Positions 1 to 64,000 of a stretch of DNA of 64,000 nucleotides are shown in pieces. Numbering within the stretch: the stretch's first letter is position 1; each line of letters begins with the position of its first letter. Both the position numbers and the translations under genes were made by a program. The notes beneath the pieces are model-generated. The model saw only the letters and a program-made list of their open reading frames with translations. It did no database searches and was not told where the DNA came from. Source of the stretch: Fidelibacterota bacterium (GTDB taxonomy: Bacteria > Fidelibacterota > Marinisomatia > Marinisomatales > TCS56); contig JBDRBK010000082.1 of the NCBI GenBank assembly GCA_043822705.1, positions 1 through 64,000 on the forward strand, read 5' to 3'.

Positions 1-1458
1 TATAAATCGGAGTACATTTCCGATTCCAGCGGCGACCGCCTGTTGTTCCGAATCGATGGCGATGGCAATTTTCTCCGCGACGCGGCCGGGGCGCTGATTC
101 CCGACCATTCGGGCAAGCCCTTCCGCCAGTGGCGCGAGCAGATCCGCACCAACCAGGATATTTGGGACGAGCTGGTGATAGTGGCCCGGATTCCCGGAAC
201 GACATCCGCTCCGCGCCTGCAGCCGATTTCGGCCCGGATCGTGATGCTCCAGAGCGGAATGCGGGCGCCGATGGGGATCAAGGTCAGGGGACCGGACCTC
301 GCGACAATCGAGGGCTTTGGTCTCGAGCTGGAAAAACTGCTCAAGGAAATTTCCGCCGTGGAAGCGGCCGCTGTTTTCGCCGACCGGATCGTCGGGAAAC
401 CCTATATCGAAATCGAAATCGACCGGCGGGCGATCGCCCGCTACGGTATCCCCCTGCGGATGGTGCAGGATGTGATCGAAGTGGCTATCGGCGGCAAGCA
501 AATCACTACTACGGTGGAGGGGCGGGAGCGCTACCCGGTGCGCGTGCGTTATCTGCGGGAACTGCGCGGCTCGATCGAATCACTGGAAGACATTCTGGTC
601 CCGGCCGGCGCCGGCGCCCAGATTCCGCTGGGACAGTTGGCCCGGATCAATTACGTCCGCGGTCCGCAGATGATCAAGAGCGAAGACACTTTTTTAACCG
701 GCTACGTGCTGTTCGATAAAAAGGAAGGCTGGGCGGAAGTGGATGTGGTGGAACAGGCCCAGCGTTACCTGCGGCAGAAAATCGTCGCCGGCGAACTGGT
801 GGTACCGGCCGGTGTCAGTTACGCTTTCGCCGGTTCGTATGAAAATCAGATTCGGGCCATGGAAAAGCTTAGTATCATTCTGCCGCTGGCCTTGTTCCTG
901 ATTTTCATGATTCTCTACCTGCAGTTCCGGCGGGCGTCCACTACGGCCATCGTTTTTTCCGGTATCGTTGTAGCCTGGGCCGGTGGTTTCACGATGCTGT
1001 GGCTGTACGGACAGGACTGGTTTCTGAATTTCAGCGTCGGCAGCGTCGATCTGCGGGCGTTATTCCAGATCCATCCGGTGAATCTGTCGGTGGCGGTCTG
1101 GGTCGGTTTCCTGGCCCTATTCGGCATTGCTTCTGATGATGGTGTGCTGATCAGTACCTATCTGGACCAGAGTTTTGCCAATCGAACCCCCGGATCAATC
1201 ACTGAAATTCGTGAAGCCGCGATTCTAGCCGGGTCACGACGTATTCGACCGGCAATGATGACTACCGCCACCACCATTCTGGCCTTGATTCCGGTGCTCA
1301 CAGCCACTGGGCGCGGTTCGGATGTAATGGTGCCGATGGCGATTCCATCGTTTGGCGGGATGTTTTTTGCGACGCTCACGACTTTTGTGGTACCGATCCT
1401 TTATACGGCTATCGCCGAGCGACGGTTATTGAATAAAAATGGATCAAGTAAAAATTAA
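1..1458 (+). CDS. cusA: CusA/CzcA family heavy-metal efflux RND transporter (5'-truncated by window edge)
   Basis: Frame open from base 1 (YKSEYISD...); motifs LQPISARIVMLQSGMRAPMGIKV, EGRERYPVRVRY, SVAVWVGFLALFGIASDDG, RIRPAMMT, GSDVMVPMAIPSFGGM. Confidence 0.92.
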   Translation, partial: YKSEYISDSSGDRLLFRIDGDGNFLRDAAGALIPDHSGKPFRQWREQIRTNQDIWDELVIVARIPGTTSAPRLQPISARIVMLQSGMRAPMGIKVRGPDLATIEGFGLELEKLLKEISAVEAAAVFADRIVGKPYIEIEIDRRAIARYGIPLRMVQDVIEVAIGGKQITTTVEGRERYPVRVRYLRELRGSIESLEDILVPAGAGAQIPLGQLARINYVRGPQMIKSEDTFLTGYVLFDKKEGWAEVDVVEQAQRYLRQKIVAGELVVPAGVSYAFAGSYENQIRAMEKLSIILPLALFLIFMILYLQFRRASTTAIVFSGIVVAWAGGFTMLWLYGQDWFLNFSVGSVDLRALFQIHPVNLSVAVWVGFLALFGIASDDGVLISTYLDQSFANRTPGSITEIREAAILAGSRRIRPAMMTTATTILALIPVLTATGRGSDVMVPMAIPSFGGMFFATLTTFVVPILYTAIAERRLLNKNGSSKN

Positions 1459-1481
1459 ATAGAAAAACGAAAGGAAGTAAA

Positions 1482-1853
1482 ATGAACAAGAAACTGATTG
1501 TAATCGGATTAATTGTGTTGTCTGGTATCTGGGCCTGCGGAAAGACCAAAACCGCCGATACGGCTGCCAAGATGGATCATTCCAAAATGGCCATGGCCGG
1601 TGCTGTGGTCGACGGAGAACAGTTAATTTATTACACCTGCCCCATGGATTCGCATAAGCATGTGCATTCCATGGAACCCGGTAAATGTCCCGAATGCAGT
1701 ATGACACTGGTGGCTGGTGTAGTAACTACCGAAGCAAAGATGGACTATTACGGCTGCCCGATGGAAGTCCATTCGCATATCCGCAGCGACCAGCCCGGCA
1801 CCTGCGACGAATGCGGTATGCTGTTGAAACCAATGCGGCTTGTAAAAGGTTAA
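1482..1853 (+). CDS. Lipoprotein with two heavy-metal-binding (YTCPM..H..PGxCPxCGMxL-type) domains
   Basis: SD aaggaag; lipobox-like IWAC; Met/His-rich linker; YYTCPMDSH...PGKCPECSMTLV and YYGCPMEVH...PGTCDECGMLLK. Confidence 0.85.
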   Translation: MNKKLIVIGLIVLSGIWACGKTKTADTAAKMDHSKMAMAGAVVDGEQLIYYTCPMDSHKHVHSMEPGKCPECSMTLVAGVVTTEAKMDYYGCPMEVHSHIRSDQPGTCDECGMLLKPMRLVKG

Positions 1854-1864
1854 ACAAGTGCAAA

Positions 1865-1892
1865 TGCCGGGTGTCTTCTAAGACGCCCGGCA
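1865..1892 (+). other. Inverted repeat / stem-loop after the metal-binding lipoprotein gene (no U-tract)
   Basis: TGCCGGGTGTCTT-CT-AAGACGCCCGGCA, 13-bp stem with one G-U pair. Confidence 0.5.
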
Positions 1893-1903
1893 ATATAAAT
1901 CTG

Positions 1904-2146
1904 ATGAAAGTAACCTATAAAATCGACGGTATGAAATTTCGTGGCGGTTTCCTCTGAAGCGGCTGACCGTCTGATATCGGCCGGGCTCTGGATGAGACCG
2001 AAGGTGTATTAAATCACAGTTTTGATCGCGATCGTTTATTGTTTAGCGTCGAAAATGATCCGCTGATCATTTCAAAAGCAGCGCTGATTCTTTGTATAGA
2101 AAATAGCGGTAGTTTTATTGTAAAAGACTGGAGTATCGTTCCCTGA
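1904..2146 (+). CDS. Putative heavy-metal-associated (HMA) domain selenoprotein with UxxU motif (two in-frame TGA)
   Basis: Manual translation MKVTYKIDGMKFRGGFL-U-SG-U-PSDIGRALDETEGVLNHSFDRDRLLFSVENDPLIISKAALILCIENSGSFIVKDWSIVP*; TGA at 1955-1957 and 1964-1966; HMA pattern (I.GM, AL...EGV, DP..IS...LI..IE..G); stop abuts the convergent gene ending at 2147. Confidence 0.7.
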
Positions 2147-3169
2147 TTAGTCGCAAAGCAATTTTCTGGTCCGCTGCAATTCAATTTCAGTATCGTTGAC
2201 AATTTCCTGGATAATTTCTTCGATAGTCTGAATTTTATTGACCAGTCCCACCGATTGGCCCGCCATCAGCGAACCATGCTCGACATCGCCTTCCACCACC
2301 GCTCTTCGCAGGGCGCCGATCCAGAATTCCTCGACTTTCATCTGCGCTTCGATCCGGCTGATCGAACCTTCATCCAGTTTTTTCAATAAGGCTAACTGCA
2401 GGCGGCTGAATTCGTCATGACCTTTATTACGCAGCGCCCGTACGGCCACTACCGGCAATCGGCTGTCGATCTGTGGTGTTGCGATGGCATCGCGGGCATC
2501 GGCCTTGATGAAACGTTCCTTGAATTTGGCATGCGTGTTGGCTTCTTTGGCGACGGCGAAGCGGGTGCCCATCTGGATTCCGGCGGCACCCATCAACAGC
2601 AGGTGGGCGCACATTTTGCCTGAACCGATTCCGCCAGCCACGAAAACCGGCACTGCGCTGACTTCGAACAGAACCTGTTGCAACAGAATCGTCAAGGTAA
2701 CCTGGCCGACATGGCCGCCCGCTTCCATGCCTTCCAGGATCAGGGCGTCGGCACCGTAACGGATCATGCGGTCGGCGATCGATTTTGTGGAGGCGAAGCA
2801 CATTACCCGAGCACCACTTTCACGGGCGATTTGCACCTCCTTTTCCCGCGGGAAACTGCCGGCAAAAATCACGAAATCCGGCTGGGTTTCCCGGACCAGT
2901 TGTAAATGATCCCGGTAGAGTGGCGCGATGGTGATCAGATTGACACCGAATGGTTTGTCGGTTAATTCCCGTGTTTGTAAAATTTGTTTTTGCAGGATAT
3001 CGACTGGCGTGTTGCCACCAGCCAGACTGGCGAAACCGCCGGCGTTGCAGACGTTGGCTACCAGTTGCGGGTCACTGACCCAGGTCATAGCACCACATAA
3101 AATTGGATAGCGTGTGCCTAAAAATTGATTACCGGTTTTAAAAAATTGTTCGCTGAGTGTTTGCTTCAA
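2147..3169 (-). CDS. Nitronate monooxygenase / FabK-like FMN-dependent oxidoreductase
   Basis: YPILCGAMTWVS, PFGVNL, EGMEAGGHVG, VPVFVAGGIGSG, GAAGIQMGTRF, GSLMAGQSVGLV; TTG start with GGAG upstream. Confidence 0.88.
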   Translation of the reverse strand: MKQTLSEQFFKTGNQFLGTRYPILCGAMTWVSDPQLVANVCNAGGFASLAGGNTPVDILQKQILQTRELTDKPFGVNLITIAPLYRDHLQLVRETQPDFVIFAGSFPREKEVQIARESGARVMCFASTKSIADRMIRYGADALILEGMEAGGHVGQVTLTILLQQVLFEVSAVPVFVAGGIGSGKMCAHLLLMGAAGIQMGTRFAVAKEANTHAKFKERFIKADARDAIATPQIDSRLPVVAVRALRNKGHDEFSRLQLALLKKLDEGSISRIEAQMKVEEFWIGALRRAVVEGDVEHGSLMAGQSVGLVNKIQTIEEIIQEIVNDTEIELQRTRKLLCD

Positions 3170-3260
3170 AATGCGTTCTCCGGGAATAAGATTAGCTGTA
3201 TATCAAGAACCGCCCCCGTGTAGTATTAAAATTAAACATTTTGGATTGAACAAATCAGAA

Positions 3261-3295
3261 TAAAAACGGCGATCGATTACCGACCGCCGTTTTTA
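3261..3295. terminator. Intrinsic terminator (bidirectional form) downstream of the DUF5916 gene
   Basis: TAAAAACGGCG...CGCCGTTTTTA inverted repeat. Confidence 0.65.
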
Positions 3296-3315
3296 TCAAA
3301 ACCGTTGAACGAAGC

Positions 3316-5988
3316 TTATATATTAAAGGTGTGGCTTAGTTTTACCATAAACACATTGGTTCCGATGTCTTTGAATAGGGTATTCAGGTCTTTCTGCACG
3401 TCAAATTCTTTGAATAATTCATAATTGGTATAGCCCTGCGACCAGACCAGGTAGAGCGCCGACCCGGTAGCGTATTCCCAGCGGACAACCAGGTTGGAAC
3501 GAAATTGTTTGTAATTGAAATTCTTATACCCACTTAATTTGTAAGGGGTGTCGTCTTCATCAACCCGGTCAATATAATAGCGGTAGACGCCATCATCATC
3601 CTGCTGCAAATCCCAATCTTCCTCATTCAGCGGGTCGAACCGTTCATTGATATCGGGATTATCGGCGTCGATCACTTCCTTCAAATTGAAGAAATCGCCG
3701 GCCGTGAAATAGGGCTGTCCGTAGAACTGAACCGATAGGTTGTTGGTGAGAGTCAGGTCGGCCCGGAATTCTAGTGCCAGTGTCTGCTGCAGCATATCGG
3801 ACCAGATATAATGAGTATTTCCGTCATTATCGGTCGCTCTGCCAATCCAGGACCAGGTATCGTCCAATTGGTTATAGCTGATTTCCGCTTCCAGTTGCAA
3901 ATTGTGGCGTGGTCTCCAGGTGACATCTTCTTCGATATAGAAGCTTTTCACATTATCCACGCTGACATAGCGCTGGCCGTAAGTGTAAAATATCAGATTT
4001 TTCCGACTGTCGGTATTAACCCACAGCCAGCCGTTGGTCGAAGGAGCAACATAGATTGGTGGACCACCCCGGTTGAAAGAGACGTTCATACCCTCCCAGT
4101 TATGGTTGATTCCACCACCCATCGACCAGCTATTGTTAAAGGTCCCATTGGCATTGATATTACCTCCCAGAACTTTCCTTAATCCGCTGAAATCGTAGTT
4201 GGTCCACTGATTGAAATTGATACGATAACTGCGAAAGATTTTCTTCGGTTCCCATTGGAAATACTGTGCCCAGGCGAACTGGTTAATATTATCGACGGAA
4301 TTCAAAAAACCCATATCATTGATTTCAAAACCGGGGCTGTAGGCGACTACTCCACCAGCGGCCCGTAGGTGGCCGGTATTTTTAGTGCCGATTGCTTTTA
4401 CGGCGAAACCACTCAGAGAAGTTCTTTCCGGGTCATATTCAATATGTGGCGCCTCCTCGCGATGAAAATAACGAGCAGAGCTTAATTGGGTCTGCTGAAT
4501 CGCCAGGGTGTCGCCACGGACATGGCTGAATGAAACCGCCCCCAGAAATCCATACTTACGGTCCAGGAATTCATGATCGATGTCGATACCACCGGTATAG
4601 GCCTGAGAATGTAGAAAGTCCATATTCGTATCATCTAGCCGGCGGTTGACGGAGGTAAAAATCCCACCCACTGAAGTTTGACCTTCATTAAAATCCTGTT
4701 GAACACGGGTCAGGTGGTAGTTGGTCAACGGCTCGACAACCTGTTTATCTTTTGATTCATCACCGTAATAAACGGTCGTATGTTCTTCGGCGGTTACCGC
4801 TTCCAGTACTCCCATCGATAATCCGTTGGCAGTTTTCCCGGTTAGTTTGGCTGCACTGATAATATTGGTGATTTCCGGTTGTTGAATATCAACCAGATCT
4901 TTACTGTCATCAGTGTTGGCGCTACCCTGTGGTGCCCGACCGATACGCCGGGAATAGAACAGGGTGTTGGAGGAATTGTCACCGTCACCGAAACCTAAAG
5001 CGAAATTAAAAATATTGCTGCCTTCCATGAAGAATGGCCGTTTTTCGGAAAAATATGTCTCAAACTCGGTCAAATTGTAATCAGCCGGGTCAGACTCCAC
5101 TTGCCCGAAATCGGGATTGATAGTGGCATTCAATGTCAATCCGTTGGGGCTGCTGTAGCGTACATCGCCGCCAACGTTGGATAATATATCGTATTTTTCC
5201 GGGTGAACATCACTGACCAGATTATCGGAGACTTTATTGCTGCCGGCAAAATATGGTGCCACATATAGCGGGCGTTGTGATTTGACATTATTCAGGCCAC
5301 TCAGGTTACCGTAATGCGACACAAAGCCTTCTTCCGACTGAGCCCAGTAGCTCCACACCGATAATTCATTTTCATGACGCGGCAATTCACGATAAAACTG
5401 CAAGCCCCATTGCATCTGCTCGGTACTGGTAAACCGCAACTCCCGGAAGGGAATTCGCCATTCCGCCGACCAGCCATCGCTATTGATTTCTGCCTCGCCA
5501 TCCCAGATGGCATCCCAGCTTTCATCCATCGATTCGTCATCGTAGCGGCGGATATCGTGTTTAACACCGGCGGCGTTGAGCCCAAATTCAAAGGCAGTGC
5601 GGTTATCGTTGTAACTGTCAATCGATACGTACATCCAGTCTGATTCGGTATATTCGTCACGGCGGGTGAGAATCGCTGTGATTTTATCCGGTTCGGGATC
5701 GCGGGCGCGAGCGCCGATGTACAGATATTCATTATCGTATAAGACGCAGAATTCGGTCGAATATGTTTCCGGCGTACCGTCATTTGGATTGCGTTGGATC
5801 AAATTACCCTGCCAGATACCAGTCTGCCAGACTGGCTCTTGTAATTCTCCATTGACCGTGATTTTTCCATCGCTGATGTAAGTTGCCACCGTTTTCCGCA
5901 GGCGACCGGCATCGTATTCGGTACCTGGTTTGGCGATTACTAGAATTGAGAGAATGCTAAATATGAGAAAATATAGACACTTTTTCAT
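3316..5988 (-). CDS. CBM9-like + DUF5916 domain outer-membrane protein
   Basis: Signal peptide; GWSAEWRIPFRELRF; LNATINPDFGQVESD..NL..FE.YF.EKRPFF.EG; LFYSRRIG; FRSNLVVRWEY..GS.LYLVWSQ. Confidence 0.82.
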   Translation of the reverse strand: MKKCLYFLIFSILSILVIAKPGTEYDAGRLRKTVATYISDGKITVNGELQEPVWQTGIWQGNLIQRNPNDGTPETYSTEFCVLYDNEYLYIGARARDPEPDKITAILTRRDEYTESDWMYVSIDSYNDNRTAFEFGLNAAGVKHDIRRYDDESMDESWDAIWDGEAEINSDGWSAEWRIPFRELRFTSTEQMQWGLQFYRELPRHENELSVWSYWAQSEEGFVSHYGNLSGLNNVKSQRPLYVAPYFAGSNKVSDNLVSDVHPEKYDILSNVGGDVRYSSPNGLTLNATINPDFGQVESDPADYNLTEFETYFSEKRPFFMEGSNIFNFALGFGDGDNSSNTLFYSRRIGRAPQGSANTDDSKDLVDIQQPEITNIISAAKLTGKTANGLSMGVLEAVTAEEHTTVYYGDESKDKQVVEPLTNYHLTRVQQDFNEGQTSVGGIFTSVNRRLDDTNMDFLHSQAYTGGIDIDHEFLDRKYGFLGAVSFSHVRGDTLAIQQTQLSSARYFHREEAPHIEYDPERTSLSGFAVKAIGTKNTGHLRAAGGVVAYSPGFEINDMGFLNSVDNINQFAWAQYFQWEPKKIFRSYRINFNQWTNYDFSGLRKVLGGNINANGTFNNSWSMGGGINHNWEGMNVSFNRGGPPIYVAPSTNGWLWVNTDSRKNLIFYTYGQRYVSVDNVKSFYIEEDVTWRPRHNLQLEAEISYNQLDDTWSWIGRATDNDGNTHYIWSDMLQQTLALEFRADLTLTNNLSVQFYGQPYFTAGDFFNLKEVIDADNPDINERFDPLNEEDWDLQQDDDGVYRYYIDRVDEDDTPYKLSGYKNFNYKQFRSNLVVRWEYATGSALYLVWSQGYTNYELFKEFDVQKDLNTLFKDIGTNVFMVKLSHTFNI

Positions 5989-6167
5989 TCTTGATACTCC
6001 CTTTCCACCGGTTTACTAACAGATTTTTCCTGTAAGACACTATAATTAAGCAAATGGTTGTCAGGCAAAAACGATCAGTTGATAGCTGACCGATGATGAC
6101 CGACAGGCACAGAACAATTACCGGAAAAAAGTAGTATATGTCAGTCCATTGGAGATTTGCCCTTGAT

Positions 6168-6362
6168 TTACAGGGCTCCGCGGCGTTCGTCGAGAAAGTG
6201 TACCGGACTTTTTACTACCTTCAACACTTTGGCATACAGGAATAACAATTCATCGATATCGGATTTGATTTTTTTGTATTCCGCATCATTGTCCTTTAAC
6301 CAGAACAGCATCAGCCCGTAGGCCACTTCTTCCGGCGATTTGCTGAAATTTACTTCGGCCAT
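6168..6362 (-). CDS. Small hypothetical protein (64 aa)
   Basis: Strong SD AAGGAGG 5 nt before ATG; amphipathic helical sequence. Confidence 0.6.
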   Translation of the reverse strand: MAEVNFSKSPEEVAYGLMLFWLKDNDAEYKKIKSDIDELLFLYAKVLKVVKSPVHFLDERRGAL

Positions 6363-6531
6363 TTACCCCTCCTTAATGATTGTAATTTGCGGCACGATTG
6401 CCGGAATCCCGGAATCCGATTAATAATACGGATAATTTGGCACAGCCGGGGGAAAATCGCAAGTCATATTATTTCACGGAATTATCTTTCTATACCAGTA
6501 TAATGGTGATTGTCGGACGCAAAAATTCAGC

Positions 6532-6560
6532 TTGATAAACTGCAAGTCGTCTGGTATACT
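6532..6560 (+). promoter_or_regulatory. Sigma70-type promoter for the ybaK-like operon
   Basis: TTGATA(6532-6537)-17 nt-TATACT(6555-6560), then SD AGGAGG and ATG at 6587. Confidence 0.6.
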
Positions 6561-6586
6561 ATATCAATTCAATAGGAGGTTGGTGC

Positions 6587-7048
6587 ATGCCTTTAAAAAA
6601 ACTGAGAGAGTATCTGGATTCTAATAAGGTAAAATATGAAATACTGAACCATCCGGTGGCTTATACCGCCCAGTATGTCGCTTCCACCGCTCATATTCCG
6701 GGCGGCGAATTGGCAAAAACCGTAATTGTCAAATGTGCCAGCGGCATGAAGATGGTCGTATTACCGGCGTCTTATGAAGTGAATTTCAAATTATTAAAAG
6801 AACTCATCGGGGAAAAAGTCGAACTTGCCAGTGAAGCGGAGTTTCGCGACCTCTTTCCTGACTGTGAACTGGGAGCGATGCCTCCGTTCGGAAATCTTTA
6901 CGACATGGATGTTTACGTCACCAAGAGTCTGAGCGAAGATGAGGAAATTGCTTTCAATGCCTGCTCACACACGCAATTGATTAAGCTGGCTTACACGGAT
7001 TTCGAACGACTGGTCAAGCCGAAGGTCGCAAAGTTTTCCACTCGCTAA
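6587..7048 (+). CDS. YbaK/EbsC family aminoacyl-tRNA deacylase
   Basis: AKTVIV, LASEAEF..LFPDCELGAMPPFG.LY, IAFNACSH. Confidence 0.88.
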   Translation: MPLKKLREYLDSNKVKYEILNHPVAYTAQYVASTAHIPGGELAKTVIVKCASGMKMVVLPASYEVNFKLLKELIGEKVELASEAEFRDLFPDCELGAMPPFGNLYDMDVYVTKSLSEDEEIAFNACSHTQLIKLAYTDFERLVKPKVAKFSTR

Positions 7049-7147
7049 GAAACGAATATCCGACTGTTAATCATAAGCCATATTTCATGACCGTTGCCAT
7101 TGCATCGGTTACTGTGTATATCCCAAAACCCCCAAAAGGAGAAACGC

Positions 7148-7633
7148 ATGGATAAAGGTACGTTTGGCCGGAGTGACCGCCTGCTGAAGCAGAAACGACA
7201 TGATGTATATCAGGAGCAGGGAAAACTGCCCGACCCGACCGGTTGTTCCGATTGTGGAGCGGTGTTCACCAACGGACGCTGGACCTGGAAAGAGGTCCCG
7301 CCGATGGCGAACACGGTGATTTGTCCCGCCTGCCGCCGGATGAAGGAACAGGTTCCATCGGGGCATATAGAAATCAAAGGTGCCTTTTTTAACGATCATC
7401 GCCAGGAGATACTGAACCTGGTAAATAATGTCGAGAAGCAGGAGAAGGGGGAACATCCGCAGGAGCGCATCATGAAGATCAACGACCGCGGCGACAACAT
7501 ACTGGTGACAACTACTGGTATTCATATTGCCCGGCGGATCGGTGAGAGCCTGGCCCGGTCATACAAGGGGGAGCATTCATTTCAGTATCTTAAAAACGAA
7601 AAACAAATTTTGGTAACCTGGGAGCGTTCCTGA
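7148..7633 (+). CDS. BCAM0308-family (NMD3-like, two CxxC) protein
   Basis: ATG 7148 after AAAGGAG; KLPDPT.CSDCGAVF..GRW.W, CPACRR, EK.EHP.ERIM, TTG.H.ARRIGE.L. Confidence 0.75.
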   Translation: MDKGTFGRSDRLLKQKRHDVYQEQGKLPDPTGCSDCGAVFTNGRWTWKEVPPMANTVICPACRRMKEQVPSGHIEIKGAFFNDHRQEILNLVNNVEKQEKGEHPQERIMKINDRGDNILVTTTGIHIARRIGESLARSYKGEHSFQYLKNEKQILVTWERS

Positions 7634-7660
7634 CGAAGCCAATCTGAGCGACCGCGGTGA

Positions 7661-7690
7661 ACCCGGTCGAAAGCGCTGATTCGACCGGGT
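7661..7690. terminator. Stem-loop between convergent genes
   Basis: ACCCGGTCGAA-8 nt-TTCGACCGGGT. Confidence 0.55.
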
Positions 7691-8415
7691 CAGCCCAGCA
7701 GATTTTTGAGCTTCGCCACGTAGCGGCGGCTCATGACAAACGGCTCTTCAATTCCTTTTAGGTACACCCGGTAGGAATAATTGAACCATTCCTCCAGGTG
7801 ATCGATATAGTCAAGATTGATGATGGTGGAGCGATGGATGCGGGTAAAATGATTTTCCGGTAGCCGAGTTTCCCATTCCTTCATCGATTTCTGCGTCAGA
7901 CCCTTTACACCGGAGATGGTCAATATTTCGGAGTAGTCACCGGCGGAATTGATATACAGTATATTTTTGATTCCGAGGAATTTGAATTGACTGTTGACCA
8001 TCAGAAATAGGTGGTCGTTGTAATTCAATTTACGGGTGCCGGCAACCTGAAATTCATCCTGGAGATCGATTCTTTCGATGGCCGTTTTCAGGCGCACCGG
8101 ATTGACCGGTTTGAGCAGATAATCCAGGGCATTAACATCGAACGCCCGAATCGCAAATTCATCGTAGGCCGTGACGAAAATGATTTTCAGTTCTGCGTCG
8201 ATTTTTTCCAGCAGATCGAAGCCTGATTCGCCGGGCATCTGAATGTCCAGGAAGATGACGTCGGGTCGCAGTTTCTGGATGGCTTCCTGAGCACTAACGA
8301 CACTATCGGCCTCGCCGACAATCTCTATCTCATTAATCTCTGACAACAGATCACGCAAATCTTTGCGCGCCAGTCGTTCATCATCAATAATCAGCGCTTT
8401 ATACGGCTTTTTCAT
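7690..8415 (-). CDS. LytTR family response regulator
   Basis: REC (IIDDE, FLDIQMP, FVTAYDE, DYLLKP) plus LytTR (FTRIHRSTIINL, MSRRY). Confidence 0.93.
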   Translation of the reverse strand: MKKPYKALIIDDERLARKDLRDLLSEINEIEIVGEADSVVSAQEAIQKLRPDVIFLDIQMPGESGFDLLEKIDAELKIIFVTAYDEFAIRAFDVNALDYLLKPVNPVRLKTAIERIDLQDEFQVAGTRKLNYNDHLFLMVNSQFKFLGIKNILYINSAGDYSEILTISGVKGLTQKSMKEWETRLPENHFTRIHRSTIINLDYIDHLEEWFNYSYRVYLKGIEEPFVMSRRYVAKLKNLLG

Positions 8416-9535
8416 GGGTGTCCTGAACTAACTTATGGATTTCCATTCTGACGTGGATATTATCGGGCTTTTTATTGATGGTAAAGGTATGGCTGCCGGG
8501 ATAGGCCTGTGACAAGCGCTGCCGGACATTGTGCAACCCCGAACCGATATCGATGTCATTTTCCGCTTTGCGCCGGGTGGAATCGATCCATTGTCCGGTG
8601 TTCATGACATCGATAGCGAGTACGCCTCTTGACACTTTGGCCGAAATCCGCACTTTCAGCGGCATCGGACTGGTGCGCATGCCGTGTTTCACGGCATTCT
8701 CGGCCAGCGGTTGGATTATAAAGCTGATAATCGGATAATCCTCCGCCAGCGGATCGATGTCAAACGAAATTTCAAGTTTATCCTCGTAGCGTCGCTTCTC
8801 GATGTAGAAGAAATGTTGTACCGCCTCGATTTCTTGGCGCAGCGATACCTCCGGGTAATTTTTACTGATCAGGGAATAACGCAAAAACTCGGATAACTCA
8901 GTCACCATTTTTTTTGCATCATTCTTGTCTTCAGTTATCAAAGCCCGTATTGAATTTAATGAATTAAAAAGAAAATGAGGATTCAATTGATAGCGCAATG
9001 TTTGCAGATGAGCTTTGTGGATCTGTTCTTTGGCCTCCTCGGTTTTTTCGCGCTGGTGGTTCCATTCCAGGAACAATTTGATTGAAAAATACAGGCTGCT
9101 CCAGCCGATCAGGAGGACGCTGTCCCAGAAGACCACATACTGATAGGCCCCTGGCACCAGTTGATTAATCCAGGTGAGACCGCGGCCCAGCAGGCTGTAG
9201 TAGGTCGTCCGGGAAACCCAGAACCAGACGTTGGCGGCAATTACCGAACTGGTCAAAGTGATCAGGATCAGGGTCGTGATGGACTGGGTATTGATATTGA
9301 TTTTTTGATAAATATAGCGCAGTAGAACAGTGAATACGAATCCCCAGACCGTGATGATAAACAGATTGATTATATCGTATTTAAATACATCGCGGAACCA
9401 GAAGAAATTAAAATAAACGATTATCCAGTAGAATACCCAGCCGAGGCTGTTAAGAATCCAGAATGAACCGGCTAATTTCTCCAGTTTCAGGAAATTCAGT
9501 TGGGTCAGGATATTTTTATGTTTCGGCGTTGTCAT
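8399..9535 (-). CDS. LytS/YehU-type membrane sensor histidine kinase
   Basis: N-terminal TM segments; QLNPHFLFNSLNSI; LSEFLRYSL; QPLAENAVKHG; GSGLHNVRQRL. Confidence 0.9.
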   Translation of the reverse strand: MTTPKHKNILTQLNFLKLEKLAGSFWILNSLGWVFYWIIVYFNFFWFRDVFKYDIINLFIITVWGFVFTVLLRYIYQKININTQSITTLILITLTSSVIAANVWFWVSRTTYYSLLGRGLTWINQLVPGAYQYVVFWDSVLLIGWSSLYFSIKLFLEWNHQREKTEEAKEQIHKAHLQTLRYQLNPHFLFNSLNSIRALITEDKNDAKKMVTELSEFLRYSLISKNYPEVSLRQEIEAVQHFFYIEKRRYEDKLEISFDIDPLAEDYPIISFIIQPLAENAVKHGMRTSPMPLKVRISAKVSRGVLAIDVMNTGQWIDSTRRKAENDIDIGSGLHNVRQRLSQAYPGSHTFTINKKPDNIHVRMEIHKLVQDTHEKAV

Positions 9536-9551
9536 TATTCATGGTCGTTGA

Positions 9552-10613
9552 TCAGCGGCTGATTTCCAGTTTGAAATGGACACTGTTCTGTTTCTGGATC
9601 ACGTCGAATGTATAGCGATTCGGGAAGGCATTTTCCAGGCGCTGGCGGATGTTGCTGAGACCGGTGCCTGTACTGCCGCTGGGTTGGGCAAGATTTTCAG
9701 CCGGATCGACCCAGCGCCCGCTGTTGCGCACTTCGAGGATCAGGGTATCGTTCAATACCCTTGCAATAATCTGAATCGTTAAAGGCAACGGGCTGGTCCG
9801 CATGCCGTATTTGATGGCGTTTTCAACCAGCGGATGGAGTAAAAACCGGATTACCAGAAAATCGTTGGCCAGCGGATCGATATCAAAAATAATATTTAAC
9901 TTGTCCTCGAAACGTTTCTTTTCGATGGCGAAATAATGCTGCAACGCTTCCATTTCATTTCGCAGCGGCACATCAGAATATTGTTTGCTGAGCAACGAGT
10001 AGCGCAAAAACTCCGAGAGTTCGGATATCATGCTCCGGGCATTGTTGGCATCCTCCTCAATCAGTGCCCGGATGGAATTGAGTGAATTGAAAAGAAAATG
10101 GGGGTTGAGCTGATACTGCAACATCTGCAACTGGGCCTTGTGGGCCAGGATGTCGGCCTGCCGGGTACGTTCACGCGCTTCGTTCCATTCCATCCAGAAC
10201 TTAATGGTGAAATACAATGTGTGCCAGGCGAAGATCAAAACACCCCAGAAAAATACTCCCTGCAGATAATAATCGATAGTCGTCGGCACTACCTGCTCAC
10301 CGGGCTGAATCATTATTTTATTCACCAGCAGTCGCAATACGTACCAGACATTGATAATTATCAGGGTCGCGCCAGTGGCGATTGCAAATACTTTCGCCAG
10401 TGAAAGTGCCTGAAAATTAATCCTGCTATAGATATATCTGATGATAACCGTGAGCAGAAAACCAATTGACACGACCAGTGTATTCCAGATCATATAACGG
10501 ACACCATAGTATCCCATCGATTTGGCATTGGTGATGATATATAACCAATAAATACCCCAGCCGGATAATTGCAGAATCCAGAATAACCGATTTTTATTGT
10601 ATAAAACGCTCAC
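9552..10613 (-). CDS. LytS/YehU-type membrane sensor histidine kinase (paralog)
   Basis: GTG start; TM segments; QLNPHFLFNSLNSI; PLVENAIKYG; STGTGLSNIRQRL. Confidence 0.9.
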   Translation of the reverse strand: MSVLYNKNRLFWILQLSGWGIYWLYIITNAKSMGYYGVRYMIWNTLVVSIGFLLTVIIRYIYSRINFQALSLAKVFAIATGATLIIINVWYVLRLLVNKIMIQPGEQVVPTTIDYYLQGVFFWGVLIFAWHTLYFTIKFWMEWNEARERTRQADILAHKAQLQMLQYQLNPHFLFNSLNSIRALIEEDANNARSMISELSEFLRYSLLSKQYSDVPLRNEMEALQHYFAIEKKRFEDKLNIIFDIDPLANDFLVIRFLLHPLVENAIKYGMRTSPLPLTIQIIARVLNDTLILEVRNSGRWVDPAENLAQPSGSTGTGLSNIRQRLENAFPNRYTFDVIQKQNSVHFKLEISR

Positions 10614-11077
10614 TTATTCAACACCGCACCTGATTACCCAACTGGCCTTTTGGATAATAACGATATAATGCCGGATATTCTGCTCGTTATCATGGATTTT
10701 ACAAGGCTTAAAAATATACAAACCGGTTCATTAATATAATGATATTTCTTCAAGCGGCTGACACAATCGATGAAGGGTCTCCGGTGGATTTTCATATATT
10801 TGGCAAATTTCCGGTTTGCATATGGCGACAGGGCTATGCAGCTAGTGGATGCCGTTTCGTTTTTCATCAATTCAAATCGTGTGGATCACCAGGTTGCATT
10901 GTTTCTCCGCTCTAATGCGGGCAATGGCGAATAACCTGGTTTTTATGGTGATTCAATCATGGTCAATTACTACGGTACGGATTGTTGCCAATACCACACG
11001 GTCGCATAGTACACATTAATAATCAATAGTTTATGATCGTGCCCGCTGCTACAGTCAGCTGATCCGTACGATAGACT

Positions 11078-11129
11078 CGCCTTTCAACGGTTCGTATCAC
11101 CGTTTAACGATAATTCCCACCTCTTAAAG
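11078..11129 (+). promoter_or_regulatory. Candidate LytTR-binding direct repeats
   Basis: CGCCTTTCAACG(11078), CACCGTTTAACG(11098), CACCTCTTAAAG(11118), 20-nt period, upstream of the lipoprotein/TBDR operon. Confidence 0.4.
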
Positions 11130-11213
11130 ATCAATAATATAACGATCGGGCCGAGGCCGATAACTTCGCCTCGGTTATTGAAATAGATAAAAAAATATCG
11201 ACCAGGAGGGGCG

Positions 11214-11288
11214 ATGGATTATCGTGAATTTCAGACTGAAGCCGGATCGCCGCAGAACCTTCCTTGGCGAATAATAAACACTGAATAA
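11214..11288 (+). CDS. Possible 24-aa upstream/leader ORF
   Basis: AGGAGG SD then ATG; MDYREFQTEAGSPQNLPWRIINTE*. Confidence 0.3.
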   Translation: MDYREFQTEAGSPQNLPWRIINTE

Positions 11289-11466
11289 TTATAATGTTGC
11301 GAAAAACAGAAAGATTGTTATGGCAGCGAAAATGCCGGAATTTACCCGGAGGTAATCCGGGGGTCAGAAATGACTGTAGCGGTCAAATGACGCCTGTTGT
11401 CATAGCTGTTAACCGGCGACAAATGATCGAAATCAAAGAAGCATTAAATCAAACAGTGAGGTTGAG

Positions 11467-13293
11467 ATGAGCTTGAAACGGATATTTAGCACCCTCGTAT
11501 TAGTAATGTTTATTGCTATCGGGTTCTGGGGGTGTGAATCAGAGGAACTGGCCCAACCCAGCCCGAACATCCGGCCGGAATCATATATTTCCGAAGTGAG
11601 TCCGGGGGTGGTAACCAGGATATCCTGGTACGGGACCGATGTGGACGGCCGTGTCGAACGGTTCGAGTATCGCTGGGATGACGGCGACTGGTACGAAACA
11701 ACCGGTTTATCCGAGACTTTCCCGGTGGAGGATGTAACCAATCCTTATACCGACTTTGAATTTCTTGACCTGGACGATGAGCACGTATTCTATGTCCGTG
11801 CCATCGATAATAACGATCAGGCAGACCTGTCACCGGCAGCAGCAACAATGTCCCCTCGGACGACGCAGCCGGAGACGCAAATCGTCGAAGGTCCGGTGAC
11901 AGGTGCCACTGTTGGTCCTGATGTGCGTTTCGTTTGGGAAGGGATCGACCAAGATGGAAATATCAGCGGCTACGAATACGCCATCGATGATCTGACCAAC
12001 TGGATCGCCGTGGATGCCTTCGTTACCGAGCATATTTTCTACGGCTTGGCCGAAGGTGCACATATATTTTATGTGCGTGCCGTTGATAATCTGGGAGCCG
12101 TCGATAATTCTCCGGCCCAGAGCGCATTTGTGGTCAAAGCCGGCAGTCTGCCCATGCTGATCAGCACCAGTCCGATTGTTGACGGTGGCGGCTGGTTTGC
12201 CGGGCTGGACGTCGCCTTCTCATGGGAAGTCAATGTTGATTATTACGGCGGTCAGCTTCCTGAAGGGTATGCCACTTTTGCCCTGGACGACTCGACCGGC
12301 TGGAGCGACAATCAGGCGAATATGCAGTACAGTTGGCGGGGGGCTACCGCGTTTGAGATCCTTGGATCGAATCTCGGTTCCGGCCAGCACACTTTTTACG
12401 TGAAAGTCCGCGACGCCCAGTATCAGGTCAGTAAAATGTCGATCAGCTTCTCGGCCGCGGCCTATAATCCCACCAGGAAAATCCTGGTGGTCAATGGTGT
12501 CGCAGACAGTTATTTTGACGAAATCACCAGCATGTACACCGATTCGGTATACTGGGGCGGTCTGGATCTGGCCGATATCTATTTCTGGGATCTGTTTGGC
12601 AGCGGTAGTGCTCCGGCGATTTCCACCATGCCAACCGACAATTATCTCGGTGGCGGTGGTCCGGTGACACCGGATATCCTGAGTGATTTCGAATGCGTGA
12701 TCTGGGCCGGCAACGCATTCAGTGGCGACCTTGAGTTATGGCAGTTGACACCGATTTATCCCTATCTGCTGGCTGGTGGCAATGTTTTCCTGGGGGCTCG
12801 TTATACCGACCAGTTCTTTACGCCTGAACTGGAGGCCTATGCCCAGGTCGCCTGGCGGGAAACGGAAATTTCCCTGCTTGAATTCGAACCGATGTTCCCG
12901 GGATTGGTTGCCTGTACACCGTCCGGGGCCTCGCTGACCAGTGTTTTTTCAAGTGGCGGTTTTGATTCCGGTGGCAGCCCTGCCGACGATGATGTGACCA
13001 ATTACGACGGATCGCGCAGCTATACCAAAGCCTCAGGTACCAGCACCCTGCTGTTCGCCCATCGCACGAGTGCCGTGATCGGCAGTTTTGGATATGTACG
13101 TGGCTGCGGCGTCTGGTCGCATCCGAATCTGGATTACAGCAATGACCTGACCCAGGCTACGCTACCAACGACGGGTACCCTGGAGGCAAAGGGTAATTTT
13201 GTATTCCTGTCGGGTCGGCACTATCGTTTCGATCATGATGAATACAAAGCCAATATGCGTTATATCATCACCAGCATATTTGCTATCCAGTAG
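11467..13293 (+). CDS. Lipoprotein with repeated Ig/FN3-like domains and a C-terminal alpha/beta domain
   Basis: Lipobox FWGC; repeated W.G.D.DG....Y...D...W ... H.FYVRA.DN units; C-terminal ILVVNG..YLLAGGNVFL. Confidence 0.75.
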   Translation: MSLKRIFSTLVLVMFIAIGFWGCESEELAQPSPNIRPESYISEVSPGVVTRISWYGTDVDGRVERFEYRWDDGDWYETTGLSETFPVEDVTNPYTDFEFLDLDDEHVFYVRAIDNNDQADLSPAAATMSPRTTQPETQIVEGPVTGATVGPDVRFVWEGIDQDGNISGYEYAIDDLTNWIAVDAFVTEHIFYGLAEGAHIFYVRAVDNLGAVDNSPAQSAFVVKAGSLPMLISTSPIVDGGGWFAGLDVAFSWEVNVDYYGGQLPEGYATFALDDSTGWSDNQANMQYSWRGATAFEILGSNLGSGQHTFYVKVRDAQYQVSKMSISFSAAAYNPTRKILVVNGVADSYFDEITSMYTDSVYWGGLDLADIYFWDLFGSGSAPAISTMPTDNYLGGGGPVTPDILSDFECVIWAGNAFSGDLELWQLTPIYPYLLAGGNVFLGARYTDQFFTPELEAYAQVAWRETEISLLEFEPMFPGLVACTPSGASLTSVFSSGGFDSGGSPADDDVTNYDGSRSYTKASGTSTLLFAHRTSAVIGSFGYVRGCGVWSHPNLDYSNDLTQATLPTTGTLEAKGNFVFLSGRHYRFDHDEYKANMRYIITSIFAIQ

Positions 13294-13343
13294 CTGCAGA
13301 CAAATTGTAATGAGTAACCATACTAATGTCACAAGGAGGCAAA

Positions 13344-14765
13344 ATGGTTAGAAGATTTTTTTCTCCCCTGGGAGTAATAGCGATCCTATGGCTTTTGATC
13401 ATAGGTTGTGATTCATTCCTCAATCCGGAGGATGAATCGACGGTACCGGAGCAAGCCGCTATCGTACTGAATACTGACATTATCGAAGGCCCGGCCAATG
13501 CTGCGACGTTGATTTACAATTCATCGCCTACCTTCAAATGGAAGGGCAGCGTCTATCCCGGCTACGTAGCCGGCTTCCAGTGGACCCTGGATATGGACGG
13601 CGAAGCCTATGAACAATCCGAGGATTGGACGATGCAGATGACCCAGACCTTCAGCAATCTGTTGGAAGGTGACTACCTGTTCACGGTTTGGGCCAGGGAT
13701 GACAAGGACAGTGTGGAGGCGACACCGGACAGCGTCAGTTTCGCGATCGGCGCGGCTGACGCCACTGCTCCCGAAATCCGCTTTACACAAAGCCCTACTG
13801 ACAATTCCTACCGGGCACCGGGCAGTAACATCTTTTTCGTGTGGACGGCCAGTGACGAATCGCCGTTTGGCAGCGTGTCGGGCTACAGTTATCGTCTGAG
13901 CGGTACCGGCGCCAGCGCCACCGCCTGGACCGCCTGGAGCCTGAACACGACTTCTGCCGTATTCGAAGACCTGCAAACCGGTGATTACGTCTTCCAGGTC
14001 AAAGCTCGTGATAATTCAGGACTGGAATGCGCGCCTTATGAAATTAACGTCACGGTAAAAGCACCAACGATTCTGGTGGTCGATAATTACATCCCCGGCG
14101 ATTCACCGTTCCTGAATGAGATTGCGACGGATGAGATCATTGGTTCCGTGTTGCGGGACTGGTCCTGGGAGGAATGGGACGTGGATATCAATGGTTTGCC
14201 GACGGCTGCCGATCTGGCGGGTTATTCATCGGTGATCTGGTATGTTGACGGCGACCCCATGGCCTTCTTTTATTATGGAGATAATACCATCGACAATCCG
14301 CTGGATGATTTCCTGGACGGCGGCGGCAACCTGTGGTTGATGGGCAGCGAGATTCTATTTTACACTGAGTATGTGGATACCGCTGCTTTTGACACCGGTC
14401 ATTTTCTCCGCGATTACCTCCATCTGACCGGTGGCGGTGATGCCGGCGATGATGCCTTTAGCGGCCTGACTTCGATCGATGTCGATGGCTTCACTGAAAT
14501 TGGAATTCCCGGTCTGGCGACCGGAACGGGCTGGCCTGATGCCCTGGTCCCGGACGATGATCCGAACACCGTCGCCATTTATGACCTGGGAGGTTACGAC
14601 AGCGGCACGACCGCCGGCGTAATGTATGACGGACCGGATTTCAAAACCGTGTTCTGGTCCGTGAACTTCGCGTTTTTGGCTACCAACCATAATCATCTCT
14701 CTCTGTCCCCTGGTGATCTATACCCGGTAGCCAATCATATTCTTGGGACGATCTTTGAAGAGTAA
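13344..14765 (+). CDS. Lipoprotein, paralogous architecture to 11467 gene
   Basis: SD AAGGAGG before ATG 13344; lipobox IIGC; two Ig-like units (GDYLFTVWARD, GDYVFQVKARD); ILVVDN..FLDGGGNLWLMG. Confidence 0.75.
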   Translation: MVRRFFSPLGVIAILWLLIIGCDSFLNPEDESTVPEQAAIVLNTDIIEGPANAATLIYNSSPTFKWKGSVYPGYVAGFQWTLDMDGEAYEQSEDWTMQMTQTFSNLLEGDYLFTVWARDDKDSVEATPDSVSFAIGAADATAPEIRFTQSPTDNSYRAPGSNIFFVWTASDESPFGSVSGYSYRLSGTGASATAWTAWSLNTTSAVFEDLQTGDYVFQVKARDNSGLECAPYEINVTVKAPTILVVDNYIPGDSPFLNEIATDEIIGSVLRDWSWEEWDVDINGLPTAADLAGYSSVIWYVDGDPMAFFYYGDNTIDNPLDDFLDGGGNLWLMGSEILFYTEYVDTAAFDTGHFLRDYLHLTGGGDAGDDAFSGLTSIDVDGFTEIGIPGLATGTGWPDALVPDDDPNTVAIYDLGGYDSGTTAGVMYDGPDFKTVFWSVNFAFLATNHNHLSLSPGDLYPVANHILGTIFEE

Positions 14766-14793
14766 TATTCAAAGTACCATAATGAGGAGCACA

Positions 14794-17700
14794 ATGAAAA
14801 AAATAAAATTCATCAAAGCAGTCTTATTATCGCTGACCCTGATCTTGTGGTCGACATCGTTATTCGCTGTAACGACTGGTAAAATCACCGGTTTAATTAA
14901 GGATAGTGAGACTGGGGAAGTATTGGCCGGTGTAAATGTCCTGGTCGATGGTACCAGCATGGGTGGTGCCAGTGACATCGATGGCCGCTATTTCATCCTG
15001 AATGTGCCGGTTGGTAACTGGGACTTAAAGGCTACCTATATCGGTTACAAGGAGTTCATCATGACCAGCGTACTGGTCACGATCGATCATACCACGACCA
15101 TTAATTTCGATATGGAATCGACCGTGATCGAAGGTGAGGAAGTGACGGTCACGGCGGAACGCAAGTTGATCCAGATGGACAACACCGCTACCAAGACTTT
15201 CATTTCCGCCAGTGATATCACCACGGTTCCGTCCGAGTCGTTCACCGACCTGGTGGCTATGGAGGCCGGTGCCGTCGGCGCCAGCATTCGCGGTGGGCGT
15301 TCCAGTGGCACGATCTATTACATTGACGGCGTCAGTATGCGTAACCCGATGACCGGCTACGGGGCCGGGCAGGGCAACAGTCAGACCAATTCAACCAACG
15401 GATTCGCCGCCAGTGGCCCCGCCACCGATGTGAGCCTGAATGTCGAGTTGCCGGAATTCGCCTTCGAGGAAATCGAAATGCTGACCGGCGGCTACTCGCC
15501 CGAATTCGGTAACGCCCAGGACGCGGTCGTGAATATCGCCACCGCCGAAGGCCGCAAGGAATTGACCGGACGCATCCGGGTTACCGACGAAGGTACTTTA
15601 TTTACCGGACTGAATGAGACTTATGCCAAGGACTGGTATCTTGATCCCGAATTCAGCCTGCCGCCGGACTACCTGGATGGCGACGGCAACCTGATCGCCA
15701 AGGGCGGCCGGATGGTCATCAACGGTACTGAACTGGACGCCGCCGGCATCCAGAGTCTGCACCGCAACAGCGAACTCGGGTATGTCAAAGGCGAAGAGGC
15801 CTATGTCAACAGTGAACCGATCTGGACCGACACCCGCGGTGATTACCAGCGCCGGAAATACTCGTTCAATCTCACCGGTCCGCTGTTCAGCAAAGCCTAT
15901 TTTGCCCTGTCCGGCGAGTATCTGGACCAGGAACGGGCACATTTTGACAACCAGAGCCGTGACAATTTCAGCATCCTGGGCAAGGTGACTTACAATCTGA
16001 GTGCCAAGACCAAGTTCAATTTGAGTTTACTGCGGGCGAATCAGCTCTACAAAATCTATGATTACGAGTACGCCAAGTACAACACTTCCGGTTATCTGCC
16101 GGGCTTTGGTACCCTGTATGCCGGGCTGAGCGTGTTACCCGACCGGATTAAGGAAACCTCGATCTTCACCGGTGTTCTCAACCATTCAATCAATGCCAAC
16201 TCGTATCTGACACTGACCGTCGGTACATATAACTCCACCTACGATCAGAAATATCATGATTATGATGACCGGGATGCCGACGGCGACCGCGACGAGTATC
16301 TGGTATTCAAACGGATGGAAGTGAAAAGCGGTCATCCCGATTCCACTTCCGGCGCCTATGCTTTCAGTTCGACGCGGGAATTGCGCTACACGACCAATGA
16401 TAATGGCCTGATATACATCTGGACCCAGGATCCCACCAAGATCGATTCAGCAAATTACCCCAACACTTATCTGCCGGGTTATCTTGGTGAATGGCGGATT
16501 GGTAATCCGGACCTGCTGGTCGATCGCAACGATCCCGGTACCCACCTGTGGACGGATGATAATCCCGTTGGTTGGAAGGAAATCTGGACTCCACAGTACA
16601 ATGTCAATACTGACAACTGGGAGTGGACTTCCGACTGGTTATTTGTGAACGGAGCCAATGAGTTTGAGGAAACCGGTGTGACCCATCCCGAACTGGACGA
16701 AGGCACCATGTATAATGTATCCGACGCCCTGTGGAAAACACACGGTGAAGGTTATGCTACCTCCAGCATGGAATCGAAAGTCACTACAGTCAAGCTGGAC
16801 TATTCCAACCAGATTCATCCAATTCATTTCATTCAACTCGGCGGTGAATACCTGCTGTATAATCTGGACGCGTTCATCATCCGTACTTTCTCCCTCTCGA
16901 ATTATTACCTTGATGAATGGCATCAGAAACCGACCGAATGGGGATTGTATTTCCGGGATAAAATCGAAATGGGCGGCCTGATCGTCAATGCCGGCCTGCG
17001 ACTGGATTCCTATAACCTAGGTGATTGTACCTATTCCGGTGATGCTCTCGATCCCACCTCGACCCCGGTTGACCCCGAAACCGAGGAAATCCTGAATCCG
17101 GTGACCTGGAGTGAAGAAGTCGGCCCGACGATATATTTCAGCCCGCGGTTGGGTATTTCCCACCCGATCACCGATCGGGATGTGCTGCACTTCAGTTATA
17201 ACCATTTCCTGCAGCGCCCCGACTGGCGGTATTTCTTCGAAAATATCGGCTACAGCACCCAGGGCGCCTACGAACAGATCGGCAATCCCGAACTGGAACC
17301 TCAGCGTACGATTTCCTATGAAGTCGGTTTCACCCACCAGTTCAGTAATGACCTGAAAGTGGATATAACCGCCTACTACAAGGATATTTTCGGCTGGGTC
17401 CAGCAGACCCAGATCAACCAGTTGGCCGGGACCCGCTTCTGGATTTATGAAAACGCCGACTTTGGCGCCGTCAAGGGCTTTGAGGTCGCGCTGGACAAAC
17501 GGATGAGCAACAATTTCTCAGCCGATGTCAATTACACTTACATGATCAGCAGCGGCCGGCTTTCCGATCCGCAGTTGGGTAATACTTATCTGTGGCGCAA
17601 CCTGATTGCCCCCAAGGATCCTCATCCGCTGGACCACGATCAGCGCCATACGCTGAGCCTCAAACTGGCTTATTACGTTCCACCGGCCAGGAATCAATTC

Positions 17701-18090
17701 GCGGGTGACTGGCTAATCAATCTGACCAACCGCTACGGCAGCGGTTTCCCCTACGACACCCAGTCCCGTTCGGTGGCGCTGACCGTACCGGCCGAAAATG
17801 ACGGACGCCTGCCGTTTAACAACCGGCTGGATCTGCGGATTCAAAAGCGTTTCACTTTCAAACCGGTAAAACTGGCGGCTTATGTGGAAGTCTTCAACGT
17901 ACTCAATCGCCAGGATATGGGTTTCTCTCCGGCCGGCATTCCGTACAATGCAGAATGGTATCAATCCCGCGAGGATAATGACGGTAACGGTGTTGCCGAT
18001 CATTATCTGGATCCCGAAGGTCGCTACGGTGACTGGACGGTCTGGACGACACCGCGGCGCGCCAAGGTCGGTATTGAGCTTAACTGGTAA
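14794..18090 (+). CDS. TonB-dependent receptor with CarboxypepD_reg-like N-domain (cassette 1)
   Basis: SD GAGGAG; TTGKITG.I.D.ETGE.L.GVNV; plug SIRGGR..YYIDG, TGGYSPEFGNA; FSPRLGISHPIT; GNPELEPQRTISYEVG; C-terminal ELNW. Confidence 0.9.
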   Translation: MKKIKFIKAVLLSLTLILWSTSLFAVTTGKITGLIKDSETGEVLAGVNVLVDGTSMGGASDIDGRYFILNVPVGNWDLKATYIGYKEFIMTSVLVTIDHTTTINFDMESTVIEGEEVTVTAERKLIQMDNTATKTFISASDITTVPSESFTDLVAMEAGAVGASIRGGRSSGTIYYIDGVSMRNPMTGYGAGQGNSQTNSTNGFAASGPATDVSLNVELPEFAFEEIEMLTGGYSPEFGNAQDAVVNIATAEGRKELTGRIRVTDEGTLFTGLNETYAKDWYLDPEFSLPPDYLDGDGNLIAKGGRMVINGTELDAAGIQSLHRNSELGYVKGEEAYVNSEPIWTDTRGDYQRRKYSFNLTGPLFSKAYFALSGEYLDQERAHFDNQSRDNFSILGKVTYNLSAKTKFNLSLLRANQLYKIYDYEYAKYNTSGYLPGFGTLYAGLSVLPDRIKETSIFTGVLNHSINANSYLTLTVGTYNSTYDQKYHDYDDRDADGDRDEYLVFKRMEVKSGHPDSTSGAYAFSSTRELRYTTNDNGLIYIWTQDPTKIDSANYPNTYLPGYLGEWRIGNPDLLVDRNDPGTHLWTDDNPVGWKEIWTPQYNVNTDNWEWTSDWLFVNGANEFEETGVTHPELDEGTMYNVSDALWKTHGEGYATSSMESKVTTVKLDYSNQIHPIHFIQLGGEYLLYNLDAFIIRTFSLSNYYLDEWHQKPTEWGLYFRDKIEMGGLIVNAGLRLDSYNLGDCTYSGDALDPTSTPVDPETEEILNPVTWSEEVGPTIYFSPRLGISHPITDRDVLHFSYNHFLQRPDWRYFFENIGYSTQGAYEQIGNPELEPQRTISYEVGFTHQFSNDLKVDITAYYKDIFGWVQQTQINQLAGTRFWIYENADFGAVKGFEVALDKRMSNNFSADVNYTYMISSGRLSDPQLGNTYLWRNLIAPKDPHPLDHDQRHTLSLKLAYYVPPARNQFAGDWLINLTNRYGSGFPYDTQSRSVALTVPAENDGRLPFNNRLDLRIQKRFTFKPVKLAAYVEVFNVLNRQDMGFSPAGIPYNAEWYQSREDNDGNGVADHYLDPEGRYGDWTVWTTPRRAKVGIELNW

Positions 18091-18117
18091 ATATAATTGA
18101 AGATTCAGGAGGTAAAG

Positions 18118-20205
18118 ATGCCTTTCACTAATAATTATTGCAGCCGGTCTTCAAGAAGCGGAATCTTCTTTTTGAGCGTGGTCCTGCTATCCTTGGTCCT
18201 GCTGGTGAATGTTGCAGTGGCCCGCGATAATACGGTCCGGTCGATGCCATCACTGGAGAAGATCATTCCGGTTGGAGCGACACCGCACACGATTGGAAAT
18301 ATCTGGGTAAATCTGTTCAACTACGGCCGTTTCGGCGACGAGGATATGGTCACGCCATCGATGGAATGGCCTGGCGGTAGTGGCAATATGCATTTGTTCT
18401 CCGGCGCCCTCTGGGTAGCCGGTCGCGATGCTACCGGTACGATTCACTGCACAGCCGGGGAAGAAGACGAATTCTTCCCGCTGTTGACGCAGGCCCGGAT
18501 CGATTCCTTCACTGCGATTAACGGCAGTGCCTTTGCGACCGACCAGTACAGTATCGTACTGGCTTCGGCCAACCGTCCCGACGCCAATCTGGTGGATGTG
18601 GATTACTACCTGTGGTATGACACCGACATTTACGGAAGACGCGATTTCGATGATGACGGCGACGGTTTAGTGGATGAAGATCCACTGGACTTTATTGATA
18701 ATGACGGTGGTGGACAGATCAATGAGGATTTTGCGGCGGTGTCCGAAGAGGATACCTACACGATTTACAGCGATCTGTGGCAGAGCCGGCATAATGCCGG
18801 TGAATCGCCACTGGGAATCGAAGTGATCGAACGTACCTATGCCTGGAGTTACAGTTACGCCCAGGATTTCGTCATCTACGATTTCGAAGTCAAAAACGTC
18901 GGTACTTCATCCAATGCCGATTCCGACGATCCCAGCATTGTCGACCCCGACACCCCGGGCAACCTGACTGAAGTCTATCTGGCGATGAAATATGATTTCG
19001 ACATTTCGTCGCTGGCGTCCGGTGAATACTGGTATGACGATCTGACCGAATATCTGGCCAGTGACAAGCTGTCATATGGTTATGACGGCGATGATCCTGA
19101 AGTTACCGGTAATGATGCCGGTGAAGGTGGCCTATCCACCGGCTATCTGGGTATCCGGACATTGGATACTTCGATACCGGACGGTAACGGCAATCAGGGT
19201 ATTCCCGCATCCCATAACTGGTGGACCATCGATGACGACCCATCTTCGGATGCGTTGAAATTCCAGTACATGTCCAATGGTGTCTATGCGGCAGTGCCGC
19301 CGGCACCGTATGATTATCGCTATCTGCATGCCATCGGACCCTTCAACTTGGCTCCCGGTGCCAGCGTGCGCTGGTACGCCGCCGCCGGCGTCGGTCGTGG
19401 TCTGGGTGGTCGGGAAGATCCCAATCCGCACAATACCCGTGGCAGTCTCCGTGATATAATGGCGTTCGCTCAGGAACTGTACGATGCCGACTGGCTGGCA
19501 GCGACACCACCACCGGCTCCAACGGTAGAAGTATCCTACACCGAAGAAGGCTACGTACAGTTGGATTGGTCGTCCAGTGCTTCAACCGTTGAAAATTACA
19601 TTGATCCGTTGTCCGGCGAAGCCGATTTCGAAGGCTACCGGGTCTACAAGAGCGACCGTTCCGACAATACCGGTACGCGGATCTGGCTGCCCCTGGCATC
19701 CTATGATGTCATGGGTGATGGTGTCGGAGCAGAGACCGGTTTGGCCTACACCTATCTGGACAAGGAAGTAAATCGTGGGTTTACCTATTACTATGCTGTC
19801 ACTTCGTTTGACGATGGTTTAACACCAATCGGCGTACTTGAGACCTCGCGGACTTCCAACCTGCGCGTGGATGTTGCATCAGCGCCGACCGAATCGGTCG
19901 ATAATGTGGCCGTGGTACCCAATCCCTACAAAGGCAGCGCGATCTGGGACCATGTGCCATCATTTGATGAGCAGTGGTGGTCCAAACTGCAGTTCATCAA
20001 CCTGCCGGAAGGTAAATCCACGATCCGGATCTACAGTCTGACCGGTGATTTCATTATCGAACTGATCAACGATGATGGTGACAGTTTTGAAAATTGGGAC
20101 CTTATCAGCAGACGTGGTGCCGATATTTCCAGTGGCGTCTACATGTTTGTCGTCGAAGACGACAAGGGCGACACCAAGGTCGGTAAATTTGTCGTCATGC
20201 GTTAA
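18118..20205 (+). CDS. Secreted surface protein with FN3-like and VVPNPY-type C-terminal domain (cassette 1)
   Basis: SD GGAGG; signal peptide; PSMEWPGGSG; DxDxDG loops; PPPAP linker; FEGYRVYKS; VAVVPNPY..LQFINLP..IRIYSL.G..WD..SGVYMF..GKFVVMR. Confidence 0.78.
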   Translation: MPFTNNYCSRSSRSGIFFLSVVLLSLVLLVNVAVARDNTVRSMPSLEKIIPVGATPHTIGNIWVNLFNYGRFGDEDMVTPSMEWPGGSGNMHLFSGALWVAGRDATGTIHCTAGEEDEFFPLLTQARIDSFTAINGSAFATDQYSIVLASANRPDANLVDVDYYLWYDTDIYGRRDFDDDGDGLVDEDPLDFIDNDGGGQINEDFAAVSEEDTYTIYSDLWQSRHNAGESPLGIEVIERTYAWSYSYAQDFVIYDFEVKNVGTSSNADSDDPSIVDPDTPGNLTEVYLAMKYDFDISSLASGEYWYDDLTEYLASDKLSYGYDGDDPEVTGNDAGEGGLSTGYLGIRTLDTSIPDGNGNQGIPASHNWWTIDDDPSSDALKFQYMSNGVYAAVPPAPYDYRYLHAIGPFNLAPGASVRWYAAAGVGRGLGGREDPNPHNTRGSLRDIMAFAQELYDADWLAATPPPAPTVEVSYTEEGYVQLDWSSSASTVENYIDPLSGEADFEGYRVYKSDRSDNTGTRIWLPLASYDVMGDGVGAETGLAYTYLDKEVNRGFTYYYAVTSFDDGLTPIGVLETSRTSNLRVDVASAPTESVDNVAVVPNPYKGSAIWDHVPSFDEQWWSKLQFINLPEGKSTIRIYSLTGDFIIELINDDGDSFENWDLISRRGADISSGVYMFVVEDDKGDTKVGKFVVMR

Positions 20206-20228
20206 GGCCAGGGAAGTAAAGGAGAATT

Positions 20229-21206
20229 ATGATGAATAAATATATCGTTTCGATCATCTGCATACTGCTGGCAGTCAATCTGCTGGTGGGTCAGGATGCC
20301 GATCAGAAAGTAGGTATGACCGGAGCCAAGTTCCTTGCTATCCCTGTCGGTGCCCGCGCGGCCGGAATGGGGGAAGCCTTTACCGGAATTGTTGACGACG
20401 GTTCGGCGATTTTCTGGAATGTGGCCGGAATCGCCAAGCTGGACGGTCACGGTCTGTTTGTTTCCAACACCCAATGGCCCGCCGATATCCAATTCGAGGC
20501 GGCCGCGATCACCATTGACGTAGCCAGAATGGGCAAACTGTCCTTCAACATTGTCGCCATGCACATGGGGCAGATGCGGGTGAGGACAGCCTATCAACCG
20601 GATGGCACCGGAGAAATGTTCACTGTTCAGAGCTTCGCCGGCGGTCTGGGCTGGGCCAAGGGTCTAACCGACCAGTTTGCCATGGGCTTGAATCTCAAAT
20701 ACATTCGTGAGGAATTTGCCGGGCTGGTTGCGGCCGGCTGGGCCATCGATGTCGGTTCCCTGTACGATACCGGCTGGAATGGCATGAAAATCGGTATGTC
20801 GATGACCAACTTCGGTTCGGACATCGCTTTCGATGGCACATTCCGCAAGTGGTACGATCTGGAGACACCCGGCGTCCTGACTCGTTTCGACGAGTATGCC
20901 CTGCCGCTGACCTTCCGGTTTGGTATTACCATGGATGTGCTCGAGATGGGCAGTTCCAAAATAGTGCTGGCCGCCGATGCGATCCATCCGCCAGACAACA
21001 AGGAGTTGGTCAATTTGGGTTTTGAAATGCGCATGGCGCAGATGGTTGCCCTGCGTGCCGGCTACAAGATCGGCGTGGATGAGGGCGGCTTGACGGCCGG
21101 TGTCGGACTGAATCTGCCCTTCATGGGCACGGCTATCGATATGGCCTACAGCGCTTTTGGTGAACTGGGTAATGTTACCAGAATATCTTTAGGTATGAAC
21201 TTCTGA
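20229..21206 (+). CDS. PorV/PorQ-like (UPF0164) outer-membrane beta-barrel (cassette 1)
   Basis: AKFLAIPVGARAAGMGEAF..D.SAIFWN.AG; C-terminal ISLGMNF. Confidence 0.85.
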   Translation: MMNKYIVSIICILLAVNLLVGQDADQKVGMTGAKFLAIPVGARAAGMGEAFTGIVDDGSAIFWNVAGIAKLDGHGLFVSNTQWPADIQFEAAAITIDVARMGKLSFNIVAMHMGQMRVRTAYQPDGTGEMFTVQSFAGGLGWAKGLTDQFAMGLNLKYIREEFAGLVAAGWAIDVGSLYDTGWNGMKIGMSMTNFGSDIAFDGTFRKWYDLETPGVLTRFDEYALPLTFRFGITMDVLEMGSSKIVLAADAIHPPDNKELVNLGFEMRMAQMVALRAGYKIGVDEGGLTAGVGLNLPFMGTAIDMAYSAFGELGNVTRISLGMNF

Positions 21207-21240
21207 TCTATACTTAATCGATCCTCGATTAGCTGATAGA

Positions 21241-21272
21241 AAAAGGGTGATATGGCGCTATCACCCTTTTTT
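21241..21272 (+). terminator. Intrinsic terminator of cassette 1
   Basis: AAAAGGGTGATA-TGGCGC-TATCACCCTTTTTT. Confidence 0.8.
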
Positions 21273-21411
21273 CTTTTTCCCAAAGGATGATTTATTAGTC
21301 GGAAGCGTTCGGACATATTTTTATATTCGGGACGGAAGTGTTATGAATTGAAGACACTGACTGACCAAACCGATCAGTGCCTGGCAGTCCGCCAGCAGAA
21401 AGGAACAGCCA

Positions 21412-22872
21412 ATGCGTCCAGCAGTCAAATTTCTGTCGAATGAGTTAATCGAAAAAATTTATGGTGAGAGTATCCGGGTGCTGGAAACGCTCGGAATCGA
21501 AATCCGTTATAGCGCAGCCCTGGATATTCTGGCCGCCGCCGGTGCCGCCATCGACCGGGAACATTGCCGGGTTAAAATACCCGAGCAACTGGTGCGGCAG
21601 GCGGTCGCATCGGCACCGTCGTCCTTCGGTTTATACGATGTGCTGGGTAACCAGACCAATCATTTCGCCGACGATCGGGTGCATTTCACGCCCGGTTCGG
21701 CCGCCCTGAATATTCTTGATCATGCCACTGGAACGGCCCGCCGGCCGACTTCCGCCGATTATGTCGATTACGTCAAAGTCATCGATCGACTGGATAATAT
21801 CGCCGCCCAGAGTACCGCCCTGATTCCCGATGATGTGCTGGACCCGGTTTCCGACAGTAACCGGCTTTACCTGAGCCTGCTGTTCGGCGAAAAACCGGTC
21901 GTGACCGGTACCTTCAGCGCCGCCGCTTTCACGGTGATGCTGGATCTGCAACTGGCCGTCCGCGGGTCCGAAGCGGCCCTGCGCGAAAAACCGTTGACGG
22001 TATTTTCCTGTTGCCCGACTTCGCCGTTGAAATGGAGTGAGGTAACTACGCGGAATCTGATTGACTGCGCCCGTTATTCGATCCCGGTGGAACTGATCGC
22101 CATGCCGCTGTCGGGATTCGTCGCGCCGGTGACGCTGACCGGCTCCCTGATTCAGCACAGTGCCGAGAACCTCTGCGGGCTGGTCCTGAGTCAGTTGGTC
22201 AATCCCGGTACGCCGGTTCTGTACGGCGGTTCCCCGGCCGTTTTCGACATGCGCTACGAAACGACGCCCATGGGCGCCATCGAGACCATGATGATCGACT
22301 GCGCCTACAATGAAATCGGAAAATACCTGGGACTGCCGACCCAAGCTTATATTGCCCTCAGCGACGCCAAACTGCTGGATGCCCAGGCCGGGCTGGAAAC
22401 CGGCATCGGCGCCTGCCTGGCGACGTTATCCGGGATTAACAGCCTGTCCGGTCCCGGCATGCTCGATTTTGAGAGCTGCCAGAGTCTGGAAAAGCTGGTG
22501 CTGGATAATGAAATCGCAGGCATGTGCCTGCGGCTGGCCCAGGGGATCACCCCCCGCGATGATTTCCCGGCCATACCACTGTTAGAGGAACTAATGCGGT
22601 CCGACCACCTGTTGATCGCCGAGCATACCATGCGTTATCTGCGCCAGGAGCATTATTTCCCCGGACCGGTGATCGATCGGGCCAACCGGTCGCGCTGGGC
22701 GGAGGAAGGTCATCAATCCCTGGGTGACCGGGCGCACCGGGAAGTCCGGCGACTGATTGCCGAATACCAGCCTTCACGGTTGCCGGAATCGGTCAAACAC
22801 GACCTCCGGGAGCGGATGACCGCCGAGGTGCGCAAATACGGCGGCAGTCTGCCTCCGCTGGCCGGAACCTGA
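21412..22872 (+). CDS. MttB-superfamily (trimethylamine methyltransferase-like) corrinoid methyltransferase, non-pyrrolysine
   Basis: SPLKWS, P.SG..APVTL.G.L.Q..AE.L.G, PG.PVLYG, GAIET, GLP....LSDAKLLDAQAGLE, GMLDF....S.EKLVLDNEI; no in-frame TAG. Confidence 0.88.
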   Translation: MRPAVKFLSNELIEKIYGESIRVLETLGIEIRYSAALDILAAAGAAIDREHCRVKIPEQLVRQAVASAPSSFGLYDVLGNQTNHFADDRVHFTPGSAALNILDHATGTARRPTSADYVDYVKVIDRLDNIAAQSTALIPDDVLDPVSDSNRLYLSLLFGEKPVVTGTFSAAAFTVMLDLQLAVRGSEAALREKPLTVFSCCPTSPLKWSEVTTRNLIDCARYSIPVELIAMPLSGFVAPVTLTGSLIQHSAENLCGLVLSQLVNPGTPVLYGGSPAVFDMRYETTPMGAIETMMIDCAYNEIGKYLGLPTQAYIALSDAKLLDAQAGLETGIGACLATLSGINSLSGPGMLDFESCQSLEKLVLDNEIAGMCLRLAQGITPRDDFPAIPLLEELMRSDHLLIAEHTMRYLRQEHYFPGPVIDRANRSRWAEEGHQSLGDRAHREVRRLIAEYQPSRLPESVKHDLRERMTAEVRKYGGSLPPLAGT

Positions 22873-22875
22873 CCG

Positions 22876-23571
22876 GTGGACAATATTCTTCAATTTGACC
22901 TGACCGCCCTGACTCCGGCGGATCGACAGGTGCTGAGTCAGCAGGGAATACCGGCGGACTGCGCCATCTCGCCGGCCGTTCAGTCATTGTTGGACCGGGC
23001 CAAAATTATTTATCGGCGAACCGCTCACCCGGCTGGTCTGCAGGAAGTAATTACAGCAGTTGATTTTGGCGCTGTTTTTAGCGGGGAGGGGGATAATGAC
23101 CCAGAAGCGCCGCTGTCACTGATTTTTCCTCAAGCCCGGAATCTGGCACTGTTCGCTATCACATTGGGGCCGAAAATCAGTGCGGCAATCGAAGCACTGT
23201 TCAACGATGGCGACTTTGCCCTCGGTTACATGCTCGACACCATCGCGTCACTGGCCGCCGATGAAGCTGTCAATCTGTTGGAACAACAATATGCCCGGAC
23301 TGACACAATCGCCGGCGATACAGCGCTGGCCTACAGTCCCGGTTATTGCGGCTGGCATATCAGCGGTCAGAAAAAGCTGTTTAGTTTTCTGCAACCGGAA
23401 CGGATCGGCATCAGGCTGAACGAATCCTGCCTGATGCAACCGTTGAAATCAGTGTCCGGCGTAATAGTGGCCGGTGAGAAGAAAATTCATAAATTCAAGC
23501 CGGCGTTTGGGTTCTGCCGCAGTTGCCGAACGCATTCATGCCTGGCCAGATTTAACACATTGAACACCTAA
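22876..23571 (+). CDS. Stand-alone B12-dependent methionine synthase activation-domain protein
   Basis: FAITLG, YSPGYCGW, IGIRLNESCLMQPLKSVSGVI, C-terminal CxxC...C. Confidence 0.82.
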   Translation: MDNILQFDLTALTPADRQVLSQQGIPADCAISPAVQSLLDRAKIIYRRTAHPAGLQEVITAVDFGAVFSGEGDNDPEAPLSLIFPQARNLALFAITLGPKISAAIEALFNDGDFALGYMLDTIASLAADEAVNLLEQQYARTDTIAGDTALAYSPGYCGWHISGQKKLFSFLQPERIGIRLNESCLMQPLKSVSGVIVAGEKKIHKFKPAFGFCRSCRTHSCLARFNTLNT

Positions 23572-23589
23572 ATCAAAAGAACCTGACCA

Positions 23590-24225
23590 ATGGAAATTCT
23601 AAATCAACTAACCGCCGCTCTGCAAATAGGGGCTGATAAAACCGCTGCTGAACTGACAACCAGAGCCCTTGAGGACGGACTTACACCAGGGGAAATTCTG
23701 AACGGTGGATTTATTGCCGGAATGAACGTGATCGGAGAAAAATTCAAGCGCCATGAAATCTTCCTGCCGGAAGTTTTGCTGGCCGCCCGGGCGATGCAGG
23801 CCGGGATGGATCTGCTCAAACCGCTACTGTCACAGTCGGACCAGCGGGGATTAGGCACTGTGGTTATTGGCACGGTAAAGGGTGATCTGCATGACATCGG
23901 TAAAAATCTGGTCGGTATTATGCTGAAAGGCGCCGGCTTCGAGGTGATCGACCTGGGCAAGGATGTGGCACCGGAGAAATTCATCGAAACCGCTGCTGCC
24001 AGTGGCGCCGGTGTGATCGGGCTGTCGGCGCTGCTGACCACGACGATGCTGGTAATGAAAGATGTGGTCGACCTGCTGAAAAAACAGGATGATCTGCGGC
24101 AGGTAAAGGTTATTATCGGCGGTGCCCCGGCTTCGGAAGAATTTGCCCGGGAAATCGGAGCCGATGCCTACGGGTTCGATGCCGCCAGCGCCGTCGACCG
24201 GGTCAAACAACTGCTGGGTGCCTGA
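23590..24225 (+). CDS. Corrinoid (cobalamin-binding) protein
   Basis: FLPEVLLAARAM cap; GTVKGDLHDIGKNLV (DxHxxG); SALLTTTM; IIGGAP; IGADAY. Confidence 0.93.
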   Translation: MEILNQLTAALQIGADKTAAELTTRALEDGLTPGEILNGGFIAGMNVIGEKFKRHEIFLPEVLLAARAMQAGMDLLKPLLSQSDQRGLGTVVIGTVKGDLHDIGKNLVGIMLKGAGFEVIDLGKDVAPEKFIETAAASGAGVIGLSALLTTTMLVMKDVVDLLKKQDDLRQVKVIIGGAPASEEFAREIGADAYGFDAASAVDRVKQLLGA

Positions 24226-24226
24226 A

Positions 24227-25111
24227 ATGAACCGGCTGATCCGGAGACTGGAAGCCGGTGAAATCCTGGTTGGCGACGGCGCCATGGGCACGATGCTGTT
24301 CGAGCAGGGCCTGAAAACCGGTGATTGTCCCGAAAAAATGAATCAGACCCACCCGGATGTCCTGCAGGCAATCGCCCGTGCCTATGCCGAAGCCGGCGCC
24401 GACATCGTTTCGACCAACAGTTTCGGTGGTTCACCGGTCAAACTGGCGGAGTACGATCTGGCCGACCGGACCGAAGAATTGAACGGGCTGGCAGTAAAAT
24501 TGGTGCGGGAGGCGGTGGGATCGGAAATTATCGTCTCCGGCTCCTGCGGCCCCACCGGCAAACTGCTGCTGCCCTATGGCGATGCCGAACCAGGCGAACT
24601 GTTGGCCGGCTTCAAACGCCAGATCGGCGCCCTGGTTGCCGCCGGTGCGGATGTCATCTGTATCGAAACCATGATCGATCTGCAGGAAGCGTTGCTGGCG
24701 CTGCGAGCCGCCCGGGAAGTGGCGCCGCAGGTACCGGTAATGGCGACCATGACCTTCGATAAAACACCGAACGGCTACTTCACGATCATGGGAACGGCAG
24801 TGGCGGTGGCTGCCCGCGAACTGGCGGCGGCGGGGGCTACAGTGGTCGGTTCAAATTGCGGCAACGGCCTGGACCGGATGATCGAGATTACCGGCGAATT
24901 CAAAAGTGCGACAGATCTGCCGATCATGATTCAATCCAATGCCGGATTACCGGAATGTATATCCGGACGGTTGGTTTATCCGGAGTCGCCGGATTATTTT
25001 GCCGAGCGCATCGGCCGGCTGATCGAGGCCGGAGCCGCCATCATCGGCGGTTGCTGCGGTACGACGCCGGCTCATATCCGGGCCGTCCGCAATGCAATTG
25101 ATAAGAAATGA
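24227..25111 (+). CDS. Homocysteine S-methyltransferase domain protein
   Basis: DGAMGTML, AGADIVSTNSFG, GPTG, IETM, G.NC, SNAGLP, IIGGCCGTTPAHI. Confidence 0.92.
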   Translation: MNRLIRRLEAGEILVGDGAMGTMLFEQGLKTGDCPEKMNQTHPDVLQAIARAYAEAGADIVSTNSFGGSPVKLAEYDLADRTEELNGLAVKLVREAVGSEIIVSGSCGPTGKLLLPYGDAEPGELLAGFKRQIGALVAAGADVICIETMIDLQEALLALRAAREVAPQVPVMATMTFDKTPNGYFTIMGTAVAVAARELAAAGATVVGSNCGNGLDRMIEITGEFKSATDLPIMIQSNAGLPECISGRLVYPESPDYFAERIGRLIEAGAAIIGGCCGTTPAHIRAVRNAIDKK

Positions 25112-25139
25112 AGGTTGTACTATTAATAACGAGGCTCAA

Positions 25140-25985
25140 ATGAAATCCGTTCTATCAAGATTAGTGGTCACCGTTTTTATCTTTCTGTCCATCATTGGCT
25201 GCACCAATCGCTGGGAATGGCTGGCCACGCTACCGAAACCATGGTTATTGAGCGAAACGCAGGTATCGGCCATTCTACCCGAGTTCCTGAAGAAATTCCC
25301 GGCTTTCGATGAACGAATCAAGGCTTTTGCCCTGTGGCGGGTCGGTACGCCCTATGAAATATTCAAGCTGGGCGAGGAAATTGCGCCCGATACCGATCCG
25401 ATCATCCGACTGGACGTTTCCGACTGCACCGGCCATGTCCTGACTACTCTGGCGTTCGTTCAGAGCCGCAGCTGGTCCGAAGCCCGGGAAAACATCATTA
25501 AAGTGCATTACAAACCTGATCCGAACGGCGTGAAAAAGCCGACCTATAAATCTCGCTGGCATTACACCGCCGACCGCTTGACCGCCAACCCGAATACAGT
25601 CGATATCACCATGAATTTATTACCGCCGGAAGAACTGGCTCTGGCCGAGGTTACCCTGAATAAAAAGGCTGACGGCAGTGAATTTCTGGACCTGGGCTGG
25701 AGTCGCCCGATCGCCTTGCACTATATCCCCAATTGTAAAATCAACGCTGAATTGCTGAAAAAACTGCCGGAGGTCTGCGGTGTATCCTTCGTGCGGAAAT
25801 CGTACTTCGACCTGGGAATTATATTCGGACATGAGGGCATGATTATTAATAACAAAGATCTGATCCATGCCTCCCAGTCGGCCGGAGAGACGGTAATTCT
25901 GGACTTCCTGGACTATTATTTCCCATCGGGTGGTGCTTTTTTTGATGGCATCGTAATCAGCCGCTTCAACCAACTCGATAACTGA
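25140..25985 (+). CDS. DUF1460 / NlpC-P60-like N-acetylmuramoyl-L-alanine amidase lipoprotein
   Basis: Lipobox IIGC; GTPY....LGE; RLDVSDCT (catalytic Cys); GHEG; LIHASQ. Confidence 0.75.
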   Translation: MKSVLSRLVVTVFIFLSIIGCTNRWEWLATLPKPWLLSETQVSAILPEFLKKFPAFDERIKAFALWRVGTPYEIFKLGEEIAPDTDPIIRLDVSDCTGHVLTTLAFVQSRSWSEARENIIKVHYKPDPNGVKKPTYKSRWHYTADRLTANPNTVDITMNLLPPEELALAEVTLNKKADGSEFLDLGWSRPIALHYIPNCKINAELLKKLPEVCGVSFVRKSYFDLGIIFGHEGMIINNKDLIHASQSAGETVILDFLDYYFPSGGAFFDGIVISRFNQLDN

Positions 25986-26305
25986 TCTCTTATCACGCGA
26001 TGCGTCCTGAGCCGGTCATTTGCCGGGACGGTCAGACGCGGTAGTTACGCCCGGTCGGATTGCTATCGGTCGACGGAACCGACGGATCATGGTCAGCGGT
26101 ATTATTCTCAACTACTCCAACGCGTATTCAAATACGGAAAAATTTTAACAAAAAATATGGGTTTATCAACGCGGCGGTTATAACTTTCAATTGACTATTT
26201 CGCGCTTGGATTGCCAGATATCAGTCGCGCGGGATTTAGTCGGTACAACTGTCAGTTAGTTCAACAGCTTTTAGCGTCCATTCAGCTCAGACGCCAGAAT
26301 GAGTT

Positions 26306-27310
26306 ATGGTACCAAGCATAGAGCAATTTAAACTTACCTTAAAGCGTGGCCGTGGAGATCACCTGCCTCTGGCAGAGTTGGGTATTCACCCGACCATCAA
26401 AGAGAAATTTCTCGGACGTCCGATTATTTCACTCAGTGATGAGGTAGCATTCTGGCAATCTGCCGGTTACGATTATATTAAACTGCAGCCGCGGGCCGAC
26501 TTTAAAATTCCCGGACATATCATCGACGAAAGCATCGCCGGTTCCCGTTCCTGGGCACCGGAAGGACTGGGCCGGATCAATTCCTGGGCGGAATTTGACC
26601 GCTTTGATTTCATCACCGCCGCCGATATCGATTATACTGTTTTTGAGCAGGTTCGCCCGCTGTTGTCGCAAGGTATGGGTGTTATCGGCCAGTATGGTGA
26701 TATTTTCACAATGACCTGGGGGCTCATGGGCTTCGAAGGATTTTCATATGCCTTGTTCGAGAATCCCCAGTTAGTGGCTGCGATATTCGAGAAAATCGGT
26801 CAACCGGTACTGAGCATGTTTGAATATCTGGCACAGTGCGAAGCAGTCGATATCCTCTGGTTCAGCGATGATATCGCCTATACCAGCGGACTATTGGTTT
26901 CACCGGCTATTTTGCGCGAATATTTTTTCCCCTGGCTGAAAAAAATCGGCGATCTGGCACGCCGCTACAATAAACCGCTGATTTACCACTCCGACGGCGT
27001 CCTGTGGGACGTCATGGAGGATATTATTGATTGCGGTGTCGATGCTCTGCACCCGATCGAGCCCAGGGCGATGGATATCGCCGAGGTGAAACGGCGCTAC
27101 GGCGATCGTCTATGCCTGATCGGCAATCTGGATGTGGGCGATCTGGCCCTGGCCGAGCCGGATCAGATCAGACAGACTGTCCGCGAAATTTATCAGCAGG
27201 TCGGCTACAACGGCGGCTATTGCGTCGGGTCCGGCAACAGTATCCCGGACTATGTCAAATTTGAAAATTATCTGGCAATGCTGGATACGGTAAAAGAATT
27301 GAATGCCTGA
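26306..27310 (+). CDS. Uroporphyrinogen decarboxylase/MtaA-like family protein
   Basis: LMGFEGF, SDDIAY..GLLVSP, HSDG, GVDALHPIEP.AMDI..VK..YG, LIGN.D, GGYCVGSGNSIPDYV..ENY. Confidence 0.85.
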   Translation: MVPSIEQFKLTLKRGRGDHLPLAELGIHPTIKEKFLGRPIISLSDEVAFWQSAGYDYIKLQPRADFKIPGHIIDESIAGSRSWAPEGLGRINSWAEFDRFDFITAADIDYTVFEQVRPLLSQGMGVIGQYGDIFTMTWGLMGFEGFSYALFENPQLVAAIFEKIGQPVLSMFEYLAQCEAVDILWFSDDIAYTSGLLVSPAILREYFFPWLKKIGDLARRYNKPLIYHSDGVLWDVMEDIIDCGVDALHPIEPRAMDIAEVKRRYGDRLCLIGNLDVGDLALAEPDQIRQTVREIYQQVGYNGGYCVGSGNSIPDYVKFENYLAMLDTVKELNA

Positions 27311-27455
27311 TTACAGCAGATATTTGTCGGCAGTGACGAAAATTCAGTATCAGTCGATGTCCTTATCCGGCTGGTCGCAGCGTCGTCGTTCTGCGGCCCT
27401 AATCACTAAATATTTCAGCCCGAACTTGGTAACCATGCTTGGAGGTTAGCGAAGG

Positions 27456-30400
27456 ATGCACAATTTAGGTCAATCCCTGCAACAAAAATATTTTGGGAAA
27501 TCAATTATCCTGATCCTGGCGATTTTAATACCCTGGTCGGCTTATGCCACTACCTCGGGAAAAATTACCGGGCGGGTGATCGATGAAAACACCGGTGATC
27601 CGCTGATCGGAGCCAATGTGATCCTGGAAGGTACGACAATCGGAGCGGCCACCGACATTAATGGTTATTTTGTGATTCTGAATGTCGGACCTGGTGAATA
27701 CACTCTAAAAGCATTAATGATCGGATATGGGTCGGTTCGTTTCACTAATGTCATCGTGAATGTGGATTTAACGACTACCGTCGATTTTGCTTTGAAAATG
27801 GAGTCAATTAAAGGTGAAGAAGTCATTGTCGTATCTAACCGTAAAGTGGTTAAAGGAGATGTTGCCTCCAGTCAGATCAATATCTCCTATGATCGGATTC
27901 AGGATTTACCGGTTACTACTCTTGAAGGCGTTATCGGACTACAGGCTGGAATTGAGGGGATGAGTGTGCGCTCCGGTAGTGAAGATGAGTTGGCCGTGAA
28001 ACTGGATGGCGCCTCGCTGAAGGATGACCGGACCGGAAAACCAATTATGGGTATACCGTTAAACTCAGTTCAGGAGATAATGATTCAATCCGGCGGTTTC
28101 AATGCCGAATACAGTGACCTCCAAGCTGGTGTAATTAATGTAATCACTAAAGATGGATCAATTGAGGGGTATACCTTTAACATCGATTATAAATACAGCC
28201 CACCGGCTCAAAAATATCATGGGGAGTCCATATTTAGTCCAAATTCTTATTTTCTGAAACCGTACATGGATGATGATGTCTGCTGGACCGGGACTGAGAA
28301 TGGATCTTGGGATGAATACACTCAGGAACAGTATCCATCCTTCGATGGTTGGAATGCGGTTTCCGAACAATTATGCACTGATAATGACCCTGATAATAAT
28401 CTGACGCCGGAAGCTGCCCAGCGCCTGTTCATGTGGCAGCATCGCCTGGCCGGGGATATTGAAAAACCGGATATCAACATTGATGCTGGTTTTGGCGGTC
28501 CGGTGCCAATTGTAAGCAAAGCTTTTGGTAACCTACGTTTTTACACCTCCTATCGACAGGAGCAGGATATGTATCTGATTCCCCTTTCGCGGGATGCGTA
28601 TAGTGAGTGGGCTTGGTCAACAAAAATCACTTCTGACATTTCGTCAAAAATAAAACTGCAAATTTCCAGCTTTATCAAGGAAATATCAGCTACCTCCTCC
28701 AGTAGTGCTGGAACACCAACTTACTTTGAATCTTTGTGGGACGTGGCTGACATATTTGCAGGTTCATCTCAGAATAACGCCAAAATCTGGTACCCGGAAT
28801 ATTACTGTCTTACTGATGTAAGTAATCGGATGTATTCTGCTAAACTGACCAATATGCTGAGTAATAAATCCTATTACGAAGGACTGATCGAATATTCCTA
28901 CACCGGCTGGAATACCTATCCGGGGGACACACTTGACCCGACCTTGAAATACGATATATTCCCAGGCGTGGATGATTACTATGTAGATGAATCGCCCTTT
29001 GGTTTCAATGCGGCGCTGGTGGAAGGTATCGGTGGCGGCACATTTTTAATTGGTGGCAAAACAACCTCACGCGATAATACCGAAACTTCCCGGCTGAAGT
29101 TCCGCTTTGATTTCACTACCCAGGCTAATCAGAATAATCAGATTAAATCCGGTGCCGAGCTGGAATTTTATTCCTATCACATGGATTATGGTTCAGTCAT
29201 CGATTGGTCGCCTACTACTTCTACCTGGACAGAATGGAAACAGGACCCATACCAGTTCAATGCATATGTCCAGGATAAAATGGAATTCAAGGGCTGGGTT
29301 GCTACCGCCGGTCTGCGGATGGAATATTTTGATCCCAATACTAAGTGGTATTTAGTCGATTACTATGATAAGGATTTGTTCAGCAGCAATTATGTTTCTG
29401 ATGAGACAAATGGTTTGGTACTGCAGAAAGTTGATGGTAACTTGACCTTCCTGCCACGAATCGGCATATCGCACCCCATTACTGAGAATTCCAAACTGTA
29501 TTTCAATTATGGTCATATGCGCCAGAAATTCCTGCCTGATTATTTGTTCGGGATTCGCCGGGGGTATGGTAATGCAATGAGTCGTTATGGGGATCCTTCC
29601 CTGCCGATGGAAAGAACCGTTGCCTACGAACTTGGTTACGACCAGGCTTTATTTGATCAATACTTATTACACATTGCCGCATATTATAAAGATAAGTCTG
29701 ATCAGGCTGGATCAGTACGCTATGTCAGTGCTGACAATGCCATCGATTACTATCAGTATGAGAACAACGTTTATCAGGATATCCGGGGATTGGAAATTGA
29801 ATTTCGAAAGCGTTCCGGTGATTTGTTGACCGGTTTTGTGAATTACACCTACTCTGTTTATACTTCCGGTACTTTTGGATTAAGCCTAATGCATCAGAAT
29901 CCATCCGAACAGCGATCCTATGTGGCCGATGTAGATAATCAGTCACAGTATAAACCATTGCCACGGCCGCGTGTGAATTTCAATCTTGCCTTTCACACAC
30001 CCCGCAAATGGGGGCCGGGCATAGTGGGCACAAAACCACTGGGTGGTTGGACGCTGGCCTTTTCCGGGTACTGGAAGGCAGGCAGTTACAGCAGTTATGG
30101 TGGAGTCAGTGGGATCACTAACAATGTACGTTGGGTCGATACCTATGGTGTGAATTTCAAGGGTTCAAAATCGGTGAATGTTAATAAAGTTCATCTGACT
30201 TTTATCTGTGATATTTACAATCTCTTCAATTTTAAATTCCTGTCAATGGCTGCTTTAGGCGATCAATACCTTAGTCCCGGTGATTACACGAAATATGTTG
30301 AATCGCTACAGTTTCCAAAGAAGGTTTATGATGAACTAGGTCAACCCCACATTGCAGGCGAGGACCGCTTGGGAGCGTACCGGCCGACTGATGTTGAGTA

Positions 30401-30644
30401 TCAGGAATTGTTGTATGTATATAATCGTGATGCAGTAACTGATCCGGAAACAATTTATTATGTGGGTGAAGTTGATAAATGGTTACAGTTGAATGCTGCC
30501 GGTAACGCTGAAGAGGTTTCCAAATCCAAGATAAACAAATTGCTTGATAATAAGGCATACATCGATAATCCTAATATTGAGTCACTCATGTTTCTTAATC
30601 CCCGGAATTTCTACTTCGGGCTTAAATTGTCCTATGACCTGTAA
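27456..30644 (+). CDS. TonB-dependent receptor (cassette 2)
   Basis: SD GGAGG; TSGKITGRVID..TG.PLIGANV; SGGFNAEY; PRIGISHPIT..SKLYFNYGH; TVAYELG; C-terminal LSYDL. Confidence 0.9.
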   Translation: MHNLGQSLQQKYFGKSIILILAILIPWSAYATTSGKITGRVIDENTGDPLIGANVILEGTTIGAATDINGYFVILNVGPGEYTLKALMIGYGSVRFTNVIVNVDLTTTVDFALKMESIKGEEVIVVSNRKVVKGDVASSQINISYDRIQDLPVTTLEGVIGLQAGIEGMSVRSGSEDELAVKLDGASLKDDRTGKPIMGIPLNSVQEIMIQSGGFNAEYSDLQAGVINVITKDGSIEGYTFNIDYKYSPPAQKYHGESIFSPNSYFLKPYMDDDVCWTGTENGSWDEYTQEQYPSFDGWNAVSEQLCTDNDPDNNLTPEAAQRLFMWQHRLAGDIEKPDINIDAGFGGPVPIVSKAFGNLRFYTSYRQEQDMYLIPLSRDAYSEWAWSTKITSDISSKIKLQISSFIKEISATSSSSAGTPTYFESLWDVADIFAGSSQNNAKIWYPEYYCLTDVSNRMYSAKLTNMLSNKSYYEGLIEYSYTGWNTYPGDTLDPTLKYDIFPGVDDYYVDESPFGFNAALVEGIGGGTFLIGGKTTSRDNTETSRLKFRFDFTTQANQNNQIKSGAELEFYSYHMDYGSVIDWSPTTSTWTEWKQDPYQFNAYVQDKMEFKGWVATAGLRMEYFDPNTKWYLVDYYDKDLFSSNYVSDETNGLVLQKVDGNLTFLPRIGISHPITENSKLYFNYGHMRQKFLPDYLFGIRRGYGNAMSRYGDPSLPMERTVAYELGYDQALFDQYLLHIAAYYKDKSDQAGSVRYVSADNAIDYYQYENNVYQDIRGLEIEFRKRSGDLLTGFVNYTYSVYTSGTFGLSLMHQNPSEQRSYVADVDNQSQYKPLPRPRVNFNLAFHTPRKWGPGIVGTKPLGGWTLAFSGYWKAGSYSSYGGVSGITNNVRWVDTYGVNFKGSKSVNVNKVHLTFICDIYNLFNFKFLSMAALGDQYLSPGDYTKYVESLQFPKKVYDELGQPHIAGEDRLGAYRPTDVEYQELLYVYNRDAVTDPETIYYVGEVDKWLQLNAAGNAEEVSKSKINKLLDNKAYIDNPNIESLMFLNPRNFYFGLKLSYDL

Positions 30645-30682
30645 ACATGATAGCTGTAGTAAAAAAAGATAAAAGGATTCCA

Positions 30683-32824
30683 ATGAATATAATTATCATA
30701 AAAACAAACCGGCTCTTACACTCTATAGTACTAATTACATTGATGTCAGCCTTGCTATTGTCAGCTGGTTATGCGGCTGAAGGAAAATGGATCAAAGTTG
30801 GAAATCTCCATAATTTTTACCAGGCTCACGGCTGTGAACCTGAAGAAGATTTTGGCACTACCCAGCAGTTCGGAATGCGTTGGCCGGCTTTCTATGATTT
30901 GCAGGATATGCAAGCCGCCCGTGGTTTCTGGATCGGGGTAAAGGATTATTATGATCCCCAGGTTGACTATACTTTCCCATACAAAGTTGCCCATTGCGGA
31001 CCCCGACCACGGACATCGATTGAAGTCAACGAAATGATGCCGGTGGAATTTAAATTGGTCGCCCGTAATTCTCATCCGTATGTATATGTGGACGGGAATG
31101 AAGCCTCCGATATGCAATATGGCGATCTGGTGGATGAATATGACCAGGATTTACTTTCCGACCGGATGATATACAATTTTTTTCATACTTCGACAGGTAT
31201 CTCAGTAGAACGTAAAATCTACGCTTTCAGTGAACAGAACAATGACAATTACTTTATATATGATTACAAATTTATTAATACTGGTATCTGCCTGGCTGAT
31301 AGTTCTCTGACCCATAATGCCACGCTGGAAGGCGTATATTTCTACTGGCAATACCGGAATGCCGTCTGTTATGAGGGCACTGTTGAAGGTCCTAGCATTG
31401 ACTGGCTTGGTCATCGCGGTTGGGGTACTATTCGCGATACGCGCTGGGGTAAAAACACCATGAATGAAGTGCTGGGCGAAAAACCACTTTCGCCTGCTGC
31501 AAATGATGTCTATGATGATCAGGGGAACCTAATCCGCTGTTTTTATTCCTGGCATGGTCTGCATTCCGAATATTCTTATGATAATATTGGATCTCCTAAC
31601 TATCAGGGTTATCAACCAGACGGGCGTTTGGGTGCTTCCCAGTATACAGGTGTGGTAACACTTTACGCTGACAAGGCACCAAATAATCGTATTAACGACC
31701 AGAGCCAACCATCGACTACAATGTATATCGGTTCTGATGAACCGGAAACCCAGAATAATGATCAATTCAGCCAGAGCCGGATGGATACTGAATATAATAA
31801 ATACATAGCTGCCGGTCACCCGGCCAAGAGTCAGGCTGAAGAAGTTGGTACTGGCTACGCTAATCAGTATGGTACGGGTAGCTATTCACAGGGCATTGGA
31901 TTTGGCCCCTACACTTTCGCACCGGGCGATACAATCAGAATTGTACTGGCCGAAGGTGCCGCCGGTTTGAACCGGAAGATGAATACGGAAGTTGGCGGAA
32001 ACTGGTTTAAGAAAAAAGCTTTGGGTGAAAATGTTACCATGGAACTGCCGGATGGAACAATCACCACCGATGAAAATCTTTACAAAGACACTTGGGTTTA
32101 TACCGGTGTTGATTCAATTATTCAGACGTTCCGTCGTGCTCTTACGCTCTTTGACAATGATCTTATACTACCACAACCGCCAGAACCGCCTATGGAGTTT
32201 AATGTGACGTCTCAGGGTAGCCGCATTTATCTGACTTGGGCGGCATCAATTAACGAAAATGATAGTTTTTTTGAGGGTTATAAAATATTCCGTGCCAAAG
32301 GGGCATTGGATTCAGCCTATTATGAAATTTTTAACTGCAATAAAATAGCTGGGAACCTAACGCATGAATATTCCGATTTGTCCGCTGAACGCGGTCAGAA
32401 ATATTTTTATTACATCGTATCGTATGATGATGGTACCAGGAATTCGATTAATCCAGGGCAACCACTTTGCAGCAGCCTGTTCTATACACGAACAAATGAA
32501 GGTGCCACTTTAAAAAAACCACCGGCACCCGATATAGGCGGAATCAGGATCGTTCCCAACCCATTCAATATCCGTAATCCAAACTTGCAGTACATCGGTG
32601 AGCAGTACAAAATCATGTTTTTGAATCTGCCGGTAGCATGTGAAATCAAAATATTCACGGAACGTGGTGATCTAATTAAGACAATCCAGCATGAAGGCAG
32701 TGGTGATAATTACTGGGACCTGTTGACTGACTCACGTCAGATTGTAGTCAGCGGTGTTTATATCGCTACCTTTGAAGAACCGAACGGTAGTTCAACTTAC
32801 CGCAAATTCGTAATAATCAGGTAA
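30683..32824 (+). CDS. Secreted surface protein with IVPNPF-type C-terminal domain (cassette 2)
   Basis: Signal peptide; WI.VG.L; NYFIYDY.F.NTG; GFGPY; PQPPEPP; FEGYKIFRA; IRIVPNPF..IMFLNLP..IKIFTERGDLIKTI..WD..VVSGVYI..RKFVIIR. Confidence 0.78.
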   Translation: MNIIIIKTNRLLHSIVLITLMSALLLSAGYAAEGKWIKVGNLHNFYQAHGCEPEEDFGTTQQFGMRWPAFYDLQDMQAARGFWIGVKDYYDPQVDYTFPYKVAHCGPRPRTSIEVNEMMPVEFKLVARNSHPYVYVDGNEASDMQYGDLVDEYDQDLLSDRMIYNFFHTSTGISVERKIYAFSEQNNDNYFIYDYKFINTGICLADSSLTHNATLEGVYFYWQYRNAVCYEGTVEGPSIDWLGHRGWGTIRDTRWGKNTMNEVLGEKPLSPAANDVYDDQGNLIRCFYSWHGLHSEYSYDNIGSPNYQGYQPDGRLGASQYTGVVTLYADKAPNNRINDQSQPSTTMYIGSDEPETQNNDQFSQSRMDTEYNKYIAAGHPAKSQAEEVGTGYANQYGTGSYSQGIGFGPYTFAPGDTIRIVLAEGAAGLNRKMNTEVGGNWFKKKALGENVTMELPDGTITTDENLYKDTWVYTGVDSIIQTFRRALTLFDNDLILPQPPEPPMEFNVTSQGSRIYLTWAASINENDSFFEGYKIFRAKGALDSAYYEIFNCNKIAGNLTHEYSDLSAERGQKYFYYIVSYDDGTRNSINPGQPLCSSLFYTRTNEGATLKKPPAPDIGGIRIVPNPFNIRNPNLQYIGEQYKIMFLNLPVACEIKIFTERGDLIKTIQHEGSGDNYWDLLTDSRQIVVSGVYIATFEEPNGSSTYRKFVIIR

Positions 32825-32829
32825 TTGTT

Positions 32830-33999
32830 ATGATGCCAAGATATAAAATAATCAAAATTCATCCCAATGCTTACATAAAAACAGCAGTACTGACAATGAT
32901 CCTGGTGCTCTTGGGTGCATGCTCAATTTTTGAAACCGATGAAGAATATTCTATCTCTGATTTTGATGCCGGTGTATCTGATGGATTAATGGATAATATC
33001 TATACTGTTCTTATTGATACGGTCATTATGGCAGTAATAGAACCCAGTGATTCAGCTTGGACTGATCAGGGAATTGACAGTTTAATGGATATAATCAGTG
33101 ATCGCGATTCCATTATCGCTGCGGTGGTTGGAGCAAATGCTGTCTTGAAGCCTGGTGTCAATAAACAACGTTTGATAAGTTCCGCGAGCTATGCCAGCGG
33201 GTATGCGATTCTGAATTTGACTCAGGAATCAAAAACTGAGAATCTGGTGTTTTTCCTTAGCAACCATGTTACTATTACAATCTGGAATTATGATGGTAAA
33301 GTTATCAATTTGACCGATGATGTTTTCCCCAGTGGAATGATTGTCATTTCAGATTTGACAATGGCACGCTACGAATATGATTTAGATCCGATGACTTATT
33401 TAATTCGATTCACCAAGGCGGAGACTCTGCTTAATATTGCCGTTAAAGAATTTGAACTGGTTGTTCTAAGCGAAGGGGCCAAAGCCTCAACTACAGCTGA
33501 AAAAGTGTGTGATATGTTTCAAAGTAATAGTGCAGCGCAATTGGAATTGTTTTCATATGGTGCCCTCGATTCCAACTGGATTGGTTTTACCATCGATCAT
33601 TTAAATACCAGTGACAGTAGCCGGGAAGAGCTTGTTACAGTCCTGGAACAGAATGATGCTGTGCTTGATGCCAATGGGTTGGAAGAATTACAAGCAGTTT
33701 ACAAAGAAAAAATTGTTACTGAAATCTGTTTTATTCTTGATTTGCATAATTACAACGGTTTTAACGCCGGATTTTATTTAAATGATTATTTCAAAGTACG
33801 AGTGTTGTCAACCACAACTGGACTCGAGGTATTGCCAGTTAATCAAGGAATTGCGTTTGATGAGGTCGGAGCCTGCTCAACACTGCGGCAAAAAGTTCAA
33901 TTTACTCTGTCAAATCAAAAATATCTTATCGCGTTGATAAAATATGTGGGTGCCCCGGATAATTCCAAATTTAAAATGGTAATCCTGGATGAAGGTTAA
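32830..33999 (+). CDS. Hypothetical lipoprotein (apparent tandem of the 40638-type domain)
   Basis: Lipobox LGAC followed by DEEYSISDFD; two similar halves (DSAWTDQGID / DSNWIGFTID). Confidence 0.65.
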   Translation: MMPRYKIIKIHPNAYIKTAVLTMILVLLGACSIFETDEEYSISDFDAGVSDGLMDNIYTVLIDTVIMAVIEPSDSAWTDQGIDSLMDIISDRDSIIAAVVGANAVLKPGVNKQRLISSASYASGYAILNLTQESKTENLVFFLSNHVTITIWNYDGKVINLTDDVFPSGMIVISDLTMARYEYDLDPMTYLIRFTKAETLLNIAVKEFELVVLSEGAKASTTAEKVCDMFQSNSAAQLELFSYGALDSNWIGFTIDHLNTSDSSREELVTVLEQNDAVLDANGLEELQAVYKEKIVTEICFILDLHNYNGFNAGFYLNDYFKVRVLSTTTGLEVLPVNQGIAFDEVGACSTLRQKVQFTLSNQKYLIALIKYVGAPDNSKFKMVILDEG

Positions 34000-34049
34000 G
34001 ACCATGTCAGCAAATAAAAACTTACATCTCAACGTGACCACGAGGTAGA

Positions 34050-35057
34050 ATGATGGTAAATAAAGCTTTAATACGCGTATTAATATCCGGCGTGATTCTA
34101 TTTTCGTATTCCAGTGCCGGTGAATACCAAAAACTAGCTCAGACCGGTTTTCAATTTTTAAGTGTTATATCAGATGCACGTGCGGCCGGGATGGCCGGTG
34201 CCATGACCACTATTGAGATGGGTTCGAGTTCATTATTCTTTAATCCAGCAGGGCTAGCTCAATTAGCACATTCAATTGATGTGACTGCCAGTTCAAATAG
34301 ATGGCTAGCGGGAATTGATCATACCAATTTTAGTCTGGCCTTTAATCCGTTTAATAACCGCTATGGCGTTGTCGGCATAAGTGTTCAGGCAGTTGATTAT
34401 GGTGAAATCCAAGGTACCCAGGAATGGGGTAATGATAAGGGATATATCGATACCGAAATATTTAATCCTACGGCCTACGCTGCAGGGATTGGATATGCTA
34501 AAGCTTTATCGGATATGTTTTCCGTTGGTGGACAGTTGAAAATTACAGATCAGCATCTCGGTGATTTTGTGGTGGAAACCGAAAGATCTGACTCGTTGAA
34601 AATGAAACACTATGAAGAAAAAGCGATTGCTTTTGATTTTGGTACCATTTTCAAAACCGGTTTCAAGAGCATTATTTTTGGAATGGCGATCAGGAATTTT
34701 TCCAACGAAGTGAAATATGAAGAAAGTGGCTTCCAGTTGCCGCTGACTTTTAGTCTTGGTCTATCAGCGGACCTCTTTGATTTCTTACCCAGTCTGAAAT
34801 TCGGCAGCCATCTCTACTGCTCAATCGATGCAGTCCATGCTCGGTCCTATCCAGAATATTTTAATTTAGGGTTTGAATATCAACTGACTGATCTGCTGGC
34901 CTTCAGGTATGGTTATCTCCATAATCGGGATGAGCGCTCATACAGTTTTGGTTTTGGTGTAAATGTTTTTGGGGCAGTGTTCGATTATTCATACACACCA
35001 TTTCCGTCACCTATTTTCGATGATATTCAACGCTTCACAATTCGGTTTGCGTTATGA
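34050..35057 (+). CDS. PorV/PorQ-like outer-membrane beta-barrel (cassette 2)
   Basis: KLAQTGFQFLSV.SDARAAGMAGA..LFFNPAGL; FDYSYTPF. Confidence 0.85.
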   Translation: MMVNKALIRVLISGVILFSYSSAGEYQKLAQTGFQFLSVISDARAAGMAGAMTTIEMGSSSLFFNPAGLAQLAHSIDVTASSNRWLAGIDHTNFSLAFNPFNNRYGVVGISVQAVDYGEIQGTQEWGNDKGYIDTEIFNPTAYAAGIGYAKALSDMFSVGGQLKITDQHLGDFVVETERSDSLKMKHYEEKAIAFDFGTIFKTGFKSIIFGMAIRNFSNEVKYEESGFQLPLTFSLGLSADLFDFLPSLKFGSHLYCSIDAVHARSYPEYFNLGFEYQLTDLLAFRYGYLHNRDERSYSFGFGVNVFGAVFDYSYTPFPSPIFDDIQRFTIRFAL

Positions 35058-35106
35058 TTGTTCACACTTTTTGCATCATAACCAGCATGATTATCGGGAA
35101 GACAAG

Positions 35107-38100
35107 ATGAAAAGGATTAATTTAACAATTTGTACTATCATTTTAGCAGTCAGTATCGGATTTGCTGCTACTACAGGGAAGATAGCAGGTCATATTTCCG
35201 ATGCCAGTACTGGTGATGCTTTGCAGGGTGTAAATATTATTGTTGATAAAACACATCTGGGTGCTGCCAGCGATCTGGATGGTTATTTTGTAATCCTGAA
35301 TGTTACACCTGGTACTCTCATACTTAAAGTTTTTATGATGGGTTACGCCAATGTCACGGTTAATAATGTTGTCGTCGCAATCAATCAGACGACCAATATA
35401 GACGTACAAATGAACGCTGATGTATTAAATATGGCCGAAGTGACGGTTGTAGCCGAACGGCCGATAGTAGAGGAAGGCGTTTCTCATAGTAAACTGAATA
35501 TTTCTTCCGAGACGATTGAGACGATGCCGGTTACTAGTGTCAATGAAGTGATCGGTCTTCAAGCCGGTGTGGAGGATTTGAGCATTCGTGGCAGCAGTTC
35601 TTCAGAAACAGCGTATGTGGTGGATGGTTTCATCATGAATGATGAACGGTCTAATGTTCCCTATTCCTCAGTTGCACTTAGTTCCGTAAAAGAAATTACC
35701 GTTCAAACCGGTGGTTTCAATGGTGAATACGGAAACAGCCGTTCCGGTGTTATTAATATTATAACCGAGGAAGGGGATCCTAACCATTATTCCGGCACTT
35801 TTCATTTTAACTATCGTCCGCCTGGGGCAAAACACTTTGGTATTTCTCCCTATGACCCGGATTCATATTTTTTACGTCCCTATCTCGATGAGGCCGTCTG
35901 CTGGACCGGTACTTCCTCCGGTGAACCATATGAGGATTCAAATAGCAATGGTAAATGGGACACCGGTGAATCTTTCACTGATTATAATGGTGACGGTACC
36001 AGGTCCTACTGGGATGCTGCCACTAGGTCCGAGTATCCAACCTTTATGGGTTGGAATGCAATCTCCGAAGCGCTGATGGCAGATGACGATCCATCTAATG
36101 ATCTTTCACCGGAGGCTGCAAAAAAACTCTTTGAATGGCAACATCGTCGGCAGGGTGATATTACAAAACCTGATTATACACTTGATTTCAGTGTTGGTGG
36201 TCCAATTCCGGGGATTGGAAAAAATCTTGGAAATCTGAGATTCAATTTTTCATATCGTGATTATCAGAGCATGTTTGTCTATCCATTGTCAGTTGATGCT
36301 TACAAGGATAATATTGTTCGCTTGAAATTGACTTCAGATATTGGAGATATGAAACTGTCAATATTCGGGTCGTATGGTTTGACAGAGTCGGTTTCGCCCT
36401 ATAACTGGACACAAACGCCAACAGGAACCGTGCTGCAGTCGGTTTACTCGGTAGCCAATTTAATCAGTGGCGAAGCACTATTTGTCCCGAGTTATTACAG
36501 TCCTACTGAAATCTACCACACGGTATTTGGTTTAAAACTCACTCACATAGTGAGTAATAAAACCTTCTATGAACTGAGTATGCAGAATCAGATAAATCGC
36601 TATAACACTTACCAGACAGATGCGCGGGATTCAACATTATATACTCCAATACCAGGTTATGCTGATTATTTTGTCGACGAATCTCCGTATGGGTTTTATG
36701 ATGCCAGTGGCCTGACTTCAATCGGCGATGAGATGCGCATCGGTGGCTGGATGAACCTGGGGCGTGATAAAAGTATTAATCGCACCTATCGCATTAAATT
36801 TGACGTTACCAGCCAGGTCAATCCCGCAAACCAAATCCGAGCCGGATTTGAGACTGTAATCAATAATTATGATATCAAGTCATTTGCCGTCAACTCCGGT
36901 ATGAGCACTTGGAACAGGGAACAGATTTATGAAGTGTCGCCTTTCCGTCTGGGGGCGTATATCAATGACCAGTTGGAATTCAAGGGCCTGATCGCCAACC
37001 TCAGTCTACGGTTGGATTATTCGAATCCGAATACTAAATATTTCATATTAGATCCGTATGATAATTATTTTAAATCCGGACAAGGCAATCTGATTGAAGA
37101 AAATGCTCCTGCTGAAGATGCTGATCCAGAATTGACTCTGAGTCCACGGCTTGGTATTTCCCATCCTATCAGCGCAACTTCAAAATTATATTTTAATTAT
37201 GGTCATTATCGCTCGGAGGCTTCATCAAGCAGCCGTTTCAGCCTGCAGCGTGAATACAACGGCCAGATAACCGATGTCGGCAATCCCAATCTTCAACAAG
37301 AAAAAACAGTGGCCTATGAAATTGGATATTCACAAAGTCTATTTGACCAATACCTGATTAATCTGGCTGGGTATTACAAGAATGTCACAAATCAGGTTGG
37401 TTGGGTTGTTTATGAAAGCATTAATACTGCGGTTGATTATGTTGTAGCCGACAATAATCAATATGAAGATATTCGCGGGGCTGAAATTACTATTGAGAAA
37501 CGCAGCGGCGACTGGCTGACCGGATTTGTTAATTACACCTATATGATTAACACTTATGGTTATTTTGGATTGTTGGAAAATTATGAGAATCCAACCAAAA
37601 TGCGTGAATATCTCAAGGATAATGAATATCAGGAAAAGCCGGTTCCACGTCCCTATGCCCGCGCTGGCATTGATCTGCACTCACCAGATCGTTATGGACT
37701 GCGGTTGGGTGGTTTTTATCCTTTGGGTGGCATCACACTTAATATTCTTGCTTCATGGAAAACCGGCAGTTACAGCACGTATAATCCAAACAACCAGGCT
37801 GGTATTATCAATAATGTTCAATGGGTTGATTCATACAGTATCAAATTGCGACTCACAAAAAATATCCAGTTAAAAAATGCCGATATGCAGTTCTATGTTG
37901 ATGTATCCAACGCCCTGGATACCAAATTCCTGAGTTATACCGGGTTTGCCAGTAGCCAGGATTATGATGATTATCTTGCCTCACTGCATTTTGAATGGGA
38001 AGATGGAATCCAAAAGGGGAAGGATCGGCTGGGTACTTATCGTGATTTTAATGTGGATTATGTGCCAATGCGGGAAATATCATATAACCCACTCGACCCG

Positions 38101-38403
38101 ATGATTCAAGCCGATGACCTTAAGACTGGTGAAAGCGGAGCTGTCTATAAGTTCGAAGGTTATCCGATTACCGGTTACCAATTAGATGAAGATGATAACA
38201 TAATCGGATATACTTACGATTACACTCAAACAGCCACTCAATACATTGGTTATGACTATTCGGAAGACGGTTGGCACCCGATTAATAAATCAGCCTTCAA
38301 TAAATTATTGGAAAATAAAGCCTATATCGATATGCCAAATATTCAATCAATGACTTTCCATAGTCCCCGCGAAATTAAAATTGGCATTCAAATCTCATTC
38401 TAA
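35107..38403 (+). CDS. TonB-dependent receptor (cassette 3)
   Basis: TTGKIAG; SIRGS; TGGFNGEYGN.RSGVINI; SPRLGISHPI; GNPNL.QEKTVAYEIG; C-terminal IQISF. Confidence 0.9.
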   Translation: MKRINLTICTIILAVSIGFAATTGKIAGHISDASTGDALQGVNIIVDKTHLGAASDLDGYFVILNVTPGTLILKVFMMGYANVTVNNVVVAINQTTNIDVQMNADVLNMAEVTVVAERPIVEEGVSHSKLNISSETIETMPVTSVNEVIGLQAGVEDLSIRGSSSSETAYVVDGFIMNDERSNVPYSSVALSSVKEITVQTGGFNGEYGNSRSGVINIITEEGDPNHYSGTFHFNYRPPGAKHFGISPYDPDSYFLRPYLDEAVCWTGTSSGEPYEDSNSNGKWDTGESFTDYNGDGTRSYWDAATRSEYPTFMGWNAISEALMADDDPSNDLSPEAAKKLFEWQHRRQGDITKPDYTLDFSVGGPIPGIGKNLGNLRFNFSYRDYQSMFVYPLSVDAYKDNIVRLKLTSDIGDMKLSIFGSYGLTESVSPYNWTQTPTGTVLQSVYSVANLISGEALFVPSYYSPTEIYHTVFGLKLTHIVSNKTFYELSMQNQINRYNTYQTDARDSTLYTPIPGYADYFVDESPYGFYDASGLTSIGDEMRIGGWMNLGRDKSINRTYRIKFDVTSQVNPANQIRAGFETVINNYDIKSFAVNSGMSTWNREQIYEVSPFRLGAYINDQLEFKGLIANLSLRLDYSNPNTKYFILDPYDNYFKSGQGNLIEENAPAEDADPELTLSPRLGISHPISATSKLYFNYGHYRSEASSSSRFSLQREYNGQITDVGNPNLQQEKTVAYEIGYSQSLFDQYLINLAGYYKNVTNQVGWVVYESINTAVDYVVADNNQYEDIRGAEITIEKRSGDWLTGFVNYTYMINTYGYFGLLENYENPTKMREYLKDNEYQEKPVPRPYARAGIDLHSPDRYGLRLGGFYPLGGITLNILASWKTGSYSTYNPNNQAGIINNVQWVDSYSIKLRLTKNIQLKNADMQFYVDVSNALDTKFLSYTGFASSQDYDDYLASLHFEWEDGIQKGKDRLGTYRDFNVDYVPMREISYNPLDPMIQADDLKTGESGAVYKFEGYPITGYQLDEDDNIIGYTYDYTQTATQYIGYDYSEDGWHPINKSAFNKLLENKAYIDMPNIQSMTFHSPREIKIGIQISF

Positions 38404-38426
38404 CCAGAGAATGATTGGGATCTAAA

Positions 38427-40631
38427 ATGAAAAAATTCTTCAAACAGAATATGCGTGGTGTAAATCAGAGCGTTGTAGTGCTGATCTTTCTAGTCTTCAC
38501 TGGAATCCAGGCTCAGAATGACAATGCTGTCGATCCGAATAGTAAAAGCTATATCAGGGTCGGTAGTCTTCAAAGCCATATTTCAGCTTATGGAGCCGAA
38601 CGAGCCTGGACCGGCAGTTATTATGAAGGTCTAATCTGGCCGGCTGATTATCTCTACCAGGACAATGCTGTTATTAAACGATCCTTCCTGGCAGTTGAAA
38701 ATTGGACTGACGCAGTTGGTGAACCCTGGGATTACTGGGCTACTTATATTTCACTTGGCAATGCAGACCTGACACTATTTCCAGTAGAACTCAGTCAGGT
38801 ATCGAAGTATGATCTGCCACTTGTATTGGTAGATGGTAATAATATTTCCGCGCCCCTCATGAATGATATTACTGAACCGATTAATCCTGATCAAATTCCT
38901 GACCGGATTGTTACAAATACGGTTAATACTTTCTGCGGACTAACTTTTACACGACGCGTGCTGGCTTTCACGCAACAATACCATGATAACTATTTCATTA
39001 AAGAAATTGTACTACACAATACTGGTAATACTGATTACGATGATGATATTGAATTGACCAACATGCTTCATGGTGTGCGCATTGGATGGAGCACGCGCTA
39101 TGCTGTCAGCCGTGATGGTGCCTCAACGATGGCCGATGGCAGTCAGAAGTGGGGTAAGCATACCTGGGTTACCAAGCGTGGAGAAGATTATGCTAGCCAC
39201 CAAGGTGAGATGTTTACCGAAGCAGAGGGAATCCAGGACTGGATTCGCTTGGGATTTTGCTATCTCGGGCAAAATGAGGCCAGTACCTATAGTACTATCG
39301 GAGCCCCGGACTTATACGAAAATGGACGTCTTTGCTCCCCACAGCACGTTGGTACTGGAATTCTGCATGTTCCTGTGAGTACTATTGATACAACCGACGA
39401 TGCAACTCAACCCGCGGTATTGGGTTGGCATGCCGGAGATACATATCCCACAGGAGGTTCCAACAATAAAGGTTCCATTCCAGCCATGAAACAGATGTGG
39501 GATTTTCTGGATGGAATTCCTTTTGGAATTGGGATGGGTGACGATGACCGCATGGATGAAACCCATATGACTGATAACTGGGTTGATCCATACACCATAC
39601 ATCGTGATGGAGGTGGTACCAATTTGTGGATTGGGTATGGACCATTTGATATTCCGCATGGTGATAGTGTGGTGATAGTTGAAGTGGAAGCGATTGATGG
39701 TCTGGATCGTGAAAAGTGTATTCAAATCGGACGAAAATGGTACGAAGCCTATAAGTCGGAAAATCAGAGTACTTCATATGACTTTGAAATGCCTGATGGC
39801 ACGATCAAAACCGGTACATATGCCGATGGTAGTGCCGATGCATATAAAAATGCCTGGATTTTCACAGGTAAAGATTCAATTCTGAAAACTATTGGCCGAG
39901 CGTACCGGAATTATAAATCCGGCTATGCCATTCCACAACCACCGGCACCACCGACTACCTTTGAAGTGGCCTCAGGGGGCGATAAAATCACTTTATCATG
40001 GAATTTAAGTCCTGATGATAGTGAACCTGATTTTGCCGGTTACAGAATCTATCGAGCAGTGCATAAACCAGATACGGTTCATACATTGTTAGCAACAGTC
40101 GGTGCTGGTATCACGAGCTATGAAGATAAAACACCTTCACGGGGCTTGGATTATTATTATTACATAACGGCCTTTAATGATGGCAGTAATAACACCAGCG
40201 GCGAATTGAATCCGTCAGGACCTTTAGAAAGCGGCCGGTTCTATACCAAGACTACTGAACCTGCCAACCTTAAGCGTAAGCAAGGTGAAAACCTGGCAGA
40301 CATCATCATTGTCCCAAATCCATATAATATCAGTGCCAATAAGCTTCAATATAGTGAAAGCGGTGTAGACAAAATTGGATTTCTGAATATTCCTGGGAAA
40401 TGTGTGATAAAAATATACAGTGAACGGGGAGATTTGATTGAGACAATCCAGCATGATGATGGCAGTGGAGACGAATATTGGAATTCGATCTCATCCGCAC
40501 GCCAGGTTGTAGTCAGCGGTCTTTATATCGCATATTTTGAGGTTTCTGAAAATATTTTTGATGAGGAAACCGGTGAAAAGATTTTCTCCAAGGGAGAAAA
40601 TACATTTCGAAAATTTATTATTGTCAGGTAA
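38427..40631 (+). CDS. Secreted surface protein with IVPNPY-type C-terminal domain (cassette 3)
   Basis: Homologous to 30683 (YIRVGSL, DNYFI, GYGPF, PQPPAPP, FAGYRIYRA, IVPNPY, ERGDLIETI, RKFIIVR). Confidence 0.78.
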   Translation: MKKFFKQNMRGVNQSVVVLIFLVFTGIQAQNDNAVDPNSKSYIRVGSLQSHISAYGAERAWTGSYYEGLIWPADYLYQDNAVIKRSFLAVENWTDAVGEPWDYWATYISLGNADLTLFPVELSQVSKYDLPLVLVDGNNISAPLMNDITEPINPDQIPDRIVTNTVNTFCGLTFTRRVLAFTQQYHDNYFIKEIVLHNTGNTDYDDDIELTNMLHGVRIGWSTRYAVSRDGASTMADGSQKWGKHTWVTKRGEDYASHQGEMFTEAEGIQDWIRLGFCYLGQNEASTYSTIGAPDLYENGRLCSPQHVGTGILHVPVSTIDTTDDATQPAVLGWHAGDTYPTGGSNNKGSIPAMKQMWDFLDGIPFGIGMGDDDRMDETHMTDNWVDPYTIHRDGGGTNLWIGYGPFDIPHGDSVVIVEVEAIDGLDREKCIQIGRKWYEAYKSENQSTSYDFEMPDGTIKTGTYADGSADAYKNAWIFTGKDSILKTIGRAYRNYKSGYAIPQPPAPPTTFEVASGGDKITLSWNLSPDDSEPDFAGYRIYRAVHKPDTVHTLLATVGAGITSYEDKTPSRGLDYYYYITAFNDGSNNTSGELNPSGPLESGRFYTKTTEPANLKRKQGENLADIIIVPNPYNISANKLQYSESGVDKIGFLNIPGKCVIKIYSERGDLIETIQHDDGSGDEYWNSISSARQVVVSGLYIAYFEVSENIFDEETGEKIFSKGENTFRKFIIVR

Positions 40632-40637
40632 AGGGTA

Positions 40638-41261
40638 ATGAATCGCATGAACAGTAAAATGATAGCAAGAATATTACCACTGATCTTTTTGACCGGATTT
40701 TTCTTTTGCTGTGATGATTTCAAAGATGAAGAATATGAATTATCTGAACTGGATCGGGCTGTGACGTCGATTATTCGAGATGCACTTCTGATAATCGAAA
40801 TTGATTTGGATGATCTTACAAAATTTGATGCAACCTGGTTTGGTTCAGAAATTTACTCTAATATAAGTAGAATATTGGATACACTGGCAAAGTATGATCA
40901 AGAACTGATAATACAGGACAGTTGTTATCGGATTGATATCAGTGGTAGTGATTCATCTTATTTTTATGTTGAGACGAATCAAGCGGGTGAGTTTGTTTTT
41001 TGTTTCAATGAACCGATCAAATTTGAATTGATAGATGATTCAGGTATAATATTGACTAATAAATCCAACAGTTATTCTCTGGAAGAGGTAGCTGGTGGCG
41101 TGACCTATTACACCGATGAGAATTTTAAACAGACACTGGAATATTATATTGCATTGAAAAACACCTATGATCTGGAAGCGAATCGTTATTTAGGTCGGAT
41201 AATAAAAACTGATATGATAACCGAAACTGTTGTTAAAACAGTCATTAAAGCGACTATCTGA
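40638..41261 (+). CDS. Hypothetical lipoprotein (cassette 3)
   Basis: Signal ending FCC; DEEYELSELD resembles the 32830 N-terminus. Confidence 0.65.
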   Translation: MNRMNSKMIARILPLIFLTGFFFCCDDFKDEEYELSELDRAVTSIIRDALLIIEIDLDDLTKFDATWFGSEIYSNISRILDTLAKYDQELIIQDSCYRIDISGSDSSYFYVETNQAGEFVFCFNEPIKFELIDDSGIILTNKSNSYSLEEVAGGVTYYTDENFKQTLEYYIALKNTYDLEANRYLGRIIKTDMITETVVKTVIKATI

Positions 41262-41274
41262 GGAGGATGCGGAC

Positions 41275-42276
41275 ATGAAAATACTCAACCTCAATCGCCG
41301 ATCTGTCATGGCTGTGAACCTGATTTTAACAATAATTTGCTTGAATTCTGTTACGGCTGAGAAAAAACTTGGCCAGACCGGCTTCCAATTTCTGAGCGTA
41401 TCATCTGATGCCAGGGCTGGCGCTATGGCAGGAGCGGTTACAACGACTTTATATAATTCAACTGCCCTGTTTTTCAATCCGGCCGGATTATCAAGGATGG
41501 AAGAAACGCTTGATATCTCTATGAGCCGTAATTACTGGATAGCCGATATCAATTATTTGGCTTTCAGTGGTGCCTTTAAACCGGTTGGAGGAAGATTTGG
41601 CGTAGTTGCCTTTTCGATATCTGCGATTGATTATGGAGAAATACAGGGAGCAATGCGTTGGGATAATCTGGATGGTTATATCCTGACCGAAACAATGAAT
41701 CCGGCTGCAATTTCTGTTGGAGTCGGTTATGCTAAATCACTGTCGGATCAATTTTCGGTAGGCGGACAAATCAAACTGGCGGCCCAACAGTTGGGTAAGA
41801 GTGTAGTACCTCAAGGCGACAGTCTGACAGTGATAAAAAATCTGGCAGCCGAATATGCTTTTGATTTTGGTACAATGTACCGGACGAGTTTCAAGTCATT
41901 AGTATTCGGCATGACCGTTCGCAATTTTTCTAAGGAAGTTAAATACGAGACAGAAAGCTTTCAGATGCCCCTGATGTTCACAATGGGGATTTCATTCGAT
42001 CTAATGGATTTTATGCCTGGCGATAACGGCAATTCTTTACTGTTTGCCGTCGATGCGTTACATCCCCGGTCATATCCGGAGCAGCTAAAATTCGGGCTGG
42101 AGTATTCTTTTGGAGAACTGGCCAGCCTGCGACTGGGATATCATCTGGTATCGGATGAGCAGAAGGTCGCCTTTGGATTCGGTGTGAACAAATTTGGCTT
42201 GGCACTTGACTATGCCTACACGCCATTCGGTGTTTTTGACAACGTTCAACGAATAACAATTAGATTTTCAATTTAA
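41275..42276 (+). CDS. PorV/PorQ-like outer-membrane beta-barrel (cassette 3)
   Basis: SD GAGGAGG; KLGQTGFQFLSV.SDARAGAMAGA..LFFNPAGL; LDYAYTPFG. Confidence 0.85.
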   Translation: MKILNLNRRSVMAVNLILTIICLNSVTAEKKLGQTGFQFLSVSSDARAGAMAGAVTTTLYNSTALFFNPAGLSRMEETLDISMSRNYWIADINYLAFSGAFKPVGGRFGVVAFSISAIDYGEIQGAMRWDNLDGYILTETMNPAAISVGVGYAKSLSDQFSVGGQIKLAAQQLGKSVVPQGDSLTVIKNLAAEYAFDFGTMYRTSFKSLVFGMTVRNFSKEVKYETESFQMPLMFTMGISFDLMDFMPGDNGNSLLFAVDALHPRSYPEQLKFGLEYSFGELASLRLGYHLVSDEQKVAFGFGVNKFGLALDYAYTPFGVFDNVQRITIRFSI

Positions 42277-42312
42277 TGCGGATAGCACAAACTTTTGAAT
42301 CAGGAGATTAAA

Positions 42313-43563
42313 ATGGGTAAACAATATATTACCTTCCTAATGTTAAGCAGTATTTTACTTATTGGAACTGGTTGTGATAATAAAGTAACACCCAGTATCT
42401 ATGACCGGGATGCAGTCGGAAACGATGCACCGATTATTGACACCGTTGAACCGTCCAGTGTTTATGCTCTAATTGATAATATTACTATCACCGGTGATAA
42501 TTTCTCGGACAACCCGTTATTAAATTATGTTTATTTCGGCAACGCCAAGGCTACAATATTGGAAAATTCTACCACACAATTGGTAGTACTAGCTCCATAC
42601 ATCGAAGGTGATTCCCTGACCGTAAAGGTAGCCGCATCCGGTGCGTATGCTTTTGGAGAATACTCACCCTATAAAATTGAATTCGCCGCTATTGAGTATG
42701 GTGGCATAACTGAAACCCATGGTGTTAGCGCGGTGGCCTGTGCCGATTCGGAGAAAGTATATATTTGTTCCGGTGGACTCATGAAGATCCAGCTTATAAC
42801 TCCAGAAAGCGATAGTCCCGAAGATTTTGCCTCAATACCATTAACTCTATTATCAACACCATTTATTAATATGAGTGTGGGTCCCAATGGCTATCTTTAT
42901 GGTACTAACCGCAAAGTGGTCTACTATGTGAGTCCTGATGGTAGCATAGTCGATAAATACGCTACCCTGGGTGGTAATGCCAATGATATCGATTTTGATA
43001 TCAACGATAATATGTTTGTTGCCTCGCGGGGAGCGATATACTGCATACAGGCGGATACCACTGTTACCAAGGCCGCTACCTATGATAGTCGCCACGATCT
43101 GAAATCATTACGGATTTACGATGGCTATGTTTATGCAGCAGGTGCATACACTGGCACCAATGTCACCTACATTAAACGTGGTGTCTGGCGTAACCAGATT
43201 CTGGATGCTAATGGCACTTTGGGTGCCTGGGAAAATGTCTTCGATTGGGGCTCATATATTGGAACGGCGGGACCGGATCTTCTATCAATCACGTTTAATG
43301 CTGATGGAGTCATGTACCTGGGAGCCGATGAAGCGGTTGGATTTGACGCTATTTACATGCTTGAACCGGACGGCGGTGGTTCTTATCTTACATCGGTACC
43401 AGAACCACTCTTTCCCGCAGTCTTGAATGCTCCGACTAATAATTTTGTCTGGGGCAGCGATCAGTACCTCTATGTCAATCGCATGGGGGTGGCTGCAGGG
43501 GATAAACGTTTGATCAGAATTACAACGGGAAAACTGTCGGCGCCTTATTATGGCCGCGAATAA
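42313..43563 (+). CDS. IPT/TIG-domain lipoprotein with beta-propeller
   Basis: SD AGGAG; lipobox GTGC; P.I..VEP....ITITG.NFS...N.VYFG; propeller-like repeats (GPNGYLY, DINDNMFV). Confidence 0.75.
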   Translation: MGKQYITFLMLSSILLIGTGCDNKVTPSIYDRDAVGNDAPIIDTVEPSSVYALIDNITITGDNFSDNPLLNYVYFGNAKATILENSTTQLVVLAPYIEGDSLTVKVAASGAYAFGEYSPYKIEFAAIEYGGITETHGVSAVACADSEKVYICSGGLMKIQLITPESDSPEDFASIPLTLLSTPFINMSVGPNGYLYGTNRKVVYYVSPDGSIVDKYATLGGNANDIDFDINDNMFVASRGAIYCIQADTTVTKAATYDSRHDLKSLRIYDGYVYAAGAYTGTNVTYIKRGVWRNQILDANGTLGAWENVFDWGSYIGTAGPDLLSITFNADGVMYLGADEAVGFDAIYMLEPDGGGSYLTSVPEPLFPAVLNAPTNNFVWGSDQYLYVNRMGVAAGDKRLIRITTGKLSAPYYGRE

Positions 43564-43662
43564 ACAGACTTATGCAAGTGAATATGCAGTGCGCACTGCG
43601 ACTTTCATAAGAAACTTAACTAAATAGTTGAGTACTTAACTAAAATCACAAAGGATACAAAA

Positions 43663-45087
43663 ATGAAAAGAGTGATACTAGTTGTTCTGGCATTGACCTT
43701 GTTTACCAGTTCGGCCTTCGCTGTGGCTGGCTGGCAATTCAAGGATTGTGCCGTTGTTGGAAGAGAATCAGGTTCGGATGATCAAGCGGTAAACGTACCA
43801 GGATATAAGAACGCTTACGGCGTTACCGTTGATCCAGATGGCAATATCTGGTTTGGAGCCTACTATCAACGTTATAACTACGATGTTGAGACACCATATT
43901 ATCCCGATGATGTTTCGATTCTGGTACCCGGTGGTGCCTCGGGTGGAGGTGATACGACTATTGTGAAAGGAACCTATCCGATCTTCCGCTTGAATACTGA
44001 TGGCAGCTACGATGTATTCCAGTTCCTGCAGTGGGATGATGGTGTCACCGTTGATACAACCTGGTATGGAAACCGTGGAATGTGCACCGATGTTGATGGC
44101 AATATTGTCGTCTCAACCAGTGGCGGATTGATGTACCATATCAATTACCAGACTGGTGAATTAATGGCTACCTATCAAAACAGCGGTAAGTTCGGACACC
44201 GTCCGGCCGCCGATGCCAATGGCTATATCTACCATGGTGACTTGTTCGGCGGTAATCCGGTAGATGTGCTGGATTCCTATGATTTCTCCGTTTACACTCA
44301 GGTTACGGCAACCCAGCCTGGTGCTGTTTGTCGCGGGCTGAGCTGCAATACGACAGGAACCGAAGTATATATTGCCGGGAACTCAGGTGGCAACGGTATT
44401 TTCAAATTCTACAGTGAACAGGGTCCCGATGGAACCTATGCCTTAACCGACACTCTGATCAAATCGATCATGGTCGGCTCCACAGAGATGTTCCCTGGTG
44501 TTACCTGCTGCACTTATGAACCAAGCACCGGCTATGTCTGGTTTTCCACGATTCAGGGTGACGCTCTGGAAGCCTACTGGGCTGTTGATCCCGCCAATGA
44601 CGCCATTGTTGACAGTGTCAGTCATTTTTTCTTTGGACCTACGACTGACACCACCAGTGGTGGTTATGCGTCACCATGGGTCGTTCGTTGCCCTCGCGAT
44701 GTGGCCTTCAGCAATGATGGTTTAGAAATGTACATTGCCGATATGTACGGCTATACCATCAAGACCTGGGAACATGTAGATGAACTGCCAGAGTTAGGTA
44801 CTGCCGCCAACCACGCGCTGCCGAAAGCGTTCAAACTCAGCCAGAACTATCCGAATCCCTTCAACCCGGTTACGATCATTCCGTTCGAACTGGCCAACAG
44901 CAGTATGGTCAGACTGACCGTGTATGATCTCACCGGTCGTACCGTCGCGACGCTGATCAATCAGAATCTCAGCGCCGGAACGCATAGCGCCGAATTCGAC
45001 GGAACCCGTCTGGCTTCCGGTCCCTATTTCTATGAACTGACCATTGACGGTCAGCGGAACGTCAAGAAGATGCTGTTGCTCAAATAA
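43663..45087 (+). CDS. Secreted beta-propeller protein with T9SS type-A-like CTD
   Basis: Signal peptide; YGVTVDPDGNIW, PRDVAFS.DG; F.LSQNYPNPFNP.T.I.F..VYD..GR.V..L..SG.YFY.L..KKMLLLK. Confidence 0.78.
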   Translation: MKRVILVVLALTLFTSSAFAVAGWQFKDCAVVGRESGSDDQAVNVPGYKNAYGVTVDPDGNIWFGAYYQRYNYDVETPYYPDDVSILVPGGASGGGDTTIVKGTYPIFRLNTDGSYDVFQFLQWDDGVTVDTTWYGNRGMCTDVDGNIVVSTSGGLMYHINYQTGELMATYQNSGKFGHRPAADANGYIYHGDLFGGNPVDVLDSYDFSVYTQVTATQPGAVCRGLSCNTTGTEVYIAGNSGGNGIFKFYSEQGPDGTYALTDTLIKSIMVGSTEMFPGVTCCTYEPSTGYVWFSTIQGDALEAYWAVDPANDAIVDSVSHFFFGPTTDTTSGGYASPWVVRCPRDVAFSNDGLEMYIADMYGYTIKTWEHVDELPELGTAANHALPKAFKLSQNYPNPFNPVTIIPFELANSSMVRLTVYDLTGRTVATLINQNLSAGTHSAEFDGTRLASGPYFYELTIDGQRNVKKMLLLK

Positions 45088-45105
45088 CAGCCTTTTCCGT
45101 TTCTT

Positions 45106-45144
45106 TGAAAGCCTCCGCTGCGGCGGAGGCTTTCATTTTTTTTT
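45106..45144 (+). terminator. Intrinsic terminator
   Basis: TGAAAGCCTCCGC-TGCG-GCGGAGGCTTTCA followed by a T9 run. Confidence 0.85.
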
Positions 45145-45215
45145 AAAACAGCCAGTAATTCCGAAATAATTTCGGTTTTTGGTTATAGCAGTTGAATCAA
45201 CATGGTAGCAGAACA

Positions 45216-46148
45216 ATGAAAAACATACTCCTCGCCCTCGTGCTTGCCGGAGCCGTTAACGCGGCCGACCAGCCGGCCGTTTCAACCGTCGGACAACCGG
45301 TACTGGTGCTCGATACCGATCAATATTTCATGTGCCCCAAATGGTCGCCCATCGGCACCGACCTGGCCCTGACCGGCCCCAATTATAGTAGTATTTATCT
45401 ATATTTCTTCAACGCCAATGAGGTCCGGATGATATCCGATAAACCGGGGACCGGGTTTGGGATGAGCTGGTCGCATGATGGTAAATCGATTGCCGCCCGG
45501 GTCTCAAAATATGAAAACCGGCGCCGCTGGAGTTCCATCGCTGTTTATACTCTGGAGAATAGTCAGGAAGATTTGATTACGGATTATGTAAAACTCCTGC
45601 CAGGTGAGTTGGCATGGTCGGATAACGATGATATGATATACCTTAAATATTCGAACCCACAAATATTTTCCATTCCGGGTAAAGCCCCATCGCTACCGCG
45701 GGCGGATGAAACCATATATTATGTTGACGACAATAAGATTGTCAGTCAATCCCTGTCTGGTAGCGACACCAATATTTTAATCAGCGTCAACAATACGATC
45801 CTGGAACCAGTATTATCTCCCGATGGACAGAAAATCGCTTATTTTGTATATGGCGGTAACCTTTGGGTCACCGATCTTGTAAAAGGAACGTCTATCGATC
45901 TTGGGAAAGGTGAGCATCCCACCTGGAGTGCCGACAGCCGGAAACTGGCCTACATGATTACTGAGGACGATGGTCATGTATTGACCCAGTCTGATATTTA
46001 TGTAATAAATATTGACGGAACTGGGATGATTAATCTCACGGACAGTCCCGAAAAATATGAGATGCACCCTGACTGGTCCCCTGATGGCAGATGGATTGCT
46101 TATGATACCAACGAAGATGGAAAAATCTGGATGCAAGAGGTACGCTGA
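45216..46148 (+). CDS. TolB-like (PD40 repeat) beta-propeller protein
   Basis: PKWSP, WSHDGK, PVLSPDG.KIAY, PTWSAD, PDWSPDG.WIAY. Confidence 0.82.
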   Translation: MKNILLALVLAGAVNAADQPAVSTVGQPVLVLDTDQYFMCPKWSPIGTDLALTGPNYSSIYLYFFNANEVRMISDKPGTGFGMSWSHDGKSIAARVSKYENRRRWSSIAVYTLENSQEDLITDYVKLLPGELAWSDNDDMIYLKYSNPQIFSIPGKAPSLPRADETIYYVDDNKIVSQSLSGSDTNILISVNNTILEPVLSPDGQKIAYFVYGGNLWVTDLVKGTSIDLGKGEHPTWSADSRKLAYMITEDDGHVLTQSDIYVINIDGTGMINLTDSPEKYEMHPDWSPDGRWIAYDTNEDGKIWMQEVR

Positions 46149-48652
46149 TGCTGTTGAAGCAAATAAAATTAAGTCTGATATTATTATTTCTGGTTTCACT
46201 CCTGAATGCTCAGGCTACTGGTTTGGCCGGGTGGGACATCTGCCTGGACCCGGGCCACAGCATTAAACAGAATATGGGTGTATTCAATTACTCGGAAGCA
46301 ATGAAGAATCTGTATGTGAGTCGCAATCTGCGCGATATATTGCAAACCTACAGTGATATTGATACAGTTTATGTTACTCGCAATGACTCGATTTATGATT
46401 ATTCATTAAGCTCACGCACGACTTATGCCAATAGTTTAAAAAACTATGTTGGTGCAACCTGGTTCCACTCAATTCATAGTAATGCCGGTGGTGCCTCGGC
46501 CAACAGTACATTAATGCTTTGGGCCCAGAATTATAATGGTTCGGAACATAAGGTCGGTAGCAAGGCCATGGCAGATATTATGGTGGAATGGTTGACGGCT
46601 GGGATGCGAACCTATACCAGTGGATCAATTGGAGATTGTGTATTTTACGGGGAATCCTGTCCCAGAAATTATGTTACCAAGTACACTACCATGCCCGGCG
46701 AGTTGAGTGAAGCCGGTTTTCATACCAATGAACGCCAGAACCAGCTGAACATGAACGCCGAATGGAAACGGATGGAAGCCTGGACTTTTTACTGGTCTAT
46801 CCTGGATTATCACGATATTGATTGGCCGGCCGTCGGTATCGCAGCCGGGATAATCACCGATTACGAGACTTACCAGCCAATCAATGGCGCTACCGTGCAA
46901 CTTAATGGTGAAACCTATACAACTGATACATACGAGTCATTATTCAATCAGTATTCCACCGATCCCGAAAAATTGCGCAACGGGTTTTATTATTTTGAAG
47001 GATTACCGAATACCAGTCTAGAAATGGTTGTCAGCGCCCCGGATTATTACCCGGATACATTACTGGTCACAATCGTCGACACTTTCATAACCTTCAAGGA
47101 TATTAAACTGGTGTCTTCAGTTCCACCATACATAACCGGGAGTTTGCCGGTCGAGGGTGATACATCCTACCCGGCCATCGATGATATTATTATCAAATTC
47201 AGTCGTACGATGGATCGGTCGTCGGTCGAAGCGGCTTTTTCAATTTCACCAGCCGTTCCCGGTGTTTTCTTGTGGAAGGATAATTACCGCGAACTGACCT
47301 ACCGCCCCGATGCCCTCGATTATAAGGTTGATTACACAATAACAATTGCCGATTTGGCCTTTGACAGTTATGATCATTATCTGGATGGCGACGGAGACGG
47401 AACCCAGGGCGGTGATTATGTACTTCAATTTCGTTCCAGTGCCGAGGATACTTACCCGCCTGAAATTCTGTCGGTGTATCCGGCCGCCACATCCAGTAAT
47501 ATTGAATTACAGCCGATTATCAGTTTTGTATACAATGAAATCATTGGTCCCGATTCACTGGTCGCCGCGAACATCAAATTGCAACGTCTGGCCGATTACA
47601 CCTATGTACCGGTCGTTGTAGAAAACCACCGAGTTAAAAAGCGCAGTGTAATCAATGTCTTTCCCGTCAGTCCTTTGCCTGCTGATGAGGTGTTTGTTTC
47701 CCGGATAGCTCCCGGGCTGGCTGATCTGTCAGGTAATGCCACCACTTCCTATAAATCCTTCAGTTTTCAAACCGGTACTACCGGCTGGGATATAACCGGC
47801 ATTGATAATTTCAACTCCGGTGTAACCTCCAACTGGTGGGAACCGGCTTCCAGCGGATCGACAACCGGCTATATCGCCGACAGTACCGGCCGCACAGTCC
47901 GCTCGGATATTGTTAATCATTTAACCTCCAGTACGAATGCACTTGAGATCAACTATGGTTGGGACCTTGATAAAACCGAATGGTTGCTGCGTGAATACCT
48001 GTCTGGCGGCACTCCGCGGAATGTCATTTTCAACAGCTCCTATCGGATGCAGGCTTATGTCTTTGGAACCGGCAGTGGTGTGAAATTGCGGTTTGCAGTG
48101 GATGACCATTATCCAGCTACAGCAGCGGAGTATCATGAAGCCAGCCCCTGGTTTACCATCGACTGGTATGGCTGGAAGCTGGTTTCCTGGGACATTGCGA
48201 ATGAATCCGGCACCTGGCTGGGCGACGGTAACCTCGATGGTAACTTGCGCTTTGACAGTATTCAACTGACCTATGCTCCCGGTTCCGATCAGTTTGGGTC
48301 GGTTATTATTGATGATTTGCGGTTGATTAAACCGGTTACGGTTGGCGTAGAAGCCGCCGGTTTTACTCAACCTCTGGAATACAGCCTGGCGGCTAATTAT
48401 CCCAATCCTTTCAACCCGGTAACCAATATCAGTTTTACGATACCGGAAGCCGGGCAGATTTCTCTGGCAGTCTATGATATTAGTGGACGGTTGGTTAGAA
48501 CCTTAGTCCGGCATGACCTCACCGCGGGACAACATCATGTGGAGTGGGATGGAACCAACAATAACGGTGAATTACAAGCCAGTGGTGTATATTTTTATCG
48601 CCTGTCCGGTGATGATGTAAATTTGTCGCGCCGAATGACCTTGATCAAATAG
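46148..48652 (+). CDS. Secreted N-acetylmuramoyl-L-alanine amidase (Amidase_3) + two Ig-like (Big_5-type) + CBM-like module + T9SS-like CTD
   Basis: LDPGH, SEA, HSIHSNA, LSEAGFH (Zn ligands and catalytic Glu); I.FS..MD; NYPNPFNP CTD. Confidence 0.85.
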   Translation: MLLKQIKLSLILLFLVSLLNAQATGLAGWDICLDPGHSIKQNMGVFNYSEAMKNLYVSRNLRDILQTYSDIDTVYVTRNDSIYDYSLSSRTTYANSLKNYVGATWFHSIHSNAGGASANSTLMLWAQNYNGSEHKVGSKAMADIMVEWLTAGMRTYTSGSIGDCVFYGESCPRNYVTKYTTMPGELSEAGFHTNERQNQLNMNAEWKRMEAWTFYWSILDYHDIDWPAVGIAAGIITDYETYQPINGATVQLNGETYTTDTYESLFNQYSTDPEKLRNGFYYFEGLPNTSLEMVVSAPDYYPDTLLVTIVDTFITFKDIKLVSSVPPYITGSLPVEGDTSYPAIDDIIIKFSRTMDRSSVEAAFSISPAVPGVFLWKDNYRELTYRPDALDYKVDYTITIADLAFDSYDHYLDGDGDGTQGGDYVLQFRSSAEDTYPPEILSVYPAATSSNIELQPIISFVYNEIIGPDSLVAANIKLQRLADYTYVPVVVENHRVKKRSVINVFPVSPLPADEVFVSRIAPGLADLSGNATTSYKSFSFQTGTTGWDITGIDNFNSGVTSNWWEPASSGSTTGYIADSTGRTVRSDIVNHLTSSTNALEINYGWDLDKTEWLLREYLSGGTPRNVIFNSSYRMQAYVFGTGSGVKLRFAVDDHYPATAAEYHEASPWFTIDWYGWKLVSWDIANESGTWLGDGNLDGNLRFDSIQLTYAPGSDQFGSVIIDDLRLIKPVTVGVEAAGFTQPLEYSLAANYPNPFNPVTNISFTIPEAGQISLAVYDISGRLVRTLVRHDLTAGQHHVEWDGTNNNGELQASGVYFYRLSGDDVNLSRRMTLIK

Positions 48653-48745
48653 AATTAGCAGCAGATTCCCGGTATTATGAATCCACCAGATTCACCAGTC
48701 GCCTTGTTCCTGGGTAAGGTGCTGCTAATTCAATAAGGAGAAGAT

Positions 48746-49672
48746 ATGCATTTAAGAACTGTGTTTTTAATTGGTATGTTTATTACCGGAGCGTTCGCAC
48801 AGCCTCCTTTGGTGAAAAGTATTGTGCCGTTGTTTAGTGAAACCAGGGAACAATACTATCACCCACAGTTTAGTCCTGATGATTCCAGGCTTTTATTGAC
48901 CAAATCGAACTTCCAGGGATTATTTGAATATCACCTGGAAACTGGTGACCTGAAAACGGTGACTGATGAGACGGGGGCCGGCTACCAACCAGCCTATTCA
49001 GTTGACGGGCAAACCATCTACTATCGAACGAGCGTCATGAATGACAGGCAAAATTATTTCTCTCTTGTAAGATATAATTCTGCTACCGGAGAAAAAATTA
49101 TTGTTGAAGCAGGAAAAAGAGATTTGTCACCACCGCAAAATTTAGCTTCCGGTAGCGTGGTTTATACAACAGACAATGAAATTCGAGAAATTGAGATTGC
49201 TGTTCGGCAAAAAAAGGCCGTGTGCAGCACCCCGTATGCTCAGATTCATGAAAGCAAGTCCATACGGATAACAGCTGGTGAAGAAGCTAAGGTCATTCAG
49301 CCTAAAGGGAATAGGATGTATTTGTGGCCCTCTGTCTCACCGGATAGCAACAGGCTGTTGTTTACAGTAGCTGGAATGGGCACATTTATTTCGGATCTGG
49401 ATGGAAATATTTTAGTCGAGCTTGGTCAAGCAAACGTGCCTTCATGGTCGCCTGACGGGAAATGGATCGTTTTTATGCGCGATATTGATGATGGTCATTT
49501 GATTACCGCATCAGATATATACATAGCAAACGCCGATGGTAGCTCGGTAATGAATATTACCAGCACACCAAATATTATTGAGCTGTATCCAAACTGGAGC
49601 CATGAAGGAAGTAAAATTGTATGTTCCACTGATGACGGTGCCATTTATCTGATTAATCTGGAATGGAAATAA
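48746..49672 (+). CDS. TolB-like (PD40 repeat) beta-propeller protein
   Basis: SD AAGGAG; PQFSPD, PAYSVDG, PSWSPDGKWIVF, DDGH.IT.SDIY. Confidence 0.82.
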   Translation: MHLRTVFLIGMFITGAFAQPPLVKSIVPLFSETREQYYHPQFSPDDSRLLLTKSNFQGLFEYHLETGDLKTVTDETGAGYQPAYSVDGQTIYYRTSVMNDRQNYFSLVRYNSATGEKIIVEAGKRDLSPPQNLASGSVVYTTDNEIREIEIAVRQKKAVCSTPYAQIHESKSIRITAGEEAKVIQPKGNRMYLWPSVSPDSNRLLFTVAGMGTFISDLDGNILVELGQANVPSWSPDGKWIVFMRDIDDGHLITASDIYIANADGSSVMNITSTPNIIELYPNWSHEGSKIVCSTDDGAIYLINLEWK

Positions 49673-49681
49673 GGGACGGAC

Positions 49682-51943
49682 ATGCGAAAAATTATTATCA
49701 TGTTCGGAATGCTTGTTTCCAGTGCTTTTACCCAGGATCTGACCGGTATAAAAATCTGTATTGATGCCGGCCACGGCGGACACGAATCGGACGACCGCCA
49801 TATCCTGGCAACCGATTTCTGGGAATCGGAAAGTAATTTGACCAAAGCGCTGGAACTGGACGTACTCCTTTCTGCACTAGGTGCCGATGTTCTGCTGACT
49901 CGCTATGCCAACGATGATAATGTAGCGGATGATCCGAGTCTTTCCCAGCGTGTAGCGATTGCCAATCAATTCAGTGCCGATTTTTTCCACTCGATTCACA
50001 GTAATGGCTATAATGGGGAACGGAACTCGACGCTGATGCTGTTTCAGGGCTTTGACAATGATCCGACTTGGGACGAGGCTAAGGAGTTGTCTGATATTAT
50101 GGCAGTCGAGCTGTATGATGCACACCGCACGACAGCCTACTCCGTACGGGGTGATTTCGATTTTTACGGGACCGGTGAGGCCTACCTGGGCGTACTGAAA
50201 GGTTTAACTATGCCCGGAACGCTGTCCGAAGGATCATTCCATGATTATATACCGGAGTCCTGGCGATTGCAGAACCTGGATTACCGGAAACATGAATCCT
50301 GGGCGATTGCCCGTTCTTTAATCGCCTATTACACTGCGGGAAGCTATGGCGTTGGTGAAATTGCCGGTGTAGTGCGTAATAATGAAATGACGGTTGACTA
50401 TTTTTATCTCACCGCTACCAATGATGCCAAAGCACCGGTAAACGATATAACGGTGACTGTAACCCCTGGCGATCTTATCTATTACGGCGATGAACTCAAT
50501 AATGGTTTTTTCCTGTTTGATTCATTATCGCCGGGGCAATACAAGGTTGTTTTTGAGGCAACTAATTTTGATAAGGATTCGATAACGATAACGGTTACGG
50601 CCAATCAAACAATTTTCGCCGATTGCTGGCTGACACCGGACAGCAACTGGGTGGCACCGCCCGAAATTCCGGAAAATATCCGCGTGCACAGCATTGATGA
50701 CACTTCCATCAGGATCGATTGTGCCGAAACGGCTCGCGCTGACAGCTATATTGCATATATCAGCACGGATGGAATTGCCTTTGTCGATTCGGTAGTGGCG
50801 CCTGACAGCAGTATCCTGATAACGGGATTGACCGAAAACCAACCCTATTATTTCAAACTGAAAACTAAAAATGGTACTGGGACTTCGTCTACTACAAAAA
50901 AAGTATATGGTGGTGCTCCTTCGTCCGGCGATCTTAATATTTTGTTGGTCAACGGTTTCGATCGCAGTACGAATACCAGCAACGATTATGTCCGCTTTTA
51001 CGGAACCCCGATCACAGCCAATGGGTATGGTTTTTCGTATTGCTTGAATGAGGAGGTGTATCAGGATCGGATTTCACTGCTGAATTATGACGTGGTGGTC
51101 TGGGCTTTAGGTGATGAAAGTACTCTCGATGAAACCTTCAATTCAGTCGAACAGGACCGGGTAGAAGCATACCTGAAAGCAGGTGGATATTTGTTTGTGT
51201 CAGGTGCTGAAATTGGCTGGGACCTGGAGGCGAAAGGCACTACCAGCGATATTGCTTTTTACCATAATTATCTAAAGGCGGATTACATCGCCGATGCACC
51301 GGATAATAAAAGTGCGACCTATTATTCAGCTACCGCCGTTCCGACTAAAATATTTTCTGGTATTTCCGACGTTTATTTCGATAACGGCACCCATGGTACG
51401 GTCGATATTGACTGGCCCGATGCCATAGCGCCGTATGGTGGTTCGGAGACAATCATGATATATAAGGGCGCTACACAATCCAACATTGCAGCTGTTGCTT
51501 TTGAAGGCACATTTCCAGCTGGTTCCATAGCCGGTAAATTAATCCATATGGCCTTTCCGTTTGAAACTATCTATAATGTGGACAGCCGAATTGAAGTGAT
51601 GACCAAGGTGCTGGGATTTTTTAATGGAACTAATGTAGCTGTCGAAGATCAGTTGATTGAGCTAAGGGAAATAGCATTGCGTCAAAATTATCCCAACCCA
51701 TTCAACCCGGTGACGAATATTAGTTTTACTTTGTCCAGGACCGATCGAGTGATGCTGGCAGTCTATGATATCAGTGGACGGCTGGTGAAAACAATTACCT
51801 GCGACGATTATAAAGCTGGTCAACATTTCGTCCAGTGGGATGGTACGAACAACGTTGGTGAATCCCAGGCCAGCGGTATATATTTTTATCGTCTTACCGC
51901 TACTGATATTAATTTGTCACGACGGATGACACTTCTCAAATAG
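49682..51943 (+). CDS. Secreted Amidase_3 + FN3 + alpha/beta domain + T9SS-like CTD
   Basis: IDAGHGG, ESESN, HSIHSN, LSEGSFHD; ITGL....YYFK; ILLVNGFDR..YL..GG.LFVSG.EIGW; NYPNPFNP CTD. Confidence 0.85.
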   Translation: MRKIIIMFGMLVSSAFTQDLTGIKICIDAGHGGHESDDRHILATDFWESESNLTKALELDVLLSALGADVLLTRYANDDNVADDPSLSQRVAIANQFSADFFHSIHSNGYNGERNSTLMLFQGFDNDPTWDEAKELSDIMAVELYDAHRTTAYSVRGDFDFYGTGEAYLGVLKGLTMPGTLSEGSFHDYIPESWRLQNLDYRKHESWAIARSLIAYYTAGSYGVGEIAGVVRNNEMTVDYFYLTATNDAKAPVNDITVTVTPGDLIYYGDELNNGFFLFDSLSPGQYKVVFEATNFDKDSITITVTANQTIFADCWLTPDSNWVAPPEIPENIRVHSIDDTSIRIDCAETARADSYIAYISTDGIAFVDSVVAPDSSILITGLTENQPYYFKLKTKNGTGTSSTTKKVYGGAPSSGDLNILLVNGFDRSTNTSNDYVRFYGTPITANGYGFSYCLNEEVYQDRISLLNYDVVVWALGDESTLDETFNSVEQDRVEAYLKAGGYLFVSGAEIGWDLEAKGTTSDIAFYHNYLKADYIADAPDNKSATYYSATAVPTKIFSGISDVYFDNGTHGTVDIDWPDAIAPYGGSETIMIYKGATQSNIAAVAFEGTFPAGSIAGKLIHMAFPFETIYNVDSRIEVMTKVLGFFNGTNVAVEDQLIELREIALRQNYPNPFNPVTNISFTLSRTDRVMLAVYDISGRLVKTITCDDYKAGQHFVQWDGTNNVGESQASGIYFYRLTATDINLSRRMTLLK

Positions 51944-51951
51944 GTGAATAA

Positions 51952-52578
51952 ATGGCAAAACCAAAAGTAATTCAATTTGTTACAACCATTTTGCTGATCG
52001 GACTATTATTATCCGGCTGCGGAGAACCAAATAAAATTGATTTTCCGACTGGATTGAAAACCGGTGATCTGATTTTCCTGAGAGCTAATCGCAGTGAATT
52101 CTGGAAGGCGGCCGGGAATCGTTTTGGAAACATCGGTATAGTCATGGATAATCGTGGCAAACAACAGGTACTTTCAGTAAATAATAATGTTCGTTTTATT
52201 GCGATCGATGAATTCACTGCTCGAAAGCGTTTTGAGGTACGACGTTTGCTGAATTATGACCAGTATCTGCATCCTGGTGCTATTCGGGAAATTCATATGA
52301 TAGCCAAGCGCTTGCTGAATACGCCGGAAGATCGTGAGTTAGCCTGGGATAATTCTAAATTCTACTCGGCTGAATTGGTATGGAAAGTCTATTATGAATT
52401 GCTCATGATGGTAGAATTGAGCAAACCCGGCATTTCCAGTGATATTGATTGGACCAAACCGGCGATCAGGAATTACATGAATCAGTATATGAATGGTCAG
52501 GTTCCCAAAATTCAGACGCTCATATTGCCTGATGCACTATATAGTTCCAAATTACTGGAAACAGTCTACCAGCGCTGA
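51952..52578 (+). CDS. YiiX/YebB-like permuted papain-fold lipoprotein, catalytic residues substituted
   Basis: Lipobox LSGC; LKTGDLIF; FGNIGIV (His site); KFYSAELVWKVY (Cys site); P..LY.S..L. Confidence 0.65.
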   Translation: MAKPKVIQFVTTILLIGLLLSGCGEPNKIDFPTGLKTGDLIFLRANRSEFWKAAGNRFGNIGIVMDNRGKQQVLSVNNNVRFIAIDEFTARKRFEVRRLLNYDQYLHPGAIREIHMIAKRLLNTPEDRELAWDNSKFYSAELVWKVYYELLMMVELSKPGISSDIDWTKPAIRNYMNQYMNGQVPKIQTLILPDALYSSKLLETVYQR

Positions 52579-52596
52579 CCGGACCCGGTTAATATT

Positions 52597-52627
52597 AAAA
52601 AGCCCCGTCGGGAAGACGGGGCTTTTT
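52597..52627. terminator. Bidirectional intrinsic terminator
   Basis: AAAAAGCCCCGTC-GGGAA-GACGGGGCTTTTT between convergent genes. Confidence 0.85.
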
Positions 52628-52632
52628 GTCTT

Positions 52633-55600
52633 CTACTTCAAATATAATAGTCGCCGGTGCAGCAGTGTCGATCCGGCTTCCAGTCGGTAGATATAGGTCC
52701 CGGAAGCGATCTGCTGGCCGAAATCATTCCGGCCGTCCCAGATCAGAGTGTGATACCCGGGCGAATAATAACCATCAGCCAGAGTGCGCACGTGCTGACC
52801 GAGAATGTTATAAATATCCAGGCGCAGGTCGCCGGCCAGCGGTGCCGTGAAGGCAATCGTGGTGCTGGGGTTGAACGGATTGGGGTAATTCTGATGGAGC
52901 ACGTAATTCTCCGGTTGCAGTGCCGGTTCAATTTCCGTGGCCAGCTCGATCGATTTTTTCACGACCCGCAGATCGTCGAAATAGAGCGTGCCGCTGACGG
53001 CGCCCTGTTCCCGGTCGTAGGTCAACTGAAAACTGTCGATACGCATGGTGCCATTCAAAACACCATCACCCAGCCAGGTACCGGTCTCACCGGCACTCAG
53101 GTCCCATGAAATCAGTTTCCAGCCGATCCAGTCGATCGTGTACCAGGGACTGACTTCATGGTTACTGCCGGTTTCCACCGGCAGATTATCGTCCAGCGCA
53201 AAGCGCAGCTTATTCATGCTGCCGTCGCCAAATACATAACACTGCAGGATATAGGTATTATCGAATTCGACCGCACGCGGCGTTCCGCCAGACAAATATT
53301 CCCGGATCATATTGGTAGCTGCGGCGGTGTCCCAAAGGTAATCGAGACGCCCCGTTTTGTAGGGTGCGGTACCGGGTACATAAGCCAGACTGCTGGTGGA
53401 CCATAATGTACCGGGTTTCAGAATGCCGCTGGTCGTGCCGCTGCCGTCCGGTTGCCACCAATTGGACGTGAGTGAAAAATTATCGATCAGACGAATTTCA
53501 TCATACTTGGTAGTGTCGGTACGGAACATGGCCGTTTCTTCGATAAAAGCATTGTCACTGGTATCGGTTATGACGCCGGTGAGGGTCAGGTTGTATAGGG
53601 CGTTGGACTCAAAACCGGATTCCGGACGGATACTGACCACGGACTGTACGCCGACCTGGGTATGATTGATAACTGCCGTGACCGGATTTCCCCGATGGCT
53701 CAGTCGAAAAGCGTCGGTTGTTATCGTTGTCGCTTCGATGATTTCATCGAAAACGATACTCAGCACATCATTGACGTCAATGCCGCTGGTAGTATCACCG
53801 AAAGTCAGGTTGGTCCGGGCAATTTCCGGTGGGAATTCATCGACCAGAGCGGTGCTGAAATTCAGGATGAAGGAACCACCGGGCTGGCCGTCGCCGTCGG
53901 CATCCAGTCGAACGCCATTGACATCGCTGGCGGAGGAATCGATTTTCAACGAGTAGGCGGTGGCGTAGGCTAGATTGCCGGGGAATTTGATTGTAAGTGA
54001 CTTGGTCTCATCGGTCCAGGTAAGAGTGTGGGAAGCCGCCGGTGTAATTGTCAGGGCGACGGCTACCGCGGCTGTATTCATGTTTTTCGAGAATTTGACT
54101 GTCAGTGAGCGATTTACATCAACTGTTTCGCCTTCCGTCGGGTAATGGCTCACGATTGTCGGCGCCAGCGATGGCAACGAATCGGCCAGCACTGTCGTCG
54201 ACGGTTCAGACTCTTTCCAGTAGCGATTCAACTGAGTGGCGGCATAGGTATAACGACCGTTGAAATCCTGTAGGCCATCGAAGGTTTCGGTAGCCGTAAA
54301 ACCGTCCGTGCTGAAGTAAATACCAATAATCTGGTCTGATGAAGAATCGATGGTTGCATCATCGGAGCGATAGACAGCAAACCAGGCGCCCGTGCCGCTT
54401 GTGGAGGGCGTCACCGTGAGCTGGTAATTAAAGGAATCGATCACGGTTAATGCCAGTCCCGGGGCCTCAGGCGCGACACTTTCAGTGTGTGCCGATTCGC
54501 GTACCTTAGTGACCCTGGAAAAGAATGTTTCGCCGGCGACTTTCCAGTATTGATGCAGGTCCCAGAAATCATTCCGGAAGAACTGGAATCCATCAACCCA
54601 GGGTACGGTGCGGCTTTTCTCGATGATACTGGGATGGCGCTCCCAGACATTTTCTTCGTCCAGCCGGTACGAGGCTGGACCGGCGGTGAATAATCGCCCA
54701 GCAGCGATTCCCGGCTGGATATAATCTCCCCAGCATTCCGGTGAATAGGCGGTCAGCATGCCGTAAAAACTGGCAGCGTCCAGCCAGTGGTAATGCATGG
54801 GCGTCAGTTGTTCGATGTCACCTTCATTGAACCACAGGGCGGCGTCCTGATAGACTGAGCCGTAGCCCTGCCAGCCAGACCAGTTATATTTTCCGAGGGC
54901 GGCAACCGAGAGGCGCACGTAGGGTTTGACGGTCTGAATCGAGTCATGCAGCATCTGAACAAAGGTCGTTACGCTGGCGCGCCAGTAATCCTCCCAGGAA
55001 GCGTACCCGGCGGGAACGCCGCCGCTGTAGGGATGCTCCAGATCATACAGAAAACGGTTCGGATCGGCATAGCGCAGGATTTGAAAATCCTTGGGTTCGT
55101 ACATGCCGTCCAGCTTGCTGATCTGTTCCAGCTCGGTTTCCCGCAGGGCCCGCATGTCACCAGTATCGTATTCGTTCCAGCGGATATAATCCAGGTGCAG
55201 GCCGTCCACATCGTAATTGTTGACAATTTCCATAGCTACGTCGCGGGTGTAGTCGCGGACTGCCGCCAGTCCCGGCGATAGAGCCCGGCTGGATGTCATC
55301 GGGTTGCCGCTGCCATCGCGACAGACCCATTCAGGATGCTCGGCGACCGGTGTCCCGGCAACGGTGGAAGAGGCGTGAAAAACGTTGAACCAGGCGTGCA
55401 GCTCGATACCGCGTTTATGCGCCTCGTCCACGGCATAAGCCAGCGGATCGAAACCGGGATCGATGCCGCCGGCATAGGCGCCCCAGGGTTCATAACTGGA
55501 AGAGTAGTAGGCCGTGCCGCTCTGGCGTACCTGCCACAGGACGGCATTCATATTGGCGGCTTTGTGATTGTCCAGAATCTGGCGAATCCGGGCTTTGGTC

Positions 55601-55749
55601 TGATCGGCGGTATTGGAACTGCTGATATACTCCCAGGTAACGACCCAGGTGGAACGGAATTCGGTATTTCCGGTCTGGGCTGCGACCGGCAGGATCAGGG
55701 CGGCGGACAGCAGTCCGGCAATTATATATTTTGTCATCTGGCTTTCCAT
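52633..55749 (-). CDS. Secreted GHL10/DUF187 (YddW/DigH-like) glycoside hydrolase + two Ig-like + CBM-like module + T9SS-like CTD
   Basis: EFRSTWV; NMNAVLWQVR; FDPLAYAVDEAHKRGIELHAWFN; HPEW; YDVDGLHLDYIR; NYPNPFNP CTD. Confidence 0.85.
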   Translation of the reverse strand: MESQMTKYIIAGLLSAALILPVAAQTGNTEFRSTWVVTWEYISSSNTADQTKARIRQILDNHKAANMNAVLWQVRQSGTAYYSSSYEPWGAYAGGIDPGFDPLAYAVDEAHKRGIELHAWFNVFHASSTVAGTPVAEHPEWVCRDGSGNPMTSSRALSPGLAAVRDYTRDVAMEIVNNYDVDGLHLDYIRWNEYDTGDMRALRETELEQISKLDGMYEPKDFQILRYADPNRFLYDLEHPYSGGVPAGYASWEDYWRASVTTFVQMLHDSIQTVKPYVRLSVAALGKYNWSGWQGYGSVYQDAALWFNEGDIEQLTPMHYHWLDAASFYGMLTAYSPECWGDYIQPGIAAGRLFTAGPASYRLDEENVWERHPSIIEKSRTVPWVDGFQFFRNDFWDLHQYWKVAGETFFSRVTKVRESAHTESVAPEAPGLALTVIDSFNYQLTVTPSTSGTGAWFAVYRSDDATIDSSSDQIIGIYFSTDGFTATETFDGLQDFNGRYTYAATQLNRYWKESEPSTTVLADSLPSLAPTIVSHYPTEGETVDVNRSLTVKFSKNMNTAAVAVALTITPAASHTLTWTDETKSLTIKFPGNLAYATAYSLKIDSSASDVNGVRLDADGDGQPGGSFILNFSTALVDEFPPEIARTNLTFGDTTSGIDVNDVLSIVFDEIIEATTITTDAFRLSHRGNPVTAVINHTQVGVQSVVSIRPESGFESNALYNLTLTGVITDTSDNAFIEETAMFRTDTTKYDEIRLIDNFSLTSNWWQPDGSGTTSGILKPGTLWSTSSLAYVPGTAPYKTGRLDYLWDTAAATNMIREYLSGGTPRAVEFDNTYILQCYVFGDGSMNKLRFALDDNLPVETGSNHEVSPWYTIDWIGWKLISWDLSAGETGTWLGDGVLNGTMRIDSFQLTYDREQGAVSGTLYFDDLRVVKKSIELATEIEPALQPENYVLHQNYPNPFNPSTTIAFTAPLAGDLRLDIYNILGQHVRTLADGYYSPGYHTLIWDGRNDFGQQIASGTYIYRLEAGSTLLHRRLLYLK

Positions 55750-56046
55750 AATAATGTGTTGGGAGAAATCGGATATTAAATCACTGATCTGGCGTCTGAA
55801 TTTATACCCGCTGGACGAGCGGAACCTATGTTTTTACGCACATTGGGGGTCGCTTGGATATCCGGTATTGCCGCTTTAACCTTTACAACTGCCGCTATTA
55901 ATTTCAGGGACTGGAATGGTACGATTTTCGGAAACAAATCTGGCCAGTAACGAATTTAATCACTGGTTAAACTATTCGGGTGTTTGACAGATCGCAGTGA
56001 CTGACTGGACCGTCGAAACAGAGACATACTTATAAGGAATTGTAAA

Positions 56047-57906
56047 ATGCCAAGAAAAAAGTCAAATATTCAGGAATATGAATACAAAGCCGAGATGAAG
56101 CAACTGCTGCATCTGATCGTCCATTCGCTGTACACGCATCCGGAAGTATTTTTACGGGAGTTGATATCCAACGCTTCCGACGCCCTGAACAAGGTGCGCT
56201 TTCGGCTGTTGACTGACAGCAACGTCGTCGATCCCGACGCGGAACTGAAAATCACGCTGACATTGGATTCCAAACACCACACGTTCAGTATCGAAGACAC
56301 CGGCATCGGCATGACCGAAACCAATTTGCGCGAGGAAATTGGTACGGTGGCCAGTTCCGGTACGCTGGAATATCTGGAAAAACTGAAGGCCGAAGGTAAA
56401 TCGCTGGAAGGCGACCTGATCGGTCAGTTCGGCGTCGGTTTCTACTCGGTATTCATGGTGACCGATGAGGTGACGATCGAAACCCGCCAGGCCGATCCGG
56501 ATTCGTCGGCCTACCGTTGGCAGTCGGATGGACAGGGGAAATATACAATCGAGGAGATCGACCGCCCGACCCGCGGCACGAAAATTTCCTTCAAACTGAA
56601 AAAGGACTACCAGGAATTCGCCGAAGAGTGGCGCGTAAAGAATATCATCGATAAATATTCAACTTTCGTGGAATTCCCGATTCTGATCGGCAGTGAACGT
56701 CTCAGCCGCGTTGGTGCCTTGTGGCAACAGCCCAAGGAAAACATCAGTGACGAGCAGCTTACGGAATTTTACAAGTATATTGCCAATGATTCCAAGCCGC
56801 CCCTGGGGCATCTGCACCTGGCGCTGGAAGGGAAAGTTAATTTCAAGGCATTGATTTTTCTGCCGCAGGCCGCGCCGCCGTTTTTCATGCGGGACCGCGA
56901 AGAAAAAACGCTGAACCTGTATGCCAATAAAATCTTCATCCAGGATGATGCCAAGGAATTGCTGCCGGAATACCTGCGATTTTTAAAAGGTGTGGTGGAT
57001 ACGGAAGACCTGCCACTAAATGTATCCCGGGAGGTCACTCAGTCCAGTCCGGTTATGCAGAAGATCAACCAGGTAGTCGTCAGTAAAGTATTGGGTTTGC
57101 TCGGTGACTGGGCCAAAAAGGATCGCGGCAAGTATGAGAAATTCTACAAGGAATTCGGCCAGTATCTGAAAATCGGACTGAATATGGATTTTTCCAACCG
57201 CGATAAATTGATCGATCTGCTGCGGTTTGAAACTACCAAATCCGAGGCCGGCGAATATGTTTCCCTGCGGGAATATGTCGATCGGATGACGGATGCTCAG
57301 AAGGAAATATACTACCTGACTGGGGAGGACCGTTCCACCGTGTTGCGGAATCCCAATCTGGAATATTTCAAGAAGAATCAGATTGAAGTGCTGCTGCTGA
57401 GCGATCCCTACGATATCATGACCATCCCGGCCATCGGCGAATATGATAAGAAGAAGCTGGTGTCGATTGAAAAATCCGATCTGGACCTGAAGACCGAAGA
57501 CAGCAGTACCGCCGAAGCCCTGAGCCCGGACCTGTCCCGGCCGCTGCTGGAAGTGTTCAAGGAAACCTTAGGCGACCGGGTCGAGGATGTGATCGAGTCA
57601 AAACGTCTGGTCAATTCAGCGGCCACCCTAGTGACCGGCAAAGACGCCTTGGACGCTCAAATGGAACGAATGATGAAAATGATGGACCAGAATTACACCG
57701 CCCAGAAGAAAATTCTGGAGATCAATACCAGCCACCCGCTGATCCGGAACCTGGCCCGGATTAATCTTGGTGACAGCAAAGACCCGGTCCTGCGGAAGAG
57801 CATTCTGCAACTGTTCGAAGGTGCATTACTGATCAGCGGTAATCTGGAGACGCCCACCGATTTTGTAGAACGGATGACCGAATTGATGACTCAGGCAACT
57901 AAATAA
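56047..57906 (+). CDS. htpG: Molecular chaperone HtpG (Hsp90)
   Basis: SLY..EVFLRELISNASDA; DTGIGM; IGQFGVGFYS; LLPEYLRFLKGVVD.EDLPLNVSRE; LEIN..HPLI. Confidence 0.96.
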   Translation: MPRKKSNIQEYEYKAEMKQLLHLIVHSLYTHPEVFLRELISNASDALNKVRFRLLTDSNVVDPDAELKITLTLDSKHHTFSIEDTGIGMTETNLREEIGTVASSGTLEYLEKLKAEGKSLEGDLIGQFGVGFYSVFMVTDEVTIETRQADPDSSAYRWQSDGQGKYTIEEIDRPTRGTKISFKLKKDYQEFAEEWRVKNIIDKYSTFVEFPILIGSERLSRVGALWQQPKENISDEQLTEFYKYIANDSKPPLGHLHLALEGKVNFKALIFLPQAAPPFFMRDREEKTLNLYANKIFIQDDAKELLPEYLRFLKGVVDTEDLPLNVSREVTQSSPVMQKINQVVVSKVLGLLGDWAKKDRGKYEKFYKEFGQYLKIGLNMDFSNRDKLIDLLRFETTKSEAGEYVSLREYVDRMTDAQKEIYYLTGEDRSTVLRNPNLEYFKKNQIEVLLLSDPYDIMTIPAIGEYDKKKLVSIEKSDLDLKTEDSSTAEALSPDLSRPLLEVFKETLGDRVEDVIESKRLVNSAATLVTGKDALDAQMERMMKMMDQNYTAQKKILEINTSHPLIRNLARINLGDSKDPVLRKSILQLFEGALLISGNLETPTDFVERMTELMTQATK

Positions 57907-57923
57907 GGCAGCAGAAATACCTG

Positions 57924-57949
57924 GGAGTACTGGTTTGTGCCAGTACTCC
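57924..57949 (+). terminator. Stem-loop after htpG
   Basis: GGAGTACTGG-TTTGTG-CCAGTACTCC. Confidence 0.55.
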
Positions 57950-58073
57950 TGGAAAAAAGGTGACTCAATCAAGTGTCACTAATTGCTGCCCTGAGTTCAA
58001 ATAATGTGTAATTTTGCTGGCTCCAATGGACGATTGTATTACAATCACAAGCAAATGAAATGGCAGGTAGATT

Positions 58074-59089
58074 ATGAGTAAACCAGTGAAAATTGGATTA
58101 GTCGGGTTTGGCCGGATCGGACGCAATCTGTATCGGATTGGGTATAATAATCCCAATTATCAGTTTGTCGCCATCAGCGATATCGGCCAGCCTGAAGCAC
58201 TTCACTATCTTCTCATGCGCGATTCCGTGCACGGACCAATGCCGGAAAAGGCCATATTAGAAGATAACCATCTGATTCTGGGAGCGCAGAAATCCCGGAT
58301 TCTCAAGGGTGGCAATCCCGGCGACATTCCCTGGGATGCATATGACGTTGATGTCGTGATTGACGCCACCGGCAAATTTCGGGAAAGAGCCGTTCTGCAG
58401 AAACATCTGGATGAAGGGGCCAAGCGCGTAATTATAACCGTACCGCCAATAGACGAAATCGATCGGATAGTGGTGGTCGGCGTTAACGAGAAAGATATAT
58501 CAATCAACGACAAGCTGGTTACGTGTACTTCGTCCACGGTTCATGTTTTGGCGCTGATGCTGAAAATCCTGGATGCCGAATACGGGGTCCGGCGCGCCAT
58601 GATGACCACCGTTCACGCCTATACATCCGATCAGCCTCTGGCCGATACGGCCCATTCGGACCTGCGCCGCAGCCGCTCGGCGGTTGAGAATATCATTCCC
58701 AACCAGACCTGGGCGCCGGGCATCGTGGAAAAAATCCTGCCCAAGTTCAAAGGCAAGCTGGATGGCATCGCCTTCAATGTTCCGGTCGCTGATGGCTCCT
58801 GCATCGATCTGACCGCCGAACTGGATAAAGTGCCGACCATCGATGAACTGAACGCCGCCGTCAAGTGTGCTTCGCTGGGCGAATTGGCCGGTATCGTCGG
58901 CTACACCGACGATCCGATCGTTTCCGGTGACGTCATCGGTATCCGCGAAACGCTGATCCACGACGCCAGGGCCACTATGGTCATCAACAATAAACTGGTC
59001 AAGACGGTCAGTTGGTTCGATAACGGCTGGGGCTATTCCAAGCGGATTCTGGAAACCATCGATGCCTACCAGCGTCTGGAGGTGAAATC

Positions 59090-59093
<4 letters not shown>
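58074..59093 (+). CDS. GAPDH-like protein lacking the catalytic cysteine
   Basis: GFGRIGR, DATGKF, TTVHAYTSDQ, RRSRSA.ENIIP, WFDNGWGY; active-site segment reads CTSSTVHVLA instead of NASCTTNCLA. Confidence 0.85.
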
Positions 59094-60091
<998 letters not shown>

Positions 60092-60119
60092 GCCGGAACG
60101 ACAAGATAATCGACTTGGA

Positions 60120-60147
60120 AAGAGGCTGCCACTGGCGGCCTCTTTTT
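60120..60147. terminator. Intrinsic terminator between convergent genes
   Basis: AAGAGGCTGCC-ACT-GGCGGCCTCTTTTT. Confidence 0.7.
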
Positions 60148-62098
60148 ATATCAGTAATTCTGGCAGGTCGCGGTAGAGGTCCAGCGCCGCGGGATTGGCC
60201 AGGGCGTCGCGGTTGATCACATCCTGGCCGGCGATAATCTGTTTGACGGCGATTTCCACTTTCTTACCATTGATCGTATAAGGGATATCGGCTGTTTCCA
60301 GAATTTTAGCCGGCACGTGGCGGGGACTGCAACCGCTGCGGATGGCGCTTCGCAGCGTCCGTTCCAGTTCTTCGTCCAGCCGGTAGCCGGCGGCCAGTTT
60401 CACGAACAGGATCACCCGTTCGTCAGCCTGCCAGGGCTGACCAACCACCAGACTGTCGGTCACGCCCGGCACCTGCTCCACCAAGCGGTAGATTTCCGAG
60501 CTGCCGATCCGCACGCCGCCGGGATTGAGCGTGGCGTCGCTGCGGCCCAACATGGTCACCCCGCCGTGCTCGCTGATGATGATATAATCGCCGTGGTGCC
60601 AGACGCCGGGGTAGCTTTCGAAATAGGCCGACCGGTATTTCGATCCATCGGGATCGTTCCAGAAACGGACCGGCATCGACGGGAACGGTTTGCGGCAGAC
60701 CAGCTCGCCGCGCCGGCCGATCAGCGGCTGCCCTGCCGCATCGAAGGCGGCCACGTCCATGCCCAGTCCCCGACACTGGATTTCGCCGCGGTGGACCGGC
60801 AGGGTGGGGTTGCCCAGCACGAAGCAGGAGATGATATCGGTTCCGCCGGCGATCGAGCTGAGCATTACGTCATTCTTGATATCCCGGTAAACATAATCGA
60901 AGCATTCCGGTGCCAGCGGCGAGCCGGTGGACAGGATCGCCCGCAACCGTTCCAGTTTGAAGTGCTGACGGGGCCGGATTCCCGCCGCCTGGCAACTGGC
61001 CAGATATTTGGCGCTGGTGCCGAAGACGGTAATCCCCAGCCGCTCGGTCATCTCCCACAGGTAGTTGCCGTCGGGGTGGAAGGGCGAACCGTCGTACAGT
61101 ACCACCGTGGCGCCCACCGCCAGTGACGACATCAGCCAGTTCCACATCATCCAGCCGCAGGTTGTGAAATAGAAGATCGTATCATCGCGGGTCAGGTCGG
61201 TGTGCAGGCGCAGTTCCTTCAAATGCTGCAACAGGGTGCCGCCGGCGCCGTGGACGATCGACTTCGGCAGGCCGGTCGTGCCCGAAGAATACATGATATA
61301 CAGGGGGTGATCGAAAGGTAATTGCTGAAAAACCAGCTCCGCTGCCGGTGCGCCGGCCAGAAAATCATTGTAATTGACGGCCTTTTCAATGGCGGTCAGA
61401 TCGGGCCGGGGACTCAGGTAGGGGTAAACCACCACTTTCTCCAGATCGGGCAGGCTGGCGACGATTTTTTCCAGTTTGGCGAGAGTGGGGAATTCCCGGC
61501 CATTGTAATAATAACCATCGGCGGCAAATAAAACTTTCGGTGCGATCTGGCTGAAGCGGTCCAGGACGCCCTTGCTGCCAAAATCCGGTGATGATGAGCT
61601 CCAGACCGCCCCGATCGCGGCCGCCGCCAGCATCGCTGTGACGGCGAAGGGCAGATTGGACACGAAGCCGGCGACCCGGTCCCCGGCCACGACCCCCTGC
61701 GCCCGCAGGGCGGTGGCCAGCCGGGCGACTTCGCCGTATAGTTCGCGATAGCTGATTGAATGGGGCGCACGGTCTTCACCCTGGAATATCAGTGCCGGCC
61801 GGTCATCGCGGTAGTGTAGCAGGTTTTCGGCGAAATTGAGCCGGGTGCCGGCGAACCAGGCGGCTCCGGGCATCCGCGTTGGATCGTCCACGATAGTCGC
61901 AGGCGGTGCCGAATGAATGATGTCGAAATAGTCCCAGGCGGCCGACCAGAAATCGGCAATATTGTTAACCGACCAGGCGTGCAGTTCGGCGTAATCGCCG
62001 CAGTCCACCCGGTAGCGGGCGTTGATCCGCCGGCGGAAATGATCCAGTTGCGTGGCCTGGGCCGCGGTGGCGGACGGCGTCCATAATGGTGTTGACAT
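60146..62098 (-). CDS. Acetoacetate-CoA ligase
   Basis: LNFAENLL; SSSPDFG; YSSGTTGLPK.IVH; FYFTTCGWMMWNW; PFPSMP..FW.D; GRSDATLNPGGVRIG. Confidence 0.93.
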   Translation of the reverse strand: MSTPLWTPSATAAQATQLDHFRRRINARYRVDCGDYAELHAWSVNNIADFWSAAWDYFDIIHSAPPATIVDDPTRMPGAAWFAGTRLNFAENLLHYRDDRPALIFQGEDRAPHSISYRELYGEVARLATALRAQGVVAGDRVAGFVSNLPFAVTAMLAAAAIGAVWSSSSPDFGSKGVLDRFSQIAPKVLFAADGYYYNGREFPTLAKLEKIVASLPDLEKVVVYPYLSPRPDLTAIEKAVNYNDFLAGAPAAELVFQQLPFDHPLYIMYSSGTTGLPKSIVHGAGGTLLQHLKELRLHTDLTRDDTIFYFTTCGWMMWNWLMSSLAVGATVVLYDGSPFHPDGNYLWEMTERLGITVFGTSAKYLASCQAAGIRPRQHFKLERLRAILSTGSPLAPECFDYVYRDIKNDVMLSSIAGGTDIISCFVLGNPTLPVHRGEIQCRGLGMDVAAFDAAGQPLIGRRGELVCRKPFPSMPVRFWNDPDGSKYRSAYFESYPGVWHHGDYIIISEHGGVTMLGRSDATLNPGGVRIGSSEIYRLVEQVPGVTDSLVVGQPWQADERVILFVKLAAGYRLDEELERTLRSAIRSGCSPRHVPAKILETADIPYTINGKKVEIAVKQIIAGQDVINRDALANPAALDLYRDLPELLI

Positions 62099-62173
62099 AT
62101 GCTGATCCCCTCCTTAAAAAATACACAACCCGGCCGGATATAGTCACGCGCTTATTGCCGGGTCCGTGGCAGG

Positions 62174-63256
62174 CTAACGGTCCTTTTTATAGTGTTTCAT
62201 TACAGACTTAACATATTTGCCAAACTGTTTATCCTTGCGCCTTTTTTCAAGGTAGGACATTTCATTGAAGGTTGCTTCCCGGTTCATTTTAATATAATTC
62301 TGATATCGTTGCTCTGACAGTTGACCGTTTTCCACGGCGCTTAAAACCGCGCAGCCTTGCTCATTCACATGCTTGCAGTCGTTGAATCGACAATTATCCG
62401 CCAGTGCGGCGATTTCCGGAAAGGTTTCAGCGAGGCCTGAATCTACCGAGAAATTACCCAGTTCCCGCATCCCCGGCGTATCCACCAGCATTGCGCCGCC
62501 GGCTAATTTTAGCAGTTGCCGGGAAGTAGTGGCGTGCCTGCCCCGGCTGTCTTTTTCACGAATAGTTTTTGTTTTAAACAGGGATTCACCCACAAGATTA
62601 TTCAGCAGGGTCGTCTTGCCGACGCCGGAAGAACCCAACAGGCAGAAAGTATGTCCGGGGACCAGCAGGTCGTGGACGATTTTCAGGTCGGATTGAATAT
62701 TATTGCTGAATGCCCGTACCGGCAGCTGGGGCATCAGTCTATCAATTTCATCGATCCGATCAGCTATCGCTTCCGGCTTGAGCAGATCGCTTTTACTCAA
62801 TAAAACCACCGGTCGGATATTGCTTTCATTGACCATAACCAGGTAGCGCTCGAGGCGCCGGAGATTGAAATTATCGTCCAGGGACTGGATGATAAAGGCC
62901 GTATCGATATTAGCGGCGATCAATTGAAAATCGACTTTTTTGCCCGGCGTCTTTCTTTTGAGCAGCGACTTGCGAGGCAATATCTCATGAATTATCGAAA
63001 AGGTGTTCTGATCATAATAATTGGCCAGTACCCAGTCGCCGATGGTTGGGTAATCAAGCGGCGAATCGGCGCTGAATAGTATTTTCCCGACCAGCTCTGC
63101 GTTGACATCGGACGCGCCATTGTTGATCGTATAGCTGTCCTTATGGACGGCCACCACCCGCGCGATTTCAAACCCGGCCAGTCGCTCAGGATCGACATTA
63201 TCCCGGAACCATTGATCAAAGCCGAGTTGTTCAATTTCCACTGGTAGGTTGTTCAT
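62174..63256 (-). CDS. rsgA: Ribosome small subunit-dependent GTPase A
   Basis: GDWV; AANID; RLERYL; GSSGVGKTTL; GRHATT; DTPGMRE; CRFNDCKH..E.GCAV. Confidence 0.92.
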   Translation of the reverse strand: MNNLPVEIEQLGFDQWFRDNVDPERLAGFEIARVVAVHKDSYTINNGASDVNAELVGKILFSADSPLDYPTIGDWVLANYYDQNTFSIIHEILPRKSLLKRKTPGKKVDFQLIAANIDTAFIIQSLDDNFNLRRLERYLVMVNESNIRPVVLLSKSDLLKPEAIADRIDEIDRLMPQLPVRAFSNNIQSDLKIVHDLLVPGHTFCLLGSSGVGKTTLLNNLVGESLFKTKTIREKDSRGRHATTSRQLLKLAGGAMLVDTPGMRELGNFSVDSGLAETFPEIAALADNCRFNDCKHVNEQGCAVLSAVENGQLSEQRYQNYIKMNREATFNEMSYLEKRRKDKQFGKYVKSVMKHYKKDR

Positions 63257-63405
63257 GGATAACCGTAAGGGTGTTTGTATTCTGATTCGTAGTGATCGTT
63301 GATCAGCAGATTGCTATAATGATTGCGTTATTCGCTGATTTCTTCCTCGGAAAATTAACAATCCGGCCGAATATTGTCATGCGCTTATTGCCGGGGTTGC
63401 TTATA

Positions 63406-63627
63406 CACCTGGGGAAGGGCATATCCCCGCTGTACTATTGTCCGGTTCACCTAGGGAAGGGCATATCCCCGCTGTACTATTGTCCGGTTCACCTGGGGAA
63501 GGGCATATCCCCGCTGTACTATTGTCCGGTACATCTGGGGACGGGCATATCCCTGCTGTACCATTGTCCGGTCCACCAGGGGAAGGGCATATCCCTGCTG
63601 TACTATTGTCCGGTCCATCTGGGGAAG
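63406..63627. repeat. 42-bp tandem repeat, about 5.3 copies
   Basis: Unit CACCTGGGGAAGGGCATATCCCCGCTGTACTATTGTCCGGTT at 63406, 63448, 63490, 63532, 63574, partial at 63616; no spacers. Confidence 0.95.
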
Positions 63628-63840
63628 CCGTTCCCCGATATGGATTATTCCTTTCCCCGGATATTTCAGGCTATATTTCGTTCGAGTCACTTTTTGCGAA
63701 TAGTAACTAATTGCCAAGCGTGGCCGCCGGGTAATCGGTTCCGCGATTAATAATCCGCTGCTGATGATTTATATCATGCAATATTCATTCTGTGTTAAAT
63801 TTTCCATCTGTGATTTGGTTAATAAAACTCAATTGGTGAC

Positions 63841-64000
63841 ATGATGAAAATAGCCTTTTTAACCGCCGGCGGAATCGCCCCCTGCCTGTCCGCCTCGATC
63901 GGCGCCCTGATCCAGAAATACAACCAACTGGCCCCGGAGGCCGAACTGATCGGCTACCTGAACGGCTACCAGGGCCTGCTGCTGGGTAAAAGCATTGTTT
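63841..64000 (+). CDS. pfp: Pyrophosphate-dependent phosphofructokinase (3'-truncated by window edge)
   Basis: Manual translation MMKIAFLTAGGIAPCLSASIGALIQKYNQLAPEAELIGYLNGYQGLLLG; matches the LTAGG.APCLS N-terminus of PPi-PFK. Confidence 0.82.
   Translation, partial: MMKIAFLTAGGIAPCLSASIGALIQKYNQLAPEAELIGYLNGYQGLLLGKSIV

Follow-up and report, generated by a model that had tools for sequence, protein, structure and literature searches.

A predicted double-selenocysteine protein of HMA fold beside a CusCBA-like operon in a Fidelibacterota bacterium

The locus

The window (the whole stretch of 64,000 nucleotides that was analysed) begins within a gene for an RND efflux pump, which is followed by a gene for a lipoprotein-like protein and then by a short frame containing two internal TGA codons (Table 1). 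The sequence-only reading had described this frame as a clean one of 80 residues, and the sequence is as described: it starts with the ATG at 1904, runs through the TGA codons at 1955 and 1964, and closes with a terminal TGA at 2144–2146, giving the motif U18-S-G-U21. As had also been noted, its end abuts the convergent neighbour, a nitronate-monooxygenase-like gene ending at 2147.

Table 1. Features of the UxxU locus, with window coordinates
Feature	Coordinates	Strand	Basis
CusA/CzcA-family RND pump, 3′ part	1–1458	+	Profile matches
Lipoprotein-like protein with two HMBD (CPM) domains	1482–1853	+	PF19335, 71 bits
12-bp intergenic hairpin, without U-tract	1865–1892		z = −5.8; conserved in closest relatives
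UxxU selenoprotein gene (predicted), 80 aa, HMA (ferredoxin-like) fold, without signal peptide	1904–2146	+	ORF reading, AF2, Foldseek
KFRGGFL, 6-residue insert specific to the family, ahead of the motif; short β-hairpin in the model	1934–1954	+	AF2, alignment to canonical domains
UGA1, predicted Sec18	1955–1957	+	TGA conserved in homologues; aligned to first Cys of CxxC
Proximal hairpin, overlapping UGA2 or immediately past it, two registers by group; putative role	1960–1983	+	Pairing, one covarying pair per group
UGA2, predicted Sec21	1964–1966	+	TGA conserved in homologues, Cys in some
bSECIS-like hairpin, loop UGGAU at 1989–1993, one G.A mismatch in the window copy	1982–2000	+	Covariation; like host SelD, HesB-like and Trx-like Sec genes

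Contig C59 carries the TolC-type gene, the CusB-like gene and the 5′ portion of the gene for the pump. A relative's pump, 81% identical to that of the window, passes the CusA/CzcA cut-off, and the upstream operon appears from its genes to be CusCBA-like. No Shine-Dalgarno sequence was found upstream of 1904, whereas the neighbouring genes have one, and a promoter and terminator scan gave nothing above shuffles; the intergenic hairpin was not called as a terminator. This hairpin is conserved ahead of the gene in L122, L113, L123 and L178. The spacers at these loci vary in length by multiples of three, and the relatives nonetheless have in-frame stops. A frameshift fusion of the gene to the upstream HMBD lipoprotein was considered and rejected: although the window keeps the shifted frame open, stops interrupt it in the three closest relatives. 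Small shares of four sequencing runs gave no coverage of the two TGA codons, and the RNA contig examined overlaps the window at 2138–2309 only, so that it too misses them.

The host genome is 93% complete, and its one further HMA domain belongs to an SO_0444-like permease. Searches of it for merT, merR, a true merA and a P1B-ATPase found none, so the usual partners of CopZ or MerP are missing. Further along the window, on the minus strand, positions 7690–10613 appear to carry a tandem pair of sensor-kinase-like genes with a LytTR-like regulator.

Selenocysteine decoding in the host

The machinery for selenocysteine (Sec) is present in the host genome: selA, selB, two selD genes and tRNA-Sec were all found, each above its cut-off, and one of the two selD genes has an in-frame TGA of its own. 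TGA is the commonest stop, terminating 733 of 1719 long ORFs as well as two window genes, and the only tRNA found with a UCA anticodon is tRNA-Sec. It follows that the genetic code is not globally changed, as the sequence-only reading had supposed from the neighbouring genes, and a global reading of TGA as Trp is ruled out.

Two further host genes, L169:292–579 (HesB-like) and L170:312–1061 (a lipoprotein Trx-like protein with UxxC), each have an in-frame TGA and a TGGAT hairpin, both identities being profile matches below cut-off. A second SelD, of Cys type, lies within a 740-aa frame (L011; G000:C16:5088–6014, minus strand); from its motif it is presumably fused behind a NifS-like domain. 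Fusion of a NifS-like protein to SelD is mentioned as rare in the accessible part of PMC2398784.

Conservation and spread of the family

A profile built on the 12 first homologues was run against 401 genomes of the phylum, and 53 of them matched at E 1e-8 or better. Among the 34 strong matches (E below 1e-14), codon 18 is TGA in all 34; at codon 21, 29 have TGA, 4 have Cys and 1 has Trp (TGG), so that 33 of 34 have TGA or Cys there, and the downstream frame is conserved. By hand comparison, selA is present in 32/34 of the strong carriers and in 301/401 of the phylum genomes overall. The remaining carriers are G396, which has selB, and G213 (93% complete), which has an intact UxxU gene with its SECIS and no match to selA or selB. 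The family profile gave no match in 72 genomes of three families in which selA occurs in only 1/72. In other groups, which account for 20 loci, selA was found in 5/5 of the carriers tested.

Two wider sets were collected. For GTDB genomes a DNA pattern demanding the SECIS was used; it gave 58 matches, of which 54 were true by HMM score and 4 were dropped as chance. Two of the 54 loci are identical and many overlap the phylum set; carriers include Blastocatellia, Nannocystales, Kofleriaceae, Chloroflexi, Poribacteria, Akkermansiaceae and Planctomycetota. For metagenomes the pattern omitted the SECIS and allowed Cys at both sites. It gave at least 120 loci, 115 of them true, with 76 distinct homologues among the matches listed; all 76 have the first TGA, and they divide into UxxU (70), UxxC (6) and CxxC (0). 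Across phyla, conservation extends to both TGA codons and to the frame beyond them, so the TGA codons are not there by chance.

Protein-database searches, which were word-based and insensitive (one of them covering the best 150 of 2004 matches), turned up neither a named member nor a full-length form with CxxC. The full-length database proteins show W at both U sites and come from short contigs. These proteins, together with the single homologue that has TGG at the second site, are what would speak for TGA being read as Trp under an alternative code. The W residues are best explained by gene callers applying code 4, and one database cluster contains read-through and truncated calls together. 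The stop usage and tRNA set of the host argue against a Trp reading, while alternation of the second site with Cys and conservation across phyla argue both against it and against two nonsense mutations, which had already been thought the less parsimonious explanation. We consider either of these extremely improbable. The sequences instead define a cross-phylum family, separate from the catalogued NF041115 protein, whose members appear to have been truncated, or misread as WxGW, by gene callers.

Some members are decaying (L116, L132, L098, L077, L078 and L092), with frameshifts, UxxW, a lost motif or a broken signal peptide. In addition, HMA-like domains with one in-frame TGA each were seen in genomes of family f27 (G067:C13:10755–10946, G083:C568:1029–1220 and G078:C7:2085–2285), and are possibly another form of Sec-containing HMA domain.

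RNA elements

In the accessible part of PMC13188914, the bSECIS model is given as a stem of 4–16 bp with G in the first two loop positions, 16–37 nt from the UGA. The hairpin at 1982–2000 agrees with this description in loop G and in spacing, its loop starting 31 nt past UGA1 and 22 nt past UGA2, with one mismatch in the window copy that is flanked by extra pairs. A YGGAK loop is common to the SelD, HesB-like and Trx-like Sec genes of the host, and a strict TGGAT hairpin follows just 49 of 117,739 TGA triplets. The hairpin was found in 67 of the 76 distinct metagenome homologues among the matches listed, a set chosen without reference to it. In these 76, pair 33–41 is CG in 48, UA in 16, GC in 8, UG in 1 and broken in 3, and is therefore kept in 73/76, although the shuffle controls for this covariation ignore kinship. 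The pair joins the wobble base of Ala28 to the middle base of codon 31; between them, Leu29 is CTG in 70/76 of the same homologues. Single-sequence folding around the UGA codons of the window was no better than shuffles (z about 0).

The proximal hairpin occurs in two registers by group, with 87–88% of its cells paired. Its support in each group is a single covarying wobble pair, placed 2nd among 758 variable column pairs in one group and 3rd among 1174 in the other. RNAalifold did not recover the hairpin. Since both bases of the pair are at wobble positions, the covariation may reflect GC bias or common ancestry. If real, the hairpin could even out the tether to a single SECIS, by being folded at UGA1 and melted at UGA2.

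Taken with the Sec machinery and the conservation of the frame, the SECIS hairpin indicates that Sec is very probably inserted at both UGA codons of the gene.

Fold and phylogeny

The AF2 prediction, made from a 12-row alignment, is a ferredoxin-like fold with a pLDDT of 89.9 for the 80-aa protein. The best Foldseek matches are metal-binding (HMA) domains of P1B-ATPases, CopZ and MerP, with TM 0.7–0.77. A profile search of PDB sequences concurs, and both U residues fall on the CxxC, where helix 1 begins. The match to Pfam HMA (PF00403) is 20.2 bits, below the cut-off of 24.8, and a contiguous GMxCxxC is absent; on its own, the Pfam match is weak. The unusual stretch of seven residues between GM and the motif, pointed out in the sequence-only reading, is KFRGGFL, which leads from GM to U18 and amounts to a 6-residue insert relative to GMxC. 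The pLDDT is 73 over residues 11–20, and the hairpin modelled for the insert is less certain.

In a FastTree phylogeny on 68 columns with the insert columns removed, 48 family members form a single group, apart from 24 canonical HMA domains. Pro follows the second U in 48/48 members, and many of the canonical domains used here are likewise CxxCP. Within the family, the signal-less clade that includes the window copy nests among signal-bearing forms (support 0.92). The proposal that the frame encodes a two-Sec protein of HMA fold that annotation does not see is thus strongly supported, by the Sec machinery, the conservation, the SECIS, the fold and the purifying selection described below.

Comparison with known systems

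A UxxU HMA-like selenoprotein family is already catalogued as NF041115, ‘putative mercuric reductase’, in the accessible parts of PMC13188914 and PMC9312934. Like the window protein it is a small HMA-like domain with two Sec in UxxU; it is the best NCBIfam match of the window protein and is matched by 12/12 of the first homologues. Unlike true members, the window protein scores 17.2 bits against a cut-off of 95, and none of 24 other members reaches it (maximum 56.8), whereas with this model ordinary CxxC HMA domains, at up to 84 bits, outscore the insert-bearing family. The comparison was made with the model, and the alignment ranges imply a 6-residue insert relative to it. A search for true NF041115 members found 0/201 and 0/301 genomes above cut-off. 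It is concluded that UxxU HMA selenoproteins were already known, and that the insert-bearing family is, as model scores and alignment support well, a distinct variant.

The family shares with MerP (TIGR02052) and CopZ (NF033794, NF033795; PF00403 HMA) its fold, the position of the motif and the CxxCP-type Pro. It differs in having Sec for both Cys, an insert in the GMxC loop and fusions to Trx/TlpA, and all scores to these models are below cut-off. Secreted relatives resemble MerP in adjoining merT-like genes; the window copy has neither signal peptide nor mer operon, in contrast to many relatives. As for CopZ, the window copy is signal-less, and the P1B-ATPase is absent from what was searched of the host genome. 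The NF045683 MerT/CopZ fusion selenoprotein and the UxxC cation-transporting ATPases also have Sec in or near HMA-type heavy-metal sites, but are membrane fusions, to which members match weakly (about 30 bits against 375). In the accessible part of the GOS supplement (PMC2398784), the selenoprotein called ‘MerP’ has a different sequence. No mention of the insert-bearing UxxU family was found in the accessible parts of PMC1976440, PMC12013277 and PMC13326102, and the literature searched, outside Haft and Tolstoy 2025, Deng 2026 and the BSepDB entries, gave no description of an insert-bearing or Trx-fused family.

Gene contexts and the state of the window copy

By eye, a signal or lipoprotein peptide is present at 40/54 GTDB loci, absent at 7 and unclear at 7. 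Neighbours were counted within 4 kb at these 54 loci, without background control. The metal neighbours are MerT-like (14) and MerR-like (7), both below cut-off, zf_CopZ (8), HMBD (5), CusA (3) and CopA (1), while redox neighbours include a TrxB-like oxidoreductase (9), a SelL-related redoxin (8) and glutaredoxin (7). Any metal gene occurs at 20/54 loci, any redox gene or fusion at 37/54, both at 13/54 and neither at 10/54, several of the last on short contigs. A Trx/TlpA domain (WCxPC) lies in the same frame at 16/54 loci, C-terminal in 15 (in two domain types) and N-terminal in 1. L140 has a MerA above cut-off, and L191 is adjoined by a MerB-like gene. An ArsS/ArsM-like/glycosyltransferase cluster and a SelL-related redoxin precede the members L131 and L133.

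The excess of redox over metal neighbours, uncontrolled for background, the in-frame Trx/TlpA domains, and the departure of the insert from the GMxCxxC loop would all fit a genuine double-Sec protein that is a redox module, in which a diselenide/diselenol exchanges electrons with thioredoxin, TlpA, glutaredoxin or a TrxB-like protein and metal is secondary. We regard this as rather unlikely. Operons of the merR/zf_CopZ/merT kind contain most of the Trx-fused forms, and the reductase may there do no more than keep a metal site reduced; no redox partner lies close to the window copy; and the Foldseek neighbours are all metal-binding domains.

The window clade is signal-less and lies downstream of RND/HMBD genes, behind the conserved U-less hairpin. 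Its nesting within signal-bearing forms could mean that, within a real family, the window copy is what remains of a lipoprotein gene, less its signal peptide, weakly expressed or decaying and little tied to the RND operon. The missing Shine-Dalgarno sequence, the upstream hairpin, the SECIS mismatch and the position of the RNA contig point the same way, as does decay in relatives: L116 has a frameshifted leader, L132 an internal frameshift, L098 has UxxW, and the close relative L123 has no ATG at the start position. Against this, the dN/dS of the window copy is 0.19, 0.22 and 0.32 relative to its three closest relatives (77 codons; dS 1.2–1.8, near saturation), which supports purifying selection on the window copy. 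Its frame and SECIS are intact, extra pairs flank the mismatch, and other signal-less members with their own starts occur elsewhere in the family. A remnant is therefore improbable.

Proposed function

We favour the reading that the product is a soft-metal-binding selenoprotein of HMA fold. SelB and tRNA-Sec would decode both UGA codons by way of one in-frame SECIS hairpin, and the two selenols would occupy the CxxC site of MerP/CopZ at the start of helix 1. The UxxU protein probably binds metal there, and the selenol pair may hold a soft ion two-coordinately, with Cu(I), Ag(I) and Hg(II) as candidates, making the protein a high-affinity scavenger or a hand-off carrier. Selenols bind Hg and Cu(I) more avidly than thiols. 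Binding of methylmercury to Sec is described in the accessible part of PMC8763373. Secreted relatives would fill the MerP slot of mer-like operons, with fused Trx domains keeping the site reduced, while the signal-less window copy would be a cytoplasmic CopZ-like metal buffer beside an RND metal-efflux operon.

The more specific suggestion that the protein serves the CusA/CPM-lipoprotein system fared less well. Its position is as proposed; but RND efflux and the HMBD lipoprotein act in the periplasm while the window protein has no signal peptide, the contexts of relatives are mostly mer-like or redox, and the hairpin and lack of a Shine-Dalgarno sequence separate the gene from the operon. The Cus system specifically is thus a doubtful partner.

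A broader and more speculative combination, which we think unlikely to hold in full, is a Sec-obligate HMA lineage (so called in that there is no CxxC member among the matches listed), in which a diselenide/diselenol site takes over from MerP/CopZ in capturing Hg, Cu or Ag while thioredoxins, fused or adjacent, keep it reduced, and in which one SECIS serves UGA codons 9 nt apart, the proximal hairpin shortening the tether of UGA1 and melting for UGA2.

On the favoured reading, the family would bring selenium into mer-like and RND efflux gene clusters, at the step where metal is bound. Its UxxU, UxxC and Trx-fused forms would constitute a natural series, on an 80-residue scale, on what selenium gives a metal site, and the gene would be a compact natural case of two UGA codons, three codons apart, decoded with one SECIS.
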